NCBI GenBank assembly: GCA_018714345.1 | Contig: DVNO01000036.1 | Location: 240 to 64,239 of the forward strand | Source of the DNA: Candidatus Enterousia avicola | GTDB lineage: Bacteria; Pseudomonadota; Alphaproteobacteria; Rs-D84 | DNA length: 64,000 bases | Reading direction: 5' to 3' | Shown here: positions 1-64,000 of the stretch, piece after piece | How positions within the stretch are numbered: the stretch's first letter is position 1 | Layout of the letters: every line of letters begins with the position of its first letter | Notes under the pieces: model-generated | The model's input: the letters and a program-made list of their open reading frames with translations, nothing else | Told to the model about the DNA's origin: nothing | The model's database searches: none | Translations under genes and position numbers: made by a program

Positions 1-731
1 GTGGTTGTACCATTTGGCAAGACCGCCGCCAAAATCACGAACTGGTGACCCGAAAACAGAGATTTATGAGACGCTTGTAACTGACGCTGTCCAGCCTCTG
101 CTAATGCACGTGTGCTATAAGAGCCTATCTGTGCATACCAAGAATAAGCTTTTGGTGCAGTTTGCGCTTTTTGACTCTGAGACGTACGACGAACAGTCTG
201 CTGCTGCGCTGTTGTTTTTGTTACCGTCTTCTTAGCCGTAACAGGTTTCGCTGCAACGGGTTCTGCTGGTTCCGATTTAACCGCTGCTTTCTCGGGATTA
301 AATTTAACTTCTTTCCTATCTTCTATAACCCGCACAGGAACACCAGGTGTTGTATTCTGCACGACTGGCTGCGGTACCGGTTGTTGTACAACAGGCTGTG
401 GTGCCGGTTGCGGCTGAACAGTAACAACATTCACAGGTTGACCAGGTCTCGCATCAGGTGCTGGCGGAACGACTAAAGGTGCATCCGCTTCTTGCCCTTC
501 AACTATTACAGCTGGGGCATCTAAGTCTACCTCCATCGTAGAAGAAGAATCCCCACCAACGATACGAATTATTACATACGTCGCCAATATTATAATCAAA
601 ACACCTACACCGATAAGCAACCACGGTTTCTTAGGACGCGGCGTTGAAAAAGGTGTTGCATCTGGCAACGTGTCCATTGTATCAGAGTCATCGTTCAGAT
701 CTAATAAATCCAAGTTATCGTCATTATTCAT
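1..731 (-). CDS. SPOR-domain cell-division/peptidoglycan-binding membrane protein; partial, C-terminus runs off the window start
   Basis: Manual minus-strand translation from the ATG at 731, with GGAGA 7 nt upstream, reads MNNDDNLDLLDL... It has a single TM (WLLIGVGVLIIILATYVII), a long P/Q/V-rich linker, then a SPOR-like C-terminal segment (YSWYAQIGSYSTRALAEAGQRQLQ...FVILAAV). It is absent from the ORF track because no stop falls in the window. Confidence 0.55.
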   Translation of the reverse strand, partial: MNNDDNLDLLDLNDDSDTMDTLPDATPFSTPRPKKPWLLIGVGVLIIILATYVIIRIVGGDSSSTMEVDLDAPAVIVEGQEADAPLVVPPAPDARPGQPVNVVTVQPQPAPQPVVQQPVPQPVVQNTTPGVPVRVIEDRKEVKFNPEKAAVKSEPAEPVAAKPVTAKKTVTKTTAQQQTVRRTSQSQKAQTAPKAYSWYAQIGSYSTRALAEAGQRQLQASHKSLFSGHQFVILAAVLPNGTT

Positions 732-804
732 AAGGATTCTCCCATAGTTCTTTGTGAACAATTATACCACAAAAACCGCAATTTTCAAAGACTATATGAA
801 TTAA

Positions 805-948
805 TTACTTCGGCATTTGCCCAAAATTTGGTGGAACTATCAGTTTATGATTTTCCTCTACAATTGGTTCTGTTTCACATTTTGACATACATGCTGATAA
901 AAGCATTGGCGTCGCAATTACAGCAATTAATAAAATTATTTTTTTCAT
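805..948 (-). CDS. small predicted lipoprotein (47 aa)
   Basis: Minus-strand sORF MKKIILLIAVIATPMLLSACMSKCETEPIVEENHKLIVPPNFGQMPK with a lipobox LLSAC, AAAGGA upstream and a TAA stop. It is not in the ORF track because it is under 60 aa. Confidence 0.35.
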   Translation of the reverse strand: MKKIILLIAVIATPMLLSACMSKCETEPIVEENHKLIVPPNFGQMPK

Positions 949-1016
949 GAATATATCCTTTTTCCTATTCACAGACATATTATAATGGCGCGTTTACAAC
1001 GCGCCATACTTTATTT

Positions 1017-2750
1017 TTATGCAGGTAATTTTACCGCGTTCTTTATTTGCTCAATAAACTCGCTTAAAGGCATTGTTTCCTGCTTTTCTACTCCAAGACG
1101 ACGCAGTGTAACCGTTTTGTCTGCCATTTCTTTTTCACCAACAACAGCGATTATAGGTGTCTTTGCAAGCGATAATTCACGGATTTTATAATTTACCTTT
1201 TCATCACGCAAATCTGCACGTGCATAAACACCATTGTCACGCAATTGTTCAACTATATCTTCTGCATATTCGCGGAACTTTTCAGAAATAGGCGCAACAA
1301 CGACAGGTTCTGGGGACAACCACAAAGGTAAATTACCACCAGTTGATTCTAACAAGATTCCCATGAAACGTTCAATAGAGCCCAACATAGCACGATGCAA
1401 CATAATTGGACGATGCTTTTCACCATCTTCTCCGATATAAGACAAATCAAAGCGTTCAGGTAAATTCATATCCAGCTGCACCGTACCACACTGCCAAGTA
1501 CGTCCCAGCGCATCTTTTAGATAGTTATCAATTTTTGGTCCATAGAATGCGGCGTCGCCTTCTGCAATCTCGTATTCAATTCCATTGGCGTCCAAAGCAT
1601 GCTTCAACGCCCCTTCAGCTTTGTCCCAAATTTCGTCAGAACCGATACGGAATTCAGAATCCTTACGCGTAGCCAATTTCATAGAAATCTGAGTAAAACC
1701 AAACTTTCCATAAATGTCTTTGATAAAGCGCAAAATTTTTACAACTTCTGCCTCTAACTGTTCTTCTGTGCAGAAAATGTGCGCATCATCTTGCGTAAAT
1801 TCACGTACACGCATTAATCCAGACAAAGCACCAGCAGCCTCATAACGGTTTACTTTTCCAAATTCGGCCAAGTATAAAGGCAAATCTTTGTAAGACTTGA
1901 TACCCTGACCAAACACTAACATACCGCCTGGGCAAGACATAGGTTTTACACAGAAAGTTTTACCATCTTGCGTTTTACCAGAATAGTTGTGTTCTCCGTA
2001 TTTAGCCCAGTGACCGCTGCGCTCCCACAAAGAACGATCCATAACAGATGGTGTTGAAATTTCTTGATAACCTGCCCTTTCTTGACGTTTGCGGATATAT
2101 TCTATCAATTTACGATATATCTTATACCCTTTGTCGTGCCAGAATACTGCGCCCGGTGCATATTCAGGTTCAAAATGGAACAAGTCCATATCTTTACCCA
2201 ATTTACGGTTATCGCGCATGGCTGCTTCTTCTTGCATCTTCAAAAACTGTTCTAGCTCTTCTTTCGTAGAAAACGCATCAACGTAAATACGCTGCAACAT
2301 TTTATTTTTCGCATCACCTTTCCAATAAGCACCTGCAACATTACGGATTTTAAACGAATCGCGCGGTAAATCTTTTGAAGATTCTACGTGTGGCCCACGG
2401 CACAAATCTACAAAATCACGAAAAGTATAAACAGACAACTGTTCGCCAGCCGCATCGTATTCATTCAACCATTCCATCTTGTACGGTTGATTTGCAAAAA
2501 TCTGTTTCGCTTCATCCAAAGATACATTGCGCTGTTCAAAGCGACCGTTTGATTTAATTAACGCGCGCATTTCGTGCTCAATTTTTTCAAAATCATCTTC
2601 GGAAAATCTGTGTTCTGTATCAAAGTCATAATAGAACCCATTTTCAATTGCGGGACCACCAGCAAATTTAACATCTGGATACAACTTTTGTACAGCTGCC
2701 GCCATAACATGTGCTAACGAATGGCGAATCGTTTCAATAGGATATGACAT
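1017..2750 (-). CDS. thrS: threonyl-tRNA synthetase, lacking the N-terminal TGS/N1 domain
   Basis: Carries the editing-domain HxxxH (HSLAHVM) and CRGPH, the class II motif RDNRKLGKDMDLFHF, and a C-terminal anticodon-binding domain. An in-frame stop lies 15 codons upstream of the ATG, so the short N-terminus is real. Confidence 0.93.
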   Translation of the reverse strand: MSYPIETIRHSLAHVMAAAVQKLYPDVKFAGGPAIENGFYYDFDTEHRFSEDDFEKIEHEMRALIKSNGRFEQRNVSLDEAKQIFANQPYKMEWLNEYDAAGEQLSVYTFRDFVDLCRGPHVESSKDLPRDSFKIRNVAGAYWKGDAKNKMLQRIYVDAFSTKEELEQFLKMQEEAAMRDNRKLGKDMDLFHFEPEYAPGAVFWHDKGYKIYRKLIEYIRKRQERAGYQEISTPSVMDRSLWERSGHWAKYGEHNYSGKTQDGKTFCVKPMSCPGGMLVFGQGIKSYKDLPLYLAEFGKVNRYEAAGALSGLMRVREFTQDDAHIFCTEEQLEAEVVKILRFIKDIYGKFGFTQISMKLATRKDSEFRIGSDEIWDKAEGALKHALDANGIEYEIAEGDAAFYGPKIDNYLKDALGRTWQCGTVQLDMNLPERFDLSYIGEDGEKHRPIMLHRAMLGSIERFMGILLESTGGNLPLWLSPEPVVVAPISEKFREYAEDIVEQLRDNGVYARADLRDEKVNYKIRELSLAKTPIIAVVGEKEMADKTVTLRRLGVEKQETMPLSEFIEQIKNAVKLPA

Positions 2751-2937
2751 AATAAAAATCCTTATATTTATTAAAGTAATATTAAATTGTTGTTAATTAT
2801 TGCACTGTGCGGGAAAAACCGCAAATAGAATCTACACCCCCGCAGGGGTTGTTGTTGTAGTTGTAAAGAAGAAAACAACACTATTTTTCATAACGACCGT
2901 GATTTTAGTACTTAAAACAAATAATGTCAAACCTGTT

Positions 2938-3687
2938 TTACATCACATCAATTATACAACCAAACAACACCGCAAAGAAGAAGCAAACGCTACCGCCTAT
3001 AACAAACAAGTGCCATACAGCATGAGAATACTTCATCCTGCGCCACAGATAGAATATTACGCCCAATGAGTACGACAAGCCACCGGCCAATATAAACCAC
3101 AAGCCTCGTACAGGGATGTTATACAGCATTGCAGGTAATATGAACAATAATGTCCACCCCATAAGAAGATAAAGTGCGACTATCCATTTTGGCTGTTGTT
3201 TTGGATTACGCATTTTCATAATAGAACCAAATATAACAATTGCCCATAAAATGCCAAAAACGGTCCAACCTATCCAACCACGCAAATTTACCAACAAGAA
3301 AGGCGTGTATGTGCCGGCTATTAAGGCATATATAGCCACACTATCCCATACCTCAAAGAAACATTCCCCCTTTTTTCCTATTGTCGCGTGGCACATTGTG
3401 GACCCGAAATAAAGCGTGAACATAGTCAAACCAAATATGGCACAAGAAACTATTGCCCACGGGTCACCCTTCAACGAAGCAAAAACAACTAACAAAGTTA
3501 ATCCGGCAATTGCCAGCCCAATACCGATACCATGCGTTAGTATATTTAACGCCTCTTCAGATTTTGTACTTGGTCTTTCCCAGCGGAATAAACCTGTTGC
3601 ACGAAGTATACGTAGCAAACGACCGCCGCGCGAATCGGATTTAACCGCTTTAAGTTTTTCACGAACAACTTTTTTTGATTTAACCAT
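2938..3687 (-). CDS. hemolysin III / PAQR family 7-TM membrane protein
   Basis: Multi-pass membrane protein with conserved His-containing motifs (HGIGIG...; YSHAVWHLFV) typical of YqfA/Hly-III. Confidence 0.75.
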   Translation of the reverse strand: MVKSKKVVREKLKAVKSDSRGGRLLRILRATGLFRWERPSTKSEEALNILTHGIGIGLAIAGLTLLVVFASLKGDPWAIVSCAIFGLTMFTLYFGSTMCHATIGKKGECFFEVWDSVAIYALIAGTYTPFLLVNLRGWIGWTVFGILWAIVIFGSIMKMRNPKQQPKWIVALYLLMGWTLLFILPAMLYNIPVRGLWFILAGGLSYSLGVIFYLWRRMKYSHAVWHLFVIGGSVCFFFAVLFGCIIDVM

Positions 3688-5260
3688 TGATTACATCCTT
3701 TATACGACTTACAACCTTATCTTGTCCCATAACTTGCATAATAGAATACAAGTCTGGTGTATTTGTGCGACCTGTTAAAGCCACGCGCAAATTCATTGCT
3801 ACTTCACCATTTTTTACGCCTTTATCGGCGGCGATTGCAACAATCTTTGCCCACCAAGAATCTTTATCATCACAAATATCAAATGTTGATAAAAACGCAG
3901 ATAATAAATCTTTATTAAATTCGTAATCTTTATTTGACACAAACAAATCATCCCAGAAGTAAGAAACCTCCTGCAAAGTTTGTTTCCACGTAATAAAATC
4001 CTTGCGAATACGTTTTGGGTTGTCGCGTTCAATAGCCAAAATATTTTTCAAATATTCTGGATCATTACCGATTCGCGCCGCCCATTGCAAATCATATTCA
4101 TCGGCCCAATCACGAACCCGCTTAACCAATTCATCAACTGGCAAGGTAGCGATATATTCTTTCGCCCACCATTCAAGTTTTTTCATATCAAACAAGGCGC
4201 CAGACATAGGTATCTTCTTTGGACGCATTTCGTAATCCCAAATAGATTTTACCTGTCCTTTAGATTTGGCCTCTTCATAACCAGATGCCGCAATATTTCC
4301 AAGGTACTCTAAAACCGCCTCAACTGGCCAACCATCTTGAAGGAAGAAAGCCACATTAGCTTCTGGATCATGGCGTTTTGATAACTTGCGCTGCTTACCA
4401 GTTTCTTCATCAATTTTATCGATTGTAGAGGTATGAATATATAACGGCGGTGTCCAGCCCATCATCCTAAATAATTGAATATGCAGCGGGAACGAAGGCA
4501 ACCACTCTTCCCCACGAACGACATGAGTCGTACGCATAAAGTGGTCATCACACAAGTGTGCAAAATGGTATGTCGGCAGTCCGTCATTTGATTTTATTAA
4601 GACAATATCTTCATTATTTTCTGGGAAACCTATAGAACCACGGACAGCATCTTTACAAAAAATACGATTCGCTGGGTTGCCCATAGAATACAAACGAATC
4701 GATGGCACTTCACCCGCATCCAATCGACGTGTTATTTCTTCTTCTGATATATCTCTATCCCGCGCAAACTCGCCATATATACCAGTTGCAAAACCAGCTG
4801 CCTTTTGATTTTCACGAATTTTATCCATATCTTCCGGCGTCAGAAAACATGGGTACGCCAAACCACGTGCCAACAAATCTGCTGCTACACTGTGATAAAT
4901 ATCTTTACGCTGAGACTGATAATAAGGCCCATATTCTGGAATATCGTTGTATTCCAAACCGAATCTGTGCATAGAATCTTCAATTATCCTGACTGCGTCA
5001 GCAACCTCGCGCTTGGTATCCGTATCTTCTATGCGCAACATAAACACCCCACCAGATTGACGGGCCAATTTACAATCAATAAACGCCTGATATAAGCCAC
5101 CAATATGCATATACCCTGTCGGGCTTGGTGCAAATCGTGTAACAAACGCCCCTTCTGGTAAATTACGTGGAGGATATTTTGCCTCTAACTCTTCCAAAGT
5201 GTATTTTGGTGCTGCACCCAATACACGTGCAATAACCTCTGCTGATAAACCTTTACGCAT
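3680..5260 (-). CDS. gltX: glutamyl-tRNA synthetase
   Basis: Class I HIGH motif RFAPSPTGYMHIGG and KMSKS-like KLSKR. The FAPSPTG signature indicates GluRS rather than GlnRS. There is roughly a 40-aa N-terminal extension upstream of the HIGH motif. Confidence 0.88.
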   Translation of the reverse strand: MRKGLSAEVIARVLGAAPKYTLEELEAKYPPRNLPEGAFVTRFAPSPTGYMHIGGLYQAFIDCKLARQSGGVFMLRIEDTDTKREVADAVRIIEDSMHRFGLEYNDIPEYGPYYQSQRKDIYHSVAADLLARGLAYPCFLTPEDMDKIRENQKAAGFATGIYGEFARDRDISEEEITRRLDAGEVPSIRLYSMGNPANRIFCKDAVRGSIGFPENNEDIVLIKSNDGLPTYHFAHLCDDHFMRTTHVVRGEEWLPSFPLHIQLFRMMGWTPPLYIHTSTIDKIDEETGKQRKLSKRHDPEANVAFFLQDGWPVEAVLEYLGNIAASGYEEAKSKGQVKSIWDYEMRPKKIPMSGALFDMKKLEWWAKEYIATLPVDELVKRVRDWADEYDLQWAARIGNDPEYLKNILAIERDNPKRIRKDFITWKQTLQEVSYFWDDLFVSNKDYEFNKDLLSAFLSTFDICDDKDSWWAKIVAIAADKGVKNGEVAMNLRVALTGRTNTPDLYSIMQVMGQDKVVSRIKDVING

Positions 5261-5813
5261 TTTTATTTTCCTTTTCCCATTCTGACTTTAACTTAGAATA
5301 AGTATACACATCTTTCAACTTATCATAGATCATATAACTCTGACGACGAATGCCCTCACAAACATATCCTGCACGCTTTGCAACATTTTCAGATTTTATA
5401 TTTTCTGTCTCCATAATAATTTCTATTCTGTTCACATCCATATTTTTAAATGCAAAGTCTTCTAACTTTTTAACACAACGCGTCATTATACCACGACCGG
5501 TGTATTTATTTGACAGCCAATACGCAATCTCAGCAATTTTATTTTTTTTAGAACTAATATCAACACCAACGTTTCCAACTATTTTTCCATCGTATATTAT
5601 GTAATAAGACCCATTATCAGTTTGGGAGACTTTATACATATGCATAAACATATCTTCTGGACAGCGAGATTCATCAATCCAGGACAAAAAGCGACGTAAA
5701 GAATCACGCTCGGCATCTACAACATCAAAAATTCTACGCGCATTTTCAAATGTAGGTTCTATTTTCTCTAATGTTATATCGTCAAATTTAATGACCTTGG
5801 GGTATTCTGTCAT
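5253..5813 (-). CDS. GNAT family N-acetyltransferase (RimJ/RimL-like)
   Basis: Acetyl-CoA binding region YWLSNKYTGRGIM...; GNAT fold length of 186 aa. Confidence 0.7.
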   Translation of the reverse strand: MTEYPKVIKFDDITLEKIEPTFENARRIFDVVDAERDSLRRFLSWIDESRCPEDMFMHMYKVSQTDNGSYYIIYDGKIVGNVGVDISSKKNKIAEIAYWLSNKYTGRGIMTRCVKKLEDFAFKNMDVNRIEIIMETENIKSENVAKRAGYVCEGIRRQSYMIYDKLKDVYTYSKLKSEWEKENKNA

Positions 5814-5857
5814 ATTTTAACCTTGTATTCGTATACGCTGAATTTTATACTAATTAT

Positions 5858-6493
5858 ATGGAAAAACAAGAAATAAGAACTTTTGGACGCCGTCACGGCA
5901 AGAAATTATCAGCACGTCAAAATTTATTACTAGAAGCCGTGCTGCCAACCATAAAGCCGGCAAATTTGCCATTAAACACGTCTATGATTTTAGAAATCGG
6001 CTTCGGTTCAGGTGAACATCTACGCGAAATAAGCCGGCAAATGCCGGATAAAATCATAATTGGTGCCGAACCTTTTATGAATGGCGTAGCATCGCTATTA
6101 TCGGCAATCACAGATACAAACAATTCGATTCGTTCTGAATACAAAAATATAAGAATTTTTCCTGATGATGTCCGAGACTTTTTACATAATACCGATTCGA
6201 AATTTGAACAAATATGGGTTCTACATCCTGACCCATGGCCAAAGGCACGCCATGAAAAACGGCGACTTTTAAACGCAGAATTTTTAACGTTATTATCTAA
6301 ACACCTAACCCCAAACGGAGAAATAATAATAGGCACAGATCATTGGGAATACTTTGACTGGATAATAGAACAAGTAAAACATACCACGCTTACGGCAACT
6401 ATACCAGACCTGGCAACCATACACACCCGCTATCAAGAAAAAAATAAAGCCGGCACAACATCACCAAAGTACATGGTTCTTACAAATAGTTGA
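5858..6493 (+). CDS. trmB: tRNA (guanine46-N7)-methyltransferase
   Basis: SAM-binding EIGFGSGEH motif and TrmB-like length and architecture. Confidence 0.85.
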   Translation: MEKQEIRTFGRRHGKKLSARQNLLLEAVLPTIKPANLPLNTSMILEIGFGSGEHLREISRQMPDKIIIGAEPFMNGVASLLSAITDTNNSIRSEYKNIRIFPDDVRDFLHNTDSKFEQIWVLHPDPWPKARHEKRRLLNAEFLTLLSKHLTPNGEIIIGTDHWEYFDWIIEQVKHTTLTATIPDLATIHTRYQEKNKAGTTSPKYMVLTNS

Positions 6494-7148
6494 TAAAAAA
6501 TTTAACTTTCTGCGATAAATCAGGCCTAATTGCTTGAAACAAGCGTGCAGTTTGCTCTATACGATTACCGTTGTTACCCAAAAGAAAATGAAATTCGAAA
6601 TCATCTTCGGGCGTCAAAGCGTTCAGCGCAGCATAAACCCTGCCTACGTAATCAGAATTATCACCTTCATCTTTTGGTAAAACCAACAATAATCCACTTG
6701 CCCGCATTTTTTTTAATGCATCAAATAAGTGTTGCCATTCAAAAGGCCCTAGTTCATTTATATCAATACCAAAAAATAGAGACTTATTAAAAAACAAATC
6801 ATCTCTTATCAAATATAATTGAGAAACAAACGCATCTATATCTCGCATAGCGACAAAGACCTGTGCACCATCTGCCCCATTTTTAAATGCTTGGTTTATT
6901 TTAGCGGACAAAAAGGAAATTTGGTCTGAGTCTTGACCCTTTAAGTAAAATCGTGAGAAAATTTTGACCTGTTTTCCTTCCAACCAGGGCCACACGATAG
7001 AAACAGAATCTGTTCCAACAGACATATATGGGATTCGCTTTTCTATAGCAACCGAAGCAGCCTGAGCCAAATCAGTTGGTTCAATTCCAGCCGAGCACCA
7101 TATTGCCGCCTCACTAATATTATCAAGAATGTTATCCGGACTTATCAT
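6480..7148 (-). CDS. hypothetical protein
   Basis: 222-aa ORF with no recognisable motif. It sits divergent to the 7182 cassette. Confidence 0.45.
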   Translation of the reverse strand: MISPDNILDNISEAAIWCSAGIEPTDLAQAASVAIEKRIPYMSVGTDSVSIVWPWLEGKQVKIFSRFYLKGQDSDQISFLSAKINQAFKNGADGAQVFVAMRDIDAFVSQLYLIRDDLFFNKSLFFGIDINELGPFEWQHLFDALKKMRASGLLLVLPKDEGDNSDYVGRVYAALNALTPEDDFEFHFLLGNNGNRIEQTARLFQAIRPDLSQKVKFFINYL

Positions 7149-7181
7149 TGCTCTTTTTACTTTATCACAAAATATGATATA

Positions 7182-8150
7182 ATGAAAATCAATATGAGAA
7201 TACGCTTAGACAATGTATTACTGTGCATATTATGGATCCTAGCGGTAACACTGGGCGCATGTTTTTGGTTTAATACAGTATTTGGTTTCAATATATTTTC
7301 TGGCGAACATTGGGAATATGTCGCATCCTTGCAGGCGACCAAAGCACCGATTAAAACTACATTTTACGTTTCAATGGCAATCACGATATTTGTAGCTATT
7401 CTGGGCTTATACATGGTAGTCAGACCAAGTATGAGGAAAATTCGACTGCCCATAATAAAAAAATCTAATCACACAAATGATATAAAAACGCAAAAAGTCC
7501 AAGACGCTACAACTACACAAAGCATCAAACCAGATACAGATGCATCCACATTAGATATTATCTCTGAGGGTGCACAACAAGGCATAGCCGCCTCCCCTCG
7601 TCCACAGGGACCATCTGCGTCTGCAAGGCCACCCAGACTTGTGCTGCCCAAAATAAACAATACCGGCGCATTTCAACAACCCTCATCTCAACTGTCACCA
7701 ATAGCACAACCAAGAAATACTGGGCCAACTGATGAAGACGTAAAAAAGCTAGAAGAAATTTTCACAAACGCTGGCTATGCAGTAAAAAAGAACGCACGCG
7801 TAAACGGCATAATGACCGCATTAATTGCGATTGGTTCTAACGAGACAATGTGGCTTGGCTGCGTTGGTGTGCCAACAACTAAAGTAAGGGAAATAATAGA
7901 AAAATTTGAACAGATTTTTTCTGACACCTTAGACGAAACAGAAATAAATATAAATGGTTTTACCATTTCTGCGCCGGATGAAAGCACATCAGAATTTGAA
8001 GACATTCTTATGTTTAAAACAATTGAAGACTTGCAAGCATATATGCAAGACAAACAAAATCCTCTTCCGGAAGACGACGAAGATAGGGAAATGTTTGACG
8101 CCTACTCTCAATACATAGACGCAGTAATAACGCACATAGGATTGATTTAA
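7182..8150 (+). CDS. membrane-anchored hypothetical protein with P/S/Q-rich low-complexity linker and acidic C-terminal domain
   Basis: Two N-terminal TM helices, then a roughly 100-aa disordered P/S/T/Q-rich segment (ASPRPQGPSASARPPRL...SSQLSPIAQPRNTGPT), then a globular C-terminal domain. Because a TGnTATAAT element overlaps 7182, the true start may be the ATG at 7194. Confidence 0.55.
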   Translation: MKINMRIRLDNVLLCILWILAVTLGACFWFNTVFGFNIFSGEHWEYVASLQATKAPIKTTFYVSMAITIFVAILGLYMVVRPSMRKIRLPIIKKSNHTNDIKTQKVQDATTTQSIKPDTDASTLDIISEGAQQGIAASPRPQGPSASARPPRLVLPKINNTGAFQQPSSQLSPIAQPRNTGPTDEDVKKLEEIFTNAGYAVKKNARVNGIMTALIAIGSNETMWLGCVGVPTTKVREIIEKFEQIFSDTLDETEININGFTISAPDESTSEFEDILMFKTIEDLQAYMQDKQNPLPEDDEDREMFDAYSQYIDAVITHIGLI

Positions 8151-8659
8151 TGCAACTAACTAAAGAAATTGCAGAAAAAAAATTATCAGACATGAATATG
8201 AGAGACATGCCGATAATGGACTATCACCCTATTCCGGCAATGGTTGCACCTGATTGGTTTAAAAAATATAAAAAACTGTGTCATGAATTTATAATATCTT
8301 TAACAGATTCAATAGAACAACTTGCTTTTATGAACCTATCACAAGACGAGTTTATGGCGTTAATTACGGGTCGCAAGATACCACAGAATCTTTCAATCAG
8401 ATTTCGTGTACCACTTATATGGGGCGGCAAACTAGAAATAGATAATATGTTCATGTGCTGGACGTTTCCAAACTCTCAAAACTTGGATAGGTTTATACAA
8501 GATCAAAATGATGCGAACATCGTATGGTTACCAAATCCCGCCACAAAAATTTATGTACCTGGTCATAATCTGAGTGGTGGTGATGGTGGAAACGCAACAG
8601 AAGACAGGCTTAGCCAAATGGCAGCACAAATAGCAGCATCGCGCGGAATGGAACAATAA
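8150..8659 (+). CDS. hypothetical protein (169 aa), translationally coupled to upstream gene
   Basis: Its start ATG overlaps the upstream TAA (TAATG). It contains a Gly-rich SGGDGGNATEDR segment. No confident family assignment. Confidence 0.5.
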   Translation: MQLTKEIAEKKLSDMNMRDMPIMDYHPIPAMVAPDWFKKYKKLCHEFIISLTDSIEQLAFMNLSQDEFMALITGRKIPQNLSIRFRVPLIWGGKLEIDNMFMCWTFPNSQNLDRFIQDQNDANIVWLPNPATKIYVPGHNLSGGDGGNATEDRLSQMAAQIAASRGMEQ

Positions 8660-8667
8660 AGGCAGAA

Positions 8668-9102
8668 ATGAATTGCAATGAATTTATATCTTTAATGAAA
8701 TCCCATGGTGCAAAATTTGCACCAGCAGCATCTATGCCTTCGATAACATTAGCTAACACAACGTTGCAAAATATTCGCGCTGCAATGCTACCAAAATCCA
8801 TTACAGATTTATATATGCAATGCAGCGCCTTGAACCTTGGGAATGGCTATATATTTGGCCCGACAGAGATAAAACGTGGAAACAAATATCCAATTCCAAG
8901 TATAATTGACATAAACACAAAGCTATCCGGCTGTCCGAGTTTACTTGGTAAAACCGTCTTTGGTAGGAACGATTTGTTTTGGTTTGCTTTTGATTCCTTT
9001 GGAACATATTTCATGTTAGATAACGTGACATTAAAACAGCTGCGAAAGTACGAGGACCCTTATAAAGCAATGTCGGACTGTTTAATTGCTGGGAACATAT
9101 AA
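8668..9102 (+). CDS. putative SUKH (SMI1/KNR4)-like immunity-family protein
   Basis: The N-terminal pattern ...LPKSITDLYMQCSALNLGNGYIF and the C-terminal LFWFAFDSFGTYFMLD resemble the SMI1_KNR4/SUKH-1 signature (LP..Y..FL...NGG ... D..G...L.D). The call rests on my motif reading alone. Confidence 0.45.
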   Translation: MNCNEFISLMKSHGAKFAPAASMPSITLANTTLQNIRAAMLPKSITDLYMQCSALNLGNGYIFGPTEIKRGNKYPIPSIIDINTKLSGCPSLLGKTVFGRNDLFWFAFDSFGTYFMLDNVTLKQLRKYEDPYKAMSDCLIAGNI

Positions 9103-9310
9103 AATGAAAAAATTATCCGTATCTTTATCTGGTCACCAAACAAGCATATCACTAGAGAAAGAATTTATTGATGCCTTGCACGAAATATCTTTAAAAGAGA
9201 ACAAATCTATTGCTTCTATAATAGAACACATAGACGACAACCGTGCCCCTGATTCAAACCTATCATCTGCGATAAGGGTTTGGATTTTTAAAAGATATTA
9301 TAAAGCATAA
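9086..9310 (+). CDS. ribbon-helix-helix (RHH_4) domain protein
   Basis: GHQTSISLEKEFIDAL...NLSSAIRVWIF matches the RHH_4 pattern (r.TSvsLE.eFw.aL...nLSSAiRvfvl). It overlaps the upstream gene by 17 nt. Confidence 0.6.
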   Translation: MLGTYKMKKLSVSLSGHQTSISLEKEFIDALHEISLKENKSIASIIEHIDDNRAPDSNLSSAIRVWIFKRYYKA

Positions 9311-9313
9311 TTT

Positions 9314-11326
9314 TTAATCACGCTTTTCTAACGTAGCCAAGAGAATCGTGCACATACAAGAAAATAGCAATATAATAATCATCATACCATCACGACCAAT
9401 TTCTCGATATATTGTACTATGCGCACCGTAAAGGCTTCCATCCATATATCCCTGCTCTGCAACTGGTATTTCTGAAACGACATTGCCATCTGACAATATG
9501 AAAGCGCTAATACCGGAATAATTTGCCCTAACAATTGGCAACCCCGATTCGATTGCGTATCTGCGCACCATGTCCAAATGTTGATAAGTTCCTGGGGTAT
9601 TTCCAAACCAAGTATCATTAGTAATATTTATTATTGCGTCAGGTTTTTCTGCATTTGGAACCAGTGAATCAGAAAAAATTATTTCATAACAAATGGCCGG
9701 CGCAAAACTAAAAACCTTACCATTAATATCAATCGTTATTATTTCTGCCCCATTTCCTTTTGATAATTGACCAGGCGTAGGAATGATGTCACCAAACGGT
9801 CTGTATTCGCCAAACGGAACCAAATGAGACTTACTATAAACTGTCTGAATTGCTCCACCTGGGGTGGCCACAACCATAGAGTTATATAAACTTCCATTCA
9901 TATATGACGTAGCCCCTATGACAACATTATTGTTCAACGCAGCGGCTATTGGCATATCATCACCTTTCAACACAACAAATGGATAGGCTGTTTCTGGAAA
10001 CACAATTAAATCTGGATTACCTGGTCCCTTTGCTAATTCTATAAGAGTATTAACATTATCTGTCGCATTACGAATCGCTTCTTCTCTTGAATGAGTCGCT
10101 TTTTGTTCTGCACTAAGCGCGGGCTGCACAATGCGTATTGTCTGGGTATAATTGTCACTATTATTTGCCTCTGTAATATTTCTATACCCATACAAGGTCC
10201 CAATTCCAGCAAGGGTCAAGAATAATACGAAAGCACCCCAAGAATACTTATTTCTTTTATTCAAAATAAGTTCAACAATAATGGCAATCAAACCAACTAA
10301 AACGAACGTTGTTCCCAAAGCCCCCCAAAGCGCCATGGAATTTGCAAGAATTGGAAACGGCATCAAAATATTAGCCAACGGGTTCCAAGGAAATCCAGTT
10401 AGCAACCACTCGCGCAACCACAAAACAAAAGTCCATACCGCAGCAAACAAAAATGCTCTACATGCTGGTTTTGTGCGTATACAAGAAATTGAAACAAACG
10501 GAATTGAAAAAATTATTCCACCTAATATTCCGATTCCAATAATCGCAGGTATTGTCCAAACTGCAAATTGTTCTGCCAGTTCTGGTACAACAAATATAGA
10601 ATTAACGACCCACCAAAACATAGCTATTGAATAAACCGCACTAAATGGGAAAACGCGTAAGAAGACTTTAAAAACACCTGCCCCAGAAATATTACGAACA
10701 ACTATGGCATAGGCAAACGCTATAGCTATTAAAGTTGCCCACCATAAATGAGTTGGCGCAAAACCTAAGGCAGCCACACCGCCAAGGACTGCCATTATTA
10801 AATACTGTCCAAACCCATTCGGTTTAAATTTTATTCGTTTAAAAAAGGAATAAATTTTGCTGCCTGGACAACATGAAAAATCGCTGCATACGCCTAAATC
10901 CTGCACATAGGGATTTTTTATTCCCATAGAATTTAATATTTCTGTCTCTTTTTTTTCCATTATTTCTGCTTCACTATCTTTTATATGATCATAACCTTGA
11001 AGATGTAACATTCCATGGACAACCATATGAGCAACATGATCCTTAACAGAAATATTTTCTTTTTTTGCTTCTTTCACAATTGTATCTAAGGATATATAAA
11101 TATCACCTAATAAAATATCATCACCCAGTTCGAAAGACAGAACATTTGTGGGCCTATCTATATTACGATACTTTCGATTTATTTCATGAATCTCCTCATC
11201 ATTGGTAAGAGTAATCGAGACCTCTGCTTCCGGTCCTGCATAAACAACCGCAGCATTGGCTATTTTATTAAAATCAATCTTATACTTACGCCAACGTTCA
11301 TCGTTGTAATTTATACATACTTTCAT
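9314..11326 (-). CDS. in-frame fusion of endoribonuclease YbeY and apolipoprotein N-acyltransferase Lnt
   Basis: The ATG at 11326 (MKVCINYN...) lies 14 nt after the upstream stop. The YbeY zinc motif HMVVHGMLHLQGYDH sits at about residues 100-115 of this CDS. Lnt TM helices and a CN-hydrolase domain follow with no stop codon in between. The ORF track extends to 11464, but that stretch overlaps the upstream gene. Confidence 0.8.
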   Translation of the reverse strand: MKVCINYNDERWRKYKIDFNKIANAAVVYAGPEAEVSITLTNDEEIHEINRKYRNIDRPTNVLSFELGDDILLGDIYISLDTIVKEAKKENISVKDHVAHMVVHGMLHLQGYDHIKDSEAEIMEKKETEILNSMGIKNPYVQDLGVCSDFSCCPGSKIYSFFKRIKFKPNGFGQYLIMAVLGGVAALGFAPTHLWWATLIAIAFAYAIVVRNISGAGVFKVFLRVFPFSAVYSIAMFWWVVNSIFVVPELAEQFAVWTIPAIIGIGILGGIIFSIPFVSISCIRTKPACRAFLFAAVWTFVLWLREWLLTGFPWNPLANILMPFPILANSMALWGALGTTFVLVGLIAIIVELILNKRNKYSWGAFVLFLTLAGIGTLYGYRNITEANNSDNYTQTIRIVQPALSAEQKATHSREEAIRNATDNVNTLIELAKGPGNPDLIVFPETAYPFVVLKGDDMPIAAALNNNVVIGATSYMNGSLYNSMVVATPGGAIQTVYSKSHLVPFGEYRPFGDIIPTPGQLSKGNGAEIITIDINGKVFSFAPAICYEIIFSDSLVPNAEKPDAIINITNDTWFGNTPGTYQHLDMVRRYAIESGLPIVRANYSGISAFILSDGNVVSEIPVAEQGYMDGSLYGAHSTIYREIGRDGMMIIILLFSCMCTILLATLEKRD

Positions 11327-11339
11327 AACGAAACCTATT

Positions 11340-13277
11340 TTATGCAATATTTTCTTTTTCCACTGTACCGCGCCGCCTAATCTTAAAAGCCTTGCTTTTT
11401 CCATTGACACGTTTAGCCGCCTCAACAAAATTTTGCCCTTTCTGGCGAAGCAATTTGTTGACACGTTTTATATCTTTTTTTACCCCTATATTCCCGTTAC
11501 GCACAGATAGCTTATAGTTCTTCAAAGCACGTTCTAGATCGCCAATTTGTTCGTACGCAAATCCAGCATTATACTGAGCCGCGGCATATTGACTTTTATC
11601 TCCTATTCTAGTCAAAATTTCGCGCGCACATTTTATTGCTTTTTCATACAATCCAAGATTGTTGTATGTGGCGGCTAAATCATTATGTAACAACGCATTA
11701 TCCGGGAAGCTTTTTAACATATTTTCCAACTGAGCCGCTGCACTTTTATAATCTTTTTTAGAATATGCCAGCATAGCATTTTCATATAAATCATCATATC
11801 CTATGGTATAAGTTTTCACAGTAGATATTTTTTCAGTTTTTGCATAATAATCTACAAAATCATTATTACCTAGTACACATTTACCACTTTGGCAAAGCAA
11901 TAAAGCATCGTCCGGTAAATAATCAGAAACCTTTTTCCAATTTTTTAGACTTTTCCCTTTCTTGTCCCTTGGATTTTTTAACCATTCCTTAAATACCTTG
12001 TACGTTTTTTTATTAACACGTGGTCCCGAAACATCACTTTCAAAAAAAGCACTTTTTTCTTTTCCCATAAGAGAAAAAAATTCATACATACCATTTATAG
12101 GACAATTTAATAACATTTGTGGTGTTATATCTCCCGTCATCAACCCAGCTTCTAACCAGCGCCGCCAATACATTCCCTTTCCTCCGGCCAAAAAACCACC
12201 CAATTTATTAGCGACCTCATTTTTATCGGAACCACTAAGCCAAGCTTCTCCGAAACTTCTTGGTTTTCGTACAGGATAAACATCAAAACACTGTTTCACT
12301 AAAGAATCTGGAAGTGCATAACCGTACTCCTTATAAAGCTTACGTAATTTATCAAATCTATTTTTATGATTAGAGTCTTTCGGGGCTTCTATCAATTTAG
12401 AATATGCATTATATACAACAGACCCTATACCCAAGGCTTCGCTAGTTGTTTCTATGTGAACATTATCTTGAGACACATCATAACAATAAAGAACAAAAAA
12501 TGTTTCATTTTCTAAATGCCAACGCGCAAGCTCATATGCCTCTTCATCTGTTATTGGTGGTGTACTCATAGTAACTTTTGTACCATCTTTCAAAACAGTT
12601 GAACCAAAGCCTATTGTTGGAATTCCCTTTGAGTCACGATATGGAGTATGCATGCCGTTTTCATTAATGTGTACCCCCTCTTTTACTATTAAATCGGCTA
12701 TCAAAACAGGTGTTATAGGTTTTATTCTTTCTAAGAATGCTTTATAAGTACCACTAAATGCTTTTTTTTCTTCGCTGTCCAGTTTCCATTCTTTATAATC
12801 ATGCTCTATTTCTTGTTCATATTTAGCAGTTACATAGCCAGCCCCAGATACAGCAGTTAAACCCAATAACCACAAAATATGAGCAGATAAATTAGGATAC
12901 TTTTTTGCAAACGAAGATACTTTTTTGGGTTTACCTTTTTTGTTTTTACCAACAGTCATATCAGAAAAATTTTTTTCCATTTTACGCAGGAAAGCATTAT
13001 CCATAGTCAACCAACGCGCTAAAGTTAATAAAAACTGTGCACCACCAGCAGCCAACCACGCAGACCACTTAACTGCCCCCAAACCAAAAATACCGGCAGC
13101 GTCCATAAACTTTGCATTTTTATCTTTTATCCCAGCGGATTCTCTCTTTTGCCGTCTTTCTTTTATAGTTTTTACGACTTCCTTTTTCTCTATAAATTTA
13201 CGTAATTTTTTTGCAAGCTCTTCGGGAACAGCAACATTCTTTCTAAACTTTTCTGACATAGTAATTTGCTCCTTCAC
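11340..13277 (-). CDS. membrane-anchored GH24 (phage-type) lysozyme-domain protein with C-terminal TPR repeats
   Basis: Two hydrophobic segments near the N-terminus. The GH24 signature KEGVHINENGMHTPYRDSKGIPTIGFGST matches (EG...Y.D..G.pTIGxG). TPR-like repeats sit at the C-terminus (YNNLGLYEKAIKCAREIL..., AQYNAGFAYEQIGDLERALKNY). Confidence 0.7.
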   Translation of the reverse strand: MKEQITMSEKFRKNVAVPEELAKKLRKFIEKKEVVKTIKERRQKRESAGIKDKNAKFMDAAGIFGLGAVKWSAWLAAGGAQFLLTLARWLTMDNAFLRKMEKNFSDMTVGKNKKGKPKKVSSFAKKYPNLSAHILWLLGLTAVSGAGYVTAKYEQEIEHDYKEWKLDSEEKKAFSGTYKAFLERIKPITPVLIADLIVKEGVHINENGMHTPYRDSKGIPTIGFGSTVLKDGTKVTMSTPPITDEEAYELARWHLENETFFVLYCYDVSQDNVHIETTSEALGIGSVVYNAYSKLIEAPKDSNHKNRFDKLRKLYKEYGYALPDSLVKQCFDVYPVRKPRSFGEAWLSGSDKNEVANKLGGFLAGGKGMYWRRWLEAGLMTGDITPQMLLNCPINGMYEFFSLMGKEKSAFFESDVSGPRVNKKTYKVFKEWLKNPRDKKGKSLKNWKKVSDYLPDDALLLCQSGKCVLGNNDFVDYYAKTEKISTVKTYTIGYDDLYENAMLAYSKKDYKSAAAQLENMLKSFPDNALLHNDLAATYNNLGLYEKAIKCAREILTRIGDKSQYAAAQYNAGFAYEQIGDLERALKNYKLSVRNGNIGVKKDIKRVNKLLRQKGQNFVEAAKRVNGKSKAFKIRRRGTVEKENIA

Positions 13278-13642
13278 TTATTCTTCCCAAGCCCGGTTTT
13301 CTTAGCTATTTTTGAACGTTTTTCTGAATAGCCAGGTGCAACTAACGGGTAATTATCTGGCAACCCCCATTTTTTTCGATATTGTTGCGGGGTCATGTTA
13401 AATTTTCGTTTTATATAACGTCTCAACATTACATGCCACGTACCGTCTTCTAAACACTGAATCTTATCTTGCTTTATTGAATCCGCAATTTGTTGTTTTG
13501 ACACAGATGCGCCACGCAGACTTTCACGTGCGGCGTGAACAGCATCCTCCATTGATAAGGCAGGATTAGCCGCAATAGCCGCTGCAGCCAAATTAGCTAC
13601 AGCCAATGCAAATTCTGCAGAATCTTTATTTATACTTACCAA
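13274..13642 (-). CDS. MucR/Ros-family transcriptional regulator with degenerate zinc site
   Basis: IQCLEDGTWHVMLRRYIKRKFNMTPQQYRKKWGLPDNYPLVAPGY aligns to the Ros box [43 protein letters not shown]. Only the first Cys ligand is retained. Confidence 0.8.
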   Translation of the reverse strand: MVSINKDSAEFALAVANLAAAAIAANPALSMEDAVHAARESLRGASVSKQQIADSIKQDKIQCLEDGTWHVMLRRYIKRKFNMTPQQYRKKWGLPDNYPLVAPGYSEKRSKIAKKTGLGKNK

Positions 13643-13720
13643 TTGAAAACCTTTGGTTTATTTACTAAAATTCATTATATCACAAATAGTTTATAAATAA
13701 AACATAAGTAAATAAATAAT

Positions 13721-15007
13721 ATGACAACAGAAAACCGACCATTAGCAGACTTAATGAGACCAACGACAATAGATGACATTGTCGGTCAAAAGCAGCTATT
13801 AGGCGAAAATGGGCTTGTTAGACGTATGGTTGATAACCACAAGTTATCTAACCTGATTTTATGGGGCCCCCCAGGATGCGGAAAGACAACTATTGCACGT
13901 GCACTAGCCAAGTCTGTTGACATGGATTTTGTTCCAATGTCTGCTGTATTTTCTGGGACTGCAGATATAAAAAAAGCAATGGAAGCTGCGCGTATGAACC
14001 GCGAAATCGGTCGTTCAACCTTATTGTTTATTGATGAAATACACAGATTTAATAAGACACAACAAGATACCCTGCTTCCTTATCTAGAAGACGGGACTGT
14101 TGTGTTTATGGGTGCGACAACAGAAAACCCAAGCTTTAATCTTAATAACGCATTACTTTCTCGTTGTCACGTTGGGGTATTACAACCACTATCTACCGAA
14201 GATCTAATGACTTTGATAGACCGCGCTGAAAAATACCTAAATAAGAAATTACCACTAGACGATGCCGCACGGTTACACCTAGCTCAAATGTCTGATGGGG
14301 ATGCGCGGTTCTTATTGAACACGATAGAATATTTATCAAACGCAAATTTTAAAAAAGAACTTACGCCAGAAAAACTAGATACAGCCATTCAAAAACGCGC
14401 ACCATTGTCCGACAAAACTGGTGACGAGCATTATAATTTAATATCTGCGGTACACAAATCACTACGTGCAAGCGACACAGATGCAGCGTTATATTGGACA
14501 GCCCGAATGATGACATCTGGCCAAGACCCAATGTACTTATTTAGAAGACTTACAAGATTTGCAATGGAAGATGTAGGATTAGCAGACCCCAATGCGATGC
14601 AATTGGCGTTGTCTGCATGGCAAATATATGAACGTATGGGAAGCCCAGAAGGCGATTTAGCTTTAACAGAATTAGTAATATACTTAGGAACGGCACCAAA
14701 AAGTACAGCCAATTATCGTGCCCAAAATGCTGCCTATAAAACAGCGAAAGAGACAGGAAGTCTAATGCCGCCTAAAAATATACTAAATGCCCCAACAAGA
14801 ATGATGAAAGAAATGGGTTATGGTGCCGGATACATATACGAGCCAGATACAGCATCTGGATTTAGCGGTCAAAACTGTTTTCCAGAATCAATGCCCAGAC
14901 AGAAATTTTATTTTCCAATAGAGCGCGGTTTTGAAAGAGAAATAAAAAAGCGCCTCGATTATTGGGACGCTTTACGAGATAAAATCAACGCCAAGAAAAA
15001 TCAATAA
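13721..15007 (+). CDS. rarA: replication-associated recombination protein A (AAA+ ATPase)
   Basis: Walker A GPPGCGKTT, Walker B LLFIDEIHRFNK, and MgsA-like C-terminal helical domain. Confidence 0.9.
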   Translation: MTTENRPLADLMRPTTIDDIVGQKQLLGENGLVRRMVDNHKLSNLILWGPPGCGKTTIARALAKSVDMDFVPMSAVFSGTADIKKAMEAARMNREIGRSTLLFIDEIHRFNKTQQDTLLPYLEDGTVVFMGATTENPSFNLNNALLSRCHVGVLQPLSTEDLMTLIDRAEKYLNKKLPLDDAARLHLAQMSDGDARFLLNTIEYLSNANFKKELTPEKLDTAIQKRAPLSDKTGDEHYNLISAVHKSLRASDTDAALYWTARMMTSGQDPMYLFRRLTRFAMEDVGLADPNAMQLALSAWQIYERMGSPEGDLALTELVIYLGTAPKSTANYRAQNAAYKTAKETGSLMPPKNILNAPTRMMKEMGYGAGYIYEPDTASGFSGQNCFPESMPRQKFYFPIERGFEREIKKRLDYWDALRDKINAKKNQ

Positions 15008-15987
15008 CACTTAGATTTTTCTATTTGATTTATCATTATTTGAACATTTTTTAGATAGTCTGTCTGATATGCTTTAATTCCAACGCCTGCTCTTTGTATC
15101 AAACGGCTTAAAGTTCTGCCTGGTCCAAGCTCATATGCAGTTGTAATGTTATATTTTGGTAAAGCTTCCATTATATCAACCCAATGCACACCTTGTGTCA
15201 TCTGCTCTGCCAGCCCTTCTTTAACTTCATCGGGGTCGGACATAACCAGCGCAGTCTGGTTAGAAAAAACCTTTGTTCTTGGCGCCCGAACATCTGTCGT
15301 TTCCAATCTGCGCTTCAATAAAATTTTAGCATTTTCCATCAACGCACAATGAGCGGGTACCGCAACATTCAACCTTTTTGCTATTCTTGCCCCATCTTTC
15401 AACGCCCTTGCAACGACCACATCCAAAGCTTCATTTTGTCCACTAATTGTAAATTGATCCCTTGCGTTATGATTAGAAATTGCGGCAAATCCGTGCCCCG
15501 TTGCAGCTATAAGGCACGTTTCTACTTTATCTTTATCAAGTCCGACAATACATGCCATTCCTCCACCCATTTTATCAGTCATGGACATGTATGAAGAACG
15601 TGCTGATAATAAATGTGCCGCATCTTTAAACGTTAAACTACCTGCACAGTGTAATGCAGTATATTGCCCCATTGAATGACCGGTTATTGCACTACCAATT
15701 TTATAAAGAGGTTCATTGAAATGCTCTTCTAGGACCCTTGCGATTGATACAGAATGTACAAACGTTCCCAAAGACGTAAGTTCAGGTTTATTTAAAACAT
15801 CCTGCGGACCTTCAAAACAATATTTTGCAATATCTTTATGAGAAACATCAGAAAGCTCTTCAAACGTATGACGAACAACGGCAAACTCTTTAAAAAGGTC
15901 ATGCCCCATGCCTACATATTGAGCCCCCTGTCCAGGGAAAACGAAAATAATTTCTTCTTCATTCATATCGCCGGCATTATTGCACAA
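15001..15987 (-). CDS. fabD: malonyl CoA-ACP transacylase
   Basis: FVFPGQGAQYVGMG N-terminus and active-site GHSMGQYTAL. Confidence 0.88.
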   Translation of the reverse strand: MCNNAGDMNEEEIIFVFPGQGAQYVGMGHDLFKEFAVVRHTFEELSDVSHKDIAKYCFEGPQDVLNKPELTSLGTFVHSVSIARVLEEHFNEPLYKIGSAITGHSMGQYTALHCAGSLTFKDAAHLLSARSSYMSMTDKMGGGMACIVGLDKDKVETCLIAATGHGFAAISNHNARDQFTISGQNEALDVVVARALKDGARIAKRLNVAVPAHCALMENAKILLKRRLETTDVRAPRTKVFSNQTALVMSDPDEVKEGLAEQMTQGVHWVDIMEALPKYNITTAYELGPGRTLSRLIQRAGVGIKAYQTDYLKNVQIMINQIEKSKCY

Positions 15988-16010
15988 AAATACAAAATGT
16001 CAACACACAA

Positions 16011-16040
16011 ATAAAAACCCGCAAACGCGGGTTTATTTTA
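16011..16040 (-). terminator. rho-independent terminator downstream of OMP gene 16043..16759
   Basis: On the minus strand: AAACCCGC-GTTT-GCGGGTTT followed by TTTTATTT. Confidence 0.6.
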
Positions 16041-16042
16041 AA

Positions 16043-16759
16043 TTAGAACAGAATATTTACATTTACGCCAACCTGCAAATCATCACTTTCGAACTCGTAA
16101 TCCAGATGACCTGCATATTGAGTTCGCCCGTATTGACGGACTATTTTTCCACCCAACCATTCTTGGTTATAGTGAGGATTTGTTGCCTTACGCAATATGA
16201 ATTGAGCCCCCAATCGCCAATCTTCGGCTATACGGAAATAGGCTTCTGGAATTGCATCAATATAAGCCATACCCCTTTCATCATCAAAAATCCAACTAGA
16301 CTGGATAGTTGCCGCCAAGGTCATTCCCGCCCACTGACGTCCGAATCTATATCCAGCATAATATGTAGAATCTGCAAAATACGGTGTACGAACACGGGAT
16401 GAGCCACCAAATTTCAAACCAAATAATACGTCTGATATTATATGAGCGCTGTTCCCCGATGCGGTTCCCACACGATAAACGCCACCTAAATCAATGGCGG
16501 AAAAGCCGTCTTCCGAGCCATCAAAATCCTGTTGAAAATGTACATTTGCCGCTATCGTCAAGCGGTTATTTATACCATAAGAAATAGCCTCGCCTAAACG
16601 CAAAACATTATCCCAATATGTAAGCGTTGTTTCAGACAAAACATGTTGTTCTGACAGCATATACAAAGGATCAGATGTATCAAGTTCCAAAGAATCAGCA
16701 TATACTGCACATGGCATTAGAAAAAAAACAGAAAACAATCCGATTAAAAATTTACGCAT
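16043..16759 (-). CDS. outer-membrane beta-barrel protein (OmpA/OmpW-like small porin)
   Basis: Signal peptide MRKFLIGLFSVFFLMPCAVYA, alternating amphipathic strands, and a C-terminal ...VNVNILF ending in aromatic Phe. Confidence 0.6.
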   Translation of the reverse strand: MRKFLIGLFSVFFLMPCAVYADSLELDTSDPLYMLSEQHVLSETTLTYWDNVLRLGEAISYGINNRLTIAANVHFQQDFDGSEDGFSAIDLGGVYRVGTASGNSAHIISDVLFGLKFGGSSRVRTPYFADSTYYAGYRFGRQWAGMTLAATIQSSWIFDDERGMAYIDAIPEAYFRIAEDWRLGAQFILRKATNPHYNQEWLGGKIVRQYGRTQYAGHLDYEFESDDLQVGVNVNILF

Positions 16760-16802
16760 TTCTCTCTTCCTAGTTTATAAATGAGGAAACCTCATAACGA
16801 AA

Positions 16803-16833
16803 TAAAAACCTGGGGAATTATTATCCCCAAGTC
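16803..16833 (-). terminator. rho-independent terminator downstream of OMP gene 16843..18051
   Basis: On the minus strand: CTTGGGGA-TAATAAT-TCCCCAGG (8-bp stem, one G·U) followed by TTTTTATTT. Confidence 0.65.
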
Positions 16834-16842
16834 TTATATGTT

Positions 16843-18051
16843 TTAGAACATGAATATAGCTTGCAAACCAACAGAAGCCTCTGAATAGTTGTCTATATGA
16901 GCTGTCCCCATCTGACGGAATACGCCATCAACCGCATCAGTCTGCCAGAAAGTCAAGTCTTTTCCATCAGCGGAATCCCATACAGCCATTTTGCCATACA
17001 GATTCAACGCGAACCAATCATTTGGCTGCCAACCGATTGCCGCCTTCAGACTTGCTTGATTATGCCAATCATAATTACCTAAAACAGCTTCTACATTCAG
17101 TGTCCAATCTTCATCAAGAACACTAAACACTCCAAGTCCGCCTTCGGCATAGAATGTATTCTTTGCATCAGTATTATACGCCATAAAGAACGTAGAATTT
17201 ACGCCCTCTTCTGTAACCCCGTTTATACCGTTACCATATGAGTTACCCTCAAAGTTCAAGTACCAACCACGAACCAATCCGTATATAGTAGAAGAGCTGA
17301 CCTTATAACCGGCTTTCAAATCCAAAACTATATTATTAGAAATATCTTGTTGGTATTGGTAATACGCAGAAGCTGTTGCAATCCAATCTGCAGTATCTAC
17401 AAAACGCCACTGTAAACCAAGTCCTAAAAGATTAAGACCACTGTCATCCATGGAATCATCCGGTGCAACCGCCCAGTCAAACTTATAGTCGGAAACATCA
17501 AAGCGCGCCATAGCTAAAATTGATAAACGATCAGTAATACCGTAACTAAAATCTTCTTTTATAGAAAACTGTGTTGCATCCCATTTTCCATTAGGATCGG
17601 AAATCCATGCATCTGCAACCGGCGTCAAGAAAATATCATAAGAATTCGTGTTATATGACAAATCTGTAACGGAACCAAATTTTCCCTTTGTTGGCTGAAA
17701 GAATGGATGCGCCAGATAATACTTGCGCTTCAACTCCGTACGATATGTTTCTGAACGTGTTGTACGAACAGTCGCTGCAGCGTTACCGCTATCATACTGC
17801 TTATACAATGAACTACGGTCAGCAGGCTGAGTGTAGTATATATTTTTAGCATCGGCCTGATCATATGTTTTTGTAGTAGAACGCGTTGTGTATTTTTCAT
17901 AGTTGACTTGTGTACGTTCACGCACAGCCGGCCCACTAGTTAAATCTACACTGGACGCGGCACGCGTACCAGAATTTGTCGCTGCCATAACAGGAAGCGC
18001 ACCAAACAATACTGCAAAAACAGCAAACAAAGAAAAACTCTTTTTCATCAC
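16843..18051 (-). CDS. outer-membrane beta-barrel protein
   Basis: Signal peptide MMKKSFSLFAVFAVLFGALPVMAA. Rich in Y/T/N/G beta-strands. The C-terminus ...GLQAIFMF ends in Phe. Confidence 0.6.
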   Translation of the reverse strand: MMKKSFSLFAVFAVLFGALPVMAATNSGTRAASSVDLTSGPAVRERTQVNYEKYTTRSTTKTYDQADAKNIYYTQPADRSSLYKQYDSGNAAATVRTTRSETYRTELKRKYYLAHPFFQPTKGKFGSVTDLSYNTNSYDIFLTPVADAWISDPNGKWDATQFSIKEDFSYGITDRLSILAMARFDVSDYKFDWAVAPDDSMDDSGLNLLGLGLQWRFVDTADWIATASAYYQYQQDISNNIVLDLKAGYKVSSSTIYGLVRGWYLNFEGNSYGNGINGVTEEGVNSTFFMAYNTDAKNTFYAEGGLGVFSVLDEDWTLNVEAVLGNYDWHNQASLKAAIGWQPNDWFALNLYGKMAVWDSADGKDLTFWQTDAVDGVFRQMGTAHIDNYSEASVGLQAIFMF

Positions 18052-18098
18052 ACATAACTCCTTTTTACGAAAATTATATCATAAAAAAGGCATCCGAA

Positions 18099-18133
18099 AA
18101 AGCTCAAAAAAGAACTCCTATGACAGGAGTTCT
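18099..18133 (-). terminator. rho-independent terminator immediately after ftsK stop
   Basis: On the minus strand: AGAACTCCT-GTCAT-AGGAGTTCT, then TTTTTTGAGCTTTTT. Confidence 0.65.
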
Positions 18134-18135
18134 AA

Positions 18136-20376
18136 TTATAATATGTGTCTTTTATTATTTGCATCTGGCGGACTGACAATACCTTCTTGTTCCATACGTT
18201 CCATAAATCCGGCAGCCTTATTATAGCCAACCCCCAAACGCCGCTGTATATATGAAATTGTTGGCTTTTTATCCCGCAGAACACATTCCTTTGCCTGAGT
18301 ATAAAGGTCTGCATCTTTGTCTGCCTTAACCTGAGCAGCACTTGCCCCACCGCCTGCTGCAACAGCACTAGTATCTTCTTCTGCATCCGTAACACCTGCT
18401 GCATATTCTGGTTCACCCTGTGCACGCAAGAAATCACCAACACGATTCATTTCTTCGTCCGATATGAACGCACCATGTATACGAACTGGGACACGCCCTG
18501 CCTCGCTAAACAACATATCACCACAAGCCAATAATTGCTCGGCCCCTTTCTCGCCCAATGTGGTCATAGAATCAATCACACTTCGTGCTTGGAAAGATAC
18601 ACGTGTCGGGAAGTTAGCCTTTATCACACCAGTAATAGTTGTTGCATCTGGACGCTGGGTCGCCATAACCAAATGAATACCAGCCGCACGCGCCTTTTGT
18701 GCAATACGTTGAACACAAGCTTCAACTTCTTTACGAGCAAGGCTCATCAAATCTGCTACCTCGTCAATAATTATCACGATATATGGCATATCGGACAAAT
18801 CAACTTCTTGTGTTTCAAACAATAATTCACCGGTTTCTTCATCTGTACCAACTGCAACCTGACGCGTAACCTTCTCGCCACTTTCACGCTTTTGCGCAGC
18901 CATTTCATTATAACTTTCTATATTACGAGCATTTAAAATCTGTAACTGTTTATAGCGCTCTTCCATCTCTCGTACGGCCCATTTCAAAGCATTTACAGCT
19001 GCTGCCGCATCTAACTTTACAATCGGAGTTATTAAATGAGGAATGTCATCCCAGAACCCAAAATCAACCCCCTTTGGATCAATTATTATTAATTTGCATT
19101 TATCTGGCGTAAAGTGATAAACAATAGACATTATTATTGATTGCACGAAAACAGACTTTCCAGACCCCGTTCGACCAGCAATTAACATATGCGGCATTTT
19201 CGCCAAATCATAGTACATAGGATTTCCACCTATATCCACACCCAACGCCAATGGTATTTTGTACTTGGAATTTATAAATGTATCATTATCTACCAATGAC
19301 TGAAATCTTACGGTCTGTCTAGTAATATTTACCATTTCCACACCAATTAATTGTGTACTTGGTATATGAGCGATACGAATATTTTCAGTAGCCATCGCAC
19401 GCGTCATATCTTTCACAGTCTTACTAACATCCGCCATACGAACACCACTTTCTGGCATAAATTCATACAGCGTAACAATAGGCCCCGGACGAATACCAAC
19501 AACCTTGCCCTTAACACCATATTCTGCGAAATGTACCTCCATCGCAGCCGCATTACGCTTCAATTCGGGTGTGACTATATTTTTCCCGAAATTAGACCTT
19601 TCTAAAAACGCAGGGTCCGGTAGTTCATATTCATGCTCGCCTACTTCTGTTTTTATTTTTACATTGCGAGCACTTTTGCGCTGTCTACGATGAGTTGGTT
19701 TTTCTTCTTCTGTTTTCTCTTGTTCTTCTTCATCTTCATCAGGAATCTCATCATCCGCATCTTCTTCTGCCACATCTTCTTTTGTTGCTGGCACAAGACG
19801 AAATATGGACAACAACCATCTAACAGCACGCCAAATAAAACCAAACAAGCTTTTAATATGAACCCGCTTTATATGCAACAACAACGCACCTAAAATAAAA
19901 AATAAAGCAACACAAGAAATACCAAGCAAAAGTCCCCAACCGCCTAAAACAGATCCAACGTCAGCGGCAGCTATATACCCCAGCATTCCACCAAAAGTAG
20001 AAGACGGCGCAAGCAACCCAAATCCCACAGCACCTAAACAAACCGTAACAAAAGCTCTCAAAAAATTATATTCTGGTGCAAAATCTTCTTCCCAATTCAC
20101 CAACCAGACCAACCCCAATCTTGCCACACATAAAATGATAAATAATGCCGGCAAAAATCCTACAAAATATCTAAGGAAACCAACGACCTGCCCCATAAAA
20201 GACTGCTGTCCAAACGTACTAGCGGCAGCAAAACCATTAAGATACGGATCCAAAAACAATAAAGCAAACAGCGCCCACGCCCCAATTCCTAAAAAGGCGA
20301 GCCCAACTATACGTTTTACCAACCCCTTCAGCGCGACAGAAACGCTTTCCGGTAAAAAATTAGAACTTTTTGCCAT
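18136..20376 (-). CDS. ftsK: DNA translocase FtsK
   Basis: N-terminal 4-TM domain, an acidic linker, and FtsK/SpoIIIE ATPase Walker A GRTGSGKSV. Length 746 aa. Confidence 0.93.
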   Translation of the reverse strand: MAKSSNFLPESVSVALKGLVKRIVGLAFLGIGAWALFALLFLDPYLNGFAAASTFGQQSFMGQVVGFLRYFVGFLPALFIILCVARLGLVWLVNWEEDFAPEYNFLRAFVTVCLGAVGFGLLAPSSTFGGMLGYIAAADVGSVLGGWGLLLGISCVALFFILGALLLHIKRVHIKSLFGFIWRAVRWLLSIFRLVPATKEDVAEEDADDEIPDEDEEEQEKTEEEKPTHRRQRKSARNVKIKTEVGEHEYELPDPAFLERSNFGKNIVTPELKRNAAAMEVHFAEYGVKGKVVGIRPGPIVTLYEFMPESGVRMADVSKTVKDMTRAMATENIRIAHIPSTQLIGVEMVNITRQTVRFQSLVDNDTFINSKYKIPLALGVDIGGNPMYYDLAKMPHMLIAGRTGSGKSVFVQSIIMSIVYHFTPDKCKLIIIDPKGVDFGFWDDIPHLITPIVKLDAAAAVNALKWAVREMEERYKQLQILNARNIESYNEMAAQKRESGEKVTRQVAVGTDEETGELLFETQEVDLSDMPYIVIIIDEVADLMSLARKEVEACVQRIAQKARAAGIHLVMATQRPDATTITGVIKANFPTRVSFQARSVIDSMTTLGEKGAEQLLACGDMLFSEAGRVPVRIHGAFISDEEMNRVGDFLRAQGEPEYAAGVTDAEEDTSAVAAGGGASAAQVKADKDADLYTQAKECVLRDKKPTISYIQRRLGVGYNKAAGFMERMEQEGIVSPPDANNKRHIL

Positions 20377-20432
20377 GCGCTTTATTTTATCACAAAATTC
20401 ACAAAAATGTTAGAAATTCTAATAAAAATAAA

Positions 20433-21131
20433 TTATTTTGCGATGTCCGCCCAATAGCGCTTTAAACCAGCTTTTACAAGATCTGCAGCAACCATACCTA
20501 TAAAAGCACCAAAAATCACGTCTGACGGCCAATGTGCACCAACACATACTCTTGAAATTCCTATTATTATTGCCAGTGTCCATGTAAACCACTTTATTCT
20601 TGGTGCTAACAATCCTAACATCACCAAAGCGGCGAAGGATGCGAACGTATGACCAGAAGGCATGGAATTAAAAGCCCAATCCGTAGAAAATGGTACGAAG
20701 CCAGTTTTATCCAAAGCTTCAAAAAATACTGGTCTCATTCTGCCGATAACTATTTTTAATATTTTTCCAACAACACTTGCCGCCAACACAGACGCCAACA
20801 CGAAAAACGCGTAACTATTATGAGTTTTTTCAATAAAATCTTTACAAAAAACGATTAAACTAAACTTGTGTTTCTCATTCTTAAATTTTGGTTTAGTTTT
20901 CACTATCTTCTTTATATAAAAAGCCAACAAAACAACTACCGAAACACCCAGCCATACCTTTGCATCGAAAATAACATCAAACAAGCGCCATATACTATAA
21001 TCAAAATTACGTAAAAATAAGTACAGAGGCTTATCAAACCATAAAATTCCAGACAAGACTAATATTGCTGTAATAACCGCACCACCTGCAATCCAATTCC
21101 ACTTTATCTTATTATCTTTCGTCAAAAACAT
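20433..21131 (-). CDS. PAP2-family lipid phosphatase (PgpB/LpxE-like)
   Basis: PAP2 motifs KIVIGRMRP, PSGH and SRVCVGAHWPSD, plus multiple TM helices. Confidence 0.78.
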   Translation of the reverse strand: MFLTKDNKIKWNWIAGGAVITAILVLSGILWFDKPLYLFLRNFDYSIWRLFDVIFDAKVWLGVSVVVLLAFYIKKIVKTKPKFKNEKHKFSLIVFCKDFIEKTHNSYAFFVLASVLAASVVGKILKIVIGRMRPVFFEALDKTGFVPFSTDWAFNSMPSGHTFASFAALVMLGLLAPRIKWFTWTLAIIIGISRVCVGAHWPSDVIFGAFIGMVAADLVKAGLKRYWADIAK

Positions 21132-21153
21132 ATTTTCCTCATTTATTGCGACA

Positions 21154-22662
21154 TTATTCTGCGATAAGCTTATTATAAACTTTCATATCGGTTAGAATTT
21201 TTGCTGATACCGCCTCAGCCAAAGCGTCTTCATCTGCCCCACTTGTTATAACAGGACACCCCCGTCTTACATCAGCAGGGTCAATATCATCATCACGATT
21301 AAAATCTTTTGCATTAAAATCATTATTTATCACATTTAAAAAGAATGCATTCTGTTGACTTTCCGATCTTATATTTGAAAGACAAACGATTGGGAAAATA
21401 CCACGCCCATCAATATCGCGCCCAGTTCCAGTCTTTATTGCTTTGTTTAATAATTCTAATGCGCCACCATTATTTAAATTTATACGCGTAGCTATTCTTG
21501 CACTTCCAGCAGTCGGGGTCCCCACAAGAACACCACGTTCATATTCATAAAAAGCTGCCGCTATTGCTTCTGCCGTACCCTTTGTCATATCAGACATCAA
21601 AACTACAACAGGCGCATCTGTAACCGCATTTCCACCAGGGGCTATTTCAACTTCATCCTTAGCCGTCTCCACTATTCTCATTACAGGCTGCTTTCCTATA
21701 AACAATCCTGCGAACTTTGCGGCAGCTTTCTCATCATCACCACTTGCCGCACGCAAGTCTAAAATAATTCCAGTTAAATCATCGTACTTAGCCAAAGCTT
21801 CGTTTACAATCGAGACCGCATTGTCAGATAACTTATGAACTATTATCTCTAATATACCACTTCCAGTTTCTTCATCTGCCCTATGAACAACATCTGCATC
21901 GGCAAGTATTATCGAAGCCCTGCGTAATACCACATCTTTTTCGCCACTTGGTGACAAAAGTTTTAATTTTGACGTACCAGAATTGAATCCTGACAAAACC
22001 GCAGACAGCTCCGAATCAGTCATCCCTGGAACCGACTTGCCATCTATTGCGACTATTAAATCGCCCTCCGTAATTCCGACCGTATCAGCCGGTGAATCTT
22101 TATAAATACCAGTTACTCTATAATTACCGTACTCGTCACGAAAACCTTCTAATCCGACACTAGTTAAAATTCTGCCGTCTTCCGTTACTTCCGCCTTTCT
22201 GGAATAAATATACCGACCGTTTTCGTCTATACCACGCATTAAACTATCAACAACCATTTTATACATTTCACTTGTTGAAGCATTATGCAAAACAGAATCA
22301 TTAGCACGAAGTTTTAAAATAAGTGCCGTAGTAATTTCACCGAACCCTTTCCAATCACCTGCAGCCGGTCTTGGATAATTAGCAATTATAGAATCCCCCC
22401 AAACCAAAACAACTCTTTCATCGGTTGCAGCAATATGAGCATTTGAATTTAAATTTTCCAAACTTTCTATTGCAATATTTATATTCTTGCCACCCCACTT
22501 CACACCATCTAATTTCTCATATATATCAGCGAAAGTATTTGATACGTCAAAAACATTCAAACCATCTTGTACGGGCTCGTCTTCAAAGAAAAGACTTTCT
22601 GCAAAGCATGGGAATATAGCCAAGGAAAGAACAGCGGATAAAAATAAATTAAATATTTTCAT
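21154..22662 (-). CDS. S41 family C-terminal processing peptidase homolog (CtpA-like) with substituted catalytic dyad
   Basis: Signal peptide, a PDZ segment (GITEGDLIVAIDGKSV), and S41 core blocks ILDLRAASGD / PVVVLMSDMTKGTAEAIAAAF / RGVLVGTPTAGSARIA. See the finding on the dyad. Confidence 0.75.
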   Translation of the reverse strand: MKIFNLFLSAVLSLAIFPCFAESLFFEDEPVQDGLNVFDVSNTFADIYEKLDGVKWGGKNINIAIESLENLNSNAHIAATDERVVLVWGDSIIANYPRPAAGDWKGFGEITTALILKLRANDSVLHNASTSEMYKMVVDSLMRGIDENGRYIYSRKAEVTEDGRILTSVGLEGFRDEYGNYRVTGIYKDSPADTVGITEGDLIVAIDGKSVPGMTDSELSAVLSGFNSGTSKLKLLSPSGEKDVVLRRASIILADADVVHRADEETGSGILEIIVHKLSDNAVSIVNEALAKYDDLTGIILDLRAASGDDEKAAAKFAGLFIGKQPVMRIVETAKDEVEIAPGGNAVTDAPVVVLMSDMTKGTAEAIAAAFYEYERGVLVGTPTAGSARIATRINLNNGGALELLNKAIKTGTGRDIDGRGIFPIVCLSNIRSESQQNAFFLNVINNDFNAKDFNRDDDIDPADVRRGCPVITSGADEDALAEAVSAKILTDMKVYNKLIAE

Positions 22663-22699
22663 AAAATTAATCCTCCCCCTTTCCTTGGTTACAAAAGTT

Positions 22700-23569
22700 T
22701 TATTTTGTATCGTCTCTAAGATTAAAGTGATACAAAATTACATTTGAAATATAAATACTTGTGAGCGTCCCCATAACCACAGCGAATGTCATAGCTATTG
22801 CAAAATCGCGTAACATCGCCCCACCAAACAAGTACAGTGCGACCATAGCCAAAATAGTAGACAAACCTGTCATAATTGTTCTGCGCATCATTTCATTTAC
22901 CGACAAATCAATCAGGTCATCCATCGGCATTTTATGATACATTTTTATATTTTCTTCTATACGGTCATAATTCACAACCTTATCATTAATCGAATATCCA
23001 ACGCCCATCAAAATTACAGCAATTGCAGTTTGATTAAATTCCAATCCTGTAATGGAAAAGAATCCGAACATAATGACAAAGTCCAAACAAAGGGACACAA
23101 AAGAACCTATTGCATACCCACCACGATATCGAACCCAAACATATACAGACATAAGTATAAAAGAGAACAAAACCGCCAAAATTCCACCACGAACAAGTTC
23201 CCCACCAATCTTAGGTCCAACAATCTGTACCTGAGAATATTCAACTTTGTTACCTAAAATATTTTTTATTTCGGTAACACGTTGGTTCTGTTCAGCATCG
23301 GTCGCCCCTTTATGTAAGCCGACACGAACCAATATCGCACCATTATTTCCAACTGATTGAAGTTCAGGTTTAAACTGAGCCAAATCAGCCCTCATCTTAT
23401 CAATGGTATAATCGGCAGACACTGGTGTAACCTCCATAGAAATACCACCAGCAAAATCTATACCATAATTCAAACCACGAACCAGCAAAGACAATATAGA
23501 CAGCCCAACCAATGCCGCTGCCACCCAGTACGATAATTTACGATACTTCATAAACTTAAGTTTCATCAT
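22700..23569 (-). CDS. secF: protein-export membrane protein SecF
   Basis: SecD/SecF family 6-TM C-terminal domain, immediately downstream of secD. Confidence 0.88.
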   Translation of the reverse strand: MMKLKFMKYRKLSYWVAAALVGLSILSLLVRGLNYGIDFAGGISMEVTPVSADYTIDKMRADLAQFKPELQSVGNNGAILVRVGLHKGATDAEQNQRVTEIKNILGNKVEYSQVQIVGPKIGGELVRGGILAVLFSFILMSVYVWVRYRGGYAIGSFVSLCLDFVIMFGFFSITGLEFNQTAIAVILMGVGYSINDKVVNYDRIEENIKMYHKMPMDDLIDLSVNEMMRRTIMTGLSTILAMVALYLFGGAMLRDFAIAMTFAVVMGTLTSIYISNVILYHFNLRDDTK

Positions 23570-23576
23570 CTGCCCC

Positions 23577-25136
23577 TTACTTACTTCTTACGTAACTAAT
23601 TTTTTTATTTTTCCCATTCATATACCAGTCGATGATTACTTTTGACAAAGAGACACAAGTAAACAATGTGGTCAAAACACCGACAGACAATGTTACGGCA
23701 AATCCGCGAATTGGTCCTGCACCGAATTGGAACAAAACCAACGAGCAAATAAGATTTGTTAAGTTACCGTCCAACACAGCTTTCATAGAGCGATGGAACC
23801 CTGCTTCAACTGCGCGCAATGGGGTTGAACCTGCCCTAATTTCGTCACGAATTCTTTCGAAAGGCAAAATGTTAGCATCCACCGCCATTCCAAGAGTCAA
23901 AACGATACCAGCAATACCTGGCAAAGTTAATGTTGCTCCCAAGAAAGCGGAAATACCTATTATCATTGCCAGATTTATCACCAACACGAAGCTAGCAATG
24001 ACACCAAAGCCACGATAACAAACAATCATAAAAATCATTATGAAAATCATACCTACCAGGGACGCAATTTTACCTGCTGCAATAGTATCAGCCCCCAAAC
24101 CAGCCCCAACGGTACGTTCTTCTATAACCTGCAATGGGGCTGGTAATGCACCACTACGTAAAAGTACTGCTAAATCTTTTGCACCCTGCAATGTAAAGCC
24201 ACCAGAAATCTGACCACGCCCACCTGGGATAGGCTCACGAATTGTAGGAGCAGACAATACCATGTCATCTAATACTATTGCAAAACGTTCATTAACATGT
24301 TCCGTTGTTAAACGTGCAAATTTACGCGCACCTGCCGCGTCAAATACTGTCGTTACAACAGGCATATTGTTCTGGTCATAATCGGCCTGAGAATCTTTCA
24401 AAGATTCACCCGAAACCTCTACACGAGAATATACTGGTATTTTTTGATCCGGTGCTTCCATCAAAGGTAAAAATTCTGTTCCTTTTGGTGCCCGTCCCGA
24501 CTGCAACTGTTCCTGTGTCACATTTTCATTTACCAAATGGAAAGTCATTTTTGCGGTTTGACCGATTAGCTCCTTTATGCGTTCAGGATTGTCGACACCT
24601 GGCAATTGAACCAATATATACTTACCACCCTGACTTTGAATGGAAGGCTCCTTGGTCCCCAGCGCATCAATACGACGGCGAACAATCTCTATACTACGAG
24701 ACAAGGCATCCTTTACCATCTCGTCTTTTGCCTTTTGCGAGTACGTCAACGAAACATTGCGACCATCTACAGATATGTCGATAGAGTCACCAAATTCACT
24801 TTTCAAGCGCCCCCTAGCCTTAGAAACATCATCTTCATTTCTAACAACAAATGACACAACACCATCGGCATTGCGCATATTAGAAAATCTAATAACCCCC
24901 TTATTCCTGTCAATTAAAGCACTACGTGCATCTTCATACAACTGAGCAGTTTTATCCTGCATCATAGTATCTGTATCGACTTCCAGCAGCAGTTGCGCAC
25001 CACCTTTCAAATCCAAACCCAACGGGATTGGATGAATCCAAGACGGAAAATACGGTGCCAAGCTTGGCGCAATTGTCGGAACCGCCAACAACACACCAAA
25101 AACTGCGACAAAAATTATTGCCAGTTTCTTAAACAT
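23577..25136 (-). CDS. secD: protein-export membrane protein SecD
   Basis: Periplasmic domain plus SecD/F TM domain, in the yajC-secD-secF order. Confidence 0.9.
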   Translation of the reverse strand: MFKKLAIIFVAVFGVLLAVPTIAPSLAPYFPSWIHPIPLGLDLKGGAQLLLEVDTDTMMQDKTAQLYEDARSALIDRNKGVIRFSNMRNADGVVSFVVRNEDDVSKARGRLKSEFGDSIDISVDGRNVSLTYSQKAKDEMVKDALSRSIEIVRRRIDALGTKEPSIQSQGGKYILVQLPGVDNPERIKELIGQTAKMTFHLVNENVTQEQLQSGRAPKGTEFLPLMEAPDQKIPVYSRVEVSGESLKDSQADYDQNNMPVVTTVFDAAGARKFARLTTEHVNERFAIVLDDMVLSAPTIREPIPGGRGQISGGFTLQGAKDLAVLLRSGALPAPLQVIEERTVGAGLGADTIAAGKIASLVGMIFIMIFMIVCYRGFGVIASFVLVINLAMIIGISAFLGATLTLPGIAGIVLTLGMAVDANILPFERIRDEIRAGSTPLRAVEAGFHRSMKAVLDGNLTNLICSLVLFQFGAGPIRGFAVTLSVGVLTTLFTCVSLSKVIIDWYMNGKNKKISYVRSK

Positions 25137-25147
25137 ACCCTAACCCT

Positions 25148-25459
25148 TTATTCAACGCTTGCGACAGCGCCCTTGTTAACTTCTATAACGACCCCATCCG
25201 CAATTTCTAACTCTATAGACTTGTCATTTATTTTCTTTATTGTGCCGTATATACCAGCAGCCATTACTCGATTCCCAACTTTCAAAGAATCTATCATTTT
25301 TTGGTATTCCGCCATACGCTTTTTATTTGGCCTGACCATAAACAAGTAAATTATCGCGAAAATAATTAAACAGTACAGCAACATTCCCCACCAATCATTC
25401 GCAGGAACAGTATTAGCCGCATTAGTTGCAGTATCCACTACCGCCGTCGTTTCTTCCAT
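25148..25459 (-). CDS. yajC: preprotein translocase subunit YajC
   Basis: Single TM followed by the YajC core LKVGNRVMAAGIYGTIKKI...; 103 aa. Confidence 0.88.
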   Translation of the reverse strand: MEETTAVVDTATNAANTVPANDWWGMLLYCLIIFAIIYLFMVRPNKKRMAEYQKMIDSLKVGNRVMAAGIYGTIKKINDKSIELEIADGVVIEVNKGAVASVE

Positions 25460-25553
25460 AATTTTTCTCCTTAGATAGAAACCTATTATAATGGTTCAGA
25501 ATAGTAAAAAAAGCCGATTATGTAAAGGAAAAATAGTCAAAAACTGCATAAAA

Positions 25554-27278
25554 TCAGACTCGCTCGAACCAACCATCTATATCTATCAGTGGAATTATTT
25601 TATATACTGGTCGCCCATGATTACATTCACCCGCCCGACTTGTAGTCTCTATGTCACGCAACAAAGCATCCATCTGTTGCAAGTCCAGCTTTTGCCCAGC
25701 CCTGACACTATGATGACAAGCATAATTCGCAAGTTTTAAATGCAACCGTTCCCCCAACTGAGAAGAATGACCATATTGTCTTACTTCATCAGCAATCGCA
25801 TGGAAAAGATTTACCCAATCTAAATCCCAATCTGCCGGTTTTTCAAAAATAGCAATCGCATCATCCCCAAACGCCCCTATATGCAAACCAGAATCTTTCA
25901 TTTCTTCTGAAATAGACAATACTGCCTCAACATCCTCGCCCCGCAATGAGACAACAATAGGCGTTAACAATGGTTGAACTTTTATTTTATGCTTACGCAA
26001 TTTTTCGTAAGTTATACGTTCATGTGCTGCATGCTGATCCACTATTACCAAATTTTCCCCACTCTGCGCCAAAATATACTTATTGCCAATCTGCCCTATC
26101 ACACGCCCCAGAGGTAAATCTTCCTGTGCATGCTCTTCTACTTTATTTACAGACAAATCTTTACGTTCTGGCACATTAAACATAAAAGCAATATCTGGCC
26201 CTTTCTTTGGTTCAGCAACAAAAAAATCCCTTCTATTAAAGTTCAGGCTTTGCTGCATATGCATTGGTACTTCTGCACCAATATGCTGAGCGACCTCCCT
26301 ATCACTTAAAGTCTGCGCCAAAACATCCCGCAAAGATTTAATTATGAAAGAACGGATATGAGATGGTTCTAAAAAATGCACCTCTGTCTTAGCTGGGGAA
26401 ACATTTACATCCACACTTCTTGGGTCAAGCGTCAAATAAAGCGCACACAACGGAAATTCTCTTGCATGCATTACATCCATATAAGCCGCACGCAACGCAC
26501 CGACCAGCACCTTGTCTTTAACAGGTCTGTCATTTACAAAAAGGTATTGATCAACAGAAGATGCCCGTCGCAATGTCGGTTCTGATATAAAACCGGTTAG
26601 TTTTAGTGTCGCATTTGATGCAGATTTTGCATCAACACTTAACATCCTTCCCCGAACATCATCCCCCATAACAGCAGCAATACGTTCCGCCATCGGCTGA
26701 TTTTTTGGAAATCGCCACTTATTATTTAATGTAAAGCCCACATCTGGTCTTGCCATTGCCAATCTTTTTACAACGTCAAGGACAGATATCATCTCTGCCC
26801 TATCCCCACGTAAAAACTTCAATCTTGCTGGTGTTTTGGCAAACAAATTCTGAACACGAATACGTGTTCCTTCTTCCCAGTCGGACGGTTTTATATCACC
26901 TGTTTCACAATTTAAAGTCCAGCCATTTGAATCTTCACTATTGCGCGTATCTATTACCATATCAGAAACAGACGCAATAGATGGTAACGCCTCGCCTCTG
27001 AAGCCCATAAAGTTTATATTCAGCAAATCATCCATCGGAAGCTTTGAGGTCGCGTGCCTTGTTATACTTTTTGCCAAGTCCTCTTTTGACATACCGCAAC
27101 CGTTATCTATAACGGAGATAAGCGTACGTCCACCGTCTATGACATCTACAACAATCTGGTCGGCACCTGCGTCTAATGCATTTTCAACAAGCTCTTTCAC
27201 AACGCTTGCAGGCTTTTCTACAACTTCACCCGCTGCAATTTGATTTATCAGAAAATCTGGTAAAACCCGAATCGGCAT
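25554..27278 (-). CDS. mutL: DNA mismatch repair protein MutL
   Basis: GHKL ATPase motif IAAGEVVEKPASVVKELVENALDAGA and a C-terminal dimerisation domain. Confidence 0.9.
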   Translation of the reverse strand: MPIRVLPDFLINQIAAGEVVEKPASVVKELVENALDAGADQIVVDVIDGGRTLISVIDNGCGMSKEDLAKSITRHATSKLPMDDLLNINFMGFRGEALPSIASVSDMVIDTRNSEDSNGWTLNCETGDIKPSDWEEGTRIRVQNLFAKTPARLKFLRGDRAEMISVLDVVKRLAMARPDVGFTLNNKWRFPKNQPMAERIAAVMGDDVRGRMLSVDAKSASNATLKLTGFISEPTLRRASSVDQYLFVNDRPVKDKVLVGALRAAYMDVMHAREFPLCALYLTLDPRSVDVNVSPAKTEVHFLEPSHIRSFIIKSLRDVLAQTLSDREVAQHIGAEVPMHMQQSLNFNRRDFFVAEPKKGPDIAFMFNVPERKDLSVNKVEEHAQEDLPLGRVIGQIGNKYILAQSGENLVIVDQHAAHERITYEKLRKHKIKVQPLLTPIVVSLRGEDVEAVLSISEEMKDSGLHIGAFGDDAIAIFEKPADWDLDWVNLFHAIADEVRQYGHSSQLGERLHLKLANYACHHSVRAGQKLDLQQMDALLRDIETTSRAGECNHGRPVYKIIPLIDIDGWFERV

Positions 27279-27284
27279 TAAGAG

Positions 27285-27755
27285 TTATTCCTTAAACTTT
27301 ACTTCTAATATTTCATATTCTTTTTCACCAGACGGCAATTTTACGATACAGGTGTCCCCGACACAGCGTCCAATCATCGCACGACCAACCGGAGACGTAC
27401 AAGAAATAACCTGCTTTCCATCAGATTCTATATCAGACAAAATTCTGCACTGCATACGATTTCCGTCTTCATCTTCTGCAACAACACGGGCACCAAAAAC
27501 CACCCTGTCGCCAGACAAGCTGTCGACATCTATTACATCGGCATTATTTATAAAGTCTTCAATGAATTGAATACGCTTATCTATTTGTCTTTGCTTTTCT
27601 TTTGCCGCGCTATAATCGGCGTTTTCGGACAAGTCCCCAAGAGACCGCGCCCACTGAACAGTTTTTAAAATTTCTGGGCGTTGCACCTCTTTCAAATCTT
27701 TCAATTCTTTTATAAGGCCGTCAAAACCAGCCCTGGAAATCGGTTTTTTTTCCAT
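27285..27755 (-). CDS. greA: transcription elongation factor GreA
   Basis: GreA N-terminal coiled-coil and a C-terminal FKBP-like domain. 156 aa. Confidence 0.9.
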   Translation of the reverse strand: MEKKPISRAGFDGLIKELKDLKEVQRPEILKTVQWARSLGDLSENADYSAAKEKQRQIDKRIQFIEDFINNADVIDVDSLSGDRVVFGARVVAEDEDGNRMQCRILSDIESDGKQVISCTSPVGRAMIGRCVGDTCIVKLPSGEKEYEILEVKFKE

Positions 27756-27856
27756 TTTTTACAACCTCGCTATTTCGTTGAAATTATAAGCATTCATTTT
27801 AATTTTGCAATTATCAAATGAACAAGGTATACTTTTTAATTGATTGACGAAAAAAC

Positions 27857-28918
27857 ATGAGACTAAAACCTAGAATTTTGACAAGATTCCTAATGCGCCG
27901 TTTTTTTTCCGGCTTTGGTCTGGTAATGCTTGTCGTATGTGGAATCATAATGGCAGTGACTTTTGTTGAAAGACTGCCAGCTAATCCAGATGCAACTGCT
28001 GCATTAATAGATTCTTGGCGCAGGCTTTTAGAATACGTACCAATGTTTTTACCTATGGCGGTGTTTATGGGTACGCTTTTGGCATATTATAATCTAACTA
28101 AATCTAGCGAAAGTATTATTGTATCAAGTGCTGGATTATCACCATTTCAAATGGCGCGGCCATCTTTAATTGGCGCAGCTTTAATAGGCATAGTTGCAAC
28201 AACAGTGGTAAACCCATATTCCGTAGAACTAAATTCTAAGGAAATAACACCTGATCACTTGGTACTTATTGATGACGAGATATGGTTAAGAGAATCTTCT
28301 GATAACGGCTTTATAACAATGAACGCAAAAAACATGCATAAATCTGGCGATATATTGTTATTCGATGACGCTACCATATATGTCCAAGCCCCTGACTTTA
28401 AACTTGAACAACGTGTTCAGGCACAAACCGTCACATTATCAGATACAGGTCTAAGTGCGAACAAGGCAACCACATGGGATACCAAAGGCGTTCCAACTGT
28501 TTCGTCCTGGCATATAAATACATTATTGACCCCACAGACAGTACTTGACCGCTATTTACAACCAGACCAGATTTCTTTTTGGGAACTACCAAATTTCATA
28601 AAAAAGATGGAAAGAATTGGGGTTTCTGTCCGTGGGCATCAAGTTCAATTTTGGACGTTGCTATTTTTACCTTTAACTATGATAGCTATGGCAACACTTG
28701 GGGTTGCGTTTTCACAAACTCGTCAAAGGCGCAATTATAGCTTTGGTGTAAAATTCGGTATTGGAATTTTGACGTGTTTTGCTGTTTATTTCTTAATAAA
28801 TATGTTCAATGCGCTGGGGTCGACGGGGGTATTTCCACCACTATTAGCAATTGTTGCACCACCATTAATAATAATTGCTGCGGCAGGTGTATCAATTACT
28901 ACATTTGATACCATTTAA
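27857..28918 (+). CDS. LptF/LptG-family LPS export permease
   Basis: YjgP/YjgQ architecture: three TM helices, a periplasmic beta-jellyroll, and three more TM helices. Confidence 0.78.
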   Translation: MRLKPRILTRFLMRRFFSGFGLVMLVVCGIIMAVTFVERLPANPDATAALIDSWRRLLEYVPMFLPMAVFMGTLLAYYNLTKSSESIIVSSAGLSPFQMARPSLIGAALIGIVATTVVNPYSVELNSKEITPDHLVLIDDEIWLRESSDNGFITMNAKNMHKSGDILLFDDATIYVQAPDFKLEQRVQAQTVTLSDTGLSANKATTWDTKGVPTVSSWHINTLLTPQTVLDRYLQPDQISFWELPNFIKKMERIGVSVRGHQVQFWTLLFLPLTMIAMATLGVAFSQTRQRRNYSFGVKFGIGILTCFAVYFLINMFNALGSTGVFPPLLAIVAPPLIIIAAAGVSITTFDTI

Positions 28919-28934
28919 AATAACGGAGGAACTT

Positions 28935-29066
28935 ATGCCACTTCGAAAAAAGAATACAAAACGAAATAAAATCATAATATGGACATTGATAATAATTCTT
29001 GTCCTGCTTATGATAATATCATTTTCAACGACCCAAAATGTAACAGAGATAGTTTTATATCCATGA
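28935..29066 (+). CDS. small single-TM protein (43 aa), translationally coupled to xerD
   Basis: Strong SD GGAGGA 5 nt upstream of the ATG at 28935. Sequence MPLRKKNTKRNKIIIWTLIIILVLLMIISFSTTQNVTEIVLYP. Its TGA stop overlaps the xerD ATG (ATGA). Confidence 0.4.
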   Translation: MPLRKKNTKRNKIIIWTLIIILVLLMIISFSTTQNVTEIVLYP

Positions 29067-29929
29067 ACTATATAGACATATTTCTAGAAGCATTATCAGC
29101 AGAAAAAGGACGCAGCAAAAAAACACTAGAAAGCTATGCCAGTGATTTACGTCACGCAGATGAAAATATTTCTGGTGGCCTGCTTAAAGCATCCGCAACG
29201 GACCTACAAGATTACCTATCTCATTTGCCAGACCGCGCATCATCTATTGCACGAAAGGCAAGTGCCATACGTGGATTCTATAAGTTTTTAATGTTGGAAA
29301 AGATAATTTCAGAAAATCCTGCGGCTAATTTAGAGCTACCTAAACGCACGCGTACGCTGCCCAAATTTTTATCTATAGAAGAAATAGAATTACTAATATC
29401 TTCTGCTGGTGACACTCGCAACTCCACCCGTTTGCGTGCAATGCTAGAATTAGTTTATGCGTCTGGATTACGCGTATCAGAATTATGTGAATTACCAATG
29501 ACGGCAAACCTTGGAAATAAGCTGTTAATACATGGTAAAGGCGCTAAAGAGCGTATAGTTCCAATGCATGAACGCGCCCAAGCGGCACTACATAAATGGC
29601 TAGAAATCAGGGGGGACGACAAATCGAAATATGTATTTCCGTCATCTGGGAAGACGGGGCATATAACAAGAGACGGTTTTTTCAAGATTTTAAAAAAGTG
29701 CGCTGTATTATCTGGAATAGATCCAAACAGAGTAAGTCCCCACGTATTGCGCCATTCTTTTGCTTCACACTTGCTGGCAGGTGGCGCAAATTTACGTGCT
29801 ATACAAACTATGCTTGGTCACGAAGATATTTCAACGACCCAAATATACACTCATGTATTACCAGAAAAACTGAAAGAGACAGTTCAATTACATCATCCAT
29901 TAGGTAACAAAAAAGAAATAAGCAAATGA
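29063..29929 (+). CDS. xerD: site-specific tyrosine recombinase XerD
   Basis: N-terminus MNYIDIFLEALSAEKGRSKKTLESYASDLRH. Catalytic block HVLRHSFASHLLAGGANLRAIQTMLGHEDISTTQIYTHV. The ORF-track start at 28979 adds a non-homologous 28 aa, so the internal ATG at 29063 was chosen. Confidence 0.85.
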   Translation: MNYIDIFLEALSAEKGRSKKTLESYASDLRHADENISGGLLKASATDLQDYLSHLPDRASSIARKASAIRGFYKFLMLEKIISENPAANLELPKRTRTLPKFLSIEEIELLISSAGDTRNSTRLRAMLELVYASGLRVSELCELPMTANLGNKLLIHGKGAKERIVPMHERAQAALHKWLEIRGDDKSKYVFPSSGKTGHITRDGFFKILKKCAVLSGIDPNRVSPHVLRHSFASHLLAGGANLRAIQTMLGHEDISTTQIYTHVLPEKLKETVQLHHPLGNKKEISK

Positions 29930-30435
29930 TAAAGAAATGTGATCACCCAGGCTGCACAAAAGCAGGTACTTGCCGTGCACCTAAAACTCGTGATTTAAAA
30001 GAATATTGGTGGTTTTGCAAAGAACATGCGGCAGAATATAATAAAAACTGGAATTATTATGCTGGCATGACACCAGAAGAAATCGAAGACGACTGGGAAC
30101 GTCAGACGTTTGGTTCACCGTTAAAAGACAAAAAGCAAACTGAAAAAGACGAAGCCGATTATATAAAATTTTTGAATGACTTTATAACTGGGCGCTCTAC
30201 TTTTGATAAAGTTCCACCAAGAAAAACCTCTCTACCGACAAGTGTCACCAGCGCACTTAAAACATTTGAATTGCCAATTACAGCGTCATGGCGAGAAGTA
30301 TCAGCCCGTTATCGTGTATTGGCCAAAAAGTATCATCCTGATACATCCGCAAGCGATAAAAATATCGCAGCAGAAAATTTTACAAAATTATCTGCCGCAT
30401 ACGATATATTGAAAAAACATTTCGGGAAAAAATAA
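29926..30435 (+). CDS. J-domain protein with N-terminal Cys-rich zinc-ribbon-like segment
   Basis: The C-terminal J domain carries the HPD motif (KKYHPDTSASD). The N-terminal segment reads CDHPGCTKAGTCRAPK...FCKEH. Confidence 0.7.
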   Translation: MIKKCDHPGCTKAGTCRAPKTRDLKEYWWFCKEHAAEYNKNWNYYAGMTPEEIEDDWERQTFGSPLKDKKQTEKDEADYIKFLNDFITGRSTFDKVPPRKTSLPTSVTSALKTFELPITASWREVSARYRVLAKKYHPDTSASDKNIAAENFTKLSAAYDILKKHFGKK

Positions 30436-30458
30436 TGGGGCAAAGCCCCATTTTTATG
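30430..30458. terminator. bidirectional rho-independent terminator between the J-domain gene and trxB
   Basis: ATGGGGC-AAA-GCCCCAT hairpin flanked by an A-run and TTTTTAT. Confidence 0.6.
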
Positions 30459-31362
30459 ATCTTGAATTCAAGAACGCAATTGCGTCCATTGCGGCTGTAC
30501 ACCCTGCCCCAACAGCTGTAGCAATTTGCATTTTTAATTCTGATTGAACATCCCCAGCAACATACATACCTGCCGGTAATTCTTTTGGTATCAATCTTCC
30601 CATGTTGTCGCGGCGAACATCTTCTGATAAATAATCGGTATTCGCTTCATGACCAATTGCAACGAACAAACCATCACAAGTAATTTCCTGATCATCTGTT
30701 GTTGTAACAACTAATCTATCATCATCGGTTTTTGCAATTTTTTTCAGGTCCGTATTAAACAGGCATTCTATATTTTCACGTTCGGCCACGCGATTACGCA
30801 ACACCTCTTCGGCACGTGTAAAAGCACCCTTACGGTAAACAATCTTTACATTACGCGCCACATCTGCCAAATACAAAGCGTCATTCAATGCAGAGTTTCC
30901 ACCACCCATAACTATGACATCTTTTCCATAATAAAAGAATCCGTCACAAGTCGCACAATATGACACACCCTTGCCAAACAATTCACGTGCCCCCTCAATT
31001 TCTAACTTACGCGGAGACGCACCAGTTGCAATGATGATAACTTTTGCAACATACCTATTTCCATCATCACACAAAATGTTAAAGCCGCTTTCCACATCGC
31101 CAGAAATAGTCTTAGCAGAAACAAAAATCACCTTTGCACCGAAAGATTCCGCCTGATTCTTCATAAATTCTGACAATTCAAGACCGCTACCTTTCCACCC
31201 TGGATAATTTTCTAGAACTGCGATTCCAGCCGTCTGTCCCCCTAATCTATCACCACCAAGGACCAGAGTATCTTTCCCAGCACGCGCACAGTACAACGCC
31301 GCCGTCAAACCAGCAGGCCCAGACCCAAGAATTATGACGTCATGCATAATTACTTCATTCAT
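30454..31362 (-). CDS. trxB: thioredoxin reductase
   Basis: FAD motif ILGSGPAG and redox-active CATCDG. The start was set at the ATG at 31362 (MNEVIMHDVIILGSG), which has AGGAGA 8 nt upstream. The ORF-track start at 31419 is probably too long. Confidence 0.9.
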   Translation of the reverse strand: MNEVIMHDVIILGSGPAGLTAALYCARAGKDTLVLGGDRLGGQTAGIAVLENYPGWKGSGLELSEFMKNQAESFGAKVIFVSAKTISGDVESGFNILCDDGNRYVAKVIIIATGASPRKLEIEGARELFGKGVSYCATCDGFFYYGKDVIVMGGGNSALNDALYLADVARNVKIVYRKGAFTRAEEVLRNRVAERENIECLFNTDLKKIAKTDDDRLVVTTTDDQEITCDGLFVAIGHEANTDYLSEDVRRDNMGRLIPKELPAGMYVAGDVQSELKMQIATAVGAGCTAAMDAIAFLNSRS

Positions 31363-31610
31363 TATAAAATCTCCTATCTTTTCGGGGCATAGCATACCAT
31401 AATCATATAACAGGCGCAAATAATTTTGGCTATACAGTAAAAATGGCTTTTTTAATTGATTTTTTAAACAACCCGCAATAAAATTAAATCGTTATGACAA
31501 GCAATAATTATTATTTTCTTTCGTTATCATCCCCTTTTGGGGTGCGGATTTAGTGTATATATAATAAAGAAGTATAAAATATAATCGCGTATACAATACG
31601 CAATCGTTAT

Positions 31611-31644
31611 AATCAGCATAACTTAAAAAAATTAAGAGGATATT
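31611..31644 (+). promoter_or_regulatory. serS -10-like element and ribosome-binding site
   Basis: A TATAAT at about 31611, then AAGAGGA 7 nt upstream of the serS ATG at 31645. Confidence 0.35.
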
Positions 31645-32925
31645 ATGTTAGATATAAGATTTATTCGTGAAAATCCTGAAATTGTAAAGAACGCATGTCT
31701 GGTCAAAGGCTTTGAAGACCACGTTGATGAAATTTTGGTTTTAGATGAACGTGTTCGTGAATTAAAAACCTTGACCCAGAATATGACGGCAGAAAAAAAT
31801 AAGATAACAAAAGAAATACCTAGTGCAACGGACAAGGCACCTTTGATAGCCAAATCTAAACAAATCAGCGAAGAAATTGCAGCAGATATGGCAGAGCTTG
31901 CTGAAAAAGAAGCGCTATTAAAAGATCTTTTACACCGCGTTCCACAAATACCATCTCCGGATGCACCAATTGGCCCAGACGACAGCGCAAATGTAGAGGT
32001 TCGTCGTATTGGCACACCACGAGAATTTGATTTTACCCCGCGTGCCCAATGGGATTTATTGGACATGAACGGTTGGTGGATGCCAGAAAAAATAGCGCAG
32101 ATTTGTGGTACTCGCACATACTGCTTAGTTGGAGAAGCGGCAGAATTACAACTAGCCATTGAAACGTATGTAATCCAAAAACTTATTTCGAAAGGTTTTA
32201 CTTTCATAGAATGCCCATCGATTACAAAACCACAAACAATATTTGATGCTGGCCATTTCATGGGCGCAGATTTATCAGTAATGAATAATGATGTGTTTAT
32301 GTTAGCAGATACAGATAGATGTCTTGCTGGGACAGCAGAAATTATCTTAAATTCTTTACATAGTGGCGAGATATTACCAGAAAATGCCCTGCCAATTAAA
32401 TATGCGGGCTTTTCACCATGCTTCCGTAAAGAAGCTGGTGCTGCGGGTCGTGACACACGTGGTCTGGCACGCTTTCACCAGTTTAACAAGGTTGAACAAT
32501 ATATATACTGCAAACCGGAACAGTCTGATGAAATGCACGAACACATTCTAAATAACTTATGCGAGGTTATGGAAGACTTCGAATTACCGTATAGAGTGAT
32601 AGCTAACTCTACCGGTGATATGGGTTTCAACAAAGTAAAGATGAATGATGTTGAAGCGTGGGTGCCAAGTGAAAATGCCTACAAAGAATTAGGCAGTTGC
32701 TCTTCTATTGGCACATTTCAGGCCCGCAGAACAAATACAAGATACCGCGAAAACGGTACGAACGAAGTTAAATTCTGTGCGACATTGAATAATACCGGCA
32801 TTGCCGTACCAAGGGCATTGGTACCAATTTTAGAGAACCACCAAAATGCAGACGGCAGTGTAAATATACCAAAGAAACTGCAACCACTGATGGGCGGCAG
32901 GACAAAAATTGGTGGAAAGCACTAA
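31645..32925 (+). CDS. serS: seryl-tRNA synthetase
   Basis: N-terminal coiled-coil arm and class II motifs. 426 aa. Confidence 0.93.
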   Translation: MLDIRFIRENPEIVKNACLVKGFEDHVDEILVLDERVRELKTLTQNMTAEKNKITKEIPSATDKAPLIAKSKQISEEIAADMAELAEKEALLKDLLHRVPQIPSPDAPIGPDDSANVEVRRIGTPREFDFTPRAQWDLLDMNGWWMPEKIAQICGTRTYCLVGEAAELQLAIETYVIQKLISKGFTFIECPSITKPQTIFDAGHFMGADLSVMNNDVFMLADTDRCLAGTAEIILNSLHSGEILPENALPIKYAGFSPCFRKEAGAAGRDTRGLARFHQFNKVEQYIYCKPEQSDEMHEHILNNLCEVMEDFELPYRVIANSTGDMGFNKVKMNDVEAWVPSENAYKELGSCSSIGTFQARRTNTRYRENGTNEVKFCATLNNTGIAVPRALVPILENHQNADGSVNIPKKLQPLMGGRTKIGGKH

Positions 32926-32927
32926 AG

Positions 32928-32957
32928 AAAAATTCCCACAAATGTGGGAATTTTTAG
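32928..32957. terminator. bidirectional terminator after serS
   Basis: ATTCCCACA-AA-TGTGGGAAT followed by TTTTTAG. Confidence 0.6.
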
Positions 32958-33529
32958 TACTGCAATTGCAAACAAAGCTTTTTTAATGGCCGTAACATTA
33001 TATTTGTATTAACGATATCTACTCGTTTTTGAATTTCTTGCGCTGTCTTTAACAAATTATTTAAGCTTTTCCGCTCTTGAATCGCCCCAACATAATCTTT
33101 TCTTGTACGAGCATATTCCCAATCACGGATTTCACAACAAAACTGGTAAAACAAGGACTTTTCATCAGACCAAACGGCAGGACCAGCAGATTTATAAACG
33201 ATAGCAACTGGATCTTTAGCAATATAAAAAGCATCATTTAAACTAATATTACGCTCATACGCAAGTTTTGTCGCCCTTTTAACCCACGCATCTTGTGTGT
33301 CCTTTCTTGAAAAATAAATCTCTGGATAACGAGAAAGCCTATCCATGAAAGCCAACGCACGCCCAGCTTCCCAACGTTCTGCCTTTGACATTCTGGACCA
33401 TTGTTTCTTTAAGCTATATCTTGCCAATATCTTTGAATTAGCAAGTCCAGCTTTTATAATATTATAGACATCTTCTGTTCTTCTCATTTTTTCCTCTATA
33501 CTTACTTCACCCAATACAATATAGTACAA
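32954..33529 (-). CDS. hypothetical protein
   Basis: 191-aa ORF with no recognisable motif. The true start may be the internal Met (MRRTEDV...). Confidence 0.4.
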   Translation of the reverse strand: MYYIVLGEVSIEEKMRRTEDVYNIIKAGLANSKILARYSLKKQWSRMSKAERWEAGRALAFMDRLSRYPEIYFSRKDTQDAWVKRATKLAYERNISLNDAFYIAKDPVAIVYKSAGPAVWSDEKSLFYQFCCEIRDWEYARTRKDYVGAIQERKSLNNLLKTAQEIQKRVDIVNTNIMLRPLKKLCLQLQY

Positions 33530-33636
33530 AAATCAAAAACGTCAATATTTATTTAGATATTTGTTGAAAAATCAAATTTATAGTATAATCTATTGTTTAC
33601 AAAAAATTAGCAGAATTTATAGAGGATATTGAAAGT

Positions 33637-35475
33637 ATGGCTATGAAGATTCGTAATATTGCGATTATTGCGCACGTTGACCATGGGAAAACAACTTTGG
33701 TTGACAACATGTTAAAACAGGCGGGCACATTTCGTGCAAATGAAAAGGTTGCAGAACGCGTAATGGATAGTGGTGATATTGAACGTGAACGCGGTATAAC
33801 AATTTCTGCAAAACCGACTTCAATTCAATGGCATGACTATAAAATCAATATAGTTGACACCCCTGGACACGCCGATTTTGGTGGTGAAGTAGAACGTATT
33901 TTATCTATGGTTGATGGCGTGGTACTGTTGGTTGATGCCGCTGAGGGCCCATTGCCACAAACAAAGTTCGTTTTATCAAAAGCTTTAAAACTTGGCTTGC
34001 GTCCTATTGTTTGTATTAACAAAGTAGACCGCAGCGATGCGCGCCCAGAAGAGGTTTTAACAGAAACATTTGATTTGTTTGATAAGCTTGGTGCAACCGA
34101 TTCGCAATTAGACTTCCCTTATCTATTTGCAGTCGGTCGTGATGGTTGGGCTGTTCGTGACTTAAACGATGAGCACAAGGACCTGACACCTTTGTTCCAA
34201 CTAATCATAGACCATGTACCTGCCCCAGATTGTAATGGGACACGTTGCCAAATAGACGCGCCATTTTCTATGTTGGCTACAACACTGGAGGCCGATCCAT
34301 ACGTTGGCAGAATTTTAACTGGTAAAATAGAATCTGGAACAGTTCGCGTTGGTCAAGCAGTTAAAGCAATCAATATGCAAGGAGAATTCGTAGAAAATGC
34401 GAAAATAACAAAAATTATAGAACATCGTGGAATTGAAAAAGTCTCGTTGGATTCAGCATCAGCAGGTGACATTGTTGTCGTTGCAGGTTTTTCAAAGGCA
34501 ACTGTATCTGATACACTATGTGCACCAGAGGTAACAGAACCAATTCCTGCGATGCCGATTGATCCACCTACCCTGACAATGACATTCTTTGTAAACACTT
34601 CTCCACTGGCTGGAAAGTCTGGTAAAAAGTTAACATCGCGAATGATAGGCGAACGTTTATTCAAAGAAGCTGAGACCAATATTGCATTGCGCGTTACACA
34701 AAGTGCGAACAACGAATCGTTTGAAGTATCAGGGCGCGGAGAGTTACAACTTGGTATTTTAATTGAAACAATGCGTCGTGAGGGCTTTGAACTAAGCGTA
34801 TCTCGTCCACGTGTTGTTATGAAAGATGGTCCAAACGGTGAAAAGTTAGAACCTATTGAAGAAGTGGTTATAGATGTTGACGATGAATTTAGCGGTGTTG
34901 TCATTGAGAAAATGACAAAGCGCAAAGCGACAATAACAGAAATGAAGTCTTCTGGTAATGGCAAAACACGTATAGTATTTTCTGCCCCGTCACGTGGTCT
35001 GATTGGATACCTATCCGAATTTCGCACAGACACACGCGGGACAGGTGTTATGAACCGAGTATTTTCTGGATACGAACCATATCGTGGTCCAATCATGCAG
35101 TATAGACCTGGTGTGTTAGTATCTATGGAAAACGGCGTGACATCTACATACGCACTACATAACTTGGAACCACGTGGTGTGCTTTTTGTTGGTCCACAAA
35201 CAGAAGTTTATTCTGGTATGATTATTGGTGAACACAGCAAAGAAAATGATTTGGAAGTTAACCCTGTAAAAGGGAAAGAACTGACAAATGTGCGTTCTGT
35301 AACAGCTGATGAAAAATTGTTCTTGGCGCCACCACGTAAAATTTCATTGGAAGAGGCATTATCTTATATCCAAGACGATGAATTGGTAGAAGTTACACCC
35401 GCAACGATTCGTTTACGCAAGAAAGAGTTGGATAGCAACATCAGAAAAAAGACACGTAAGAACGTTGAAATGTAA
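33637..35475 (+). CDS. typA: translational GTPase TypA/BipA
   Basis: G1 AHVDHGKTT and G3 DTPGHADF, with EF-G-like domains and a BipA C-terminal domain. 612 aa. Confidence 0.93.
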   Translation: MAMKIRNIAIIAHVDHGKTTLVDNMLKQAGTFRANEKVAERVMDSGDIERERGITISAKPTSIQWHDYKINIVDTPGHADFGGEVERILSMVDGVVLLVDAAEGPLPQTKFVLSKALKLGLRPIVCINKVDRSDARPEEVLTETFDLFDKLGATDSQLDFPYLFAVGRDGWAVRDLNDEHKDLTPLFQLIIDHVPAPDCNGTRCQIDAPFSMLATTLEADPYVGRILTGKIESGTVRVGQAVKAINMQGEFVENAKITKIIEHRGIEKVSLDSASAGDIVVVAGFSKATVSDTLCAPEVTEPIPAMPIDPPTLTMTFFVNTSPLAGKSGKKLTSRMIGERLFKEAETNIALRVTQSANNESFEVSGRGELQLGILIETMRREGFELSVSRPRVVMKDGPNGEKLEPIEEVVIDVDDEFSGVVIEKMTKRKATITEMKSSGNGKTRIVFSAPSRGLIGYLSEFRTDTRGTGVMNRVFSGYEPYRGPIMQYRPGVLVSMENGVTSTYALHNLEPRGVLFVGPQTEVYSGMIIGEHSKENDLEVNPVKGKELTNVRSVTADEKLFLAPPRKISLEEALSYIQDDELVEVTPATIRLRKKELDSNIRKKTRKNVEM

Positions 35476-35476
35476 T

Positions 35477-36670
35477 CTAACTCAATCCCAGCAGTCGCTT
35501 CATATATTTACGGAAGCGACTGCGGTTTTCTCGTCCAGGGACAAAGCATGCTAGTAGTTTTACTAGCAAATTTTTTATTTTATAAATGACCGGCACCCCT
35601 CGCCTACTTTTAAAATCTTGCATAGCAATTGTATACTGTTGCCAAACTTTATCGCTTGGAATATTTAATTCCGGATTATAGATAAAATTATTATCCTCGA
35701 AAAAAGCACGCATATATTTTGTAAGACCTATAATTTGAGGCATTTCCGTACTATGCTGCGAACGAACTTTTTCCACAGACCCAGATATATAAAAAGATTC
35801 CATTTTCTTCGCAGAATTTATAAGATTTTGAACATCAAAATTATCTTTATTTTCTCTATTGCGCTTAATTTGTATAACGGTTCCGCCTTTTGGCATAAAT
35901 AAAGACAAATGCAAAGCAGTTCCTGCGCAACCTGCCAAAACACGACAGTTTTTCATAAAAGATATCTGCTCGCCCAATGGTAATGTTTCTGGATAAATTA
36001 TGTGAAAGCCATTTAATTCAAAAATTTTTTGAATAGCTTCTTCACCGAAGGTTTTACCGCAAGCTAATTTAGCTCTTGATACATAGATTTTATCATAATC
36101 TTTACCCGTTGCCCTTTTTGCCATTGTTTCAAAAGGCTTCGTAAACTCATCAGCATAAAATATTGGTATATCAAAAGCTTGATGCGGAATATGAACTGAT
36201 TTAAACCGAGTATTTTCATTCAATATTATTATGTTTTCTTTTTTTACCCCTAATAAATCCAACAAACTATAAATATATTCTGGGACATCTTTCAGGTCAT
36301 AATTGTTTATTAGAACTATTGGCATATCTTGATATCTTTTATTTTCTAACACCCATGCTCGATTCATATGTTCTAATAAAAAATGTCCAAAATGGGGATA
36401 CACATTACCGAAATAGACAACCTCTTTATCAACATAAGGGACGTTCTTAGTCGGCTTGTTTGGTATAAACTGACTGCGTTTACCACGCAGTTGGCGAGAA
36501 GACTCGACAAACTCTCCATCTGATGTAAAAACCCCGAAACCAGAATCGTGCTCGTTTACTATTGTGCCCAAAGGAACCGTATCGATGCCAACCTCTATCT
36601 TCCTTTGATGTTTTTGCACTTTTTTACAGAAAAGTTTATATGATAACGTTGTATAGAACTTAATTGCCAT
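35477..36670 (-). CDS. putative glycosyltransferase, GT61/DUF563-like
   Basis: Motif FGHFLLEHMNRAW resembles the DUF563/GT61 FGHFL.E signature. Confidence 0.5.
   Translation of the reverse strand: MAIKFYTTLSYKLFCKKVQKHQRKIEVGIDTVPLGTIVNEHDSGFGVFTSDGEFVESSRQLRGKRSQFIPNKPTKNVPYVDKEVVYFGNVYPHFGHFLLEHMNRAWVLENKRYQDMPIVLINNYDLKDVPEYIYSLLDLLGVKKENIIILNENTRFKSVHIPHQAFDIPIFYADEFTKPFETMAKRATGKDYDKIYVSRAKLACGKTFGEEAIQKIFELNGFHIIYPETLPLGEQISFMKNCRVLAGCAGTALHLSLFMPKGGTVIQIKRNRENKDNFDVQNLINSAKKMESFYISGSVEKVRSQHSTEMPQIIGLTKYMRAFFEDNNFIYNPELNIPSDKVWQQYTIAMQDFKSRRGVPVIYKIKNLLVKLLACFVPGRENRSRFRKYMKRLLGLS
35491..35530 (+). terminator. rho-independent terminator for typA
   Basis: Perfect 11-bp stem GCAGTCGCTTC/GAAGCGACTGC with an 11-nt loop, then GGTTTTCT. 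It lies within the last codons of the convergent gene. Confidence 0.5.
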
Positions 36671-36716
36671 TTTATAAACCCTTGAAATAAATCTTAACCA
36701 AAAATATAATGTTAGT

Positions 36717-37580
36717 ATGAAAGATAATCAAAAAAATATCAACAGGCTATTCCTAGTTGCTGGATATAATGCACAAAATAAAGTTGATGCATCGTTAGTC
36801 TACATGCTGAAAAAATTATCACAATTTGGTGACATAATATTTGTGATGGATAGCGATATGCCAGAAAAAGAATTAAAAAAACTGTCATCCTATGTTTTGT
36901 ACGCCAATGCCACAAGGCATAAAGAATACGATTTTGGTTCTTATAAACGTGCATATATTTATGCAAAAAAAACAAACATTTTAAAAAAATATGATTTTTT
37001 ATATCTTGTAAATGATTCCGTTTATGGACCTGTATACCCAATAAACAAGACATTTGAGACAATAGAAAGTTATAATACGGACGCATTTGGTTTGGTCTGT
37101 AACCCACACAAGGGAAGTTCTCATATACAATCATGGTTTATAGGTCTGCGACCATCGGTTTTCATGACAAAATGGTTTGATGATTTTATGCTATCAATTA
37201 CTCATCAACCAGACAAAGGAAGCGTAACTTATCTTTATGAACAGGGTTTTACACGACTCTTAGAAAAACAACACAAAACATGGCAATGTGAGTATTCTGT
37301 TTCTGGTCGTGGAATTTATAATAAAATAAAGAAACTATATCTAGCTGGGATGCCTTTTATTAAAAAGAATGCCTTTTCTAGACATAATGGCGCATTGGGA
37401 ATGCAGATAGCCTATGTATTACGGCACATAGATTCTGAGGCCAAAGATATGATTTTATCTAGTGCAAAACAGACCTTTGGATCAGAATATATAAACTGGC
37501 TTTTAACCAGGAATCCAATTAAAATAGCTTTTAGAAACACGAAATATTTTATTAAAAAGATATTTACCGAGGGCCTATGA
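36717..37580 (+). CDS. putative polysaccharide biosynthesis glycosyltransferase (RgpF/rhamnan-synthesis-like)
   Basis: Judged from its position in the GT cluster, its length and weak motif resemblance. Low specificity. Confidence 0.4.
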   Translation: MKDNQKNINRLFLVAGYNAQNKVDASLVYMLKKLSQFGDIIFVMDSDMPEKELKKLSSYVLYANATRHKEYDFGSYKRAYIYAKKTNILKKYDFLYLVNDSVYGPVYPINKTFETIESYNTDAFGLVCNPHKGSSHIQSWFIGLRPSVFMTKWFDDFMLSITHQPDKGSVTYLYEQGFTRLLEKQHKTWQCEYSVSGRGIYNKIKKLYLAGMPFIKKNAFSRHNGALGMQIAYVLRHIDSEAKDMILSSAKQTFGSEYINWLLTRNPIKIAFRNTKYFIKKIFTEGL

Positions 37581-38428
37581 AAACCACAAAAAAAAATAAC
37601 CTAAAAAAAATTGCAGCAATAACTATGGCTCGCAATGATGAATTCTTTCTGGAAAGATGGATAAAGTATTACGGTGACGCGCTTGGCAAGGATAATCTTT
37701 ATATATATCTAGATGGCGAAGACCAACCTATCCCAAAGAATGCTGGTTCGGCCCACGTAACGAAGTTTCCCCATACAGATATGTCTCGTGCAGCGGGTGA
37801 TAAATATAGAATAAATAAACTATCCGCACTGGCAAAAAAATTATTACAAACTTACGATATCGTCATTGGTTGCGATTGCGACGAGTTTTTGATTGTAGAC
37901 CCTTTAACGAAAAAATCATTGGCAGAATATTTATCCGAAATAAATATCAAAACAACAGTTTCTGGGCTGGGGTTAGATGTCGGTCAAAATATAAACAAAG
38001 AAAAAATTCTTGATAAAAAGCACCAATTATTAATGCAACGGGAATACGCCCTATTGTCTACCAGATACACAAAACCTGTTGTAATAAACAAACCAGTAAA
38101 TTGGGGCAGCGGTTTTCACAGTATACATAAACATAATTTTCACATAGATAAAAATTTATACCTTCTACACTTTGGTGCAGTTGATATGGAAATGCTGATA
38201 GAGAAAGCATCTGCACGTGGCGCGGATTGGGTAAATCACCTGCGCAGACGTGGCAACGGAACAATAAATGCAGTCAGCACACTACCAGCACACACAGAAA
38301 AATGGTTAAAAATCGCCAGAATCATACAAACATATGCCAGACCACTATACGCATTAGATAAACCAGGGATGTTTGGATTAAAACGTGTTGTAAAAATACC
38401 ACGCCGCTTTAAAAAATCAGGTGTATGA
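37577..38428 (+). CDS. putative GT-A fold glycosyltransferase
   Basis: DxD-like GCDCDEFLIVD motif. Overlaps the upstream gene by 4 nt. Confidence 0.45.
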   Translation: MKTTKKNNLKKIAAITMARNDEFFLERWIKYYGDALGKDNLYIYLDGEDQPIPKNAGSAHVTKFPHTDMSRAAGDKYRINKLSALAKKLLQTYDIVIGCDCDEFLIVDPLTKKSLAEYLSEINIKTTVSGLGLDVGQNINKEKILDKKHQLLMQREYALLSTRYTKPVVINKPVNWGSGFHSIHKHNFHIDKNLYLLHFGAVDMEMLIEKASARGADWVNHLRRRGNGTINAVSTLPAHTEKWLKIARIIQTYARPLYALDKPGMFGLKRVVKIPRRFKKSGV

Positions 38429-39559
38429 TTTTATCAATTTAATGATGTCTTTAGAAATACGGTCGGCGTCAAAACGTTTTAGTCCGTTATAAGCCACACT
38501 TTTCATATTTTTTATATCTATTCTGTTATTAAATACAGCATCCATACATTTTGCTAGTTGTTCTGCATTTCCCGGCTCAAACAATAAACCGCCTGCCCCA
38601 TCACATAAAATTTCACTAGGACCATTTCTACAATCAGACGAGATATTTATTGTTCCAATAGCAATAGATTCAATCAATACTGTTGGCAACCCCTCACTTT
38701 TACTAGACAAAATATTTGCAATTGCGCCTTTCATATACCCAAAAGGATTTGGCAATGCGCCAGTAAAAATAATTTGATTCGATGCAGATAAAGATTTTGC
38801 CAATTCTTCATAGCGAATTCTATAGCTTCCATCACCTATGACATATAACTTTACATCTGGCTTATTGTTCATATTCCAGAAAGCATCAAATCCCTTTAAC
38901 AACGTTGGGATATCTTTGTCCGCATACAACCGGGACACGGAACAAAAATACTTACCTTTTGAATGTTGCGCCATTTTGGATTTTTGTTCTATATAGTCAA
39001 TATCTATCGGGTTATAAATTCGCACGATATTTTTTTCATAGTGCGGATATAATTTCTTAAAATCAGAAACGAACCCATCCGTCAAAGCGACTAATTTATT
39101 ATAGTCATTCATATATTTTATATAATTTCCTGATATGAAACTATCTATAGACGCATGCCACCAGTTAATTTTTGGTTTTGTCAGTTTTTTAAATTCTTTA
39201 TCAAACGAAAAATTGAAATAATCTATAAAAACATCAATCTCTTTAAACTTTTTTAATCCAAACAAAGTACGTTTAAACCAACGATATACATCCCGACAAA
39301 GGTGCTGAAATATCCTCGCTAAAAAAAAGTGGCATAAATCGGTTCCAAGCCAACTTACAGGATATAATGCATGAACTTTTACTTCTGGGTGTGCACGAAA
39401 CCAATCAAGATAAACCGGTTCTTTTATATTTACATACGTAATTACACTCAGCTCTATATCTTTGTGCTTTAACAACATATCCATCGTGCGAATCAAAACA
39501 GATTCTACACCGCCTATTTTCATATCACGAACACAAAAAGCAACTTTTAATTTTTTCAT
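38417..39559 (-). CDS. glycosyltransferase family 4 (GT-B)
   Basis: C-terminal motif EGLPTVLIESIAIGTINISSD matches the GT4 pattern EGFGLV.LEAMA.G.PVV. Confidence 0.78.
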   Translation of the reverse strand: MKKLKVAFCVRDMKIGGVESVLIRTMDMLLKHKDIELSVITYVNIKEPVYLDWFRAHPEVKVHALYPVSWLGTDLCHFFLARIFQHLCRDVYRWFKRTLFGLKKFKEIDVFIDYFNFSFDKEFKKLTKPKINWWHASIDSFISGNYIKYMNDYNKLVALTDGFVSDFKKLYPHYEKNIVRIYNPIDIDYIEQKSKMAQHSKGKYFCSVSRLYADKDIPTLLKGFDAFWNMNNKPDVKLYVIGDGSYRIRYEELAKSLSASNQIIFTGALPNPFGYMKGAIANILSSKSEGLPTVLIESIAIGTINISSDCRNGPSEILCDGAGGLLFEPGNAEQLAKCMDAVFNNRIDIKNMKSVAYNGLKRFDADRISKDIIKLIKSYT

Positions 39560-40581
39560 TTTTTACAAATTTTTATAAAACCGCAAATATCACAGCGCAG
39601 CTTTTTTGCCCACTTTGTAGGAGGATTATCCAAAGCTCCGATTTTTTCTAATTCACAAAAACGTTTACGAGCATCCTCTAAATCAGCGGTATTGTCCAAA
39701 TATTTTATTTTACGAAAAGCCCACTTGATAAAATACCACTTAAATTTCTTAGACCACTGATGCATCTGATATTCCGTAGCATTCCCCTTGTATAATTTGT
39801 AAGAATTTTCTATTCCATCACAAAGACTATGCAATATACGCAACTGCTTAGCTGACAAAACAATTCCGCCAAAGTTCGGTATATAAAAGTATAAAGGCAA
39901 TGGAGCAATTGTCACACGTGGATTTTTTAACATAATTGCGGACCACCAAGGAAAATCTTCAAACAGAATCCCCTTAATAAAAGGTGTATCAGAAATTAGT
40001 TCACGACGATACAAATTTTTCCAAACCTGACAATGCTTAATTAACCATTTACGTTTAGGATTAAATGGATTATGTGCACTTTCTGTTGCATATGCATATA
40101 CATCATCTGTTACCAGCGTTTTTATATTTGCTAAGTTATATCGCTTGTGAATACGGCCCGGCACAACATTATCTGTATTCAATCCCAATTTATAACGAAT
40201 CATCAATTGAGGTCTATAAATTCTGTCATATGTAAAAGAGACAATATCAGAACCGTCACGCGTAGCTAAGAAATATGCAATTTCCATCGTCTGCGGATGT
40301 ATAAAATCATCACTATCTAAAAACAGGATAAAATCCCCCTCTGCGACACGCATTCCAGCGTTACGGGCGTCTGATAAACCACCATTTTCTTTCGTCACGA
40401 TTTTAAAGCGTGCATCTCGCTCGGCATATTCTTTTAATATATCAGCGCTATTATCCGGACTTCCATCATTTACACAAATCGCTTCCCAATCTGAAAAAGT
40501 CTGATTAAGAACACTATTCAAACAACGTCTTAAATATTTTTCTACATTGTATACTGGTATTATAACAGAAATAGCCGGCAT
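39556..40581 (-). CDS. glycosyltransferase family 2
   Basis: N-terminus ISVIIPVYNVEKYL...NQTFSDWEAICVNDGSPD...FLDSDD is the classic GT2 signature. Confidence 0.85.
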   Translation of the reverse strand: MPAISVIIPVYNVEKYLRRCLNSVLNQTFSDWEAICVNDGSPDNSADILKEYAERDARFKIVTKENGGLSDARNAGMRVAEGDFILFLDSDDFIHPQTMEIAYFLATRDGSDIVSFTYDRIYRPQLMIRYKLGLNTDNVVPGRIHKRYNLANIKTLVTDDVYAYATESAHNPFNPKRKWLIKHCQVWKNLYRRELISDTPFIKGILFEDFPWWSAIMLKNPRVTIAPLPLYFYIPNFGGIVLSAKQLRILHSLCDGIENSYKLYKGNATEYQMHQWSKKFKWYFIKWAFRKIKYLDNTADLEDARKRFCELEKIGALDNPPTKWAKKLRCDICGFIKICKK

Positions 40582-40602
40582 ATAACGCTCCCGTGTTTAA
40601 AG

Positions 40603-41511
40603 TTAATTTTTGTACATTTTGTTTATCATGACATCTGCAAAACTTCCCTTTGGTGGATTTTTTGCCTGAGCATAAGTCGTCTTCTGAAAGAATGCCCCAG
40701 AAGTTACTTTATCAAAAGTTTTCTGATCGAACGGTTTGTCCGCATACGCCCACCACAATGCATGTGTTGGGTCTTGATCAACATGTGGCATCTTTTCAAA
40801 ATATTTTTTTGCACGTGGGTCATATGTAACCATAGTTTTAAAAAGCAGCTGATGCATAAAATAATCAAAGCTATGATTTTCATGAATCCAATAATCAAGA
40901 ATCATCGCCCGCCAAGCATCTAGCAAATACGCCCCCTTTCTTGATCTGATAAAACAATTCTGCATAAAGCTGTATGGACTGCCGACGTTATTTCCCGCCA
41001 TATACACGAAAAAGTCCTGATCTATAATCCAGTCTGGAATTGGTGCCGTTGCAAAACCAGTAGAGTCTAGCCAAATTCCGCCATGCTCATATAATAATTC
41101 AACTCTACAAATATCAGCGAAATGAGCATTTTTTATTTTGCCCTCTTGCCGTTTTTTCCAAATTATATCCGGCAAAGTTATATATTGCTTTATAGTATTC
41201 TCGTCTAAAACAACCAACTCTTGCTTACAGTTTTTTCTAACACTACGAAAACACGCCTTGACCAAGTCAGGCGCGTTCTTTTCTCCTTGTAACCAAATTG
41301 TAAAGATTTTTTCATTGGCGTCATCTTTGACAACAGGACGTTCAATAACTGCAGCTGCTGCCGGCAGATACCGCTTAAAATATCGCGGTATAGCCGTTGC
41401 CAACACATCACTACGCACTGCCCGACGCGTTACCCTATCACGCCAAAACCAATTCAAAATATGCCCGCGGATGATAACATCAGACATTGCAAAAAAACGT
41501 GACATATTCAT
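40603..41511 (-). CDS. putative glycosyltransferase (capsular polysaccharide synthesis / Gly_transf_sug-like)
   Basis: DxD-containing sugar-binding region (VVLDENT...). The N-terminus is not a signal peptide. Confidence 0.45.
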   Translation of the reverse strand: MNMSRFFAMSDVIIRGHILNWFWRDRVTRRAVRSDVLATAIPRYFKRYLPAAAAVIERPVVKDDANEKIFTIWLQGEKNAPDLVKACFRSVRKNCKQELVVLDENTIKQYITLPDIIWKKRQEGKIKNAHFADICRVELLYEHGGIWLDSTGFATAPIPDWIIDQDFFVYMAGNNVGSPYSFMQNCFIRSRKGAYLLDAWRAMILDYWIHENHSFDYFMHQLLFKTMVTYDPRAKKYFEKMPHVDQDPTHALWWAYADKPFDQKTFDKVTSGAFFQKTTYAQAKNPPKGSFADVMINKMYKN

Positions 41512-41531
41512 GGCTTGCTCCTGCTTTTATT

Positions 41532-42617
41532 CTATTCCATTACTTCATCTGTCGAAGCGACTTCATCTTCTTCTGCTGGACCAGTTGTCATTTCTTCAGC
41601 AATGCCCTTTGCCCGCGCCATGATTTTATCTAGCAATTCTTTCTGAACATCTTCATGCTCTTTCAACCATTGGCGTGCATTTGCTTCTCCCTGTCCCATA
41701 CGCTCATTATTATAAGAATAAAAACTTCCAGCTTTTTCAATCAAATCGTACTTTACACCCATATCAAGAATTTCACTAATACGAGAAATACCCTCGCCAT
41801 ACATGATTTTAAAATCAACTGTACGGAAAGGTGGTGCAACCTTATTCTTTACGACTTTTACTCTGGTTTCATTTCCTATAATATTATCCTTGTCTTTAAT
41901 CTGCCCTGTGCGGCGAATATCAAGACGTACAGAAGCATAGAACTTCAACGCATTACCACCAGAAGTCGTTTCAGGATTTCCAAACATAACACCTATTTTC
42001 ATACGAATCTGATTAATAAATATCAACAAAGTATTACTACGTGATACAGAACCTGCTAACTTTTTTAAACTTTGAGACATCAAACGAGCGGTTGTTCCAA
42101 CAAACGAATCGCCAATATTTCCCTCTAACTCTGCCTTTGGCACTAACGCAGCAACCGAATCGATTACAACGACATCAACAGCGCCAGACTTAATCAAAGT
42201 ATCCGCAATTTCCAAAGCTTGTTCACCAGAATCTGGCTGTGAAATTATTAAATTGGCAACATCAACACCAAGTTTCTTTGCATAACTAGGATCCAACGCA
42301 TTTTCCGCATCAATATAAGCACATGTGCCACCTTTCTTTTGAGCTTCTGCAACCGCATGTAAGGCCAACGTTGTCTTGCCAGAACTTTCTGGACCATAAA
42401 TTTCGACTATACGCCCACGTGGATAACCACCAATACCCAGCGCAATATCCAAACCAAGCGACCCAGATGAAATCGCCTCTATATTTTGCTGAGACCCGTC
42501 ACCCATTTTCATAATGGCTTCTTTACCGAACTGCTTTTGAATCTGCGCCAATGCTGATTCCAACGCAGGATTTTTTGCTTGAGTATTCGTTTCTTTCACT
42601 GCTTCTTTTTTTGCCAT
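41532..42617 (-). CDS. recA: recombinase RecA
   Basis: Walker [10 protein letters not shown] and the RecA core. 361 aa. Confidence 0.95.
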
Positions 42618-42694
42618 AAAATTCCCCTTTTCTTATCAAGGAAATAATACAAATTATTTATACTACACGCAACGAAAATAAAAGTACCACAAAT

Positions 42695-43879
42695 TTACTT
42701 TTTGGCAAAAACAAGCAAAGCAGAAAAACCACCGATAACGGCCGTTACAATCCATACAGCAGAAGTTCCACCAAATAAAGTTATACACGCCGCCCCCAAT
42801 ATCGGTGCAATTATATTGGGTAAGTTAACACTTGTTCTAAATACTCCATAATATTTTGTCTGTTCTACTTTTTTAGTGTTATCAAAGAACAACAAATCAT
42901 GAACAGATTCCATTAACGCACCAGACACCTGCCACATTACAAATATAGCCAACAACGGATACCCCGTGATAATAGTCGCAAATGCTGAAAATATGGCAAA
43001 AGATGAAAAACCTATAAACAACCATTTCTCTTTCCCATATCTGCGTACAAGCTTTGCCATTACTTCAGATAATACCAAGTATGGTATAATACCAAGCGTC
43101 AGCACCCAACCTAAAACATCTTTAGAGAAACCGTTTTCAACAACAATAATCGGAACATAAAGATATCTCATTGCCCGCAAAGCATAATAACCAAAATTAA
43201 CGGCATAAGCACGCGGCATTCCTTTTACTTTAAAGAAAGCAACCGTATTCTTTAACAAATCCAAAAGAGTTTTACGAGGATTAACAGGTTTTACTTTTTT
43301 ATCTTCTTGAACTATACGGAAAAATTTAAATGCAAACCAGCCAGATAAATATATCAAAGCTGATGCAAAAAATGCTGCCCTATTATCAAACTGATTTGCG
43401 ATTGCCACCGCTATTAAAGGTGCGAACAATGCCCCTACATTCATCCACAAATGGTATCTAGAATTCAATGGGGCCATTCCTGTTTTCCCAGAGAAATCTG
43501 ACATAAACAACGGAATTAGAACACCAACCAACGTAGTTGCTATTCCCGTTGTATAATCTAATATAATAAAAGTACTTGGCCGAATAGAAAAGCTCATCAT
43601 TGCATAGCAAATTGCCAACATTAACAAGACAAAGTAGAATATACGAACCTTAGAAAACATTCTAAACAATTCGTTTGCAAACAACCCTACGAACATGCAA
43701 AACGCTGCATATATACCTACGTAAATACCAACGGTTGCCGAATTCATAAAAATTTCCATCAAGACCAGCGAATAAACTGCATTATAAATACCGTCAGCAA
43801 ACCCGGTAAACAAACCAAGGTTTGCGAACGAGAATCCGCTAATACCATTCTTTACGTAAAGATACTTATCTTTTGCCAT
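42695..43879 (-). CDS. putative MFS-type transporter (about 12 TM)
   Basis: Highly hydrophobic 394-aa protein with about 12 predicted helices. Confidence 0.55.
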   Translation of the reverse strand: MAKDKYLYVKNGISGFSFANLGLFTGFADGIYNAVYSLVLMEIFMNSATVGIYVGIYAAFCMFVGLFANELFRMFSKVRIFYFVLLMLAICYAMMSFSIRPSTFIILDYTTGIATTLVGVLIPLFMSDFSGKTGMAPLNSRYHLWMNVGALFAPLIAVAIANQFDNRAAFFASALIYLSGWFAFKFFRIVQEDKKVKPVNPRKTLLDLLKNTVAFFKVKGMPRAYAVNFGYYALRAMRYLYVPIIVVENGFSKDVLGWVLTLGIIPYLVLSEVMAKLVRRYGKEKWLFIGFSSFAIFSAFATIITGYPLLAIFVMWQVSGALMESVHDLLFFDNTKKVEQTKYYGVFRTSVNLPNIIAPILGAACITLFGGTSAVWIVTAVIGGFSALLVFAKK

Positions 43880-43913
43880 ATCCTTTACATTCTATCATAA
43901 AATTACCAAAATA

Positions 43914-43945
43914 AAAATCCGCATATTGCGGATTTTTGTTTAAGA
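43914..43945. terminator. terminator between secB and the MFS gene
   Basis: AATCCGCA-TAT-TGCGGATT hairpin flanked by T-runs on both strands. Confidence 0.55.
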
Positions 43946-43954
43946 CAAACAGCA

Positions 43955-44407
43955 TTATTTATTATTAGCTGGTGCTTGCTGCATCTGTTTTTGTCTATCC
44001 TCGTAAAGTTTTTCGAAATCAACCGGTTGCATAACAAATGCAGGAAAACCGGATTCCGCAGTCATACGAGTAATTAAAGCGCGAACTGCAGGGAATAATA
44101 ACGTTGGAACATTTATTAACAATGTACGCTTTTTAACCTCTTCATCCTTTTCTTCTTCCATCTGAACCAAACCAGAATAAGTAGATTCAATTAAGAAAAT
44201 AGACTTATCCCCATTTTCCAGTTTTGAATGTATCTTTGTGATTAAATCTACCATAAATAAGTTATTTTCGGCACCTTTGATTTGGATATCTATGTTGATT
44301 TCCATTTTTGCCTGTCCGTTATCATTTTTAAAGAATAATTCTGGAACATTTGGGCTTTCAAACGAAAAATCTTTTAAAAACTGGGTAATAATATTAAATT
44401 TTGCCAT
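43955..44407 (-). CDS. secB: protein-export chaperone SecB
   Basis: The N-terminus FLKDFSFESPNVPELF matches the SecB consensus (IYTKDISFEAPNAP). 150 aa, with an acidic C-terminus. Confidence 0.85.
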   Translation of the reverse strand: MAKFNIITQFLKDFSFESPNVPELFFKNDNGQAKMEINIDIQIKGAENNLFMVDLITKIHSKLENGDKSIFLIESTYSGLVQMEEEKDEEVKKRTLLINVPTLLFPAVRALITRMTAESGFPAFVMQPVDFEKLYEDRQKQMQQAPANNK

Positions 44408-44471
44408 TGCGAATACTCCTTTTTTTAGGCACCGTTTTATGGTAATATAGCATTATAAAAGATTTTTACAA

Positions 44472-45593
44472 GTGGGGGGAAAGATAAAAATGTTGGGTTC
44501 TGCAAAGCGGTTATTGTTTCGCTCGTTTAGCTTTTTGTTATGTGTATTTGTATTAACTTCTTGTGATTTGTCTGTACCAACCCACCAGGGTAACAATGCC
44601 GTAATACCATCAAACCTAAAGAAAGTATCGTATAACGATTTACCTGGGTGGCGGAACGATGATGTTAGATATGCATTACAAGCTTTTCGTAACTCTTGCC
44701 GTGCCAGAATTCAATATACAGGGAAAGTAATCCCCGACCGCGAACTTTTTCAAGAAAAATGTCGCATGCTGCCATCTGCATCTGCAGACGTTGCCACAAT
44801 ACGGGCATGGTTTGAATCAAACTTTCAACCATACCAAGTATTTAACGATGACGGTTCGTCCAAGGGATTATATACGGGGTATTATTCTCCTATAATTCCA
44901 GGTTGCCGTACGAAAACAGCCCAATGTAATGAACCGCTTATGGGTGTTCCAACAGATGGCAGAAACTATAAGGGTGTTCCCAAGAAACAGATTGTAGAAC
45001 AACAAATAGGTAGACCTTTATATTGGGCAAACATAGTTGATGTTCAGAACATACAAATCCAAGGCAGTGGTATGTTGCAGTTAGATGATGGCACAATGGT
45101 AAAATTGAATTTTGCCGCTGTAAACGACCTGCCCTTCAAATCGATTGGCGAACAACTTCGTTCAAAAGGCATCAGACCACCGAACGGTTATTCTGCTGAT
45201 GCGGTATGGCAATATTTAAAACAAAACCCAAGCTTAGCCAAAGAGGTGATTTACAACAATCCGCGTTATGTGTATTTCTATGAATCTGTTCCACCAGATG
45301 TTATTGGAAAACTTGGCACACCATTATCAAAGATTCGTTCTATAGCAATGGATGACAGCATATACACTCTTGGTCTGCCAGTATATGTGGATACAAATTT
45401 ATCTGACGGTCGACGTTTCAGTCGCCTGATGATAGCACAAGATACAGGAAGTGCTATACGTGGTTGGATTCGTGCTGACATATTCTTTGGCAAAGGAGAT
45501 GAAGCATACAAATTTGCACACGGTCAGCATGCACAGGGAAAAATGTTCATTTTGATGCCAAAAGAATACACGTATGTCAAACCAACAAAATGA
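44472..45593 (+). CDS. mltA: membrane-bound lytic murein transglycosylase A
   Basis: Lipoprotein signal sequence (LTSCD) and MltA 3D-domain motifs (AQDTGSAIRG...FFGKGDEA). Confidence 0.85.
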   Translation: MGGKIKMLGSAKRLLFRSFSFLLCVFVLTSCDLSVPTHQGNNAVIPSNLKKVSYNDLPGWRNDDVRYALQAFRNSCRARIQYTGKVIPDRELFQEKCRMLPSASADVATIRAWFESNFQPYQVFNDDGSSKGLYTGYYSPIIPGCRTKTAQCNEPLMGVPTDGRNYKGVPKKQIVEQQIGRPLYWANIVDVQNIQIQGSGMLQLDDGTMVKLNFAAVNDLPFKSIGEQLRSKGIRPPNGYSADAVWQYLKQNPSLAKEVIYNNPRYVYFYESVPPDVIGKLGTPLSKIRSIAMDDSIYTLGLPVYVDTNLSDGRRFSRLMIAQDTGSAIRGWIRADIFFGKGDEAYKFAHGQHAQGKMFILMPKEYTYVKPTK

Positions 45594-45903
45594 TTTCAAC
45601 AAACGTTCAAAGCGTCCTCAGACAATTGCTAGTGCGATGGGCGATTTGATGCGCATGTTTGGCATTCGTGCATCTGATGCAGACTTGGTAAAACGTTGGG
45701 ATAAAATAATGGGGCCAGAAATATCCAGTATTGCCAGCATTGCATCAATAAAAAAAATGAAAGATGGAAACTTTAATATAACCTTGCGTCCAAACAACCC
45801 AGCATTCACATTGCAACTTTCATACATGACAGAAGAAATAAAAGAAAAAATAAACAAATATTTCGGTCGTGACGCAGTTGCAAAAATTAGTTTTAGAAAA
45901 TAA
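45574..45903 (+). CDS. DUF721 (DciA-like) domain protein
   Basis: 109-aa basic protein whose pattern resembles DUF721. Overlaps mltA by 20 nt. Confidence 0.5.
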   Translation: MSNQQNDFNKRSKRPQTIASAMGDLMRMFGIRASDADLVKRWDKIMGPEISSIASIASIKKMKDGNFNITLRPNNPAFTLQLSYMTEEIKEKINKYFGRDAVAKISFRK

Positions 45904-45907
45904 AAAA

Positions 45908-45950
45908 CGCTGTATATACTAGAAATTAAGCATATACAGCAATTTTTATA
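45908..45950. terminator. bidirectional terminator
   Basis: 9-bp stem GCTGTATAT/ATATACAGC followed by AATTTTTAT. Confidence 0.45.
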
Positions 45951-45955
45951 CAAAA

Positions 45956-46234
45956 TTATTTTATCATTTTTCTTTCCCACCAAATCGCAATTGCAGGAAC
46001 CAAGAAAAGGATTACACCGGCCAATCCCCACAAAGCCAACGTTCCAACCGCATAGACAAAGAACATAGGTGCGGACACGCCAGTAACCCATACACCAAAA
46101 TAAATAAGCTGTGGTACAAAGGTTAACATCCATATCAACAAAACCAACAAAGTATTTACGGCGAATGCGCGAAGCAACACTCGTTGTTTAGATAATAACT
46201 TTATGTTACGCATTTCTTGAAAATCGTTTTTCAT
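45956..46234 (-). CDS. small 2-TM membrane protein (hypothetical)
   Basis: 92-aa protein with two hydrophobic helices. Confidence 0.4.
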   Translation of the reverse strand: MKNDFQEMRNIKLLSKQRVLLRAFAVNTLLVLLIWMLTFVPQLIYFGVWVTGVSAPMFFVYAVGTLALWGLAGVILFLVPAIAIWWERKMIK

Positions 46235-46283
46235 AATTTCCCCCTTTGCTGGTTATTATGATTATATCATAAAAGAAGTTTTC

Positions 46284-46763
46284 TTAGAAACTGAATTTAC
46301 TCATATTAGCATGAGCCAATGCAATTGCTATAGCATCACTTTCATCAGATGTTTTTGGTTTTGCCGCCGGCAATAAAATTCTTACCATTTTATAAACTTG
46401 TTCTTTATCTGCATGACCAGCGGAAGTTAAGGCTTTTTTTATTTTATTCGGTTCATACTCAAATACAGGAATATCCTTATTTGCAACAGCAACTATTGCA
46501 GCCGCCCTAGCATGCCCCAGTATTAAAGTCGTTTTTGGATTTTGATTTACGAATGTAATTTCTATACTGCACACATCGGGGCAAAATTTTTCACAAAGTT
46601 CCGTAACACCACGAAAAATTATGCTTAACCGTTCGGGCAACGATAAAGATGTTTTTGGCAAAATCACCCCACTTGCAACATAGTGACGCTCTGCCCCACT
46701 AGAATCAATGATGGCCCAACCTGTATGTAAAAGTCCCGGATCAATACCGATTATTCTTGTCAT
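46284..46763 (-). CDS. ruvC: crossover junction endodeoxyribonuclease RuvC
   Basis: N-terminus MTRIIGIDPGLLHTGWAI with a catalytic Asp. 159 aa. Confidence 0.9.
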   Translation of the reverse strand: MTRIIGIDPGLLHTGWAIIDSSGAERHYVASGVILPKTSLSLPERLSIIFRGVTELCEKFCPDVCSIEITFVNQNPKTTLILGHARAAAIVAVANKDIPVFEYEPNKIKKALTSAGHADKEQVYKMVRILLPAAKPKTSDESDAIAIALAHANMSKFSF

Positions 46764-46772
46764 AATATAATT

Positions 46773-47423
46773 TTATCTTTTTAACTTAATTTCATACGTT
46801 CCATCTGAATTTTCCCAGACCTCCCAATTTTTTCTATCACAATATAAATTCATATCTCTTTCCAAGAATTGAATATCATCACGAAAATCACATTCCAATT
46901 TAGCTGATGGGACACAAGACAACGTAGCTTTCATTTCTTTACAATATTTATTGATTATATAAGCCTGTAATCTTCCTGCAAAAAACGTATTCGCCATACC
47001 CTGCCTATTTAAAGCGGTAAATTTATACGACACGTTATAAATATCATCTCCACCTTCTGTATCTGTATCGGACGATTGCTTGGCCGTGGCGTTTTCAAAA
47101 ACAGCAAAAGTCATATTTAAACATTGGTCCAACAAAGTTTCACTTTCTTCTAAATTTTTCAACTTTAAAGCGAAGCCGTAACAATTTGTCCCCAATTCAT
47201 ACATAGATATCGATATGCATTTAAGAGCCTCATTATAGTACCCATAAGACATCAACATCTCAACGAAAGAATCTGTTTCTGATTCTGAAAAGATGGAACG
47301 CAAAGGTTTCTCTATATCCGACCAAGCTAAATTATAAGAATAATCCACAGAAAAATTATCATCTGCCAGTGCTGGGGCAAACAAACCAAAGGATAAAAAC
47401 AAACACATCATAAATCTTATCAT
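46773..47423 (-). CDS. secreted Cys-containing hypothetical protein
   Basis: Signal peptide MIRFMMCLFLSFGLFAPALA and eight Cys residues. Its start ATG overlaps the upstream gene's TGA stop (ATGA). Confidence 0.5.
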   Translation of the reverse strand: MIRFMMCLFLSFGLFAPALADDNFSVDYSYNLAWSDIEKPLRSIFSESETDSFVEMLMSYGYYNEALKCISISMYELGTNCYGFALKLKNLEESETLLDQCLNMTFAVFENATAKQSSDTDTEGGDDIYNVSYKFTALNRQGMANTFFAGRLQAYIINKYCKEMKATLSCVPSAKLECDFRDDIQFLERDMNLYCDRKNWEVWENSDGTYEIKLKR

Positions 47424-48379
47424 TTTAACGCCCCCTCGCATTCGTCAGCAATATTCACAATCTTCTTTATTGCATTTATTTGCGTAGCATTAAAGACAGT
47501 TGCTGTTAAAGACGCAGCAGTCGTTGCCCCACCTAATATATTTGAAGCCTTATTTAAATTCTTCTCTCTGTCTGCATTGTCTGTCTTTTTGTTCGCCATT
47601 CCAGAAGTTATTGTTCCAGAAAGCCCAGTAACCGCACCAATAGCGCTAGAAATTGTAGCCCCATCTGATTTCTTATTAATTACTGATAAATCTGCAAACT
47701 CATATTCGCCACAAGCCTTAATAATTCGGTCTGCACGTGCTGAATTTGAAGATTCTAATTCGCCCGCAACATGAGCCTGCAATTTGGCATTTTCTAAGCT
47801 TTCAACAGATTTAATACAATTTTGAATTTTTGTAATCAAGTCATCGTCCGCACGATTTTTGCTAGCCATCACAGCACCCGCAATATTAGCCACCGTACTA
47901 GTTGCCATTAAACCTGTACGAACATTACCAAGCGTCTCAGATTTTTGCTGCTCTTTTTTTAACTGTTCTTCTAAGGGATTTTTAACTGCATCATCAGATT
48001 TTTTCAAACCAGAATCTTTAATAGCAGCAGCCAATTCTGCTTTACTAACTTTTGTCTTATCAAAGCCAGTATTAGTTACGGTCGCATCTTCAACACTTCC
48101 CATTTTATATCTATCTAGCAAGTTTTTTATTTCTTCGATGCTTTTATCTGTCTTCGACTTAACAATACCAGAAATAGTAGCCCCTGCTCCAACAGCCGTA
48201 CCAATACCAGTCACTGCCGTATTTATACCTGCCATTCTTTTTAAATCATCCATACTGCTTGATATACCAGAACAATGAATTCTTGCAGATTCTAAAGCTA
48301 TATCAAAACTTGCAGGTTCTGCCGCAAATGCATTGAAAACACAAAAGTTAATCAGTAAAAACACTCGACATAATTTCAT
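47420..48379 (-). CDS. secreted protein with four Gly/Ala/Thr-rich amphipathic segments
   Basis: Signal peptide MKLCRVFLLINFCVFNAFAA. Four segments recur at about 75-aa spacing between charged coiled regions: GINTAVTGIGTAVGAGATISG, GLMATSTVANIAGAVMAS, ISSAIGAVTGLSGTITSG and ILGGATTAASLTATVFNA. Confidence 0.5.
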   Translation of the reverse strand: MKLCRVFLLINFCVFNAFAAEPASFDIALESARIHCSGISSSMDDLKRMAGINTAVTGIGTAVGAGATISGIVKSKTDKSIEEIKNLLDRYKMGSVEDATVTNTGFDKTKVSKAELAAAIKDSGLKKSDDAVKNPLEEQLKKEQQKSETLGNVRTGLMATSTVANIAGAVMASKNRADDDLITKIQNCIKSVESLENAKLQAHVAGELESSNSARADRIIKACGEYEFADLSVINKKSDGATISSAIGAVTGLSGTITSGMANKKTDNADREKNLNKASNILGGATTAASLTATVFNATQINAIKKIVNIADECEGALK

Positions 48380-48427
48380 TAAAAAGCCCCACCTACGTTC
48401 TAGGGGATTATATCACATTTATAAGCA

Positions 48428-48466
48428 CAAAAAAAGCGTCACAAAAGTGTGACGCCTTTTTATAAT
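48428..48466 (-). terminator. terminator downstream of yebC
   Basis: GCGTCACA-AAAG-TGTGACGC hairpin flanked by T-runs. Confidence 0.55.
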
Positions 48467-48475
48467 TCTTTACTT

Positions 48476-49192
48476 TTATGCAGCCGCCGTAAAAACTTTC
48501 TGAACGTCATCATTATCGTCCAATGCATCAACAAGCTTTTCTAGCTTTGCATAAGTTTCTTCGTCTAAATCCATCGGCATATTTGGAATCCAAGTAAGTT
48601 CAGCACTTTCCGGTTCGCCCAACTTATCCGACAAAACTTTCTGAACTGTCATAAAGTCATCTGGCTTTGTTGTAATAATGAATCCTTCGTCAGACGATTC
48701 TAGATTGTCGGCATTTGCCTCCATTATGATTTCCATCATTTCGTCTTCTGTTTTACCAATTGATGCAGGATAGAAAATCTGCCCCACACGTGTAAACATA
48801 AACACAACACTTCCCTCTTCCCCCATGTTGCCACCATTTTTGGCGAAGATATTACGAACATCTGGAACCGTACGACGCGGGTTATCGGTCAACGCCTCTA
48901 CAATAACAGGAACAGCCCCTGGTCCATAACCTTCATAACGCACCGCAACATAGTTTTCTGTATTTGAACCAGACGCTTTATCAATTGCGCGCTTAATATT
49001 ATCATTCGGCATAGAGTTCTTACGAGCATTCAAGACCGCCAAACGCAACCGAGGGTTGTTATCTGGATTTTTATCGCCCAATTTTGCCGCCATTGTTATT
49101 TCACGTGCCAGCTTCGTAAACAAACCGCTACGAGCTGCATCCACAGCACCTTTTTTGTGCTGAATATTATGCCATTTGCTGTGTCCACTCAT
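48476..49192 (-). CDS. yebC: YebC/PmpR-family transcriptional regulator
   Basis: N-terminus MSGHSKWHNIQHKKG is the YebC signature. Confidence 0.9.
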   Translation of the reverse strand: MSGHSKWHNIQHKKGAVDAARSGLFTKLAREITMAAKLGDKNPDNNPRLRLAVLNARKNSMPNDNIKRAIDKASGSNTENYVAVRYEGYGPGAVPVIVEALTDNPRRTVPDVRNIFAKNGGNMGEEGSVVFMFTRVGQIFYPASIGKTEDEMMEIIMEANADNLESSDEGFIITTKPDDFMTVQKVLSDKLGEPESAELTWIPNMPMDLDEETYAKLEKLVDALDDNDDVQKVFTAAA

Positions 49193-49242
49193 ATTTGACC
49201 TTTTACTTTTATTTGATTAAAATTACTACAAAAGGATAACAA

Positions 49243-49821
49243 ATGATTGGGAAATTGCAAGGCATAGTTGATTATATTGGTGATGGGTTTATTATATTAA
49301 TGGTACACGACGTTGGCTATAAAGTCTTTACCCCTGAATACTTAACCCCAAAATCAACTGTGTCTTTATGGATAGAAACAGTAGTTCGCGAAGATTCAAT
49401 AAGGTTATTTGGTTTTTCGTCCATAGCTGCCCAAAACCTGTTTATACAACTAAACGGCGTATCTGGTGTTGGTCCCAAGGTAGCCTTGGCCATAATGAGC
49501 ACGATAAAAACAGACACACTGATGTCCGCAATCGCAACAGGTGACGCCAAGACGATAGCAACCGCGCCGGGGGTTGGAAAAAAAGTTGCTGAAAAAATAA
49601 TATTAGAATTAAAGAACAAGGTCGGTGGTGCGTCTTTCGACTTTGGTGCGTCAAATTCTGACGGTTCTGCCCTGCCTGATTTGCTGGCTGCACTAGAATC
49701 ATTGGGTTACAGAAGATTAGATATAATAGATATAGCCCAAAAATTGGTAAAAGAAAATCCAAGCTCGGACGTTGCCAAATTAGTACCAATGGCATTAAAA
49801 GAAATCAGTGGGAATAAGTAA
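49243..49821 (+). CDS. ruvA: Holliday junction DNA helicase subunit RuvA
   Basis: MIGKLQG N-terminus, HhH motifs (GVGPKVAL, GVGKKVAEKI) and a C-terminal domain. 192 aa. Confidence 0.9.
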   Translation: MIGKLQGIVDYIGDGFIILMVHDVGYKVFTPEYLTPKSTVSLWIETVVREDSIRLFGFSSIAAQNLFIQLNGVSGVGPKVALAIMSTIKTDTLMSAIATGDAKTIATAPGVGKKVAEKIILELKNKVGGASFDFGASNSDGSALPDLLAALESLGYRRLDIIDIAQKLVKENPSSDVAKLVPMALKEISGNK

Positions 49822-50966
49822 TGAATAAAATCAAACAATTTTTATATGCAATAGGCATTTTAACAAATGTGCCCCATAAAAAAATAAACAGCATAGACGA
49901 ATTGCTGCAATTGCCGTTTGAAAGTACCCCGAATCAAAAACGGGTTCATCATGTAGATTTGTCTGAAATAGACTTATCAAAAGAGAAAGATATGTTCACA
50001 GGTCCCCTTCCAAAATACTACGTTTCACCCGAAGAAGCGAAAAAATTAAAAATTGTGACAAACTGGACCACAGATGTAATCTGGCCTACTGCAGACAAAT
50101 TGCCACCTGATTTTAATCCTGTAAAGGAACTAGAAACCGCAAAAACCCCGACGGACACAATTAACTTGCATAAATCCGGTAAAACCGGCAAAGGCATATC
50201 AATAGCGATTATTGATCAGCGCTTAAATAGAGAACACCCAGAATATGCCAGCAACATAAAACATTATTCTGTTTTTGGGCCATGGGATAAAAACGGAATT
50301 GATTATCATGGCAGTTTGGTTTCTGGTTGTGCTGTCGGCCACACAACAGGGACTGCCCCCGACGCAAATTTATATTACTTTGCCGCGCCAATGATTGTAG
50401 ACGGTGAACTGGACAGAAAATATATAAACGAAGCAATCAGACAGTTATTAGAAATAAACAAAACATTACCCGAAAATAAGAAGATAAGATTTTTATCATG
50501 CAGTTGGGGCGGTACAAAAGACAACGGCGTAGATGAAACTAAAGTACTTTTTGATGAATGCGAAAAAAGCGGAATTATGGTAATTGGAGGAGCATATAAA
50601 GCAACATCAGAATATATTCCATACGACAAAAAATATAAAAACAAAACAAACCTTATCGGGATTCCAACAAATGGAAAAACAACACCGTTTTGGCAAGGTG
50701 GCTATTATTACACTCGCCAAGGAGGAACATCTTCAACATTTCCGTATATTGCTGGAATTCTTGCTTGTGCAACACAAGGAAATGAACTATTTTTCACACG
50801 CAAAAATTGGCCGGATGAGTTAAGAAATATAATAAAGCAAACCGCAACAAATTCACCAGAACATGGTTTAGCAATTAATCCTGACGGGATTGCAGAAACA
50901 GTTACACAAATTACGAAAGAAATGGAAAAGCAGATAATAATAAACAAAAGTAAACAAAATGAATAA
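49821..50966 (+). CDS. subtilisin-like S8 serine peptidase, no signal peptide
   Basis: Candidate triad blocks: D in GISIAIIDQ, H in YHGSLVSGCAVG, S in GGTSSTFPYIAGILA. Its start overlaps the ruvA stop (TAATG) and its end overlaps the mnmE start by 8 nt. Confidence 0.6.
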   Translation: MNKIKQFLYAIGILTNVPHKKINSIDELLQLPFESTPNQKRVHHVDLSEIDLSKEKDMFTGPLPKYYVSPEEAKKLKIVTNWTTDVIWPTADKLPPDFNPVKELETAKTPTDTINLHKSGKTGKGISIAIIDQRLNREHPEYASNIKHYSVFGPWDKNGIDYHGSLVSGCAVGHTTGTAPDANLYYFAAPMIVDGELDRKYINEAIRQLLEINKTLPENKKIRFLSCSWGGTKDNGVDETKVLFDECEKSGIMVIGGAYKATSEYIPYDKKYKNKTNLIGIPTNGKTTPFWQGGYYYTRQGGTSSTFPYIAGILACATQGNELFFTRKNWPDELRNIIKQTATNSPEHGLAINPDGIAETVTQITKEMEKQIIINKSKQNE

Positions 50967-52266
50967 TAACGAAAATATTTTTGCGCTGTCCAGTGGACAT
51001 GGAAAGTCCGGTGTTGCAGTAATACGTGTATCGGGCGATGATTTATATAAATTATTTTTGCAAATAACCAACCGTAAATCCGCAGACGCACGACATGCAT
51101 ATTTTGCAAACATGCGCGACGACGACGGCGGTATTATAGACCAAATTGTTGCAACCTACTTTGCGGCACCTGCTTCTTTTACCGGAACCGACATGATAGA
51201 AATCTATTCACATGGTGCACCGGCGGTAATTGATAAAATATTTGAATATCTATCCGCAACTGGTGCCCGCATGGCGGCACCCGGTGAATTTTCAAGACGT
51301 GCCTTTTATAATGGGAAAATGGACTTGGCGGATGTGGACGGCTTGGCCGCCCTGCTGGATGCACAAACAGATGCACAAAGAAAAAGTGCACTTACGTCTA
51401 TGATGGGCGGAGACAGTCATATATATGATGCATGGCGCAAACAAATGATAGAAATTTCTGCCTATGCGGCAGCAATGCTTGACTATTCAGAAGATGAATT
51501 ACCAGCAAATATAGAAAAAACTATCCGCGAAAAAACAGAAAAATTATACACGGAAATAGAACTATCATTATCGCGCTATGCGGCGGTTCGTGCTATCCGC
51601 AGCGGTTTTAATATCGCATTGGTTGGTGATACAAACGTTGGAAAATCATCCCTGTTCAATGCAATACTTGGGGCAAATCGTGCAATTGTATCCGACATAC
51701 CTGGCACAACCCGTGACGTTGTATCTGCATCAATGGACATTGGCGGATATTTGGTAAATCTGTCTGATACGGCGGGTCTACGTGAAACAGAAGACACAAT
51801 AGAAAGAATAGGAATCGAGCGCACACAATCCGAAATAGAAAATGCAAATTTAATATTGCGTGTCGTTGACGGTTCTAAAAAAGTTAAGAATCAAAAATTA
51901 GCTGACAATGAAATCTTAGTAATTAATAAATCAGACCTATCCAAAGATAAAAAAATCAAAGATGCAATTTACGTGTCTGCAAAAAGCAGTGACGGAATAC
52001 CCCATTTAGTACAAATAATTAAGAAAAAAATTTCAGAACTTACAAAAAATTCTGAATCAAGCGTGGCAGTAAATGCACGTACACGTACACTTCTAACTGA
52101 TGCAGCAAGCGAGTTAAAAAATGCCCTCACTGCCCCCGCTGGAAATTATGACATCTTTTCCGAACACACACGTCGGGCTGCAGATGACATAGGAAAAATA
52201 CTTGGTGTAATCACCGCCACAGACGTGATGGATGCGACATTTTCACAACTGTGCCTAGGCAAATAA
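50959..52266 (+). CDS. mnmE: tRNA modification GTPase MnmE
   Basis: N-terminus ALSSGHGKSGVAVIRVSG, G-domain GDTNVGKSSLFN, and C-terminal C-x-GK. 435 aa. Confidence 0.9.
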   Translation: MNNNENIFALSSGHGKSGVAVIRVSGDDLYKLFLQITNRKSADARHAYFANMRDDDGGIIDQIVATYFAAPASFTGTDMIEIYSHGAPAVIDKIFEYLSATGARMAAPGEFSRRAFYNGKMDLADVDGLAALLDAQTDAQRKSALTSMMGGDSHIYDAWRKQMIEISAYAAAMLDYSEDELPANIEKTIREKTEKLYTEIELSLSRYAAVRAIRSGFNIALVGDTNVGKSSLFNAILGANRAIVSDIPGTTRDVVSASMDIGGYLVNLSDTAGLRETEDTIERIGIERTQSEIENANLILRVVDGSKKVKNQKLADNEILVINKSDLSKDKKIKDAIYVSAKSSDGIPHLVQIIKKKISELTKNSESSVAVNARTRTLLTDAASELKNALTAPAGNYDIFSEHTRRAADDIGKILGVITATDVMDATFSQLCLGK

Positions 52267-52350
52267 AAACTTTAACAGTGCAAAATATCATTCTGATTAT
52301 TCTATATTTTTCTTAAAGCTAACAAAATAATTTAAGTAATTATTTTGAAT

Positions 52351-52387
52351 AAAAAGTACCCGCCAAAAAGGCGGGCTATTTTTTATT
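52351..52387. terminator. bidirectional rho-independent terminator
   Basis: CCCGCC-AAAAA-GGCGGG preceded by an A-run and followed by CTATTTTTTATT. Confidence 0.65.
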
Positions 52388-52401
52388 AACGCTGTTTAGA
52401 A

Positions 52402-53982
52402 CTACTCTTTTCTGATTGGATATTTACCATCGATTAAGTTCTGACGAACGACGTGATGTTTTACCTTTTGTGTACTTGTCATTGGCAAATCATCTGTTGT
52501 CATAGCAAAGTGAGTTACCCATTTATATGAAGCAACTTTCTTATTCGCCTGCGCAACGGCCGCCGCCAATTTTTCCAGCGTCATTGATGGTTCAACACTG
52601 AACACACCATAAGTAACAGTTTTATTTTTCACCTTGTGTTCAAATACGGCAACGTTCTTAACACCTGGTATTTCCATAAACATGGCTTCCAATTCATCTG
52701 GATATACATTCTTTCCAGAATCCAAAACGATAACCTGCTTTTTACGTCCTGCAAAATGCAATTCACCGTTTTTATCCATAGACACCATATCACCAGTATT
52801 AAAGAATCCGCGTTCATCAAACACTTCTTCGTTTACCGATGGATTATTCAGATATCCACCAAACACCTGATGACCACGCAGCCATAATACACCGACCCCA
52901 TCTTCGTTTTTATCACGAATTTCGCATTCGTTATTTGTTGTTGGCGCACCAAAAGCAAACGGGAAACGTTTCTTTGTTGGCTTTGATATACAGATTGGAC
53001 CAACCGTTTCTGTTAATCCATATCCTTGTATAAAGGTCAAACCAAGACGTTCATAAAATGTTTCAACTTCTGGCTTTGTTGCGGCCCCACCTGCAATCAA
53101 CAAACGTGCACGACCACCAAACACGGCCAAGACAGGTTCTTGCACTTTACGAACCAATGCCCCAAGGCCGATTTTCTTCAATAATTTACCATATTTCAAA
53201 ACTATAGATACCAGCCACCATTTACGTTGAGCTTTTATATTATCTATAATTTTATTACGGAAAACTTCCCATAATCTTGGAACAGCGGGAATAACATGTG
53301 GACGATAAACCCTGAAGTCTTCCAAAATTTCTTTCGGGTTAACAGTTGGCTGTAACAATACCCCCGCCCCATAATGCAGCGTTGCCAACAATTCAACGGC
53401 AAAGCCGAAAATATGGTACATAGGTAAAAATCCATACATAACGAATCCAGGTTGAATCCACTCATGCATATCTTCCAAAGAATTAGAACACTCAATCAAA
53501 TTAAAATGAGTCAAAGGAACAACCTTTGGCGTTCCAGTAGAGCCCGACGTAAATGATAACGTAGCAACATCCAAAGACTCTAATTGAGCAGGTTTTAATT
53601 TCGGATCTGCTTTACCATCTTTCTTTGTGATATCATAGAACTTAAAGTTCTTTGTTTTATAAAAGAAAGACTTTTCTGCGCATACGATATGGCAATCCGT
53701 AGTAGCAGTCATATTATCATATTCAAATGGCGTCAAGTTAGTATCCAGCAACAGCGCGGTTCCACCAAGATACCAAATTGCGAATAACGTAATTGGGAAT
53801 TCTGGTATATTATGCGCCAAAACACCAACTATATCACCTTTTTTTACACCTGCCGCATGCAAAGACGTTGCACGGGCTTTTACCAAATCAACAAATCCTG
53901 AGAACGTAACGTTTTCGCGGACCAGGAACAAATTATCTGGCCAAGTCGTTGCTGCACGCTCCAGTAATTGATACATATTCAT
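52402..53982 (-). CDS. AMP-dependent synthetase/ligase (long-chain acyl-CoA synthetase-like)
   Basis: AMP-binding motif SFTSGSTGTPKVV. 526 aa. Confidence 0.82.
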   Translation of the reverse strand: MNMYQLLERAATTWPDNLFLVRENVTFSGFVDLVKARATSLHAAGVKKGDIVGVLAHNIPEFPITLFAIWYLGGTALLLDTNLTPFEYDNMTATTDCHIVCAEKSFFYKTKNFKFYDITKKDGKADPKLKPAQLESLDVATLSFTSGSTGTPKVVPLTHFNLIECSNSLEDMHEWIQPGFVMYGFLPMYHIFGFAVELLATLHYGAGVLLQPTVNPKEILEDFRVYRPHVIPAVPRLWEVFRNKIIDNIKAQRKWWLVSIVLKYGKLLKKIGLGALVRKVQEPVLAVFGGRARLLIAGGAATKPEVETFYERLGLTFIQGYGLTETVGPICISKPTKKRFPFAFGAPTTNNECEIRDKNEDGVGVLWLRGHQVFGGYLNNPSVNEEVFDERGFFNTGDMVSMDKNGELHFAGRKKQVIVLDSGKNVYPDELEAMFMEIPGVKNVAVFEHKVKNKTVTYGVFSVEPSMTLEKLAAAVAQANKKVASYKWVTHFAMTTDDLPMTSTQKVKHHVVRQNLIDGKYPIRKE

Positions 53983-54051
53983 AACAAAAATTCCTTGTTT
54001 TTTTTATATTGGACAGGCATTATTATACCCACAAGGAAAAAGATTTCAATT

Positions 54052-54822
54052 ATGAAAATACTTACATTAAACATAAACTCTATACGAGCCCACGCAGAAA
54101 GTTTTATAGACATCTTGCGTGCAGGTGAATATGACGTCATTCTGGTTCAAGAATTAAAAGTCGAAACAGCGAACTTTCCATATAACATTTTTGATGAATA
54201 CGGCTATAATGTTAAAGTTTTCGGGCAAAAAAGTTGGAATGGTGTTGCAGTTTTTTCTAAATATTCAATAGAAGATACAACAATTGGACTACCAAACTAT
54301 CCGGACATTAACGCAAGATTTATCGAATGTGTTATTGACGGTCGCGTACGTATTATAAATGTATATATGCCAAATGGAGACACCATAGATTCACCCAAAT
54401 TTCCATATAAATTGGAATGGATGCGTGCATTTACAGCACACATAAACCAATACATAAATTCGCCAGAACAGGTAATTATAGGTGGTGATTTTAATGTAGC
54501 TCTTACAGACAAAGATGTGTGGAAGCCGGCAAATTATGTAGGTATTGCTATTGCCGCACCACAGGCGCGTGAAATCATGCAATCATGGCTAGACGCTGGT
54601 TGGACCGACGTTTGGCGCACTATGCATCCAAACGATATAGACTATACATGGTATGGATATCGTGGCGGTGACACAATAGGTAAAAAACAAGGACTGCGTC
54701 TAGACTATTTCTTGGCAAATCCAACAGCAATGAAGTCAATAAAATCATGTGAAATAGATATGGCACCACGATTGGCTCAAAAGCCAACAGATCACTGTGG
54801 TTTAATGATAAAAATAGATTAA
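54052..54822 (+). CDS. xth: exodeoxyribonuclease III
   Basis: N-terminus MKILTLNINSIRAH and the EEP fold. The start was set at the internal ATG at 54052, which has AAGGAAAAAG upstream. The ORF-track start at 53968 is probably spurious. Confidence 0.88.
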   Translation: MKILTLNINSIRAHAESFIDILRAGEYDVILVQELKVETANFPYNIFDEYGYNVKVFGQKSWNGVAVFSKYSIEDTTIGLPNYPDINARFIECVIDGRVRIINVYMPNGDTIDSPKFPYKLEWMRAFTAHINQYINSPEQVIIGGDFNVALTDKDVWKPANYVGIAIAAPQAREIMQSWLDAGWTDVWRTMHPNDIDYTWYGYRGGDTIGKKQGLRLDYFLANPTAMKSIKSCEIDMAPRLAQKPTDHCGLMIKID

Positions 54823-54826
54823 ATTC

Positions 54827-57340
54827 CTAATCGTTGCAACGGGCTAAATCATCATACATTTTGTATTTAGCCTCGTGCGTTTGCCGATATTCGTAAGGTG
54901 CACGACCGACCAAAAAGATGTCTATTACCTGCTTTACTTTCTCTACGGCCGCTTTCATCATTTGCTCTGTAACGACCGAGTCATAGTTAACAGTCTTCAC
55001 ATCTCTATTTTTTAACTGCAAAAACATCATCACAGGCGTTTGCGATTTTATGGTGGTTTTTATCGGAAAACCACCTTTTTGTAAAATATATGCTTCTAAC
55101 GGTAATTGAGGCATAGTCCCCTTTTCTAGATTAGATTTAGATGGAACCGCACCAGTTTTAATATCCATTACCCCGCCATCCCATATACGGTCTGCACGTG
55201 CCCTGACAGTATGACCATCTATTGTTATTTTACCGTCAATTTCTGGTACAGAACCAACCAAATCTGTCATCAGATTTGCAACAACTGGCGCAATTTCTAA
55301 AAACCTTTTATGCCAAAAGTGAAACAATACACTGTCTGCACCAAGCTTTTCTAACGCCCTTGCATCCATTTCTTGAACCAATGTGGTTGGCGAAAAATCA
55401 CTACTTTTTTCTATAACCTCGTGCACTAAATTACCAAAATCCCTTGCATCTGGCAACGCCCAGTAATCATTTAGAACACGTAACCTTAACAAATGCCGTA
55501 CATAAAAAGCATATGGATTATGAATCAATAGCTCTAAATCTGTAACATATATATCCCCCCAATCAACAGGTGGACAAGGCGCAGAGTAATCAAGTGGCAA
55601 TAGTTCAACTTTATCCCTGCCCCGAACAATAGACAGCACAGACTTTTCAAAATCTACATCATATTTTCCACGCCTAACGGCCACCCTAGACAAGAATCTG
55701 GACGGCATGGTTTTCACCCCACCAGACGTAGAACTTCGTGTCCAAAAAACATCTTTACCACAAGACAAGTTCATAAAATCTAGCGCCTGCAAAGAAACTT
55801 TTCTATCTGGTGACGGTAACCCAATTTTTTCAGCTATATCACGTGGCAACCATGCGTTTTCATATCCCTGGGCAGGAAACATTCCATCATTTAGCGCTGT
55901 CAAAATTACCACATCCGCCGTCTGCATTCGTGATTCTATTGTTCCTAACACGATAATTTTAACATCTTCATCTATCTGTGTACGCACCTGAACAGAACTA
56001 AGTGCATCTGCTATAAAAGAACGGGCATCAGCTAAAGTTAGTCGCATATTCAGCGTCTTTAAACATTCAGACAATTCTTTCAATGCCTGCCAAATTTGAA
56101 TAGAATCACTTTCATCCAGCAAAAACTTAGGTTCGAAATCAAGTTCATAATCATCAACAATGCTAACAAGCGTTCTAATTAAATCATAGCCACAAGAACT
56201 ATAAACATTATCAAAAAAAGACGTATCATAATTTTCTATCCATTCGTCAAATTTATTTAATATAGCCCGCCCTAAAAGCGTCCTTGTGCCAGGTATTGCA
56301 CCGGAAAAATCTGCCTTTAAACCACGTGCCTTAAATTCTGCCGCTATACGTTGATTTCCGGCCGCATCGGGCGTTATAACCAATACTGTTTTATTTTCTT
56401 CAACTGCTTGGGTTGCAATCTCTGCAACAACAACCGCTTCTTCGCTCTCCCTTTCACAATTAATTAAATGGCAATGCGATAAATCTGTAAATTCCTGCGG
56501 TATATCTGTATCGTTACCAAAAGCACAGTTGAAAAAGTTTATACAACTTTTGCCAACATCTATCGGAACTAGCTCTTGCATCGACACCCCTATACGATTT
56601 AAAAACTTATATTCCGCATTATACGGATTAGTAGCCAGTATAAAGTCTTCATGTCTTCCATCAATATGACCAGATAAAATAATTCTTCCATTCGGCATTT
56701 TCGCTATGGCTTCCATCAAATCTGCCGTTGCTGGAACACTTGCCGTTGAACCACAAACGACAACCAGTTTATACTTGTCTAGCGACTTTATCCACGCCCT
56801 GATATCAGAATTACGTACCTGAGTTTTAGTTGGTTTGTTATTGGTAACAAGCTTTTGTGCCTCAGACAAAATGTTTAGTAGCTTGGCCTTATGTTGGAAA
56901 TGTGCTGCATACTTATCATCAACAAGTTCCATCCAATTTATTTCGGTTACATCAACACCTTCGTTTTCAAGATAGTCCTGCATGCGTAACAAATCATGCG
57001 CCACAGGTAACGCCGTTACAACATTTCCTATACTTGCATCAGCCACAAGTAATTTAGTAATTAGGGCCAACCTCATAGTATCTGATAGCGCATCAACAGA
57101 TTCTTCATCTTCTTCTGAATTTTCATCTGACCCCTCGCCCAGCGCAACCAAGCGCGGTAAAAAAATACTATGACCTGCCCTATCAACTAAAAACTTTTCT
57201 AAACCTCGTACAGCACGACGACTCGGCAAAAAAATCAACATATCGGACAAAGGCACGCCAGAATCCTGTAATACTTTATACAAAGCATCCATCATCCGCG
57301 CTGGATTTGTCGCATAAAAAATGTTTTTATTTGATGCCAA
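54827..57340 (-). CDS. AddB-like PD-(D/E)XK nuclease family protein
   Basis: 837-aa protein with a C-terminal RecB-type nuclease motif ...RADRIWDGGVMDIKTGAVP (compare DYKTG). No addA is adjacent. Confidence 0.55.
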   Translation of the reverse strand: MASNKNIFYATNPARMMDALYKVLQDSGVPLSDMLIFLPSRRAVRGLEKFLVDRAGHSIFLPRLVALGEGSDENSEEDEESVDALSDTMRLALITKLLVADASIGNVVTALPVAHDLLRMQDYLENEGVDVTEINWMELVDDKYAAHFQHKAKLLNILSEAQKLVTNNKPTKTQVRNSDIRAWIKSLDKYKLVVVCGSTASVPATADLMEAIAKMPNGRIILSGHIDGRHEDFILATNPYNAEYKFLNRIGVSMQELVPIDVGKSCINFFNCAFGNDTDIPQEFTDLSHCHLINCERESEEAVVVAEIATQAVEENKTVLVITPDAAGNQRIAAEFKARGLKADFSGAIPGTRTLLGRAILNKFDEWIENYDTSFFDNVYSSCGYDLIRTLVSIVDDYELDFEPKFLLDESDSIQIWQALKELSECLKTLNMRLTLADARSFIADALSSVQVRTQIDEDVKIIVLGTIESRMQTADVVILTALNDGMFPAQGYENAWLPRDIAEKIGLPSPDRKVSLQALDFMNLSCGKDVFWTRSSTSGGVKTMPSRFLSRVAVRRGKYDVDFEKSVLSIVRGRDKVELLPLDYSAPCPPVDWGDIYVTDLELLIHNPYAFYVRHLLRLRVLNDYWALPDARDFGNLVHEVIEKSSDFSPTTLVQEMDARALEKLGADSVLFHFWHKRFLEIAPVVANLMTDLVGSVPEIDGKITIDGHTVRARADRIWDGGVMDIKTGAVPSKSNLEKGTMPQLPLEAYILQKGGFPIKTTIKSQTPVMMFLQLKNRDVKTVNYDSVVTEQMMKAAVEKVKQVIDIFLVGRAPYEYRQTHEAKYKMYDDLARCND

Positions 57341-57881
57341 TTATAGTCCTTAATGGTTCTAAGCCAGTTTTCTTTTCTGCCGATGTTTCCAAAATTTCGG
57401 CGATCATAGCAGGATGATTCTCGTGACTTATTTTTTGCTGTGATTTTTCACGTATACGCTTATCTTTCTTAGTATACACAATTTGGTATGAAATTCCATG
57501 TATGTCACAAAAGTCCATTAAATCCAAGTCAGAATCACGTGCGCCTATTCTAGAATCAATCAAGATAAACAATCGACGCAACTGCCTGCGCGTCATCAAA
57601 TATTCTTCTAATCTTTGCAACCAATTGAGAGCATCTTCCTTAGAAACCCGCGCATATCCGTAGCCTGGCAAATCAACCAACATAACCCTATCGTCAATAT
57701 TAAATAAATTCAACGTCTGTGTGCGTCCCGGTGTATTTGAAGTCCGCGCAACATTTGCATTTACTACCGCATTTAATAAAGATGACTTCCCAACATTGCT
57801 GCGCCCAACAAAAGCATATTCTGGGAATTGAGTATTTGGCAAAGACGGGACTTTATCAAAGCCACCAACGAATTTTATCAT
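57327..57881 (-). CDS. engB: ribosome biogenesis GTP-binding protein YihA/EngB
   Basis: G1 motif GRSNVGKSSLLN. Confidence 0.85.
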   Translation of the reverse strand: MIKFVGGFDKVPSLPNTQFPEYAFVGRSNVGKSSLLNAVVNANVARTSNTPGRTQTLNLFNIDDRVMLVDLPGYGYARVSKEDALNWLQRLEEYLMTRRQLRRLFILIDSRIGARDSDLDLMDFCDIHGISYQIVYTKKDKRIREKSQQKISHENHPAMIAEILETSAEKKTGLEPLRTIIGIK

Positions 57882-58708
57882 TACGCATTTCCTTTATTCA
57901 GCATACGCTTATAGGCTTCTTTTTTAGATATCCCTGCCCGTTTGGCTAAATCTGCTGCCGCAGATTTAGTAGACGTTTCAGACGTTATATCATTTATAAT
58001 TTCAGAAATTTCTTCATCTGACATCTTATGATCTGGTGCCGGCGAAACAACTATCACAATTTCCCCACGTGGTGGCTCTATATGCAGTAAATCTGCTGGA
58101 TATCCAATAATTGTTTCTTCATGAATTTTTGTTATTTCTCGAACAACCGCGATCTTTCGTTCTGGCATAACACGATTCAAGGCAGCTATGGTTGTCATTA
58201 TACGATTTGGGCTTTCGTAATAAATTATCGTATGCCTAATTTTATTATCATCACGCAATTTCTTTTCATCAAAGAACCCACAGAAAGTAAACCTGTCTGT
58301 TGGAAAGCCCGACAAGACCAGCGCAGAAATTGCTGCAACAGGTCCAGGAACAACGTACACAGGAAGACCTGCTTCACGCGCCGCCCGCACAAGCCTGAAT
58401 CCAGGATCGCTTACCCCCGGCATCCCAGCATCTGATACAGCCGCAACGGATATTCCTGTCTGTAATTTTTCTATTAAATCTGGAATTACATCACGCTCAT
58501 TATGCTCATGACAAGAAACACGAGGTGTTTTAATATCGAAACGAGCTGCCAATTTAGCAAAAACCCTTGTGTCTTCTGCGGCAATCAAATCAACATTCTT
58601 CAAAACCTCCACCGCTCTTGGTGACATATCGGACAAATTTCCAATTGGCGTTCCGACTATATAAAGCCCTGTTTGCATTGCAATTCCTTTTATAGTAAAA
58701 TGATACAT
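57881..58708 (-). CDS. rsmI: 16S rRNA (cytidine1402-2'-O)-methyltransferase
   Basis: N-terminus LYIVGTPIGNLSDMSPRA...AAEDTR of the tetrapyrrole-methylase fold. Confidence 0.85.
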   Translation of the reverse strand: MYHFTIKGIAMQTGLYIVGTPIGNLSDMSPRAVEVLKNVDLIAAEDTRVFAKLAARFDIKTPRVSCHEHNERDVIPDLIEKLQTGISVAAVSDAGMPGVSDPGFRLVRAAREAGLPVYVVPGPVAAISALVLSGFPTDRFTFCGFFDEKKLRDDNKIRHTIIYYESPNRIMTTIAALNRVMPERKIAVVREITKIHEETIIGYPADLLHIEPPRGEIVIVVSPAPDHKMSDEEISEIINDITSETSTKSAAADLAKRAGISKKEAYKRMLNKGNA

Positions 58709-58714
58709 AATTAA

Positions 58715-60346
58715 ATGGATTTTTCAATGCATATGAATAGATTTTTTGCTTTTTTGGCTTTATTGATGGTTACGGGATGCGTCTCGGAACCCGTTCAGCA
58801 AACGAACTGGTTTAGCGAATATGGAACGCTAGAAACAGGTACACCTATACAAATGCAATATGGTTCACCGGACATGCAACCGGGCGACCCATCAGATAAT
58901 CTTATAGGTGCCCCCGTACACAGGATGGCAGTAATGTTGCCATTGTCTGGCAATGCAGCATCTACTGGTCAATCAATAAGAACTTCTATTGAAGCGGCCG
59001 TATTGCAAAACGCCCCTATGAATCTGTCTGTTGCATTTTATGACACATCATCAAATATTACAGACGCAATAAATACTGTATTATCAGATAATCCAGAAGT
59101 CATAATAGGCCCAGTATTTTCAAGCGATGTCCGTGCATTACGAAACGCAAAACCAGAAGACCTGCCGGTATTATCATTCACGTCAGACGCCGCATCTATC
59201 GGGGATGGGGTCATGACAATGGCATTAATGCCAACAAATGGCGTTGAAGCAATTGTAAAAGAAATGTCTTTGGATGGAATAAAGGGTTTTATAATCTTGG
59301 CACCAGACACATTGTCTGGGAAATTGATGGCTGGCGCCGCGGTTGAAGCGTCCGAAATATATAATGTGCCAACAAAGGGTATATTTTATTATAAAGAAAA
59401 AAACTCAGAGTCCATAAAGAACACAACTATTGCAGCATCTATGAATGCGGCACGTACAGCTGCAAATACCCGTGCACGAGAAATATTATCAGATATACTA
59501 GTTTCTGAACGATTAACCGCTCTTGAGAAATCGTCTCTGACCTTACAATTGGAACGCATGTCAAAACTTGAAACTATTGGTTCATTGCCATATGATGCAG
59601 TTCTATTTTTAGGCAATGGTGATGATGCGGAAAGTTTAGCATCATTTTTACGCTATTATGGTGTAAGTTCCAAAGAGGCAAAATTTTACGGAACAGCACT
59701 ATGGGAAGGTTCAGATATTGCAAATGATTTCACAATGATTGGTGCAAAATATGCAGCATTACCGGATACTGCACCAGAGTTCGTAAATTTATACGAACGC
59801 ATATCTAATTCCAAACCAAATCACCTATCAGGTTTTGGTTATGACGCCGCCAACATGGCAATGGGGATGATATATTCACCAAAAACTGATGCAGCGTACT
59901 TACTAGATCCAAGTGGTTATGCTGGTGTAGAGGGACTATATCGTTTAAAACCGACCGGTGAAAACGAGCGTGCATTAAATATAGTACAACTGGCTGGGAA
60001 CGGCACAACTGAAATCGTCAGAGAGGCAAACAAAAATTTCCTGACTCCAATTTATAACATAGAACAGACCAAGGTAAAGCCTGCAAATGCAATGGATTTG
60101 GAAACACCTGGTATAAATCCAAACGACTATATAAGCATTCCACAGCGTCTGCAAAGCAAATATAAATCCAAGACCTATGGGGCACACATCACTCGCGCCC
60201 CTATCACACAACCTCAACAAGTTGAAAGCATTGTGATTTTACCCGAAGATGATAGTGACCCTGTAATAACATCACCCGACTTTCAACCAATAACGCTTGA
60301 ATCGGTTGACCGCAGCTATATCGACAGCATAGAGATAGAAGAATGA
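58715..60346 (+). CDS. periplasmic-binding-fold lipoprotein (LpoA-like / PBP activator-like)
   Basis: Lipobox LMVTGC, type-I periplasmic binding protein fold, and divergent from rsmI as yraM is in E. coli. Confidence 0.5.
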   Translation: MDFSMHMNRFFAFLALLMVTGCVSEPVQQTNWFSEYGTLETGTPIQMQYGSPDMQPGDPSDNLIGAPVHRMAVMLPLSGNAASTGQSIRTSIEAAVLQNAPMNLSVAFYDTSSNITDAINTVLSDNPEVIIGPVFSSDVRALRNAKPEDLPVLSFTSDAASIGDGVMTMALMPTNGVEAIVKEMSLDGIKGFIILAPDTLSGKLMAGAAVEASEIYNVPTKGIFYYKEKNSESIKNTTIAASMNAARTAANTRAREILSDILVSERLTALEKSSLTLQLERMSKLETIGSLPYDAVLFLGNGDDAESLASFLRYYGVSSKEAKFYGTALWEGSDIANDFTMIGAKYAALPDTAPEFVNLYERISNSKPNHLSGFGYDAANMAMGMIYSPKTDAAYLLDPSGYAGVEGLYRLKPTGENERALNIVQLAGNGTTEIVREANKNFLTPIYNIEQTKVKPANAMDLETPGINPNDYISIPQRLQSKYKSKTYGAHITRAPITQPQQVESIVILPEDDSDPVITSPDFQPITLESVDRSYIDSIEIEE

Positions 60347-60367
60347 AAACATTTAACCAACGCTAAT

Positions 60368-60400
60368 AAAAACACCGCTATATGCGGCGTTTTCTTATTC
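60368..60400. repeat. terminator-like palindromic element aaaaacaccgc-N5-gcggYgtttcttatt, copy 1 of 3
   Basis: AAAAACACCGCtatatGCGGCGTTTTCTTATTC shares its flanks and stem with the two elements at 63687 and 63857. Confidence 0.45.
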
Positions 60401-60949
60401 CTGTGGAATATCACTTTTATTGACTACCTCAATACCTGTTTCAAAAGTGTCTATGAACTGCCAATTTCCGCCATCCAGGACAAAATGGAAACATTGGCAA
60501 TTCTTTATGTTACCAATCTTTGCACCCGCCGCATAACATAATGCACGTGTCACACCACCATGTGAAGATATTGCAACGTCTTTATAACCAGATTGAGATA
60601 CAATTCTATCCAAACATTCCTTAATACGGTTAAAATTGTCATCTACCCTCTGCTGTACCTCTGGTCTATCGTTATACCAGAAACCAAACGCTGCCTCTAT
60701 CAGGTTATCATCAGTGATAATTTTAATTCCTGGATGACGTTCCGCAACAATTTCCGCCGTATGAACAGCACGCTTTAACGGGGAAGAATAAATCACATCA
60801 AGGTTCTTATCCGACAAATATTCTGCCAATCGTTTTGCCTGCCTAATTCCAGCATCAGTCAAAAAAGATTCTGGATGCGGCACTTCTTTAGCACCAGCAA
60901 CATTTTCATTCGTTTGTCCATGCCGAAAGAAATAAAAATTCCGTTTCAT
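60395..60949 (-). CDS. histidine phosphatase family protein (PGAM-like)
   Basis: RHG motif FYFFRHGQT. Its start overlaps the upstream lipoprotein stop (TAATG). Confidence 0.8.
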   Translation of the reverse strand: MKRNFYFFRHGQTNENVAGAKEVPHPESFLTDAGIRQAKRLAEYLSDKNLDVIYSSPLKRAVHTAEIVAERHPGIKIITDDNLIEAAFGFWYNDRPEVQQRVDDNFNRIKECLDRIVSQSGYKDVAISSHGGVTRALCYAAGAKIGNIKNCQCFHFVLDGGNWQFIDTFETGIEVVNKSDIPQE

Positions 60950-61719
60950 TATTTATCTAAGCTCATATCTTTTATAAACTCATTCAAACGTTTTAAAACA
61001 TCACAAGCGTCCTCTTCATAGTCGTACATTATACCGTCATTGCTATAAAATTTCATATCTGAATAATCCCAATATGGACTTACTGAAAAAGCTTCTTCTT
61101 GCGTTAAAACGAAACTTCCTTTAGACGGTATATGAATCAACAACTCATTACATTCATCATTTGCACATAATACTTTCTCATTTATTTCGTTTATACATTT
61201 TTCTGTGGCATTTGGCATTTTATAATTATGATCAAATGGCACATTTACAGAATGACTTTCATCTACATATTCTTCATTAACTGGATAACAAGAATAGCCT
61301 ATCGACATTACATCACCAGTCTTTTCTGATATAAAATTTTCATCATCAAAAGATAAATCATATTGTTTTATCACTCTGTTAGATATATCAGCAAAAATGC
61401 TTATAGTTGCATCCCGATTAGTACCTGGCAAAATACCTTTATAGGTTATATAAACATCTCCGAAAATCCCAGAAAAACGTTCCTCTGACTTTTTCACAAA
61501 ATTTATACTTTCTCCATTTACAGTAACAACGGCATAGTCATCAAAAGTTTTAAGATTTAAAAATAAATCTGTTGTTTTATCTATATCTTGTTCCGATAAA
61601 GTAGCCTCGCTATTTTTTTCCAATCCTGACGACACAAGACAATGTAATTCTGCATCTGAAGTTTTTTTATCACACGCTGCTAGTAATATGATCGGTAGTA
61701 AAAAAAGCAATTTTTTCAT
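60949..61719 (-). CDS. lipoprotein, hypothetical (paralog B)
   Basis: Lipobox LLAACDKK. The C-terminal motif ...DACDVLKRLNEFI is shared with the neighbouring gene. Confidence 0.5.
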   Translation of the reverse strand: MKKLLFLLPIILLAACDKKTSDAELHCLVSSGLEKNSEATLSEQDIDKTTDLFLNLKTFDDYAVVTVNGESINFVKKSEERFSGIFGDVYITYKGILPGTNRDATISIFADISNRVIKQYDLSFDDENFISEKTGDVMSIGYSCYPVNEEYVDESHSVNVPFDHNYKMPNATEKCINEINEKVLCANDECNELLIHIPSKGSFVLTQEEAFSVSPYWDYSDMKFYSNDGIMYDYEEDACDVLKRLNEFIKDMSLDK

Positions 61720-61756
61720 ATTCGTCTCCTCTTTATTATAAATTTTATTAATTACA

Positions 61757-62608
61757 TCATTGACCTATAACTACAACTTCATCATCGTCACATGATATTG
61801 TTACTACTTCTCCAGCTGATATGTATACCGAGTTTTCTGATTCTTTTATATATTCAGAATCTATATGTGTTGCAATATACTCTCGCAAACGATTTGCAAT
61901 TTCACAAGCATGTTTAACATCATCTGGGTAATAGCGTGCATTCAGCAAATAGAAATGATTCAGTTCAATCCCATTAAACATCTCTTTTATCACGCTATTA
62001 CTAATATTCATTTCACGCCCTGTCTTTTCATCGAACACCAGAACACCCTTTTCCCCATCAAATAATAATTGTTCTTCTAAATACTCCAAACAATTCTTAA
62101 CCTCTTTAAGCTGTTCAACAGGAATATCTTTTATCGACACATCAACAGGATATAAAACCGGCTCACAGGTTGTTCCAACCAGATATTCACCATCAGGAAC
62201 GGTTTCACCATCTGCCATTTTTAAATTATTGTCCGTTGCAGGCCATAATGTAAATCTTAATCCACCTGTTAATCCGCTATGATTCAGAACAAACTTAATT
62301 TTACCAGGAATCTCATAAATTCCTTCTTCATTTATAGGCAGCGACACTTCTATCTCATCATCTATTTGGGGGATCTGATTATATAGCCATGTATGATCCG
62401 CCAACCACATATTACTTTGTCCCTTTGCCTTTGCCCGTAATTCTTTTGTTAAACGCTTTATGACTAAATCTGCACGAGTGTCATAAACCTTGGCATCAAC
62501 AATCAACTGGCCCTTAGCTCCGTCTTCACAAACCATTTGCAAATCATACTGAGGGCGGTCACAGGCAGCCAAACCTAATAGGCAAATAAAGAAAAACAAG
62601 CGTTTCAT
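61757..62608 (-). CDS. lipoprotein, hypothetical (paralog A)
   Basis: Lipobox LGLAACDR. C-terminal motif ...HACEIANRLREYI. Confidence 0.5.
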   Translation of the reverse strand: MKRLFFFICLLGLAACDRPQYDLQMVCEDGAKGQLIVDAKVYDTRADLVIKRLTKELRAKAKGQSNMWLADHTWLYNQIPQIDDEIEVSLPINEEGIYEIPGKIKFVLNHSGLTGGLRFTLWPATDNNLKMADGETVPDGEYLVGTTCEPVLYPVDVSIKDIPVEQLKEVKNCLEYLEEQLLFDGEKGVLVFDEKTGREMNISNSVIKEMFNGIELNHFYLLNARYYPDDVKHACEIANRLREYIATHIDSEYIKESENSVYISAGEVVTISCDDDEVVVIGQ

Positions 62609-62716
62609 AAAATCTCCTTTTCCTGTGATTATATCACAAATGTAATAAAATACATATGCCTTAATTCAACAAGCTAATACATAAAGATATGCTACAATTC
62701 CAACAAGTTTTTTTAT

Positions 62717-63000
62717 ATGCGCCCCATATATTTCAAATTAAAGAATGGTGAAACAGTAAAAATTCGCCGTATAAACGCAAACGGCTATGGTGACTTTATG
62801 CATTTTTTGAAAAAGTTCACGACTGGTTCTGGTGAAAAATGGGCCGATCAATACATAAACTGGAAACTACAGCTCATCAAAAGAATATTCGTTCAATAGG
62901 CAATTTGCTAAAAAATGGTTATGAAATGCATGACACGGCATTCATAGATGATCAATGGCATAACGAATACATAATGGAAAAGATTCTAGATAACAGATAA
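62717..63000 (+). pseudogene. possible GNAT acetyltransferase gene remnant, frameshifted and truncated
   Basis: A 60-aa ORF is followed, in a different frame, by ...GYEMHDTAFIDDQWHNEYIMEKILDNR, which resembles a GNAT C-terminus. The total is far too short for an intact GNAT. Confidence 0.25.
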
Positions 63001-63119
63001 TATATTGCAAATTATAATAAAAAAGGCCCGGTAAAATCCGCCAATTTCTGTAAATTAATCCTGTAAAAATAAGTTATAATTTGATAAAATAAGAATGTTA
63101 TTAAGGAGTTCATTAAAAA

Positions 63120-63683
63120 ATGAAAAAGAAAGATATTGAAATTTTAAAAGACGTTTTAAATGCCTTATTGGATAAAAGTCAAGATGTAAAAATAGAAACA
63201 CTTTGGCCAGAGTCAGGGTCTAAAAATCCAAGGATCCCACAAAAAAATTATAGCAAAGGGCCAATATCTACAAACCATATGAATGCAGATAGTGTAACCC
63301 TTGGTTCTGGAACAACAATTAGACGAATAAGGGAAACACCGACAAAACACCCAAAAGGTTATGAAATTGATACTGGGTGGCATTGGATAGTACGAAGCCC
63401 ACATGGTGACGCGTTCTTTACCCAAAGCGATAAAGATCTCCTTCAATTATGGGGTGCAGCACTAAACAAGGCCGATAAACTTTGGGGTAAAAGGACCGAA
63501 GAAGAAATCACAAATATTTTATATGATAATATAGAAAACCAAGAGTTACGCAATATTCTGAAAGAAGGTCCAACAAAAACGGAGCCTAAAAACAAGTATG
63601 AAAAAGCACTTTTAAGCTTAAAAGCACTTGGGGTAACACCAAAAAAATTAGCTGAATATATTGCAAGCAAACAAAACGACTAA
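63120..63683 (+). CDS. hypothetical protein (187 aa)
   Basis: SD AAGGAG 10 nt upstream. No recognisable motif. It sits adjacent to the duplicated tRNA 3'-end repeat. Confidence 0.5.
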   Translation: MKKKDIEILKDVLNALLDKSQDVKIETLWPESGSKNPRIPQKNYSKGPISTNHMNADSVTLGSGTTIRRIRETPTKHPKGYEIDTGWHWIVRSPHGDAFFTQSDKDLLQLWGAALNKADKLWGKRTEEEITNILYDNIENQELRNILKEGPTKTEPKNKYEKALLSLKALGVTPKKLAEYIASKQND

Positions 63684-63686
63684 GAA

Positions 63687-63738
63687 AAAAAACACCGCGC
63701 AAGGCGGTGTTTCTTATTGTGGTGGGAGTGGGTGGATT
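63687..63738. repeat. 52-bp direct repeat, distal copy: terminator hairpin plus the last 19 nt of tRNA-Tyr
   Basis: Identical to 63857..63908 (aaaaaacaccgcgcaaggcggtgtttcttattgtggtgggagtgggtggatt). Confidence 0.85.
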
Positions 63739-63744
63739 GTAATT

Positions 63745-63771
63745 CCCAACGCAACAAAACTTTGCGTTGGG
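63745..63771. other. perfect 10-bp-stem hairpin within the inter-repeat spacer
   Basis: cccaacgcaa-caaaact-ttgcgttggg. Confidence 0.6.
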
Positions 63772-63856
63772 CCCCTTTCACTACGCACTTCGTGCTTGTT
63801 CCGAACCAAACAATCTAACGATTGTATGTCCTAATCCTTGTGCCACATCACACAAT

Positions 63857-63908
63857 AAAAAACACCGCGCAAGGCGGTGTTTCTTATTGTGGTGGGAGTG
63901 GGTGGATT
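63857..63908. repeat. 52-bp direct repeat, proximal copy: overlaps the tRNA-Tyr 3' end and its terminator
   Basis: See the distal copy. The first 33 nt form the ACACCGC-GCAAG-GCGGTGT hairpin and T-run that terminates the tRNA on the minus strand. Confidence 0.85.
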
Positions 63909-63976
63909 CGAACCACCTCAGGCTTAAGCCAACAGATTTACAGTCTGCCCCGGCTCTCCAACTCCGGCGCACGCCC
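63890..63976 (-). tRNA. tRNA-Tyr (anticodon GUA), type II with long variable arm
   Basis: Minus-strand sequence GGGCGTG CG CCGG AGTTGGAGAG CCGG G GCAGA CTGTAAA TCTGT TGGCTTAAGCCTGA GGTGG TTCGAAT CCACC CACTCCC A CCA. The T-loop is TTCGAAT. The anticodon loop has U33, GUA and A37. The D-arm is CCGG/CCGG with GG in the loop. CCA is encoded. Caveats: one C4:U69 acceptor mismatch and a C at position 8. Confidence 0.55.
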
Positions 63977-64000
63977 AATCCCTTGGTGCGGGCAGCGGGA

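Follow-up and report, generated by a model that had tools for sequence, protein, structure and literature searches.

What is the function of the four tightly packed genes, g1 to g4, found in a genome of the order Rs-D84? The preliminary description of the window (the whole stretch of DNA analysed, 64 kb in length) had put them forward as a candidate toxin/immunity or host-interaction module, with a possible SUKH-type immunity protein encoded by the third gene.

Organization of the g1-g4 cassette

The four consecutive same-strand open reading frames are all present (Table 1), and no housekeeping function could be assigned to any of them, in agreement with the preliminary description. The start/stop coupling reported between g1 and g2 was borne out, the TAATG at 8148-8152 being common to the g1 stop and the g2 start. 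A gap of 8 nt separates g2 from g3, whose stop codon occupies 9100-9102. The ATG at 9104, one base past this stop, is most likely the start of g4 (68 aa) rather than the TTG at 9086, since gene callers give 68 aa on identical contigs and the RHH_4 match begins at residue 2. The 17-nt overlap previously assigned to g3 and g4 thus probably arises only from the choice of the wrong start codon. Similarly, ATG 7194 (318 aa) is the most likely start of g1, in preference to the annotated alternative at 7182, because homologues align from M5, gene callers give 318 aa and the ATG at 7182 lies inside the -10 hexamer.

Table 1. Position and predicted nature of the cassette genes, the promoter region and the divergent gene g0.
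Feature	Positions	Strand	Description
g0	6480..7148	-	222 aa, no family match, divergent from g1
g0/g1 intergenic promoter region	7149..7193	.	TTTACT, extended -10, short dyad
g1	7194..8150	+	318-aa predicted inner-membrane protein, two TM helices
g2	8150..8659	+	169-aa cytoplasmic protein, YhhZ-type HNH core
g3	8668..9102	+	144-aa protein, predicted SUKH fold, probable divergent YrhA-family member
g4	9104..9310	+	68-aa ribbon-helix-helix protein, RHH_4 (most likely start)

Conservation of the cassette in Rs-D84

The cassette is single-copy and occupies the same place, with the same gene order, in 80/80 species-level genomes of Rs-D84 examined. Because spacing is also kept in these 80 genomes, the cassette is no chance run of open reading frames. 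Relatives of g2 were found in 259 species genomes. Median identities are 66% for g2, 66% for g4 and 57% for g3, compared to 74% and 58% for the housekeeping neighbours trmB and ybeY-lnt; the conservation of g2 nearly reaches that of trmB. In some species, 1-3.6 kb of variable DNA lies between g4 and ybeY-lnt. A check of these inserts for extra toxin/immunity genes found only secreted or surface-type proteins. We conclude that the operon belongs to the core genome of Rs-D84 (Candidatus Enterousia), a gut alphaproteobacterial order with reduced genomes (<1 Mb), and has been inherited vertically. Dependence on partner cells is assumed for Rs-D84/Enterousia (PMC12306168).

A phage or mobile-element origin was rejected, as no relatives of the cassette were found on viral contigs, base composition (GC) is uniform and chromosomal synteny is fixed. 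A PADLOC scan of g0-g4 gave no match to known anti-phage defence. Our literature searches on VirD4 with SUKH proteins, on PF13467/RHH_4 and on secretion in Rs-D84 yielded nothing relevant. The preliminary description had itself named a conserved, syntenic operon of known function as the finding that would speak against its reading; conservation and synteny are indeed observed, but a known function is not.

Polymorphic toxins combine an N-terminal trafficking domain with a variable C-terminal toxin, and their distribution is patchy and strain-variable, often with arrays of immunity genes. The cassette, single-copy, syntenic in 80/80 species and strongly conserved order-wide, displays the opposite of this sporadic pattern, and g2 carries no trafficking domain. 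The polymorphic-toxin reading thus does not hold for this locus.

Promoter region, g4 and the divergent gene g0

The extended -10 element described upstream of the cassette (TGaTATAAT) is present (TGATATAAT, 7175-7183), with TTTACT (7156-7161) 16 nt upstream. The promoter-like site upstream of g1 scores 10/12 and has the TG. In the 43-nt stretch between g0 and g1, ~33/43 positions have an identity of ≥80% among the Rs-D84 species. This stretch is almost invariant, whereas the proteins of the same species are only 42-66% identical. It also contains a short dyad, TATCA (7163-7167) and TGATA (7175-7179), whose 5-bp arms are below the threshold of the repeat-finding tool and which could be an operator. 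The ATG of g1 lies 10 nt past the -10 element, so that the g1 mRNA is probably nearly leaderless.

As previously described, g4 is an RHH_4 DNA-binding protein. It matches Pfam RHH_4 (PF13467) with an E value of 8.9e-20 and 71 bits against a cutoff of 25, over profile positions 2-66 of 67, that is over the full domain. Comparison with PHROGs gave only marginal matches to Arc-like repressor families (E ~0.08). In every Rs-D84 locus, and likewise in two more distant lineages that lack a VirD4-type coupling protein (T4CP), g3 is followed by a g4 gene. We regard g4 as a candidate autoregulator of the operon.

No family match to g0 was obtained in Pfam, NCBIfam, PHROGs or PADLOC scans. This gene adjoins the cassette in 77 loci of Rs-D84 as well as in one distant locus, L093, and is a syntenic companion of the cassette rather than a demonstrated component.

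g2 carries an HNH core without catalytic histidines

The g2 protein contains a YhhZ-type HNH (beta-beta-alpha) core at residues ~78-119 (nt 8381-8506). Scans of Pfam, NCBIfam, PHROGs and PADLOC gave no match to g2, its profile found nothing significant among PDB sequences and a Foldseek search of the PDB with the predicted structure gave no significant match. The homology to YhhZ of E. coli, namely to its C-terminal HNH DNase domain, was reached via profile-profile links. Using hhalign, the profile of Rs-D84 g2 (A2) matched that of g2-like proteins encoded next to VirD4 (A6) at 99% probability, and A6 matched YhhZ residues 254-384 at 98.7% (E 3e-16). A2 also matched the HNH protein of an IncHI2 plasmid with a probability of 78%. 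Moreover, a VirD4-linked g2 relative matched an IncHI2 plasmid 'HNH endonuclease' at E 1e-6, the next gene on the plasmid encoding a 'YrhA family protein'.

By the homology of its core g2 thus belongs to the HNH/His-Me finger proteins, but the residues that define catalysis in this family are lost. Four His, the general base and the three metal ligands, are replaced (R84, F85, S109 and D113), N99 alone being retained. The general base is the second His of the HH motif, three residues before a conserved Pro, and F85 occupies this position whether g2 is aligned to YhhZ, to the IncHI2 HNH protein, to the pyocin AP41 DNase or to the HNH motif of group II intron maturases. The four positions read R/[FLM]/[SA]/D in 75/75 Rs-D84 sequences and H/[LIM]/H/H in 40 of the 44 VirD4-linked relatives, none of which has the second His of HH. 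The absence of catalytic and ligand His from all 75 Rs-D84 sequences makes a working HNH toxin unlikely, and we infer that g2 is non-toxic. The invariant Arg and Asp at the former active site may support an unconventional catalytic or nucleic-acid-binding activity. The Gly-rich loop noticed earlier in this 169-aa protein was confirmed as part of an invariant C-terminal motif, GGDGGNATxDRLxQ (residues 143-156, nt 8576-8617).

g3 and the toxin/immunity ancestry of the g2-g3 pair

The g3 protein (144 aa) is basic, with a pI of 8.9. Its predicted structure has the SUKH alpha/beta fold shared with YobK and Smi1/Knr4, and the fold matches the immunity proteins YobK, Tdi1 and Atu4351. The SUKH assignment of the preliminary description holds at this level, but not at the level of Pfam sequence models. 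Window g3 has no match to SMI1_KNR4 or SUKH_3-6, only 1/30 of its homologues matches SMI1_KNR4 (E 0.05), and its profile found nothing significant among PDB sequences. The YrhA family model NCBIfam NF038335 has a curated cutoff of 55 bits. Window g3 reaches 21.7 bits (E 1.4e-4) and 29/30 homologues match, all below this cutoff (best E 8.8e-9). The VirD4-linked g3 relatives, to which window g3 is tied by hhalign at 99.2%, match the model in 20/21 cases with up to 65.7 bits, and profile A8 matched the IncHI2 plasmid YrhA at 94%. The family of these g3 relatives thus lies within or at the border of the YrhA family. g3 itself is related to YrhA, probably as a divergent member of this family, and is the presumed binding partner of g2.

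As g3 is related to YrhA and the upstream g2 is homologous to YhhZ-type HNH domains, descent of g2-g3 from a nuclease toxin/immunity pair is supported by the sequence comparisons. Of the proposed toxin/immunity module, the ancestry is thus retained, while current toxicity is not supported, given the loss of the His residues in 75/75 sequences. In the functional sense, in which the toxin has an intact active site, g2 and g3 do not form a toxin-immunity pair.

A live toxin-immunity or addiction module would require g2 (or g1) to be harmful by a non-canonical mechanism and g3 to neutralise it, the cassette being retained because its loss kills the cell, or for antagonism against bacteria or the host. 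The homology to the YhhZ/YrhA pair, the fold match of g3 to immunity proteins, and the toxin-then-immunity gene order with translational coupling are consistent with this possibility. YhhZ is presumably the protein named Hcp-ET1. HNH-DNase effectors of the Hcp-ET1 type with cognate immunity proteins have been experimentally described (reviewed in PMC6730261). However, the general-base His is missing family-wide and all His ligands are missing in Rs-D84, free-standing g2 has neither secretion signal nor trafficking domain, purifying selection on the single-copy syntenic locus is near the trmB level, and immunity arrays, strain variation and PADLOC matches are absent. We consider such a module quite improbable.

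g1 is a predicted inner-membrane protein

The anatomy described earlier for g1 was found by hydropathy and charge analysis. Two hydrophobic segments (residues ~6-30 and ~55-78), with a conserved FGFNIFSxxHWxY loop motif, are followed by a variable, Pro/Ser/Gln-rich linker of ~100 residues carrying an RPPRL motif and by an acidic C-terminal domain (residues ~181-318, pI 4.2). The surface-presented effector layout suggested for this protein is not supported, as the positive-inside rule places the linker and C-terminal domain in the cytoplasm and g2-g4 have no signal peptides.

Homologues of g1 (n=119) are 34-63% identical. Pfam, NCBIfam and PADLOC gave nothing for g1, PHROGs gave only a marginal match to an unannotated family (E 0.06), and its profile found nothing significant among PDB sequences. 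A ZipA-like or caspase-like Rossmann domain was considered and dropped, the PDB match being at chance level (E 0.86). The g1-like family adjacent to VirD4 was matched by hhalign at 98.4% probability (E 6e-15). Relative to this family, a deletion of ~24 residues in window g1 removes the D.E.GDW core. Only the distant g1-like protein of locus L094 matches the PD-(D/E)xK domain NERD (PF08378), with 17.3 bits against a cutoff of 22.1 (E 0.0068); window g1, in which the core segment is missing, has no Pfam NERD match. From this single sub-threshold match, the C-terminal domain could represent a degenerate form of NERD.

Relatives of g1, g2 and g3 are associated with VirD4-type coupling proteins

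Wherever a metagenome locus from other gut or rumen lineages is of sufficient length, it displays the order g1-like, virD4, g2-like, g3-like. This adjacency was observed in >40 loci of diverse lineages, often with overlapping stop and start codons. The T4CPs encoded there have Walker motifs, acidic tails and a match to Pfam TraG-D_C ('TraM recognition site'), and their nearest plasmid T4CPs are alphaproteobacterial, with 32-37% identity. The link to a VirD4-type coupling protein had escaped the preliminary description. The window cassette differs from these loci: neither a T4CP gene nor other T4SS genes were found in the operon, in the 80 Rs-D84 loci with ~6-kb flanks or in the annotated parts of the window.

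One explanation is that g1, g2 and g3 are accessory subunits of a persisting T4CP complex, docking on a VirD4-type ATPase encoded elsewhere to recruit or gate substrates. By analogy, their role would be comparable to that of DotM/DotN/IcmSW with DotL, and g4 would resemble the relaxosome RHH proteins that contact coupling proteins. The strict gene adjacency, the features of the relatives' T4CPs and the RHH_4 gene upstream of g1-virD4 in locus L098 point in this direction. Nevertheless, besides the lack of a T4CP or T4SS gene in the regions covered, the three T4CP-less lineages, which have no virD4, also lack the metal ligands and the g1 core, a coincidence that suggests a shifted function. We judge this explanation unlikely.

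Alternatively, the genes could form an unrelated lineage-specific envelope or cell-cycle operon, in which HNH- and SUKH-like folds happen to have been used as scaffolds and the adjacency to VirD4 elsewhere is irrelevant. Core-gene behaviour in a genome of <1 Mb and the trmB and ybeY-lnt neighbours would fit, as would g1, which we take to resemble bitopic scaffold proteins with long linkers. However, for three of the four genes, significant homologues are grouped around VirD4, and nothing ties the operon to envelope or division genes. This alternative appears highly improbable.

A model for the origin and role of the cassette

The reading that we prefer, and to which we give an even chance, is that of an exapted, non-toxic HNH-SUKH pair accompanied by a membrane anchor and a regulator that binds DNA, derived from a coupling-protein-associated module. 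The cassette would derive from a VirD4-type T4CP module with the gene order of the relatives, and the ancestors of g2 and g3 would be an HNH-DNase toxin and the SUKH/YrhA protein conferring immunity to it, the pair also represented by YhhZ-YrhA. The general base would have been lost in the whole VirD4-linked g2 family and the metal ligands additionally in Rs-D84. In view of these losses, we propose that g2-g3 was exapted as a non-catalytic, tightly binding heterodimer. The dimer would act on the cytoplasmic side of the inner membrane in concert with g1. The latter would contribute its two TM helices, its flexible linker and its acidic domain, which is possibly derived from NERD, and might provide the tether. 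g4 would bind DNA, most simply the almost invariant promoter or its dyad, and control the operon. In Rs-D84, the cassette would be either the partner of a translocase encoded elsewhere or independent of any T4CP.

Somewhat doubtful is the proposal that g1, g2 and g3 are previously undescribed coupling-protein partners (a NERD-derived anchor, a pseudo-HNH protein and a SUKH/YrhA adaptor) originating from a toxin-immunity pair, which became VirD4-independent, essential and lineage-defining in Rs-D84. If so, the complex of these obligate gut symbionts might handle DNA or proteins that pass between them and a partner cell.

Nuclease toxin/immunity pairs are normally mobile, variable weapons. Our preferred reading, if true, would provide a clear case of such a pair disarmed and then fixed as a core pair across a bacterial order. 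Three families without a Pfam domain, whose Rs-D84 members carry no annotation beyond 'hypothetical protein', are now linked to VirD4-type coupling proteins, and this link in uncultured gut and rumen bacteria offers testable candidates for new T4SS accessory factors. A strongly conserved operon in a genome of <1 Mb is also a good lead to the lifestyle of Rs-D84 and Enterousia.

Comparison with known systems

The closest parallel to g2-g3 is the YhhZ-YrhA pair of E. coli, with the same order of nuclease gene and YrhA gene and with overlapping or abutting codons. However, YhhZ has an N-terminal Hcp domain and an intact HH motif, both lacking in window g2, which has in addition the invariant C-terminal GGDGGNATxDRL segment. 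Furthermore, YhhZ-YrhA is an accessory locus, with yrhA disrupted by IS1 in K-12, whereas the cassette has become fixed in an entire order. On IncHI2 conjugative plasmids (e.g. NZ_CP067381.1), a gene for a free-standing HNH protein of ~190 aa precedes a YrhA-family gene beside conjugation genes. Unlike window g2, this protein scores above the Pfam HNH cutoff and contains the HH motif; the pair is plasmid-borne, gammaproteobacterial and without a g1-like or RHH_4 partner.

The SUKH immunity proteins YobK of B. subtilis (PDB 2prv) and Smi1/Knr4 are 9-17% identical to g3, which is single-copy and conserved like core genes and does not belong to any variable array of immunity genes. Compared to the HNH DNases of colicins and pyocins (ColE7, ColE9, pyocin AP41) with their Im proteins, g2 lacks the catalytic His, and its partner has the predicted SUKH fold instead of the four-helix Im fold.

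DotL/DotM of Legionella and TraD/TraM of the F plasmid are coupling-protein complexes. The likeness of the cassette to DotL-DotM-DotN-IcmSW and TraD-TraM would be one of function and not of membership, as the cassette proteins resemble DotM, DotN, IcmS, IcmW or TraM neither in sequence nor in fold and the window cassette has no T4CP. Yet, as in these complexes, an RHH protein is associated, the relatives' T4CP matches the TraM-recognition domain, and the relatives encode a two-TM protein with a cytoplasmic domain just 5' of the T4CP gene and small soluble proteins just 3' of it.

Cassette organization and promoter

The four consecutive plus-strand genes of the preliminary description, g1 to g4, were confirmed as ORFs (table below). 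The stop codon of g1 and the start codon of g2 do share TAATG, and g2 and g3 are separated by 8 nt. Two starts were revised. g1 most likely begins at ATG 7194 (318 aa) and not at 7182, since the alignments of homologues begin at that Met, gene callers give 318 aa on identical metagenome contigs, and ATG 7182 falls within the -10 hexamer. g4 most likely starts at ATG 9104 (68 aa), one base past the g3 stop, and the 17-nt g3/g4 overlap reported at 9086 is probably an artefact of start choice.

Window features and median identity of Rs-D84 homologues to the window proteins
Feature	Position	Strand	Median identity	Description
trmB			74%	upstream of cassette
g0	6480-7148	-	44%	222-aa acidic protein, divergent
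g1	7182/7194-8150	+	42%	ORF
g2	8150-8659	+	66%	ORF
GGDGGNAT motif	8576-8617			g2 aa 143-156, invariant
g3	8668-9102	+	57%	ORF
g4	9086/9104-9310	+	66%	ORF
ybeY-lnt	9314-11464	-	58%	single fusion ORF
large ORF	54827-57340	-		alphaproteobacterial AddB-type nuclease/helicase subunit, by eye
large ORF	58715-60346	+		LpoA-like lipoprotein, by eye

The extended -10 proposed earlier is real: TTTACT is followed, after 16 nt, by TGATATAAT. Across Rs-D84 species, the 43 nt between g0 and g1 hardly vary (CTTTTTACTTTATCAYAAATATGATAYAAT..AAA..CA-ATG) and contain a short dyad, TATCA-N7-TGATA. The g1 ATG lies about 10 nt downstream of the -10 hexamer, a spacing conserved across species, and no Shine-Dalgarno sequence precedes it (window 7178-7196). 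Given this arrangement, the mRNA from which g1 is translated is probably leaderless or nearly so. g4 clearly matches the RHH_4 family, as first described, and the invariant promoter with its dyad is an obvious candidate for its target. The divergent gene g0, which had no match in any family library searched, adjoins the cassette in 77 Rs-D84 loci, has a relative at L093, a distant locus (24% identity, E 2e-13), and may be co-regulated with the operon.

Distribution in Rs-D84

Searched exhaustively by profile, 1.84 billion representative proteins yielded only 70 relatives of g2. Scanning one genome per species located g2 relatives in 259 genomes, and gene order was counted in the 80 loci listed and fetched from that scan. 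Two of these loci are labelled Muribaculaceae; all others come from gut, rumen or faecal MAGs titled as uncultured 'Alphaproteobacteria', 'Rickettsiales', 'proteobacterium' or Candidatus Enterousia. The set includes complete chromosomes, of 0.72 and 0.96 Mb. The host group is the GTDB order Rs-D84, described as reduced in genome and probably partner-dependent (2025 study, PMC12306168). The order g0(-), g1 g2 g3 g4(+) is maintained in 80/80 loci wherever the contig allows, with trmB upstream and a ybeY-lnt fusion downstream, and the exact g3 protein occurs in identical gene order on many gut-metagenome contigs. Base composition is uniform. The cassette is a core operon passed on vertically and not a sporadic island.

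The downstream ORF fuses the YbeY endoribonuclease domain to apolipoprotein N-acyltransferase (LNT_N and CN_hydrolase), and the fusion is retained in Rs-D84 contigs and at L093, a 'Rickettsiales' MAG locus. In some Rs-D84 species, inserts of 1-3.6 kb lie directly between g4 and ybeY-lnt (L011, L019, L026, L048, L052, L057, L059, L061, L065, L078, L083). They encode surface-type proteins that vary and are Cys-rich, Gly-rich or equipped with a signal peptide, among them a recurrent family of ~240 aa; the interval seems to be a local hot spot for genes of surface proteins.

g2 and g3 as a divergent HNH/SUKH pair

The SUKH assignment of g3 proved right at the level of the fold. g3 had no match in Pfam, and its YrhA-family match in NCBIfam was below threshold, as in 29/30 homologues. 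Fold comparison selected YobK (13.4), Lin2918 (12.9), PSPTO_5518 (12.6), the Smi1/Knr4 family (12.4), Knr4 (10.2), the T6SS immunity protein Tdi1 (9.5), FBXO3 (9.3), Atu4351 (8.5) and Syd (6.4). In profile-profile comparisons, the window g3 family matched the g3 family of distant, VirD4-linked relatives at 99.2% probability (E 1.6e-19), and the latter matched plasmid YrhA at 94%. The YrhA model was matched by 20/21 distant g3 proteins, some exceeding the curated cutoff.

The window g2 family likewise matched its distant counterpart (99.0% probability, E 3.5e-18), which in turn matched YhhZ residues 254-384 (98.7%, E 3e-16). Distant relatives share the motif PENFNVHLKIPxEYGGxxxFSNLxLIQTHPYHxxIHKFID, and one of them, P0408, matches annotated 'HNH endonuclease' genes of IncHI2 conjugative plasmids (E 1e-6). 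On plasmid NZ_CP067381.1 the HNH gene scores above the Pfam cutoff for HNH and precedes a gene annotated 'YrhA family protein'; yhhZ likewise precedes yrhA in E. coli K-12, where YhhZ joins an Hcp N-domain to an HNH C-domain. On both sides of this chain of profiles, g2-g3 is predicted to be a divergent YhhZ-C-terminal/YrhA-type pair.

A review (PMC6730261) describes an HNH DNase effector of the Hcp-ET1 type together with its cognate immunity protein. Active sites were aligned with YhhZ (VHHK), IncHI2 (VHHKIP), pyocin AP41 (IHHVVP) and a group II intron maturase (HHILP). In each of these alignments to true HNH proteins, the only His of the g2 family corresponds to the first of the HH motif, and a hydrophobic residue takes the place of the second, which is the general base and lies three residues ahead of the conserved Pro. 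The roles of these histidines are assigned after the colicin E9 literature. Distant g2 sequences read H/[LIM]/H/H in 40/44; they retain the three probable metal ligands and lack the general base. All Rs-D84 sequences (75/75) read R/[FLM]/[SA]/D, with N99 the sole remnant. With catalytic and ligand His replaced, the window g2 is very unlikely to be a conventional HNH nuclease, and a live toxin-immunity or addiction module, which the ancestry of the pair would suit, appears improbable.

Unlike YhhZ, the g2 family has a C-terminal addition: the invariant segment GGDGGNATxDRLxQ, after which comes a helix. GGDGGNAT resembles one RTX-type GGxGxD calcium-binding turn. P0377 (1785 aa) matches this stretch 19 times in the representative-protein search.

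VirD4 linkage of distant relatives

The context of distant relatives was taken from exact-match contigs and a metagenome scan (44 metagenome loci and six earlier ones). Contigs of sufficient length all show one order: g1-like, frequently as two paralogues, then VirD4/TraG, g2-like and g3-like, with the stop codon of one gene often overlapping the start codon of the next. Pfam matches of the coupling protein are T4SS-DNA_transf (E 1e-41), TraG-D_C and TrwB_AAD_bind. These loci are chromosomal with varying housekeeping neighbours, and no other T4SS genes were seen adjoining them. virD4 is missing between g1 and g2 in three lineages, Rs-D84, L093 (where the cassette also adjoins ybeY-lnt) and L094/95; the same lineages have the degenerate g2 His pattern and an RHH_4 gene after g3. 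At L098, RHH_4 lies upstream of g1-virD4, and L090-92 hold a g2-g3 pair only, without g1 or virD4 alongside.

Many VirD4-linked g2-like proteins (L087-L089, L097, L100, L106-L108, L110-L111, L120 and L127) have a conserved N-terminal MWDWS motif and a Pro/Gln/Tyr-rich low-complexity region of 100-250 aa before the HNH-like domain. Their C-termini form a basic tail (...KSMxGR) reminiscent of C-terminal T4SS signals. Several VirD4-linked loci (L100, L106, L107, L131, L133) have recurrent proteins encoded ahead of their g1-like genes, some Pro-rich and 320-400 aa long (cluster C5), others from a second family (C4/C18). At L090, upstream of the g2-g3 pair, positions 3945-7818 (minus strand) encode large proteins of 582 and 704 aa that lack a family match and have type IV pilin-like N-termini.

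Given this linkage, the cassette proteins might still serve a T4CP encoded elsewhere, a close kin of the reading preferred below that we consider rather unlikely; no T4CP was found in the window or the Rs-D84 flanks. The annotated remainder of the window consists of housekeeping genes. The two large ORFs of the window read by eye had no PDB sequence homologue and no exact match in the contig index.

Topology of g1 and interpretation

Window g1 aligns with the g1-like proteins by hhalign (98.4%, E 6e-15); both have a two-TM region, the motif WxFDIxxxxHWxY, a linker of low complexity and a C-domain. Rs-D84 g1 lacks ~24 residues of the g1-like proteins, including the conserved D.E.GDW...PLWFSE segment. 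One distant g1-like protein matched Pfam NERD below threshold (E 0.0068), and 'NERD-derived' is a lead only. Positive charges lie ahead of TM1, and a run of six follows TM2 (RPSMRKIRLPIIKK), from which the positive-inside rule predicts that the acidic C-domain (pI 4.2) and the linker are cytoplasmic. Signal peptides are absent from g2, g3 and g4, as read directly in the sequence. Both points speak against the surface-presented effector envisaged initially.

An unrelated envelope or division role for the cassette is most improbable. The best-supported reading, to which we give about even weight, is a disarmed HNH/SUKH binding pair accompanied by an RHH regulator and a membrane anchor. The cassette would derive from a coupling-protein-associated gene set; the pair would have been disarmed, then retained as a binding module working alongside the anchor and regulator. 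The family libraries and literature searched held no precedent for a catalytically dead pair fixed across an order, for the partnering of such a pair with a two-TM protein or for systematic VirD4 linkage of its relatives; the components themselves are of known kinds, HNH, SUKH/YrhA and RHH.

Follow-up and report, generated by a model that had tools for sequence, protein, structure and literature searches.

Few bacterial proteins are as well conserved as YbeY, a zinc-dependent endoribonuclease that takes part in 16S rRNA 3′-end maturation and in the quality control of ribosomes; exactly how it acts is still debated. In a 64-kb stretch of DNA from Candidatus Enterousia avicola (64,000 nucleotides, all of which was analysed and is referred to here as the window), a ybeY runs without a stop codon into a gene for apolipoprotein N-acyltransferase (Lnt), which raises the question of what this continuous frame represents. 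The initial annotation offered three readings: a genuine bifunctional fusion, a ybeY that had lost its stop while Lnt is translated from an internal start, and a sequencing indel. The first is supported by the clade-wide occurrence of the architecture, its recovery from many independent assemblies, and the invariance of catalytic residues in both halves. As a whole, the explanation regarded here as likely is that the frame is a genuine gene on the chromosome of an alphaproteobacterium resembling Candidatus Enterousia (order Rs-D84), an inhabitant of the animal gut with a reduced genome, and that it encodes a membrane-tethered, bifunctional YbeY-Lnt that arose by genome compaction.

The list of open reading frames and the sequence of the window agree on a single uninterrupted frame on the minus strand, extending from 11464 to a TAA at 9316–9314. 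The complete fusion CDS (9314..11326, minus strand) comprises 670 codons plus the TAA stop (9314–9316), with the ATG at 11326 favored as the start because homologues begin at the same MKV. An alternative GTG at 11464 sits within the preceding gene, which ends at 11340 and whose product (645 aa) contains TPR repeats and matches phage lysozyme weakly. The 670-aa YbeY-Lnt frame reported from this ATG is thus borne out, and both strings quoted for it, HMVVHGMLHLQGYDH and NPYVQDLGVCSDFSCCPGSKIYSFFKRIKFKPNGFG, are present. Sequences across the junction of the two enzymes include ...NPYVQDLGVCSDFSCCPGSK and IYSFFK. An Rfam scan of the window returned one tRNA and no rRNA. Genomes of Enterousia and of Rs-D84 are mostly <1 Mb, with a coding density of ~90% (PMC12306168).

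The N-terminal 140 residues (aa 1–140; 10907..11326, minus strand), ending in ...GIKNPY, form the YbeY endoribonuclease domain, as judged from PF02130, TIGR00043, alignment to 1XAX/1XM5, and Foldseek. The PF02130 match spans aa 16–133 (E 6.9e-38, 129.9 bits against a cutoff of 25) and covers profile positions 8–128 of 129, while the NCBIfam equivalog model TIGR00043 (YbeY) scores 137.1 bits against a cutoff of 45. The zinc-binding motif H104-GML-H108-LQGYD-H114 (H-x3-H-x5-H; 10985..11017, minus strand) is read directly from the sequence, so that the module of about 140 residues with this zinc site was correctly recognized at the outset. The same H-x3-H-x5-H site is shared with the stand-alone YbeY proteins of Escherichia coli (1XM5), Haemophilus influenzae (1XAX), and Staphylococcus aureus (7Y7O), and the YbeY half matches 1XAX/1XM5 over their full length, to within 2–3 residues of their C-terminus. 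An AlphaFold2 model reproduces the fold, with target-normalised Foldseek TM-scores of 0.78 to 1XM5 (40% identity), 0.82 to 1OZ9, and 0.76 to 7Y7O. Unlike stand-alone YbeY, the domain has no free C-terminus and is followed by a linker and then by a membrane protein.

A complete domain might nonetheless be an inactive relic, retained merely as a cytoplasmic N-terminal domain of Lnt while YbeY function resides elsewhere or has been lost. A nested subgroup of relatives, described below, does possess lnt without an adjacent ybeY, and the search for a second ybeY was confined to the window and to flanks of 4–6 kb; HMMs built from relatives detected no second copy in any frame of the window. Conservation argues strongly in the other direction, making a relic very improbable. 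In an alignment of 53 fused homologues, YbeY is the best-conserved segment of the protein (mean pairwise identity 0.70 vs 0.58–0.65 for Lnt), H104, H108, and H114 are invariant along with many other positions, and the equivalog score lies far above its cutoff.

The remainder of the chain is a full-length Lnt with its CN-hydrolase domain, as originally proposed. The membrane domain (LNT_N; aa 172–390; 10157..10813, minus strand) is delimited by PF20154 (aa 182–345, 62.5 bits), the model, and Foldseek, and is followed by the periplasmic, nitrilase-fold CN-hydrolase domain (aa 391–640; 9407..10156, minus strand), identified by PF00795 (aa 426–626, 78.9 bits) and TIGR00546. The latter, the NCBIfam equivalog for lnt, scores 234.5 bits against a cutoff of 132.9. 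Seven TM helices are predicted in the membrane domain (model helices 172–186, 195–211, 218–244, 248–282, 287–310, 331–355, and 360–387), and an eighth lies at the C-terminus (aa 641–670; 9317..9406, minus strand), where the model helix 645–669 is, in the alignment, the counterpart of the last helix of E. coli Lnt. In place of the earlier count of 6–7 helices, the model thus has seven ahead of the periplasmic domain and one at the C-terminus. HMMs built from relatives found no second lnt in any frame of the window.

Alignment to E. coli Lnt places the catalytic triad at E445 (9992–9994), K499 (9830–9832), and C546 (9689–9691), all on the minus strand and corresponding to E267/K335/C387; the three residues are invariant among 53 homologues. 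In the E. coli sequence used for this alignment, positions 267, 335, and 387 are occupied by E, K, and C, in agreement with the published numbering (PMC6971011). Foldseek aligns the model to E. coli Lnt (5N6H, 5VRG) over ~520 columns with target-normalised TM-scores of 0.77–0.79. The eight-TM domain and the periplasmic nitrilase domain with its E-K-C triad are shared with stand-alone Lnt of E. coli and Pseudomonas aeruginosa (5N6H, 5VRG, 5N6M). The difference lies at the N-terminus: solved Lnt begins ~10 residues before TM1, the sequence alignment starts at TM1, and the fusion is longer by ~170 aa, consisting of YbeY and the linker. With the catalytic residues of both halves preserved, the fused YbeY and Lnt probably both keep their enzyme activities.

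Should the continuous frame be an artefact, with ybeY and lnt truly separate and joined by a sequencing or assembly indel, a stop between the halves ought to appear in relatives. Such a stop was sought. With the whole protein as query, the best 120 matches are all fused, at 58–99% identity. As this ranking favors fused proteins and could hide unfused close relatives, a search was also run with the Lnt part only, and 117 of the 120 nearest clusters proved to be fused. The three exceptions comprise a contig-end truncation, a 1-nt frameshift, and a deletion of ~70 nt. Overall, the fused architecture occurs in >117 protein clusters from independent assemblies, at 57–99% identity. The identical 670-aa protein is encoded on two independent contigs, and its 90%-identity cluster, drawn from ENA, Logan, and NCBI assemblies, numbers 59 members. 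Among these is UniRef100_A0A9D1SMD8 / HIU65794.1 (Candidatus Enterousia avicola), which displays the same three-domain architecture and is essentially the same gene in a deposited MAG; it was deposited at 696 aa rather than 670, a start further upstream having presumably been chosen. At greater distances, about eight fused 50%-identity clusters are found, and seven GTDB species representatives carry the fused gene, the most divergent at 39% identity.

Indels do occur at this locus, in nature or in assemblies, as rare broken alleles in close relatives attest. One such relative, represented by two assemblies (L086 and L087), carries a 1-nt frameshift just after CCPG that yields separate, overlapping ybeY and lnt ORFs, the latter starting with its own ATG inside the linker; in L085, ~70 nt are deleted between TTGGCATTG repeats. 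The segment that leads from YbeY to the GFAP motif of TM1 also varies, taking nine different lengths (32–52 aa) among 116 homologues, but every one of them keeps the frame. Together with the clade-wide distribution, this reduces the probability of an artefact to a practically negligible level, and the indel reading is refuted. Sequence comparison instead supports YbeY-Lnt as a genuine, conserved fusion.

The second proposed reading accepts the missing stop and holds that translation of functional Lnt begins mostly inside the frame, for example at M178 or V141, with the long chain being minor or incidental. The starts put forward, V187, V192, and M224, are numbered with the GTG at 11464 as the first codon; in the 670-aa protein they are V141, V146, and M178. 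V141 (GTG) and M178 (ATG) indeed exist as potential start codons in the junction of the window gene; V146 is encoded by GTA and is not a start codon. The ATG that opens the lnt ORF in L086/L087 likewise indicates that independent initiation is at least possible. M178, however, is not conserved, many fused homologues having L, F, Y, or I at this position, and initiation there would cut TM1 short. A scan of the fused homologues revealed no conserved start codon in the junction and no Shine–Dalgarno-like sequence at any candidate, and in the fused L002 the stretch from the end of the YbeY domain to the TM1 motif GFAP contains none of the codons ATG, GTG, and TTG. The absent Shine–Dalgarno is weak evidence, since the fusion's own start at 11326 also shows none by eye. 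Sigma-70-like promoter sites are not enriched (19 found vs 16.8 ± 4.1 expected). Independent translation would impose no selection for frame through a linker of variable length, yet all copies are in frame. An internal start as the main source of Lnt is not supported and appears decidedly improbable, and we infer that the protein is made and kept as one chain.

The two enzymes are joined by a linker of 31 residues (aa 141–171, VQDLGVCSDFSCCPGSKIYSFFKRIKFKPNG; 10814..10906, minus strand) with pLDDT values of 44–61 over aa 141–170. The prediction is of a flexible segment containing a short amphipathic helix (aa 156–164) ahead of TM1; among 53 fused homologues its mean pairwise identity is 0.39. 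Within it lies a Cys-rich motif, C147-SDFS-C152-C153-P-G155 (10862..10888, minus strand), recognized from its conservation among fused homologues, in which C153, P154, and G155 are conserved at ≥90%. Of 116 close fused homologues, 105 contain CPG and 82 contain CCPG. In L002 the motif has grown into a metallothionein-like stretch, and it is missing from the distant fused relatives L004, L006, and L007. The linkers of these three and of P0122, P0126, and P0128 are short, roughly 10–25 aa from the end of YbeY to the TM1 hydrophobic stretch, and have no motif in common.

These features bear on whether the chain stays intact. Under one alternative, the fusion is made and then cleaved in the linker, releasing soluble YbeY from membrane-bound Lnt and serving only for equal co-expression. 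The predicted disorder of the linker would suit such processing, the conserved C-x-D-x-x-C-C-P-G could be a recognition element, and uS11, Era, Der, and YbeZ, which are known to partner YbeY, either are soluble or belong to the ribosome, with SpoT also listed as a partner (PMC5101352). On the other hand, the short, motif-less linkers of the distant relatives leave little room for a conserved site, and no protease-site-like conservation extends over the whole fused clade. Cleavage is accordingly considered unlikely, if less so than the other alternatives weighed here.

For the uncleaved protein, the arrangement of the membrane domain suggests a topology. The AlphaFold2 model (pTM 0.70, with confidence read from pLDDT and pTM only and not extending to relative domain orientation) contains the eight-TM layout with the nitrilase domain between TM7 and TM8, and from it a membrane orientation can be predicted. 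Since seven TM helices precede the periplasmic domain of Lnt, the N-terminus of TM1 would face the cytoplasm, and YbeY would be tethered on that side. One polypeptide would then carry two independent enzymes, a complete YbeY (140 aa), which a flexible linker of ~30 aa would tie to the inner membrane on its cytoplasmic side, and a complete Lnt (~500 aa) with its active site in the periplasm. The partners of YbeY would need to reach it at the membrane, and the gene for YbeZ is not adjacent in the window.

How such a gene may have arisen is suggested by gene order. The arrangement ybeY-corC-lnt, which the initial annotation took to be usual, was found in 58 of 69 recovered alphaproteobacterial loci with a detectable ybeY, the middle gene of the 58 being confirmed as CBS + CorC_HlyC; for E. 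coli, the ybeZ-ybeY-ybeX(corC)-lnt operon is described in the literature (bioRxiv 10.1101/2023.03.20.533420). The fusion locus resembles both this operon and the alphaproteobacterial miaB-phoH-ybeY-corC-lnt cluster in its enzymes, their order and orientation (ybeY upstream), and their catalytic residues. Unlike either, it is devoid of corC and phoH, and the stop of ybeY has given way to the linker. The reported absence of corC holds: an HMM built from the intervening ORFs of relatives gave no match in the window or in the 4–6-kb flanks of fused loci. A PhoH HMM was without a match in the window, and phoH/ybeZ is not directly upstream of ybeY.

Possible intermediates are found in a neighboring gut clade, where ybeY adjoins lnt at four loci without corC and without fusion. 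In L008, 3 nt separate the stop of ybeY from the ATG of lnt, and the two genes share a frame. Readthrough or recoding of the single in-frame stop in L008 and L016 was considered and rejected; in L046 and L059 the two genes do not share a frame, and every lnt begins with an ATG of its own. In the distant fused L006 and L007, miaB lies directly upstream. A neighbor-joining tree of the Lnt domain (100 bootstraps) unites the fused sequences in one clade (97/100), within which a group of stand-alone Lnt is nested (98/100) that has no ybeY beside lnt. The data also contain a single secondary split and a single independent fusion. For one stand-alone Lnt, P0133, a scan of metagenome contigs gave only one match, at 26% identity. 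Given the nested stand-alone group and the L086/L087 frameshift, the fusion is, as judged from gene sequences, dispensable in some relatives.

The fusion probably had its source in the ancestral alphaproteobacterial miaB-phoH-ybeY-corC-lnt cluster: corC was deleted and phoH was lost from the cluster, after which the stop codon of ybeY disappeared. The series from a three-gene cluster, through adjacent genes split by a stop, to a fusion with occasional reversal is a clear illustration of stepwise gene fusion under genome reduction. The fusion would then be mainly a by-product of genome compaction rather than evidence of a new coupled function. A purely neutral model of fusion does not, however, account for the conserved Cys motif of the linker. 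A more speculative reading, to which we assign a low probability, is that the fusion marks a functional link of small-subunit ribosome maturation or quality control with lipoprotein and envelope biogenesis at the inner membrane, with the juxtamembrane C-x-D-x-x-C-C-P-G serving to bind metal or to carry a lipid modification, and so to regulate or anchor the membrane-tethered zinc RNase. Such a link, if true, would provide part of the reason for the joint occurrence of ybeY and lnt in one operon across the Proteobacteria.

No description of a YbeY-Lnt fusion was found in the literature. UniRef100_A0A9D1SMD8 bears the generic, noncurated UniProt name 'Multifunctional fusion protein', and NCBI calls these proteins only 'apolipoprotein N-acyltransferase', so YbeY may be missed in surveys that rely on product names, and genomes with the fusion may be scored as lacking it. 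The long-standing operon link of ybeY to its neighbors corC and lnt is not known to have an explanation. Nature has provided an experiment in this clade, whose YbeY would be stably tethered through Lnt and whose fusion locus is devoid of both phoH/ybeZ and corC; if both activities are retained, YbeY would work there while anchored to the membrane and without an adjacent gene for YbeZ or CorC.

On the minus strand, the reading frame stays open without interruption from 11464 to the TAA at 9316–9314, and the ATG at 11326 begins a 670-aa coding sequence, which upholds the in-frame YbeY–Lnt ORF (9314–11326) described in the initial annotation. Pfam matches to YbeY (aa 16–133, E 6.9e-38), LNT_N (182–345), and CN_hydrolase (426–626) were obtained, and the thresholds of the NCBIfam equivalog models TIGR00043 (YbeY) and TIGR00546 (Lnt) were both exceeded. 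In alignments to PDB sequences, the N-terminal part reaches within 2–3 residues of the C-terminus of YbeY (1XAX/1XM5), and the rest aligns to Lnt from TM1 on; both modules are therefore complete, with about 30 residues (aa 141–171) belonging to neither. With 53 homologues as input, AlphaFold2 gave a model (mean pLDDT 80.7, pTM 0.70) that matched E. coli Lnt structures with TM-scores of 0.77–0.79 and YbeY structures with TM-scores of 0.76–0.82, the linker being modeled at low confidence (pLDDT 44–61). The model places seven TM helices ahead of the nitrilase domain and one behind, which is the Lnt architecture of the matched structures; because of this count, TM1 is predicted to start in the cytoplasm, which would put YbeY there as well.

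A sequencing indel had been considered as an alternative to genuine fusion. All of the best 120 matches to the whole protein carry the same three Pfam domains (58–99% identity, 650–686 aa). Since ranking by the whole protein favors fused proteins, the search was repeated with the Lnt part alone, and 117 of the 120 nearest clusters were again fused. The three exceptions each show a damaged or truncated locus. In P0363, the contig end cuts the gene, leaving a frame that is already open at base 1. P0417, found in two Logan assemblies (L086 and L087, about 540–560), has an apparent 1-nt frameshift directly after CCPG that yields overlapping ORFs for a 164-aa YbeY and a 524-aa Lnt. P0418 (L085, about 3000–3040) has lost TM1 of Lnt through an apparent deletion of ~70 nt between TTGGCATTG direct repeats; the rest of its locus shows synteny with the window. 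Two contigs encode a protein identical to that of the window, whose 90% cluster holds 59 members drawn from ENA, Logan, and NCBI. Furthermore, the segment that separates the end of YbeY from the TM1 GFAP motif comes in nine lengths (32–52 aa) among 116 close homologues, with every copy in frame. The indel explanation thus fails against the fused relatives, the duplicate contigs, and the preserved frame; together with the breadth of the cluster, these rule out an assembly artifact and support a genuine fusion.

Translation of Lnt from an internal start had also been proposed, at residues that correspond to V141 (GTG), V146 (GTA), and M178 (ATG) of the 670-aa protein (V187, V192, and M224 in the earlier numbering). 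The second is no start codon, and in place of the third many homologues have L, F, Y, or I. In the junctions of the window gene and seven fused relatives, none of the in-frame ATG, GTG, and TTG codons follows a Shine-Dalgarno-like motif, promoter-like sites occur at chance level, and the sheep-rumen relative L002 lacks all three codons throughout the stretch linking YbeY to TM1.

Both halves of the fusion are conserved. In a 53-sequence alignment with a mean column identity of 67%, H104, H108, and H114, which are the zinc ligands of YbeY, do not vary, and neither do the Lnt residues E445, K499, and C546. The three Lnt residues correspond to the triad E267/K335/C387 (numbering of PMC6971011) in an alignment with an E. 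coli Lnt sequence that is self-consistent with this numbering. Mean pairwise identity is 0.70 for YbeY, 0.39 for the linker, 0.58 for the Lnt membrane domain, and 0.65 for the CN-hydrolase domain; having the highest value, the YbeY moiety is, on this measure, the most constrained part and no decaying relic. The linker contains a C-x-D-x-x-C-C-P-G motif (10862–10888, minus strand) that is conserved in the Enterousia-like subclade, with CPG in 105 and CCPG in 82 of the 116 close homologues, and is not present in distant fused relatives. In L002 (around 6420–6500), it is expanded to a metallothionein-like run, CNCGCGGKCNCVDCKCKNCSCCNCPG. The motif may bind metal or be S-acylated beside the membrane.

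The 645-aa product of the gene upstream of the fusion (11340–13277, minus strand) matches phage lysozyme weakly (aa 209–257) and has C-terminal TPR repeats. The gene ends only 13 nt before the ATG at 11326, which, together with the equivalent MKV at which all homologues begin, identifies that ATG as the start; given so small a gap, the two genes are probably cotranscribed. A MucR/Ros regulator (13274–13642) lies directly upstream of the TPR gene. On the other side, a convergent gene for a 74-aa RHH_4 (ribbon-helix-helix) protein (9086–9310, plus strand) ends 3 nt from the fusion stop codon, with no terminator-like site found between them, a sign of extreme compaction. The order MgsA-MucR-TPR-YbeY::Lnt-RHH_4 is shared with L085. 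Pfam gave no match for any of the four consecutive ORFs at 6480–9102 (222, 322, 169, and 144 aa). Synteny with L085 covers either the last three of them or the whole set.

For a survey of gene order in relatives, each GTDB species was represented by one genome; these genomes were scanned with conserved Lnt peptides, and YbeY and Lnt were then located with fused-family HMMs, which recovered 80 loci. In 58, ybeY and lnt are separated by 850–1800 nt; the gap gene is CorC (CBS + CorC_HlyC), and the upstream gene is PhoH, the latter identified with an HMM made from these ORFs. Another four (L008, L016, L046, and L059) have ybeY adjoining lnt without corC, and PhoH is still upstream. Seven (L001–L007) are fused, with identity to the window protein down to 39%, and the remaining 11, with ybeY undetected within the flank, are uninformative on arrangement. 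The L008 junction reads ...NPYQE-stop-R-M-LVKLK..., so that a single stop-to-sense change would be enough for a fusion. In L006 and L007, miaB lies directly upstream of the fused gene, and phoH has thus been lost there too. Among 1.84 billion proteins clustered at 50%, ~8 representative clusters are fused. Separately, an extra ORF right after the fused gene in L005, a Ca. Enterousia sp. MAG (8014–8304), matches only Lnt profile positions 128–203 and could be either a partly duplicated copy or a repeat created in assembly. P0073 (308,746-nt contig) and L008 bear the labels "Muribaculaceae bacterium" and "Lachnospiraceae bacterium" in their deposited records, yet their ybeY and lnt are alphaproteobacterial; the contigs are probably mis-binned or the MAGs mislabeled.

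In a neighbor-joining tree of the Lnt domain, the only tree built, the fused proteins group together as a single clade (bootstrap 97/100). The four adjacent, unfused loci sit in another clade (100/100) with two corC-containing loci, L021 and L043. As this clade of gut and rumen Alphaproteobacteria mixes corC-keeping loci with corC-less loci that have phoH, corC seems to have been lost from the cluster repeatedly. A stand-alone Lnt group (P0133, P0136–P0139) is nested inside the fused clade (98/100); on the contigs of P0133 and of P0324, a relative of it, lnt is preceded by a gene other than ybeY, and the flanks yielded no ybeY, which implies a later, secondary separation. The fused protein P0142 falls outside the fused clade, suggesting an independent fusion. 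The stand-alone-lnt relatives L082 and L084 are MAGs labeled Rickettsiales, with no ybeY found in the flanks. A secreted Cys-rich protein without a Pfam match is encoded directly upstream of lnt in L082 (1102–1626) and one gene further up in L084 (726–1490), and L082 has a Cas9 gene (5195–8080) ~2 kb downstream of lnt.

The 90% cluster of the window protein includes HIU65794.1 from Candidatus Enterousia avicola, named "apolipoprotein N-acyltransferase" by NCBI and "Multifunctional fusion protein" by UniProt, and a literature search found no description of a YbeY–Lnt fusion. Databases thus already list the fusion, and automatic annotation flags it, yet it is unstudied; its architecture is a new combination of two well-known enzymes. 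Enterousia and the order Rs-D84 are uncultured gut Alphaproteobacteria with a proposed partner-dependent lifestyle and genomes mostly below 1 Mb at about 90% coding density (PMC12306168), and the compact locus fits such small, dense genomes. We consider it likely that one polypeptide here comprises two enzymes that work autonomously, one on either side of the inner membrane, with YbeY as a cytoplasmic RNase tethered to it and Lnt as an acyltransferase facing the periplasm, and that the fusion arose in the course of genome reduction as first the intervening genes and then the stop codon between ybeY and lnt were deleted. The secondary split in the P0133 group and the frameshifted P0417 allele argue that the physical linkage is tolerated, not required. 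YbeY is joined through its own C-terminus, and an encounter with its known partners uS11, Era, Der, YbeZ, and SpoT (PMC5101352) would need to take place at the membrane.

What the first reader, a model, noticed from the sequence alone, without database searches (positions are those of the whole stretch)
46773..48379. Translationally coupled pair of secreted proteins between ruvC and yebC, one with four glycine-zipper-like segments
The yebC-ruvC-ruvA arrangement is normally contiguous. Here two signal-peptide proteins are inserted between yebC and ruvC, with ATGA stop/start overlap at 47420-47423.

The 319-aa protein has four Gly/Ala/Thr-rich amphipathic stretches about 20 aa each at roughly 75-aa spacing, separated by Lys/Glu-rich helical regions. 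This is reminiscent of the glycine-zipper membrane-insertion motifs of pore-forming or secreted effector proteins. The 216-aa partner carries eight cysteines.

As a secreted pair of unknown function inserted in a conserved recombination operon, these are candidates for surface-structure or effector proteins.
Basis: partly seen in the sequence, partly recalled or inferred. Interest (0 to 1): 0.6.

Follow-up and report, generated by a model that had tools for sequence, protein, structure and literature searches.

The report
Coupled secreted gene pair, unknown family
The two genes are real and form one copy of a previously undescribed, multi-copy two-gene cassette found only in small-genome gut Alphaproteobacteria: a conserved exported helical protein with glycine-zipper helices, always coupled to a highly variable cysteine-rich partner, which probably form a cell-envelope complex for contact with other cells.

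Summary
The observation largely holds. On the minus strand, gene A (319 aa, 47420-48379) and gene B (216 aa, 46773-47423) lie between yebC and ruvC and share an ATGA stop/start overlap. Both carry signal peptides. A has four uncharged Gly/Ala/Thr-rich helices, but they are not repeats and are spaced 100/90/37 aa apart, not ~75.

Neither protein matches Pfam, NCBIfam, PHROGs, PADLOC or PDB sequences. Two AlphaFold models of A found no fold match.

A belongs to a family of 463 clusters, seen only in uncultured gut alphaproteobacterial MAGs of the 'Ca. Enterousia'/Rs-D84 type, often in several copies per genome. In 87 cassettes the A stop overlaps or abuts the start of a signal-peptide, Cys-rich ORF of 170-1600 aa. 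The Shine-Dalgarno for that ORF sits inside A's conserved last codons. A subtypes track B types. Both genes are under purifying selection.

The yebC-A-B-ruvC position is kept only in the closest clade.

Best reading, confidence about 0.4: an extracytoplasmic A-B complex. A would be the conserved, disulfide-locked glycine-zipper scaffold carrying a variable coiled-coil stalk, and B the variable specificity subunit. The function is untested.

The parts
48429..48455 (-). Intrinsic-terminator-like hairpin after yebC (stem GCGTCACA/TGTGACGC, loop CTTT, then T7). It separates yebC from the cassette.
   Evidence: Read directly from the sequence. The palindromic stem at 48436-48455 was also reported by the scan.
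48407..48415 (-). Extended -10 promoter-like element TGaTATAAT upstream of gene A
   Evidence: Sequence read. This is a consensus match only, not evidence of function.
48387..48394 (-). Shine-Dalgarno-like AGGTGGGG, 7 nt before the A start codon
   Evidence: Sequence read.
47420..48379 (-). Gene A: a 319-aa exported all-alpha protein with four invariant Cys (C36, C188, C223, C314). It founds a family of 463 clusters at 50% identity.
   Evidence: ORF. Homologues. Alignments A1 and A3. AlphaFold models with pLDDT 72.5 and 76.7. dN/dS 0.07 against L087.
48323..48379 (-). A signal peptide (residues 1-19, cleavage predicted at AFA|AE)
   Evidence: Sequence. An N-terminal hydrophobic leader is conserved in relatives. 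No lipobox is present.
48161..48232 (-). A segment 1 (residues 50-73), an uncharged glycine-zipper helix
   Evidence: Entropy is 1.28 bits, charged residues are absent, and a strict zipper motif occurs in 51/110 relatives.
47933..48160 (-). A loop 1 (residues 74-149): a Lys/Glu-rich coiled-coil hairpin ('stalk') that is hypervariable in sequence and in length
   Evidence: Entropy 3.09 bits. Length is 46-100 aa in most relatives and up to about 430 aa in P0235. Extra Cys pairs occur here in 8 relatives.
47855..47932 (-). A segment 2 (residues 150-175), an uncharged helix containing the near-invariant R154 (conserved in at least 90% of 110 relatives)
47591..47662 (-). A segment 3 (residues 240-263), the canonical glycine zipper (S244xxxG248xxxG252)
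   Evidence: The strict motif is present in 89/110 relatives.
47480..47551 (-). A segment 4 (residues 277-300), an uncharged helix. Together with segment 3 it forms a helical hairpin around a 13-aa charged loop.
47431..47437 (-). Shine-Dalgarno GAGGGGG for gene B, embedded in A's conserved C-terminal codons (Cys-Glu-Gly)
   Evidence: Sequence. An equivalent SD-like motif was found in 84 of 87 cassettes.
47420..47423 (-). ATGA stop/start overlap (translational coupling of A and B)
   Evidence: Junctions across 87 cassettes: 58 ATGA/GTGA overlaps, 14 TAATG overlaps and 15 gaps of 1-2 nt.
46773..47423 (-). Gene B: a 216-aa exported, fast-evolving protein with seven Cys in the mature part
   Evidence: ORF. 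Only near-identical database hits. Syntenic orthologues are 25-40% identical. dN/dS is 0.12-0.15.
46776..47048 (-). B C-terminal domain (residues 126-216) with four conserved Cys (C161, C171, C178, C197) and the motif DDIY...YC...SC.P...L.CD...RD..L.C...NW...DG.YE..L.R
   Evidence: BLAST against L001 B gives 36% identity, E=2e-21. Alignment A2.
46284..46763 (-). ruvC starts 9 nt after the B stop with no terminator between them, so it is probably co-transcribed with A-B
45956..46234 (-). 92-aa hydrophobic ORF conserved downstream of ruvC in relatives; probably the last gene of the unit
   Evidence: Present in L001 and L005-L010.
45908..45941 (-). Terminator-like hairpin (13-bp stem followed by a T run) at the end of the unit

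Best explanation
The two ORFs are one copy of a lineage-specific two-gene cassette of small-genome gut Alphaproteobacteria of the 'Ca. Enterousia'/Rs-D84 type.

**Gene A.** It encodes a Sec-exported, all-helical protein with a conserved base. The base is a small core domain, probably locked by two disulfides formed from the four invariant Cys, plus four uncharged glycine-zipper helices. These helices are too weakly hydrophobic to stop in the inner membrane. A hypervariable, length-variable coiled-coil hairpin projects from the base.

**Gene B.** It is translated by coupling from a Shine-Dalgarno embedded in A's last codons and an overlapping ATGA. It encodes a hypervariable Cys-rich extracytoplasmic protein.

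**Proposed mechanism.** The two proteins are made in a fixed ratio, oxidatively folded in the periplasm, and assembled into an envelope or surface complex. A's glycine-zipper bundle would supply oligomerisation and/or membrane association. B, together with A's stalk, would supply the variable, outward-facing specificity for contact with host or partner cells.

**Shown:** gene structure, coupling, family distribution, conservation pattern, A/B co-diversification, purifying selection, and the absence of known homologues.

**Inferred:** export, disulfides, A-B complex formation, membrane association and the contact role.
For: - **Genes and coupling.** ORFs, the ATGA overlap and the SD inside A are read. 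Across 87 cassettes every A is followed at -4, -1, +1 or +2 nt by a signal-peptide, Cys-rich ORF. An SD-like motif was found within A's conserved C-[E/T]-G codons in 84 of 87.
- **Family and distribution.** More than 1000 homologues were found, falling into 463 clusters at 50% identity. The GTDB scan gave 340 confirmed stretches, and the 80 kept loci are all uncultured gut or rumen alphaproteobacterial/'Ca. Enterousia' MAGs. At least 11 assemblies hold two or more copies, and tandem cassettes occur.
- **Conservation pattern.** The four G/A/T segments are the most conserved regions (1.2-1.4 bits) and are almost free of charged residues. Loop 1 is the most variable region (3.1 bits). Glycine-zipper motifs are conserved. 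Of 110 relatives, 92 have exactly four Cys in the mature protein, and C36, C188, C223 and C314 are invariant.
- **Extracytoplasmic location.** Segment hydrophobicity is KD 1.0-1.2, with a summed Hessa scale of +5 to +7.5 kcal/mol, and there is no positive-inside bias. Extra Cys pairs occur in loop 1, and the long loop of P0254 is Cys-rich.
- **Structure.** AlphaFold gives an all-alpha model with a confident Cys-bearing core and lower-confidence zipper helices.
- **Co-diversification.** The nearest A neighbour has the same B type in 56 of 68 cases.
- **Real genes.** dN/dS is 0.03-0.12 for A and 0.12-0.15 for B. A and B are nevertheless the fastest-evolving genes in the neighbourhood. Against L005, dN is 0.34 for A and 0.51 for B, versus 0.04 for yebC.
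- **Lifestyle context.** Rs-D84 genomes are 0.75-1.0 Mb, lack biosynthesis pathways and standard transporters, and are proposed to be partner-dependent (PMC12306168).
Against: - There is no direct evidence for an A-B interaction, for localisation or for any function.
- Signal peptides were judged by eye and simple rules, not by SignalP.
- The zipper helices have only pLDDT 56-73, so their packing as a bundle is inferred from helix boundaries.
- A is poor in aromatic residues (4 F, 2 Y and no W in the mature protein), which is unusual for an integral membrane protein.
- The window's B shows no significant profile link to most other B types. hhalign probabilities are below 1%, and profile iteration recruits only L011 and L018. 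'One B family with a shared N-domain' is therefore not shown.
- The cassette sits in a housekeeping-dense region and may be co-transcribed with ruvC. That fits a housekeeping envelope role equally well.
Confidence: 0.4

Rival explanations
1. A is an alpha-helical pore-former or translocator that works like ClyA/YaxAB/AhlABC-type toxins or VacA-type glycine-zipper channels. It would be exported as a soluble, disulfide-restrained protein. It would then insert its uncharged helical hairpin(s) into the outer membrane or a target-cell membrane, either to release or deliver B or to tap a partner cell.
For: - Four conserved uncharged helices of about 24 aa carry glycine-zipper motifs. Segments 3 and 4 form a hairpin around a 13-aa charged loop.
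- The protein is Sec-exported and all-alpha, with long helices.
- The marginal hydrophobicity fits a soluble-to-membrane switch.
- The two genes form a binary operon with strict coupling.
- The host lineage lacks transporters and biosynthesis pathways (PMC12306168).
Against: - No Pfam hit to HlyE, Bacillus_HBL, colicin or glycine-zipper families was found in any of the 110 members.
- Foldseek places AhlB, SmhB and MakA only at E 0.6-0.9 with TM about 0.2, which is not significant.
- The conserved polar residues inside the segments (N, T, S, Q, R154) and the scarcity of aromatic residues fit helix-helix packing at least as well as lipid exposure.
- No activity data exist.
Confidence: 0.2
2. The pair is a lineage-specific housekeeping envelope component. 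A would be a periplasmic helical chaperone or scaffold and B a structural periplasmic protein, with no role in interaction with other cells.
For: - The cassette lies among housekeeping genes (yebC, ruvC, recA, mltA, secB) with matching G+C.
- Its position is conserved in the closest clade.
- ruvC follows 9 nt after B with no terminator between them.
- Both genes are under purifying selection.
Against: - There are several divergent paralogous cassettes per genome. B varies from 170 to 1600 aa and falls into about 17 BLAST-unrelated clusters.
- A and B evolve roughly 9 and 13 times faster than yebC at non-synonymous sites.
- There is no match to any known periplasmic family.
Confidence: 0.2
3. 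The cassette is a polymorphic-toxin-like system. B would be a variable toxin or effector, and A its conserved export helper, analogous to MafA-MafB or to TpsB-TpsA/CdiB-CdiA.
For: - The upstream partner is conserved and the downstream, signal-peptide-bearing partner is hypervariable.
- Some large B proteins in other loci carry HExxH motifs in Cys-poor C-terminal regions.
- Cassettes are multi-copy and dispersed.
Against: - There is no immunity-like gene. ruvC starts 9 nt after the window's B, and no conserved small ORF follows B elsewhere.
- No toxin, TPS, DUF1020, Omp85 or POTRA domain was detected in any A or B.
- A has no lipobox.
- The large B proteins look like type-I membrane proteins: Cys-rich before a strong TM segment and Cys-poor after it.
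- The window's B is only 196 aa when mature.
Confidence: 0.07
4. A is an integral inner-membrane protein with a cleavable signal peptide and four transmembrane helices (segments 1-4). The Cys-bearing parts would be periplasmic and loop 1 cytoplasmic.
For: - There are four uncharged segments of about 24 aa.
- In this topology all four invariant Cys fall on the periplasmic side.
- The segment length matches bilayer thickness.
Against: - KD hydropathy is 1.0-1.2, below 1.6. The summed biological-scale insertion cost is +5 to +7.5 kcal/mol per segment.
- There is no positive-inside bias; loop 1 has a net charge of -3.8.
- Paired extra Cys occur in loop 1 of 8 relatives, and P0254 has a Cys-rich long loop. 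Both argue that loop 1 lies in an oxidising compartment.
- The protein is very poor in aromatic residues.
Confidence: 0.08

Closest known systems
ClyA-superfamily alpha-pore-forming toxins, including binary and tripartite YaxAB/XaxAB and AhlABC/SmhABC/Hbl/Nhe
   Same: - Both are all-alpha proteins of about 300 aa with very long helices and an uncharged helical hairpin.
- Both are encoded in small operons of co-acting partners.
- ClyA is also held in check by a periplasmic disulfide (from general knowledge).
   Different: - No sequence or profile match was found.
- No significant fold match was found. AhlB, SmhB and MakA score E 0.6-0.9 with TM about 0.2.
- Here the partner B is Cys-rich, hypervariable and unrelated to A. 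The partners in those toxins are paralogous helical proteins.
- Here there are four zipper helices plus a two-disulfide core.
Glycine-zipper channel or packing motifs (VacA N-terminus, MscS/MscL, Pfam Gly-zipper families, Rickettsia 17-kDa antigen)
   Same: (G/A/S)xxxGxxxG and small-xxx-small ladders are conserved in the four segments.
   Different: - No Pfam Gly-zipper or Rick_17kDa_Anti hit was found, even at E<1.
- The segments here carry conserved polar residues (N, T, S, Q, R154).
- They sit in a larger disulfide-bonded helical protein.
Two-partner secretion (TpsB-TpsA/CdiB-CdiA) and Neisseria MafA-MafB cassettes
   Same: - Gene logic is shared: a conserved upstream partner, then a signal-peptide-bearing, polymorphic downstream protein.
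- Both occur as dispersed, multi-copy cassettes.
   Different: - A is helical. It is not an Omp85 beta-barrel and not a lipoprotein.
- B has no TPS or DUF1020 domain.
- There is no immunity gene.
Alpha-helical outer-membrane-spanning assemblies (Wza, VirB10 antenna)
   Same: These set a precedent for weakly hydrophobic helices or hairpins, exported through Sec, that span the outer membrane as oligomers. The layout of A would fit that picture: a periplasmic core, an uncharged bundle, then a variable stalk.
   Different: There is no homology. The oligomeric state and membrane location of A are unknown. This is an analogy only.

Membership tests
ClyA/Hbl/Nhe/AhlB-type alpha-pore-forming toxins | Sequence or profile match to the family models (Pfam HlyE, Bacillus_HBL and related) | tested here: not met
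   Pfam scans of A and of all 110 aligned relatives at E<=1 gave no such hit.
ClyA/Hbl/Nhe/AhlB-type alpha-pore-forming toxins | Elongated helical-bundle fold with a head or tongue domain, superposable on solved members | tested here: not met
ClyA/Hbl/Nhe/AhlB-type alpha-pore-forming toxins | Membrane insertion and pore formation | not testable with these tools
   This needs liposome or bilayer assays.
Glycine-zipper proteins (motif class) | (G/A/S)xxxGxxxG or GxxxGxxx(G/S/T) motif conserved in a helix | tested here: met
   The strict motif occurs in segment 3 of 89/110 relatives and in segment 1 of 51/110. Small-xxx-small ladders occur in 90-110 of 110.
Pfam Gly-zipper_Omp / Gly-zipper_YMGG / Rick_17kDa_Anti families | Profile match | tested here: not met
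   No hit.
Two-partner secretion (TpsB/TpsA) | Upstream Omp85-type beta-barrel with POTRA domains, and cargo with an N-terminal TPS (Haemagg_act) domain | tested here: not met
   A is predicted to be all-alpha. No Pfam domains were found in A or in nine B proteins of different types.
MafA-MafB polymorphic toxin cassettes | MafA lipoprotein, MafB N-terminal DUF1020, and a downstream immunity gene | tested here: not met
   A has no lipobox. No Pfam hit was found. ruvC follows B after 9 nt, and no conserved small ORF follows B elsewhere.
Integral inner-membrane 4-TM protein | Segments hydrophobic enough for Sec stop-transfer, and a positive-inside charge bias | tested here: not met
   KD is 1.0-1.2, with a summed Hessa scale of +5 to +7.5 kcal/mol. 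Loop 1 has net charge -3.8. Cys pairs occur in loop 1.
   Searches of Pfam, NCBIfam, PHROGs, PADLOC, PDB sequence profiles and Foldseek PDB/BFVD all gave no significant match.
A+B cassette family defined here | An A-type gene (4 invariant Cys, 4 zipper segments) whose stop overlaps or abuts the start of a signal-peptide, Cys-rich ORF, with the SD inside A's C-terminal codons | tested here: met
   The window copy is shown. The family-wide pattern is shown.

The most novel reading that the evidence does not exclude
A is a new kind of alpha-helical, glycine-zipper membrane-spanning protein. It would span either the outer membrane or a target-cell membrane. Its disulfide-locked core would stay in the periplasm and its variable coiled-coil stalk would project outward. 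With its co-translated variable partner B, it would form a previously unknown contact or uptake apparatus. Metabolically crippled, partner-dependent gut Alphaproteobacteria would use this apparatus to attach to and tap host or partner cells.
Probability: 0.15. Interest if true: 0.85.

Novelty: categorically new. Interest (0 to 1): 0.58.

Why it matters
Rs-D84/'Ca. Enterousia' bacteria are widespread in human and livestock guts. Their genomes are under 1 Mb, with no respiration, no amino-acid, nucleotide or fatty-acid synthesis, and no standard transporters. How they obtain resources or attach to a partner is unknown (PMC12306168).

This cassette is strictly coupled, multi-copy and exported. 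Its A scaffold is conserved and its B partner and A stalk are highly variable. It also takes up a visible share of a tiny genome, since some B genes are nearly 5 kb. That makes it a concrete, testable candidate for the cell-contact machinery.

It would also add a protein family with no detectable relatives. Its architecture is unusual: four conserved, uncharged glycine-zipper helices in a Sec-exported, disulfide-bonded helical protein.

Tried and rejected
- **Internal repeats in A.** A self-BLAST found none, so the four segments are not detectable duplications.
- **Paralogues in the window.** tblastn found none.
- **Known families.** Pfam, NCBIfam, PHROGs and PADLOC gave nothing for A or B. 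A Pfam scan of all 110 A relatives gave only scattered sub-threshold noise: DUF7937 in 12, DUF6944 in 10, and single hits to T4SS_pilin and Goodbye. These were rejected as compositional.
- **PDB sequence searches.** Profile and single-sequence searches for A, B and two large B proteins found nothing significant.
- **Phage or plasmid origin.** Only 2 of 2.9 million viral contigs hold a relative, and there were no tblastn hits in the phage or plasmid collections. Rejected.
- **A shared N-terminal domain for all B types.** A MAFFT alignment suggested a weak 'W-N-S ... C ... C' pattern. hhalign and profile iteration support links only among some clusters, not with the window's B. Left open.
- **More B homologues.** Two large-database searches returned only near-identical proteins plus two proteins of the L011/L018 B type. 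No useful alignment for a B structure prediction could be built.
- **4-TM inner-membrane model.** Considered and disfavoured.
- **Apparent cassettes without B.** The 'none' rows arose because my ORF filter dropped ORFs that run off the end of a locus. tblastn shows B is present.
Full report
**1. What is in the window**

On the minus strand the gene order is as follows:
- yebC (48476-49192; Pfam TACO1/YebC, 1.8e-54)
- gene A (47420-48379, 319 aa)
- gene B (46773-47423, 216 aa)
- ruvC (46284-46763; Pfam RuvC, 8e-42)
- a 92-aa hydrophobic ORF (45956-46234)

The raw sequence shows these signals around the pair:
- yebC is followed by a terminator-like hairpin: GCGTCACA-CTTT-TGTGACGC at 48436-48455, then T7.
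- Next come an extended -10 element (TGaTATAAT, 48407-48415) and an SD (AGGTGGGG) 7 nt before A's ATG.
- A's TGA and B's ATG overlap as ATGA (47420-47423).
- A GAGGGGG Shine-Dalgarno lies 7 nt upstream of B's ATG, inside A's last codons (Cys-Glu-Gly).
- ruvC starts 9 nt after B's stop with no terminator between them.
- A 13-bp-stem terminator follows the 92-aa ORF (45908-45941).

The likely transcription unit is therefore A-B-ruvC-ORF92, separate from yebC. This is inferred from consensus signals only.

ruvA is not downstream. It lies upstream of yebC and is transcribed divergently (49243-49821, +).

G+C across A-B (0.32-0.39) matches the flanks. The surrounding window is dense in housekeeping genes, including recA, mutL, ftsK, bipA, lnt, mltA, secB and dciA. 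Nothing suggests a recently acquired island.

**2.

Most of it holds.
- Both proteins begin with signal-peptide-like leaders: A is ...NAFA|AEPAS and B is ...PALA|DDNF. Neither has a lipobox.
- A has four uncharged Gly/Ala/Thr-rich segments at residues 50-73, 150-175, 240-263 and 277-300.
- B has eight Cys, seven of them in the mature protein.

Three corrections are needed.
- The segments are spaced 100, 90 and 37 aa apart, not ~75.
- A self-BLAST detects no internal repeat.
- The 'normally contiguous yebC-ruvC-ruvA' premise does not describe this lineage.

**3. Gene A belongs to a sizeable but taxonomically narrow family with no known relatives**

A word-indexed search found more than 1000 homologues, all unnamed or 'hypothetical protein'. 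An exhaustive profile search of 1.84 billion representatives found 463 clusters at E<=1e-3.

A scan of one genome per GTDB species found 340 confirmed stretches. The 80 kept loci are all uncultured gut, rumen or faecal MAGs labelled Alphaproteobacteria, proteobacterium, bacterium or 'Candidatus Enterousia'.
- At least 11 assemblies contribute two loci to these 80.
- Three loci hold tandem cassettes (L033, L045, L056).

Only 2 of 2.9 million viral contigs hold a relative. No phage or plasmid record does.

All of the following gave no significant match:
- Pfam, NCBIfam, PHROGs and PADLOC
- a Pfam scan of all 110 aligned relatives
- a PDB sequence-profile search

According to PMC12306168, 'Ca. 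Enterousia' and its order Rs-D84 have these properties:
- genomes of 0.75-1.0 Mb
- no TCA cycle or respiration
- no amino-acid, nucleotide or fatty-acid biosynthesis
- no standard transporters
- a proposed partner-dependent lifestyle

**4. Anatomy of A**

In a 110-sequence alignment (A3), C36, C188, C223 and C314 are invariant. Of the 110 relatives, 92 have exactly four Cys in the mature part.

The four G/A/T segments stand out in several ways.
- They are the most conserved regions, at 1.2-1.4 bits of column entropy. The N-helix and the core are at 2.3-2.4, and loop 74-149 is at 3.1.
- They are essentially free of charged residues, apart from the near-invariant R154.
- They carry conserved polar residues (N53, T54, T155, N165, N175, S259, N263, N280, N297, Q300).
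- Strict glycine-zipper motifs occur in segment 3 of 89/110 relatives and segment 1 of 51/110. Small-xxx-small ladders occur in 90-110 of 110.

Their hydropathy is marginal: KD over 19 residues is about 1.0-1.2, and the summed Hessa scale is +5 to +7.5 kcal/mol. There is no positive-inside bias. They should therefore pass through Sec rather than anchor in the inner membrane.

Loop 1 (residues 74-149) is a Lys/Glu-rich helical hairpin that varies in sequence and in length.
- It is 46-100 aa in most relatives and up to about 430 aa in P0235. The rest of the architecture is unchanged in those long forms.
- Eight relatives carry an extra pair of Cys 5-7 residues apart in this loop, and P0254's long loop is Cys-rich.
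- This argues that loop 1 also sits in an oxidising, extracytoplasmic compartment, and it argues against a 4-TM inner-membrane topology.

Two AlphaFold2 models were built, from 27 and 110 sequences (pLDDT 72.5 and 76.7, pTM 0.54 and 0.59). Both are all-alpha.
- Residues 21-45, 180-230 and 305-319, which bear the Cys, have pLDDT above 90.
- The zipper helices have pLDDT 56-73.
- From the helix boundaries, segments 1+2 form the base of the long hairpin and segments 3+4 form a second hairpin. The inferred layout is core - uncharged four-helix stretch - stalk. I had no coordinates, so this is an inference.

**5. Gene B and the cassette rule**

The window's B has only near-identical database hits. 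Syntenic orthologues are 25-40% identical. The best-conserved part is a C-terminal domain of about 90 aa with four Cys (E=2e-21 against L001).

Every A gene with readable downstream sequence is followed immediately by an ORF that has a signal peptide and many Cys. These ORFs range from about 170 to 1600 aa. The apparent exceptions were ORFs running off the locus end, and tblastn recovered them.

The junction is nearly invariant across 87 cassettes:
- 58 ATGA or GTGA overlaps
- 14 TAATG overlaps
- 15 gaps of 1-2 nt
- an SD-like GAGGGGG, ACGGGGG or GAGGAGG inside A's conserved C-[E/T]-G codons in 84 of 87

B proteins fall into about 17 BLAST clusters. Profile methods join only some of them. The window's cluster recruits L011 and L018 but not the large types.

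A subtypes track B types. The nearest A neighbour has the same B cluster in 56 of 68 cases, and A identity is 58% within a B cluster versus 46% between clusters. The pair therefore diversifies as a unit.

One A can be followed by two B paralogues (L006, L017).

The roughly 900-1600-aa B proteins have 4-5 Cys per 100 aa before a strongly hydrophobic segment (KD up to 2.4) and 0-0.7 (1.3 in one) per 100 aa after it. That is the signature of a type-I membrane protein with an oxidised ectodomain and a cytoplasmic tail. Two of them carry HExxH motifs. None has a Pfam domain. The window's B has no such anchor.

**6. Synteny and evolution**

The yebC-A-B-ruvC-ORF92 order is kept in L001, L005-L008, L010, L048 and L087, and without ORF92 in L009. 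In these loci A is 50-57% or about 99% identical to the window's A.
- In L002, ruvC is inverted.
- In L024 and L030, A-B abuts an inverted ruvC and yebC is absent.
- About 70 other copies lie in unrelated contexts. One example is L003, where the cassette lies between rpmB and ligA.

Within the species (window versus L087), dN/dS is 0.07 for A and 0.15 for B. Both are real, constrained genes.

Across the clade (window versus L005), they are the fastest-evolving genes nearby. dN is 0.34 for A and 0.51 for B, against 0.04 for yebC and 0.19 for ruvC.

**7. Interpretation**

Shown:
- The cassette is strictly coupled, exported (by sequence features), lineage-restricted and multi-copy.
- A has a conserved base and a hypervariable stalk.
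- B is hypervariable and co-diversifies with A.
- Neither protein has a detectable relative.

Inferred, confidence about 0.4: the two proteins form a fixed-ratio extracytoplasmic complex. A's disulfide-locked core and glycine-zipper bundle would provide oligomerisation and/or membrane association. The variable parts would face the outside world, for attachment to or contact with host or partner cells.

Rivals:
- A as a pore-former or translocator that works like an alpha-pore-forming toxin (0.2). The motifs and marginal hydrophobicity are attractive, but there is no sequence or fold support.
- A lineage-specific housekeeping envelope pair (0.2).
- A polymorphic toxin with an export helper (0.07). 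No immunity gene or toxin domains were found.
- A 4-TM inner-membrane protein (0.08). This is disfavoured by hydropathy, charge distribution and the loop-1 Cys.

**8. Novelty and score**

Every family I could test for membership failed its defining features (see the membership table). Only the motif-level 'glycine zipper' label holds. The system lies far from any described kind, but its function is unproven.

I rate it 'categorically new' in the sense of having no detectable known relative. Interest is moderate to high (0.58). It is a concrete, testable candidate for how a widespread, uncultured, metabolically dependent gut lineage interacts with its surroundings. At present it is still a pair of conserved hypothetical proteins.

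Noticed in passing
window 49821-50966 (+): A 381-aa subtilase-like ORF (Pfam Peptidase_S8 4.6e-16; PHROG protease 3.9e-12; PADLOC 'subtilase' 1e-7) is wedged between ruvA and mnmE. Its start overlaps the ruvA stop and its end overlaps the mnmE start by 8 nt. It is absent from the same-species contig L087 and from L001 and L005-L010, where ruvA and mnmE are adjacent. It therefore looks like a strain-specific insertion. It has no obvious signal peptide.
   Followed up: partly
window 46773-47770 versus L048:3-994, with flanks: Against contig CALXNF010000069 (L048), synonymous divergence is 0.13 for the A C-terminus and 0.29 for B. It is 1.0-1.8 for ruvC, ORF92, dciA, mltA and secB. Either the cassette allele was recently exchanged between otherwise diverged genomes, or the contig end is chimeric, since the contig starts inside A.
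   Followed up: partly
L016, L021, L023, L036, L041, L042, L044, L050, L057-L060, L065, L071, L072, L074, L075, L078, L080-L084 (B genes downstream of A): The large B partners (900-1600 aa) are Cys-rich (4-5 per 100 aa) up to a strongly hydrophobic TM-like segment and nearly Cys-free after it, which suggests type-I membrane proteins. L060 and L078 carry HExxH motifs in the C-terminal part. No Pfam domain was found in those tested.
   Followed up: partly
P0199, P0235, P0246, P0254 (A relatives, 580-708 aa): These keep the full A architecture, but loop 1 is expanded to about 350-430 aa of coiled coil. The stalk is therefore length-variable.
   Followed up: partly
L078: about 4872-4990 and 10568-10795: Long (CA)n/(TG)n dinucleotide runs flank an A-B cassette (ORF translations read HTHTHT... 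and CVCVCV...). This could be phase-variation or recombination substrate, or an assembly artefact.
   Followed up: no
L006:5975-7566; L017:5867-8727; L033, L045, L056: One A gene can be followed by two tandem B paralogues (L006, L017). Whole cassettes also occur in tandem (L033, L045, L056), which points to local duplication as the way the family expands.
   Followed up: no
window 45956-46234 (-): A 92-aa two-TM-like ORF with no Pfam family is conserved immediately downstream of ruvC in all close relatives and is probably co-transcribed with A-B-ruvC.
   Followed up: no
window 45574-45593: The 3' end of mltA (44472-45593, +) and the start of dciA (45574-45903, +) overlap by 20 nt. The same tight mltA/dciA pairing is conserved in the related loci.
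   Followed up: no
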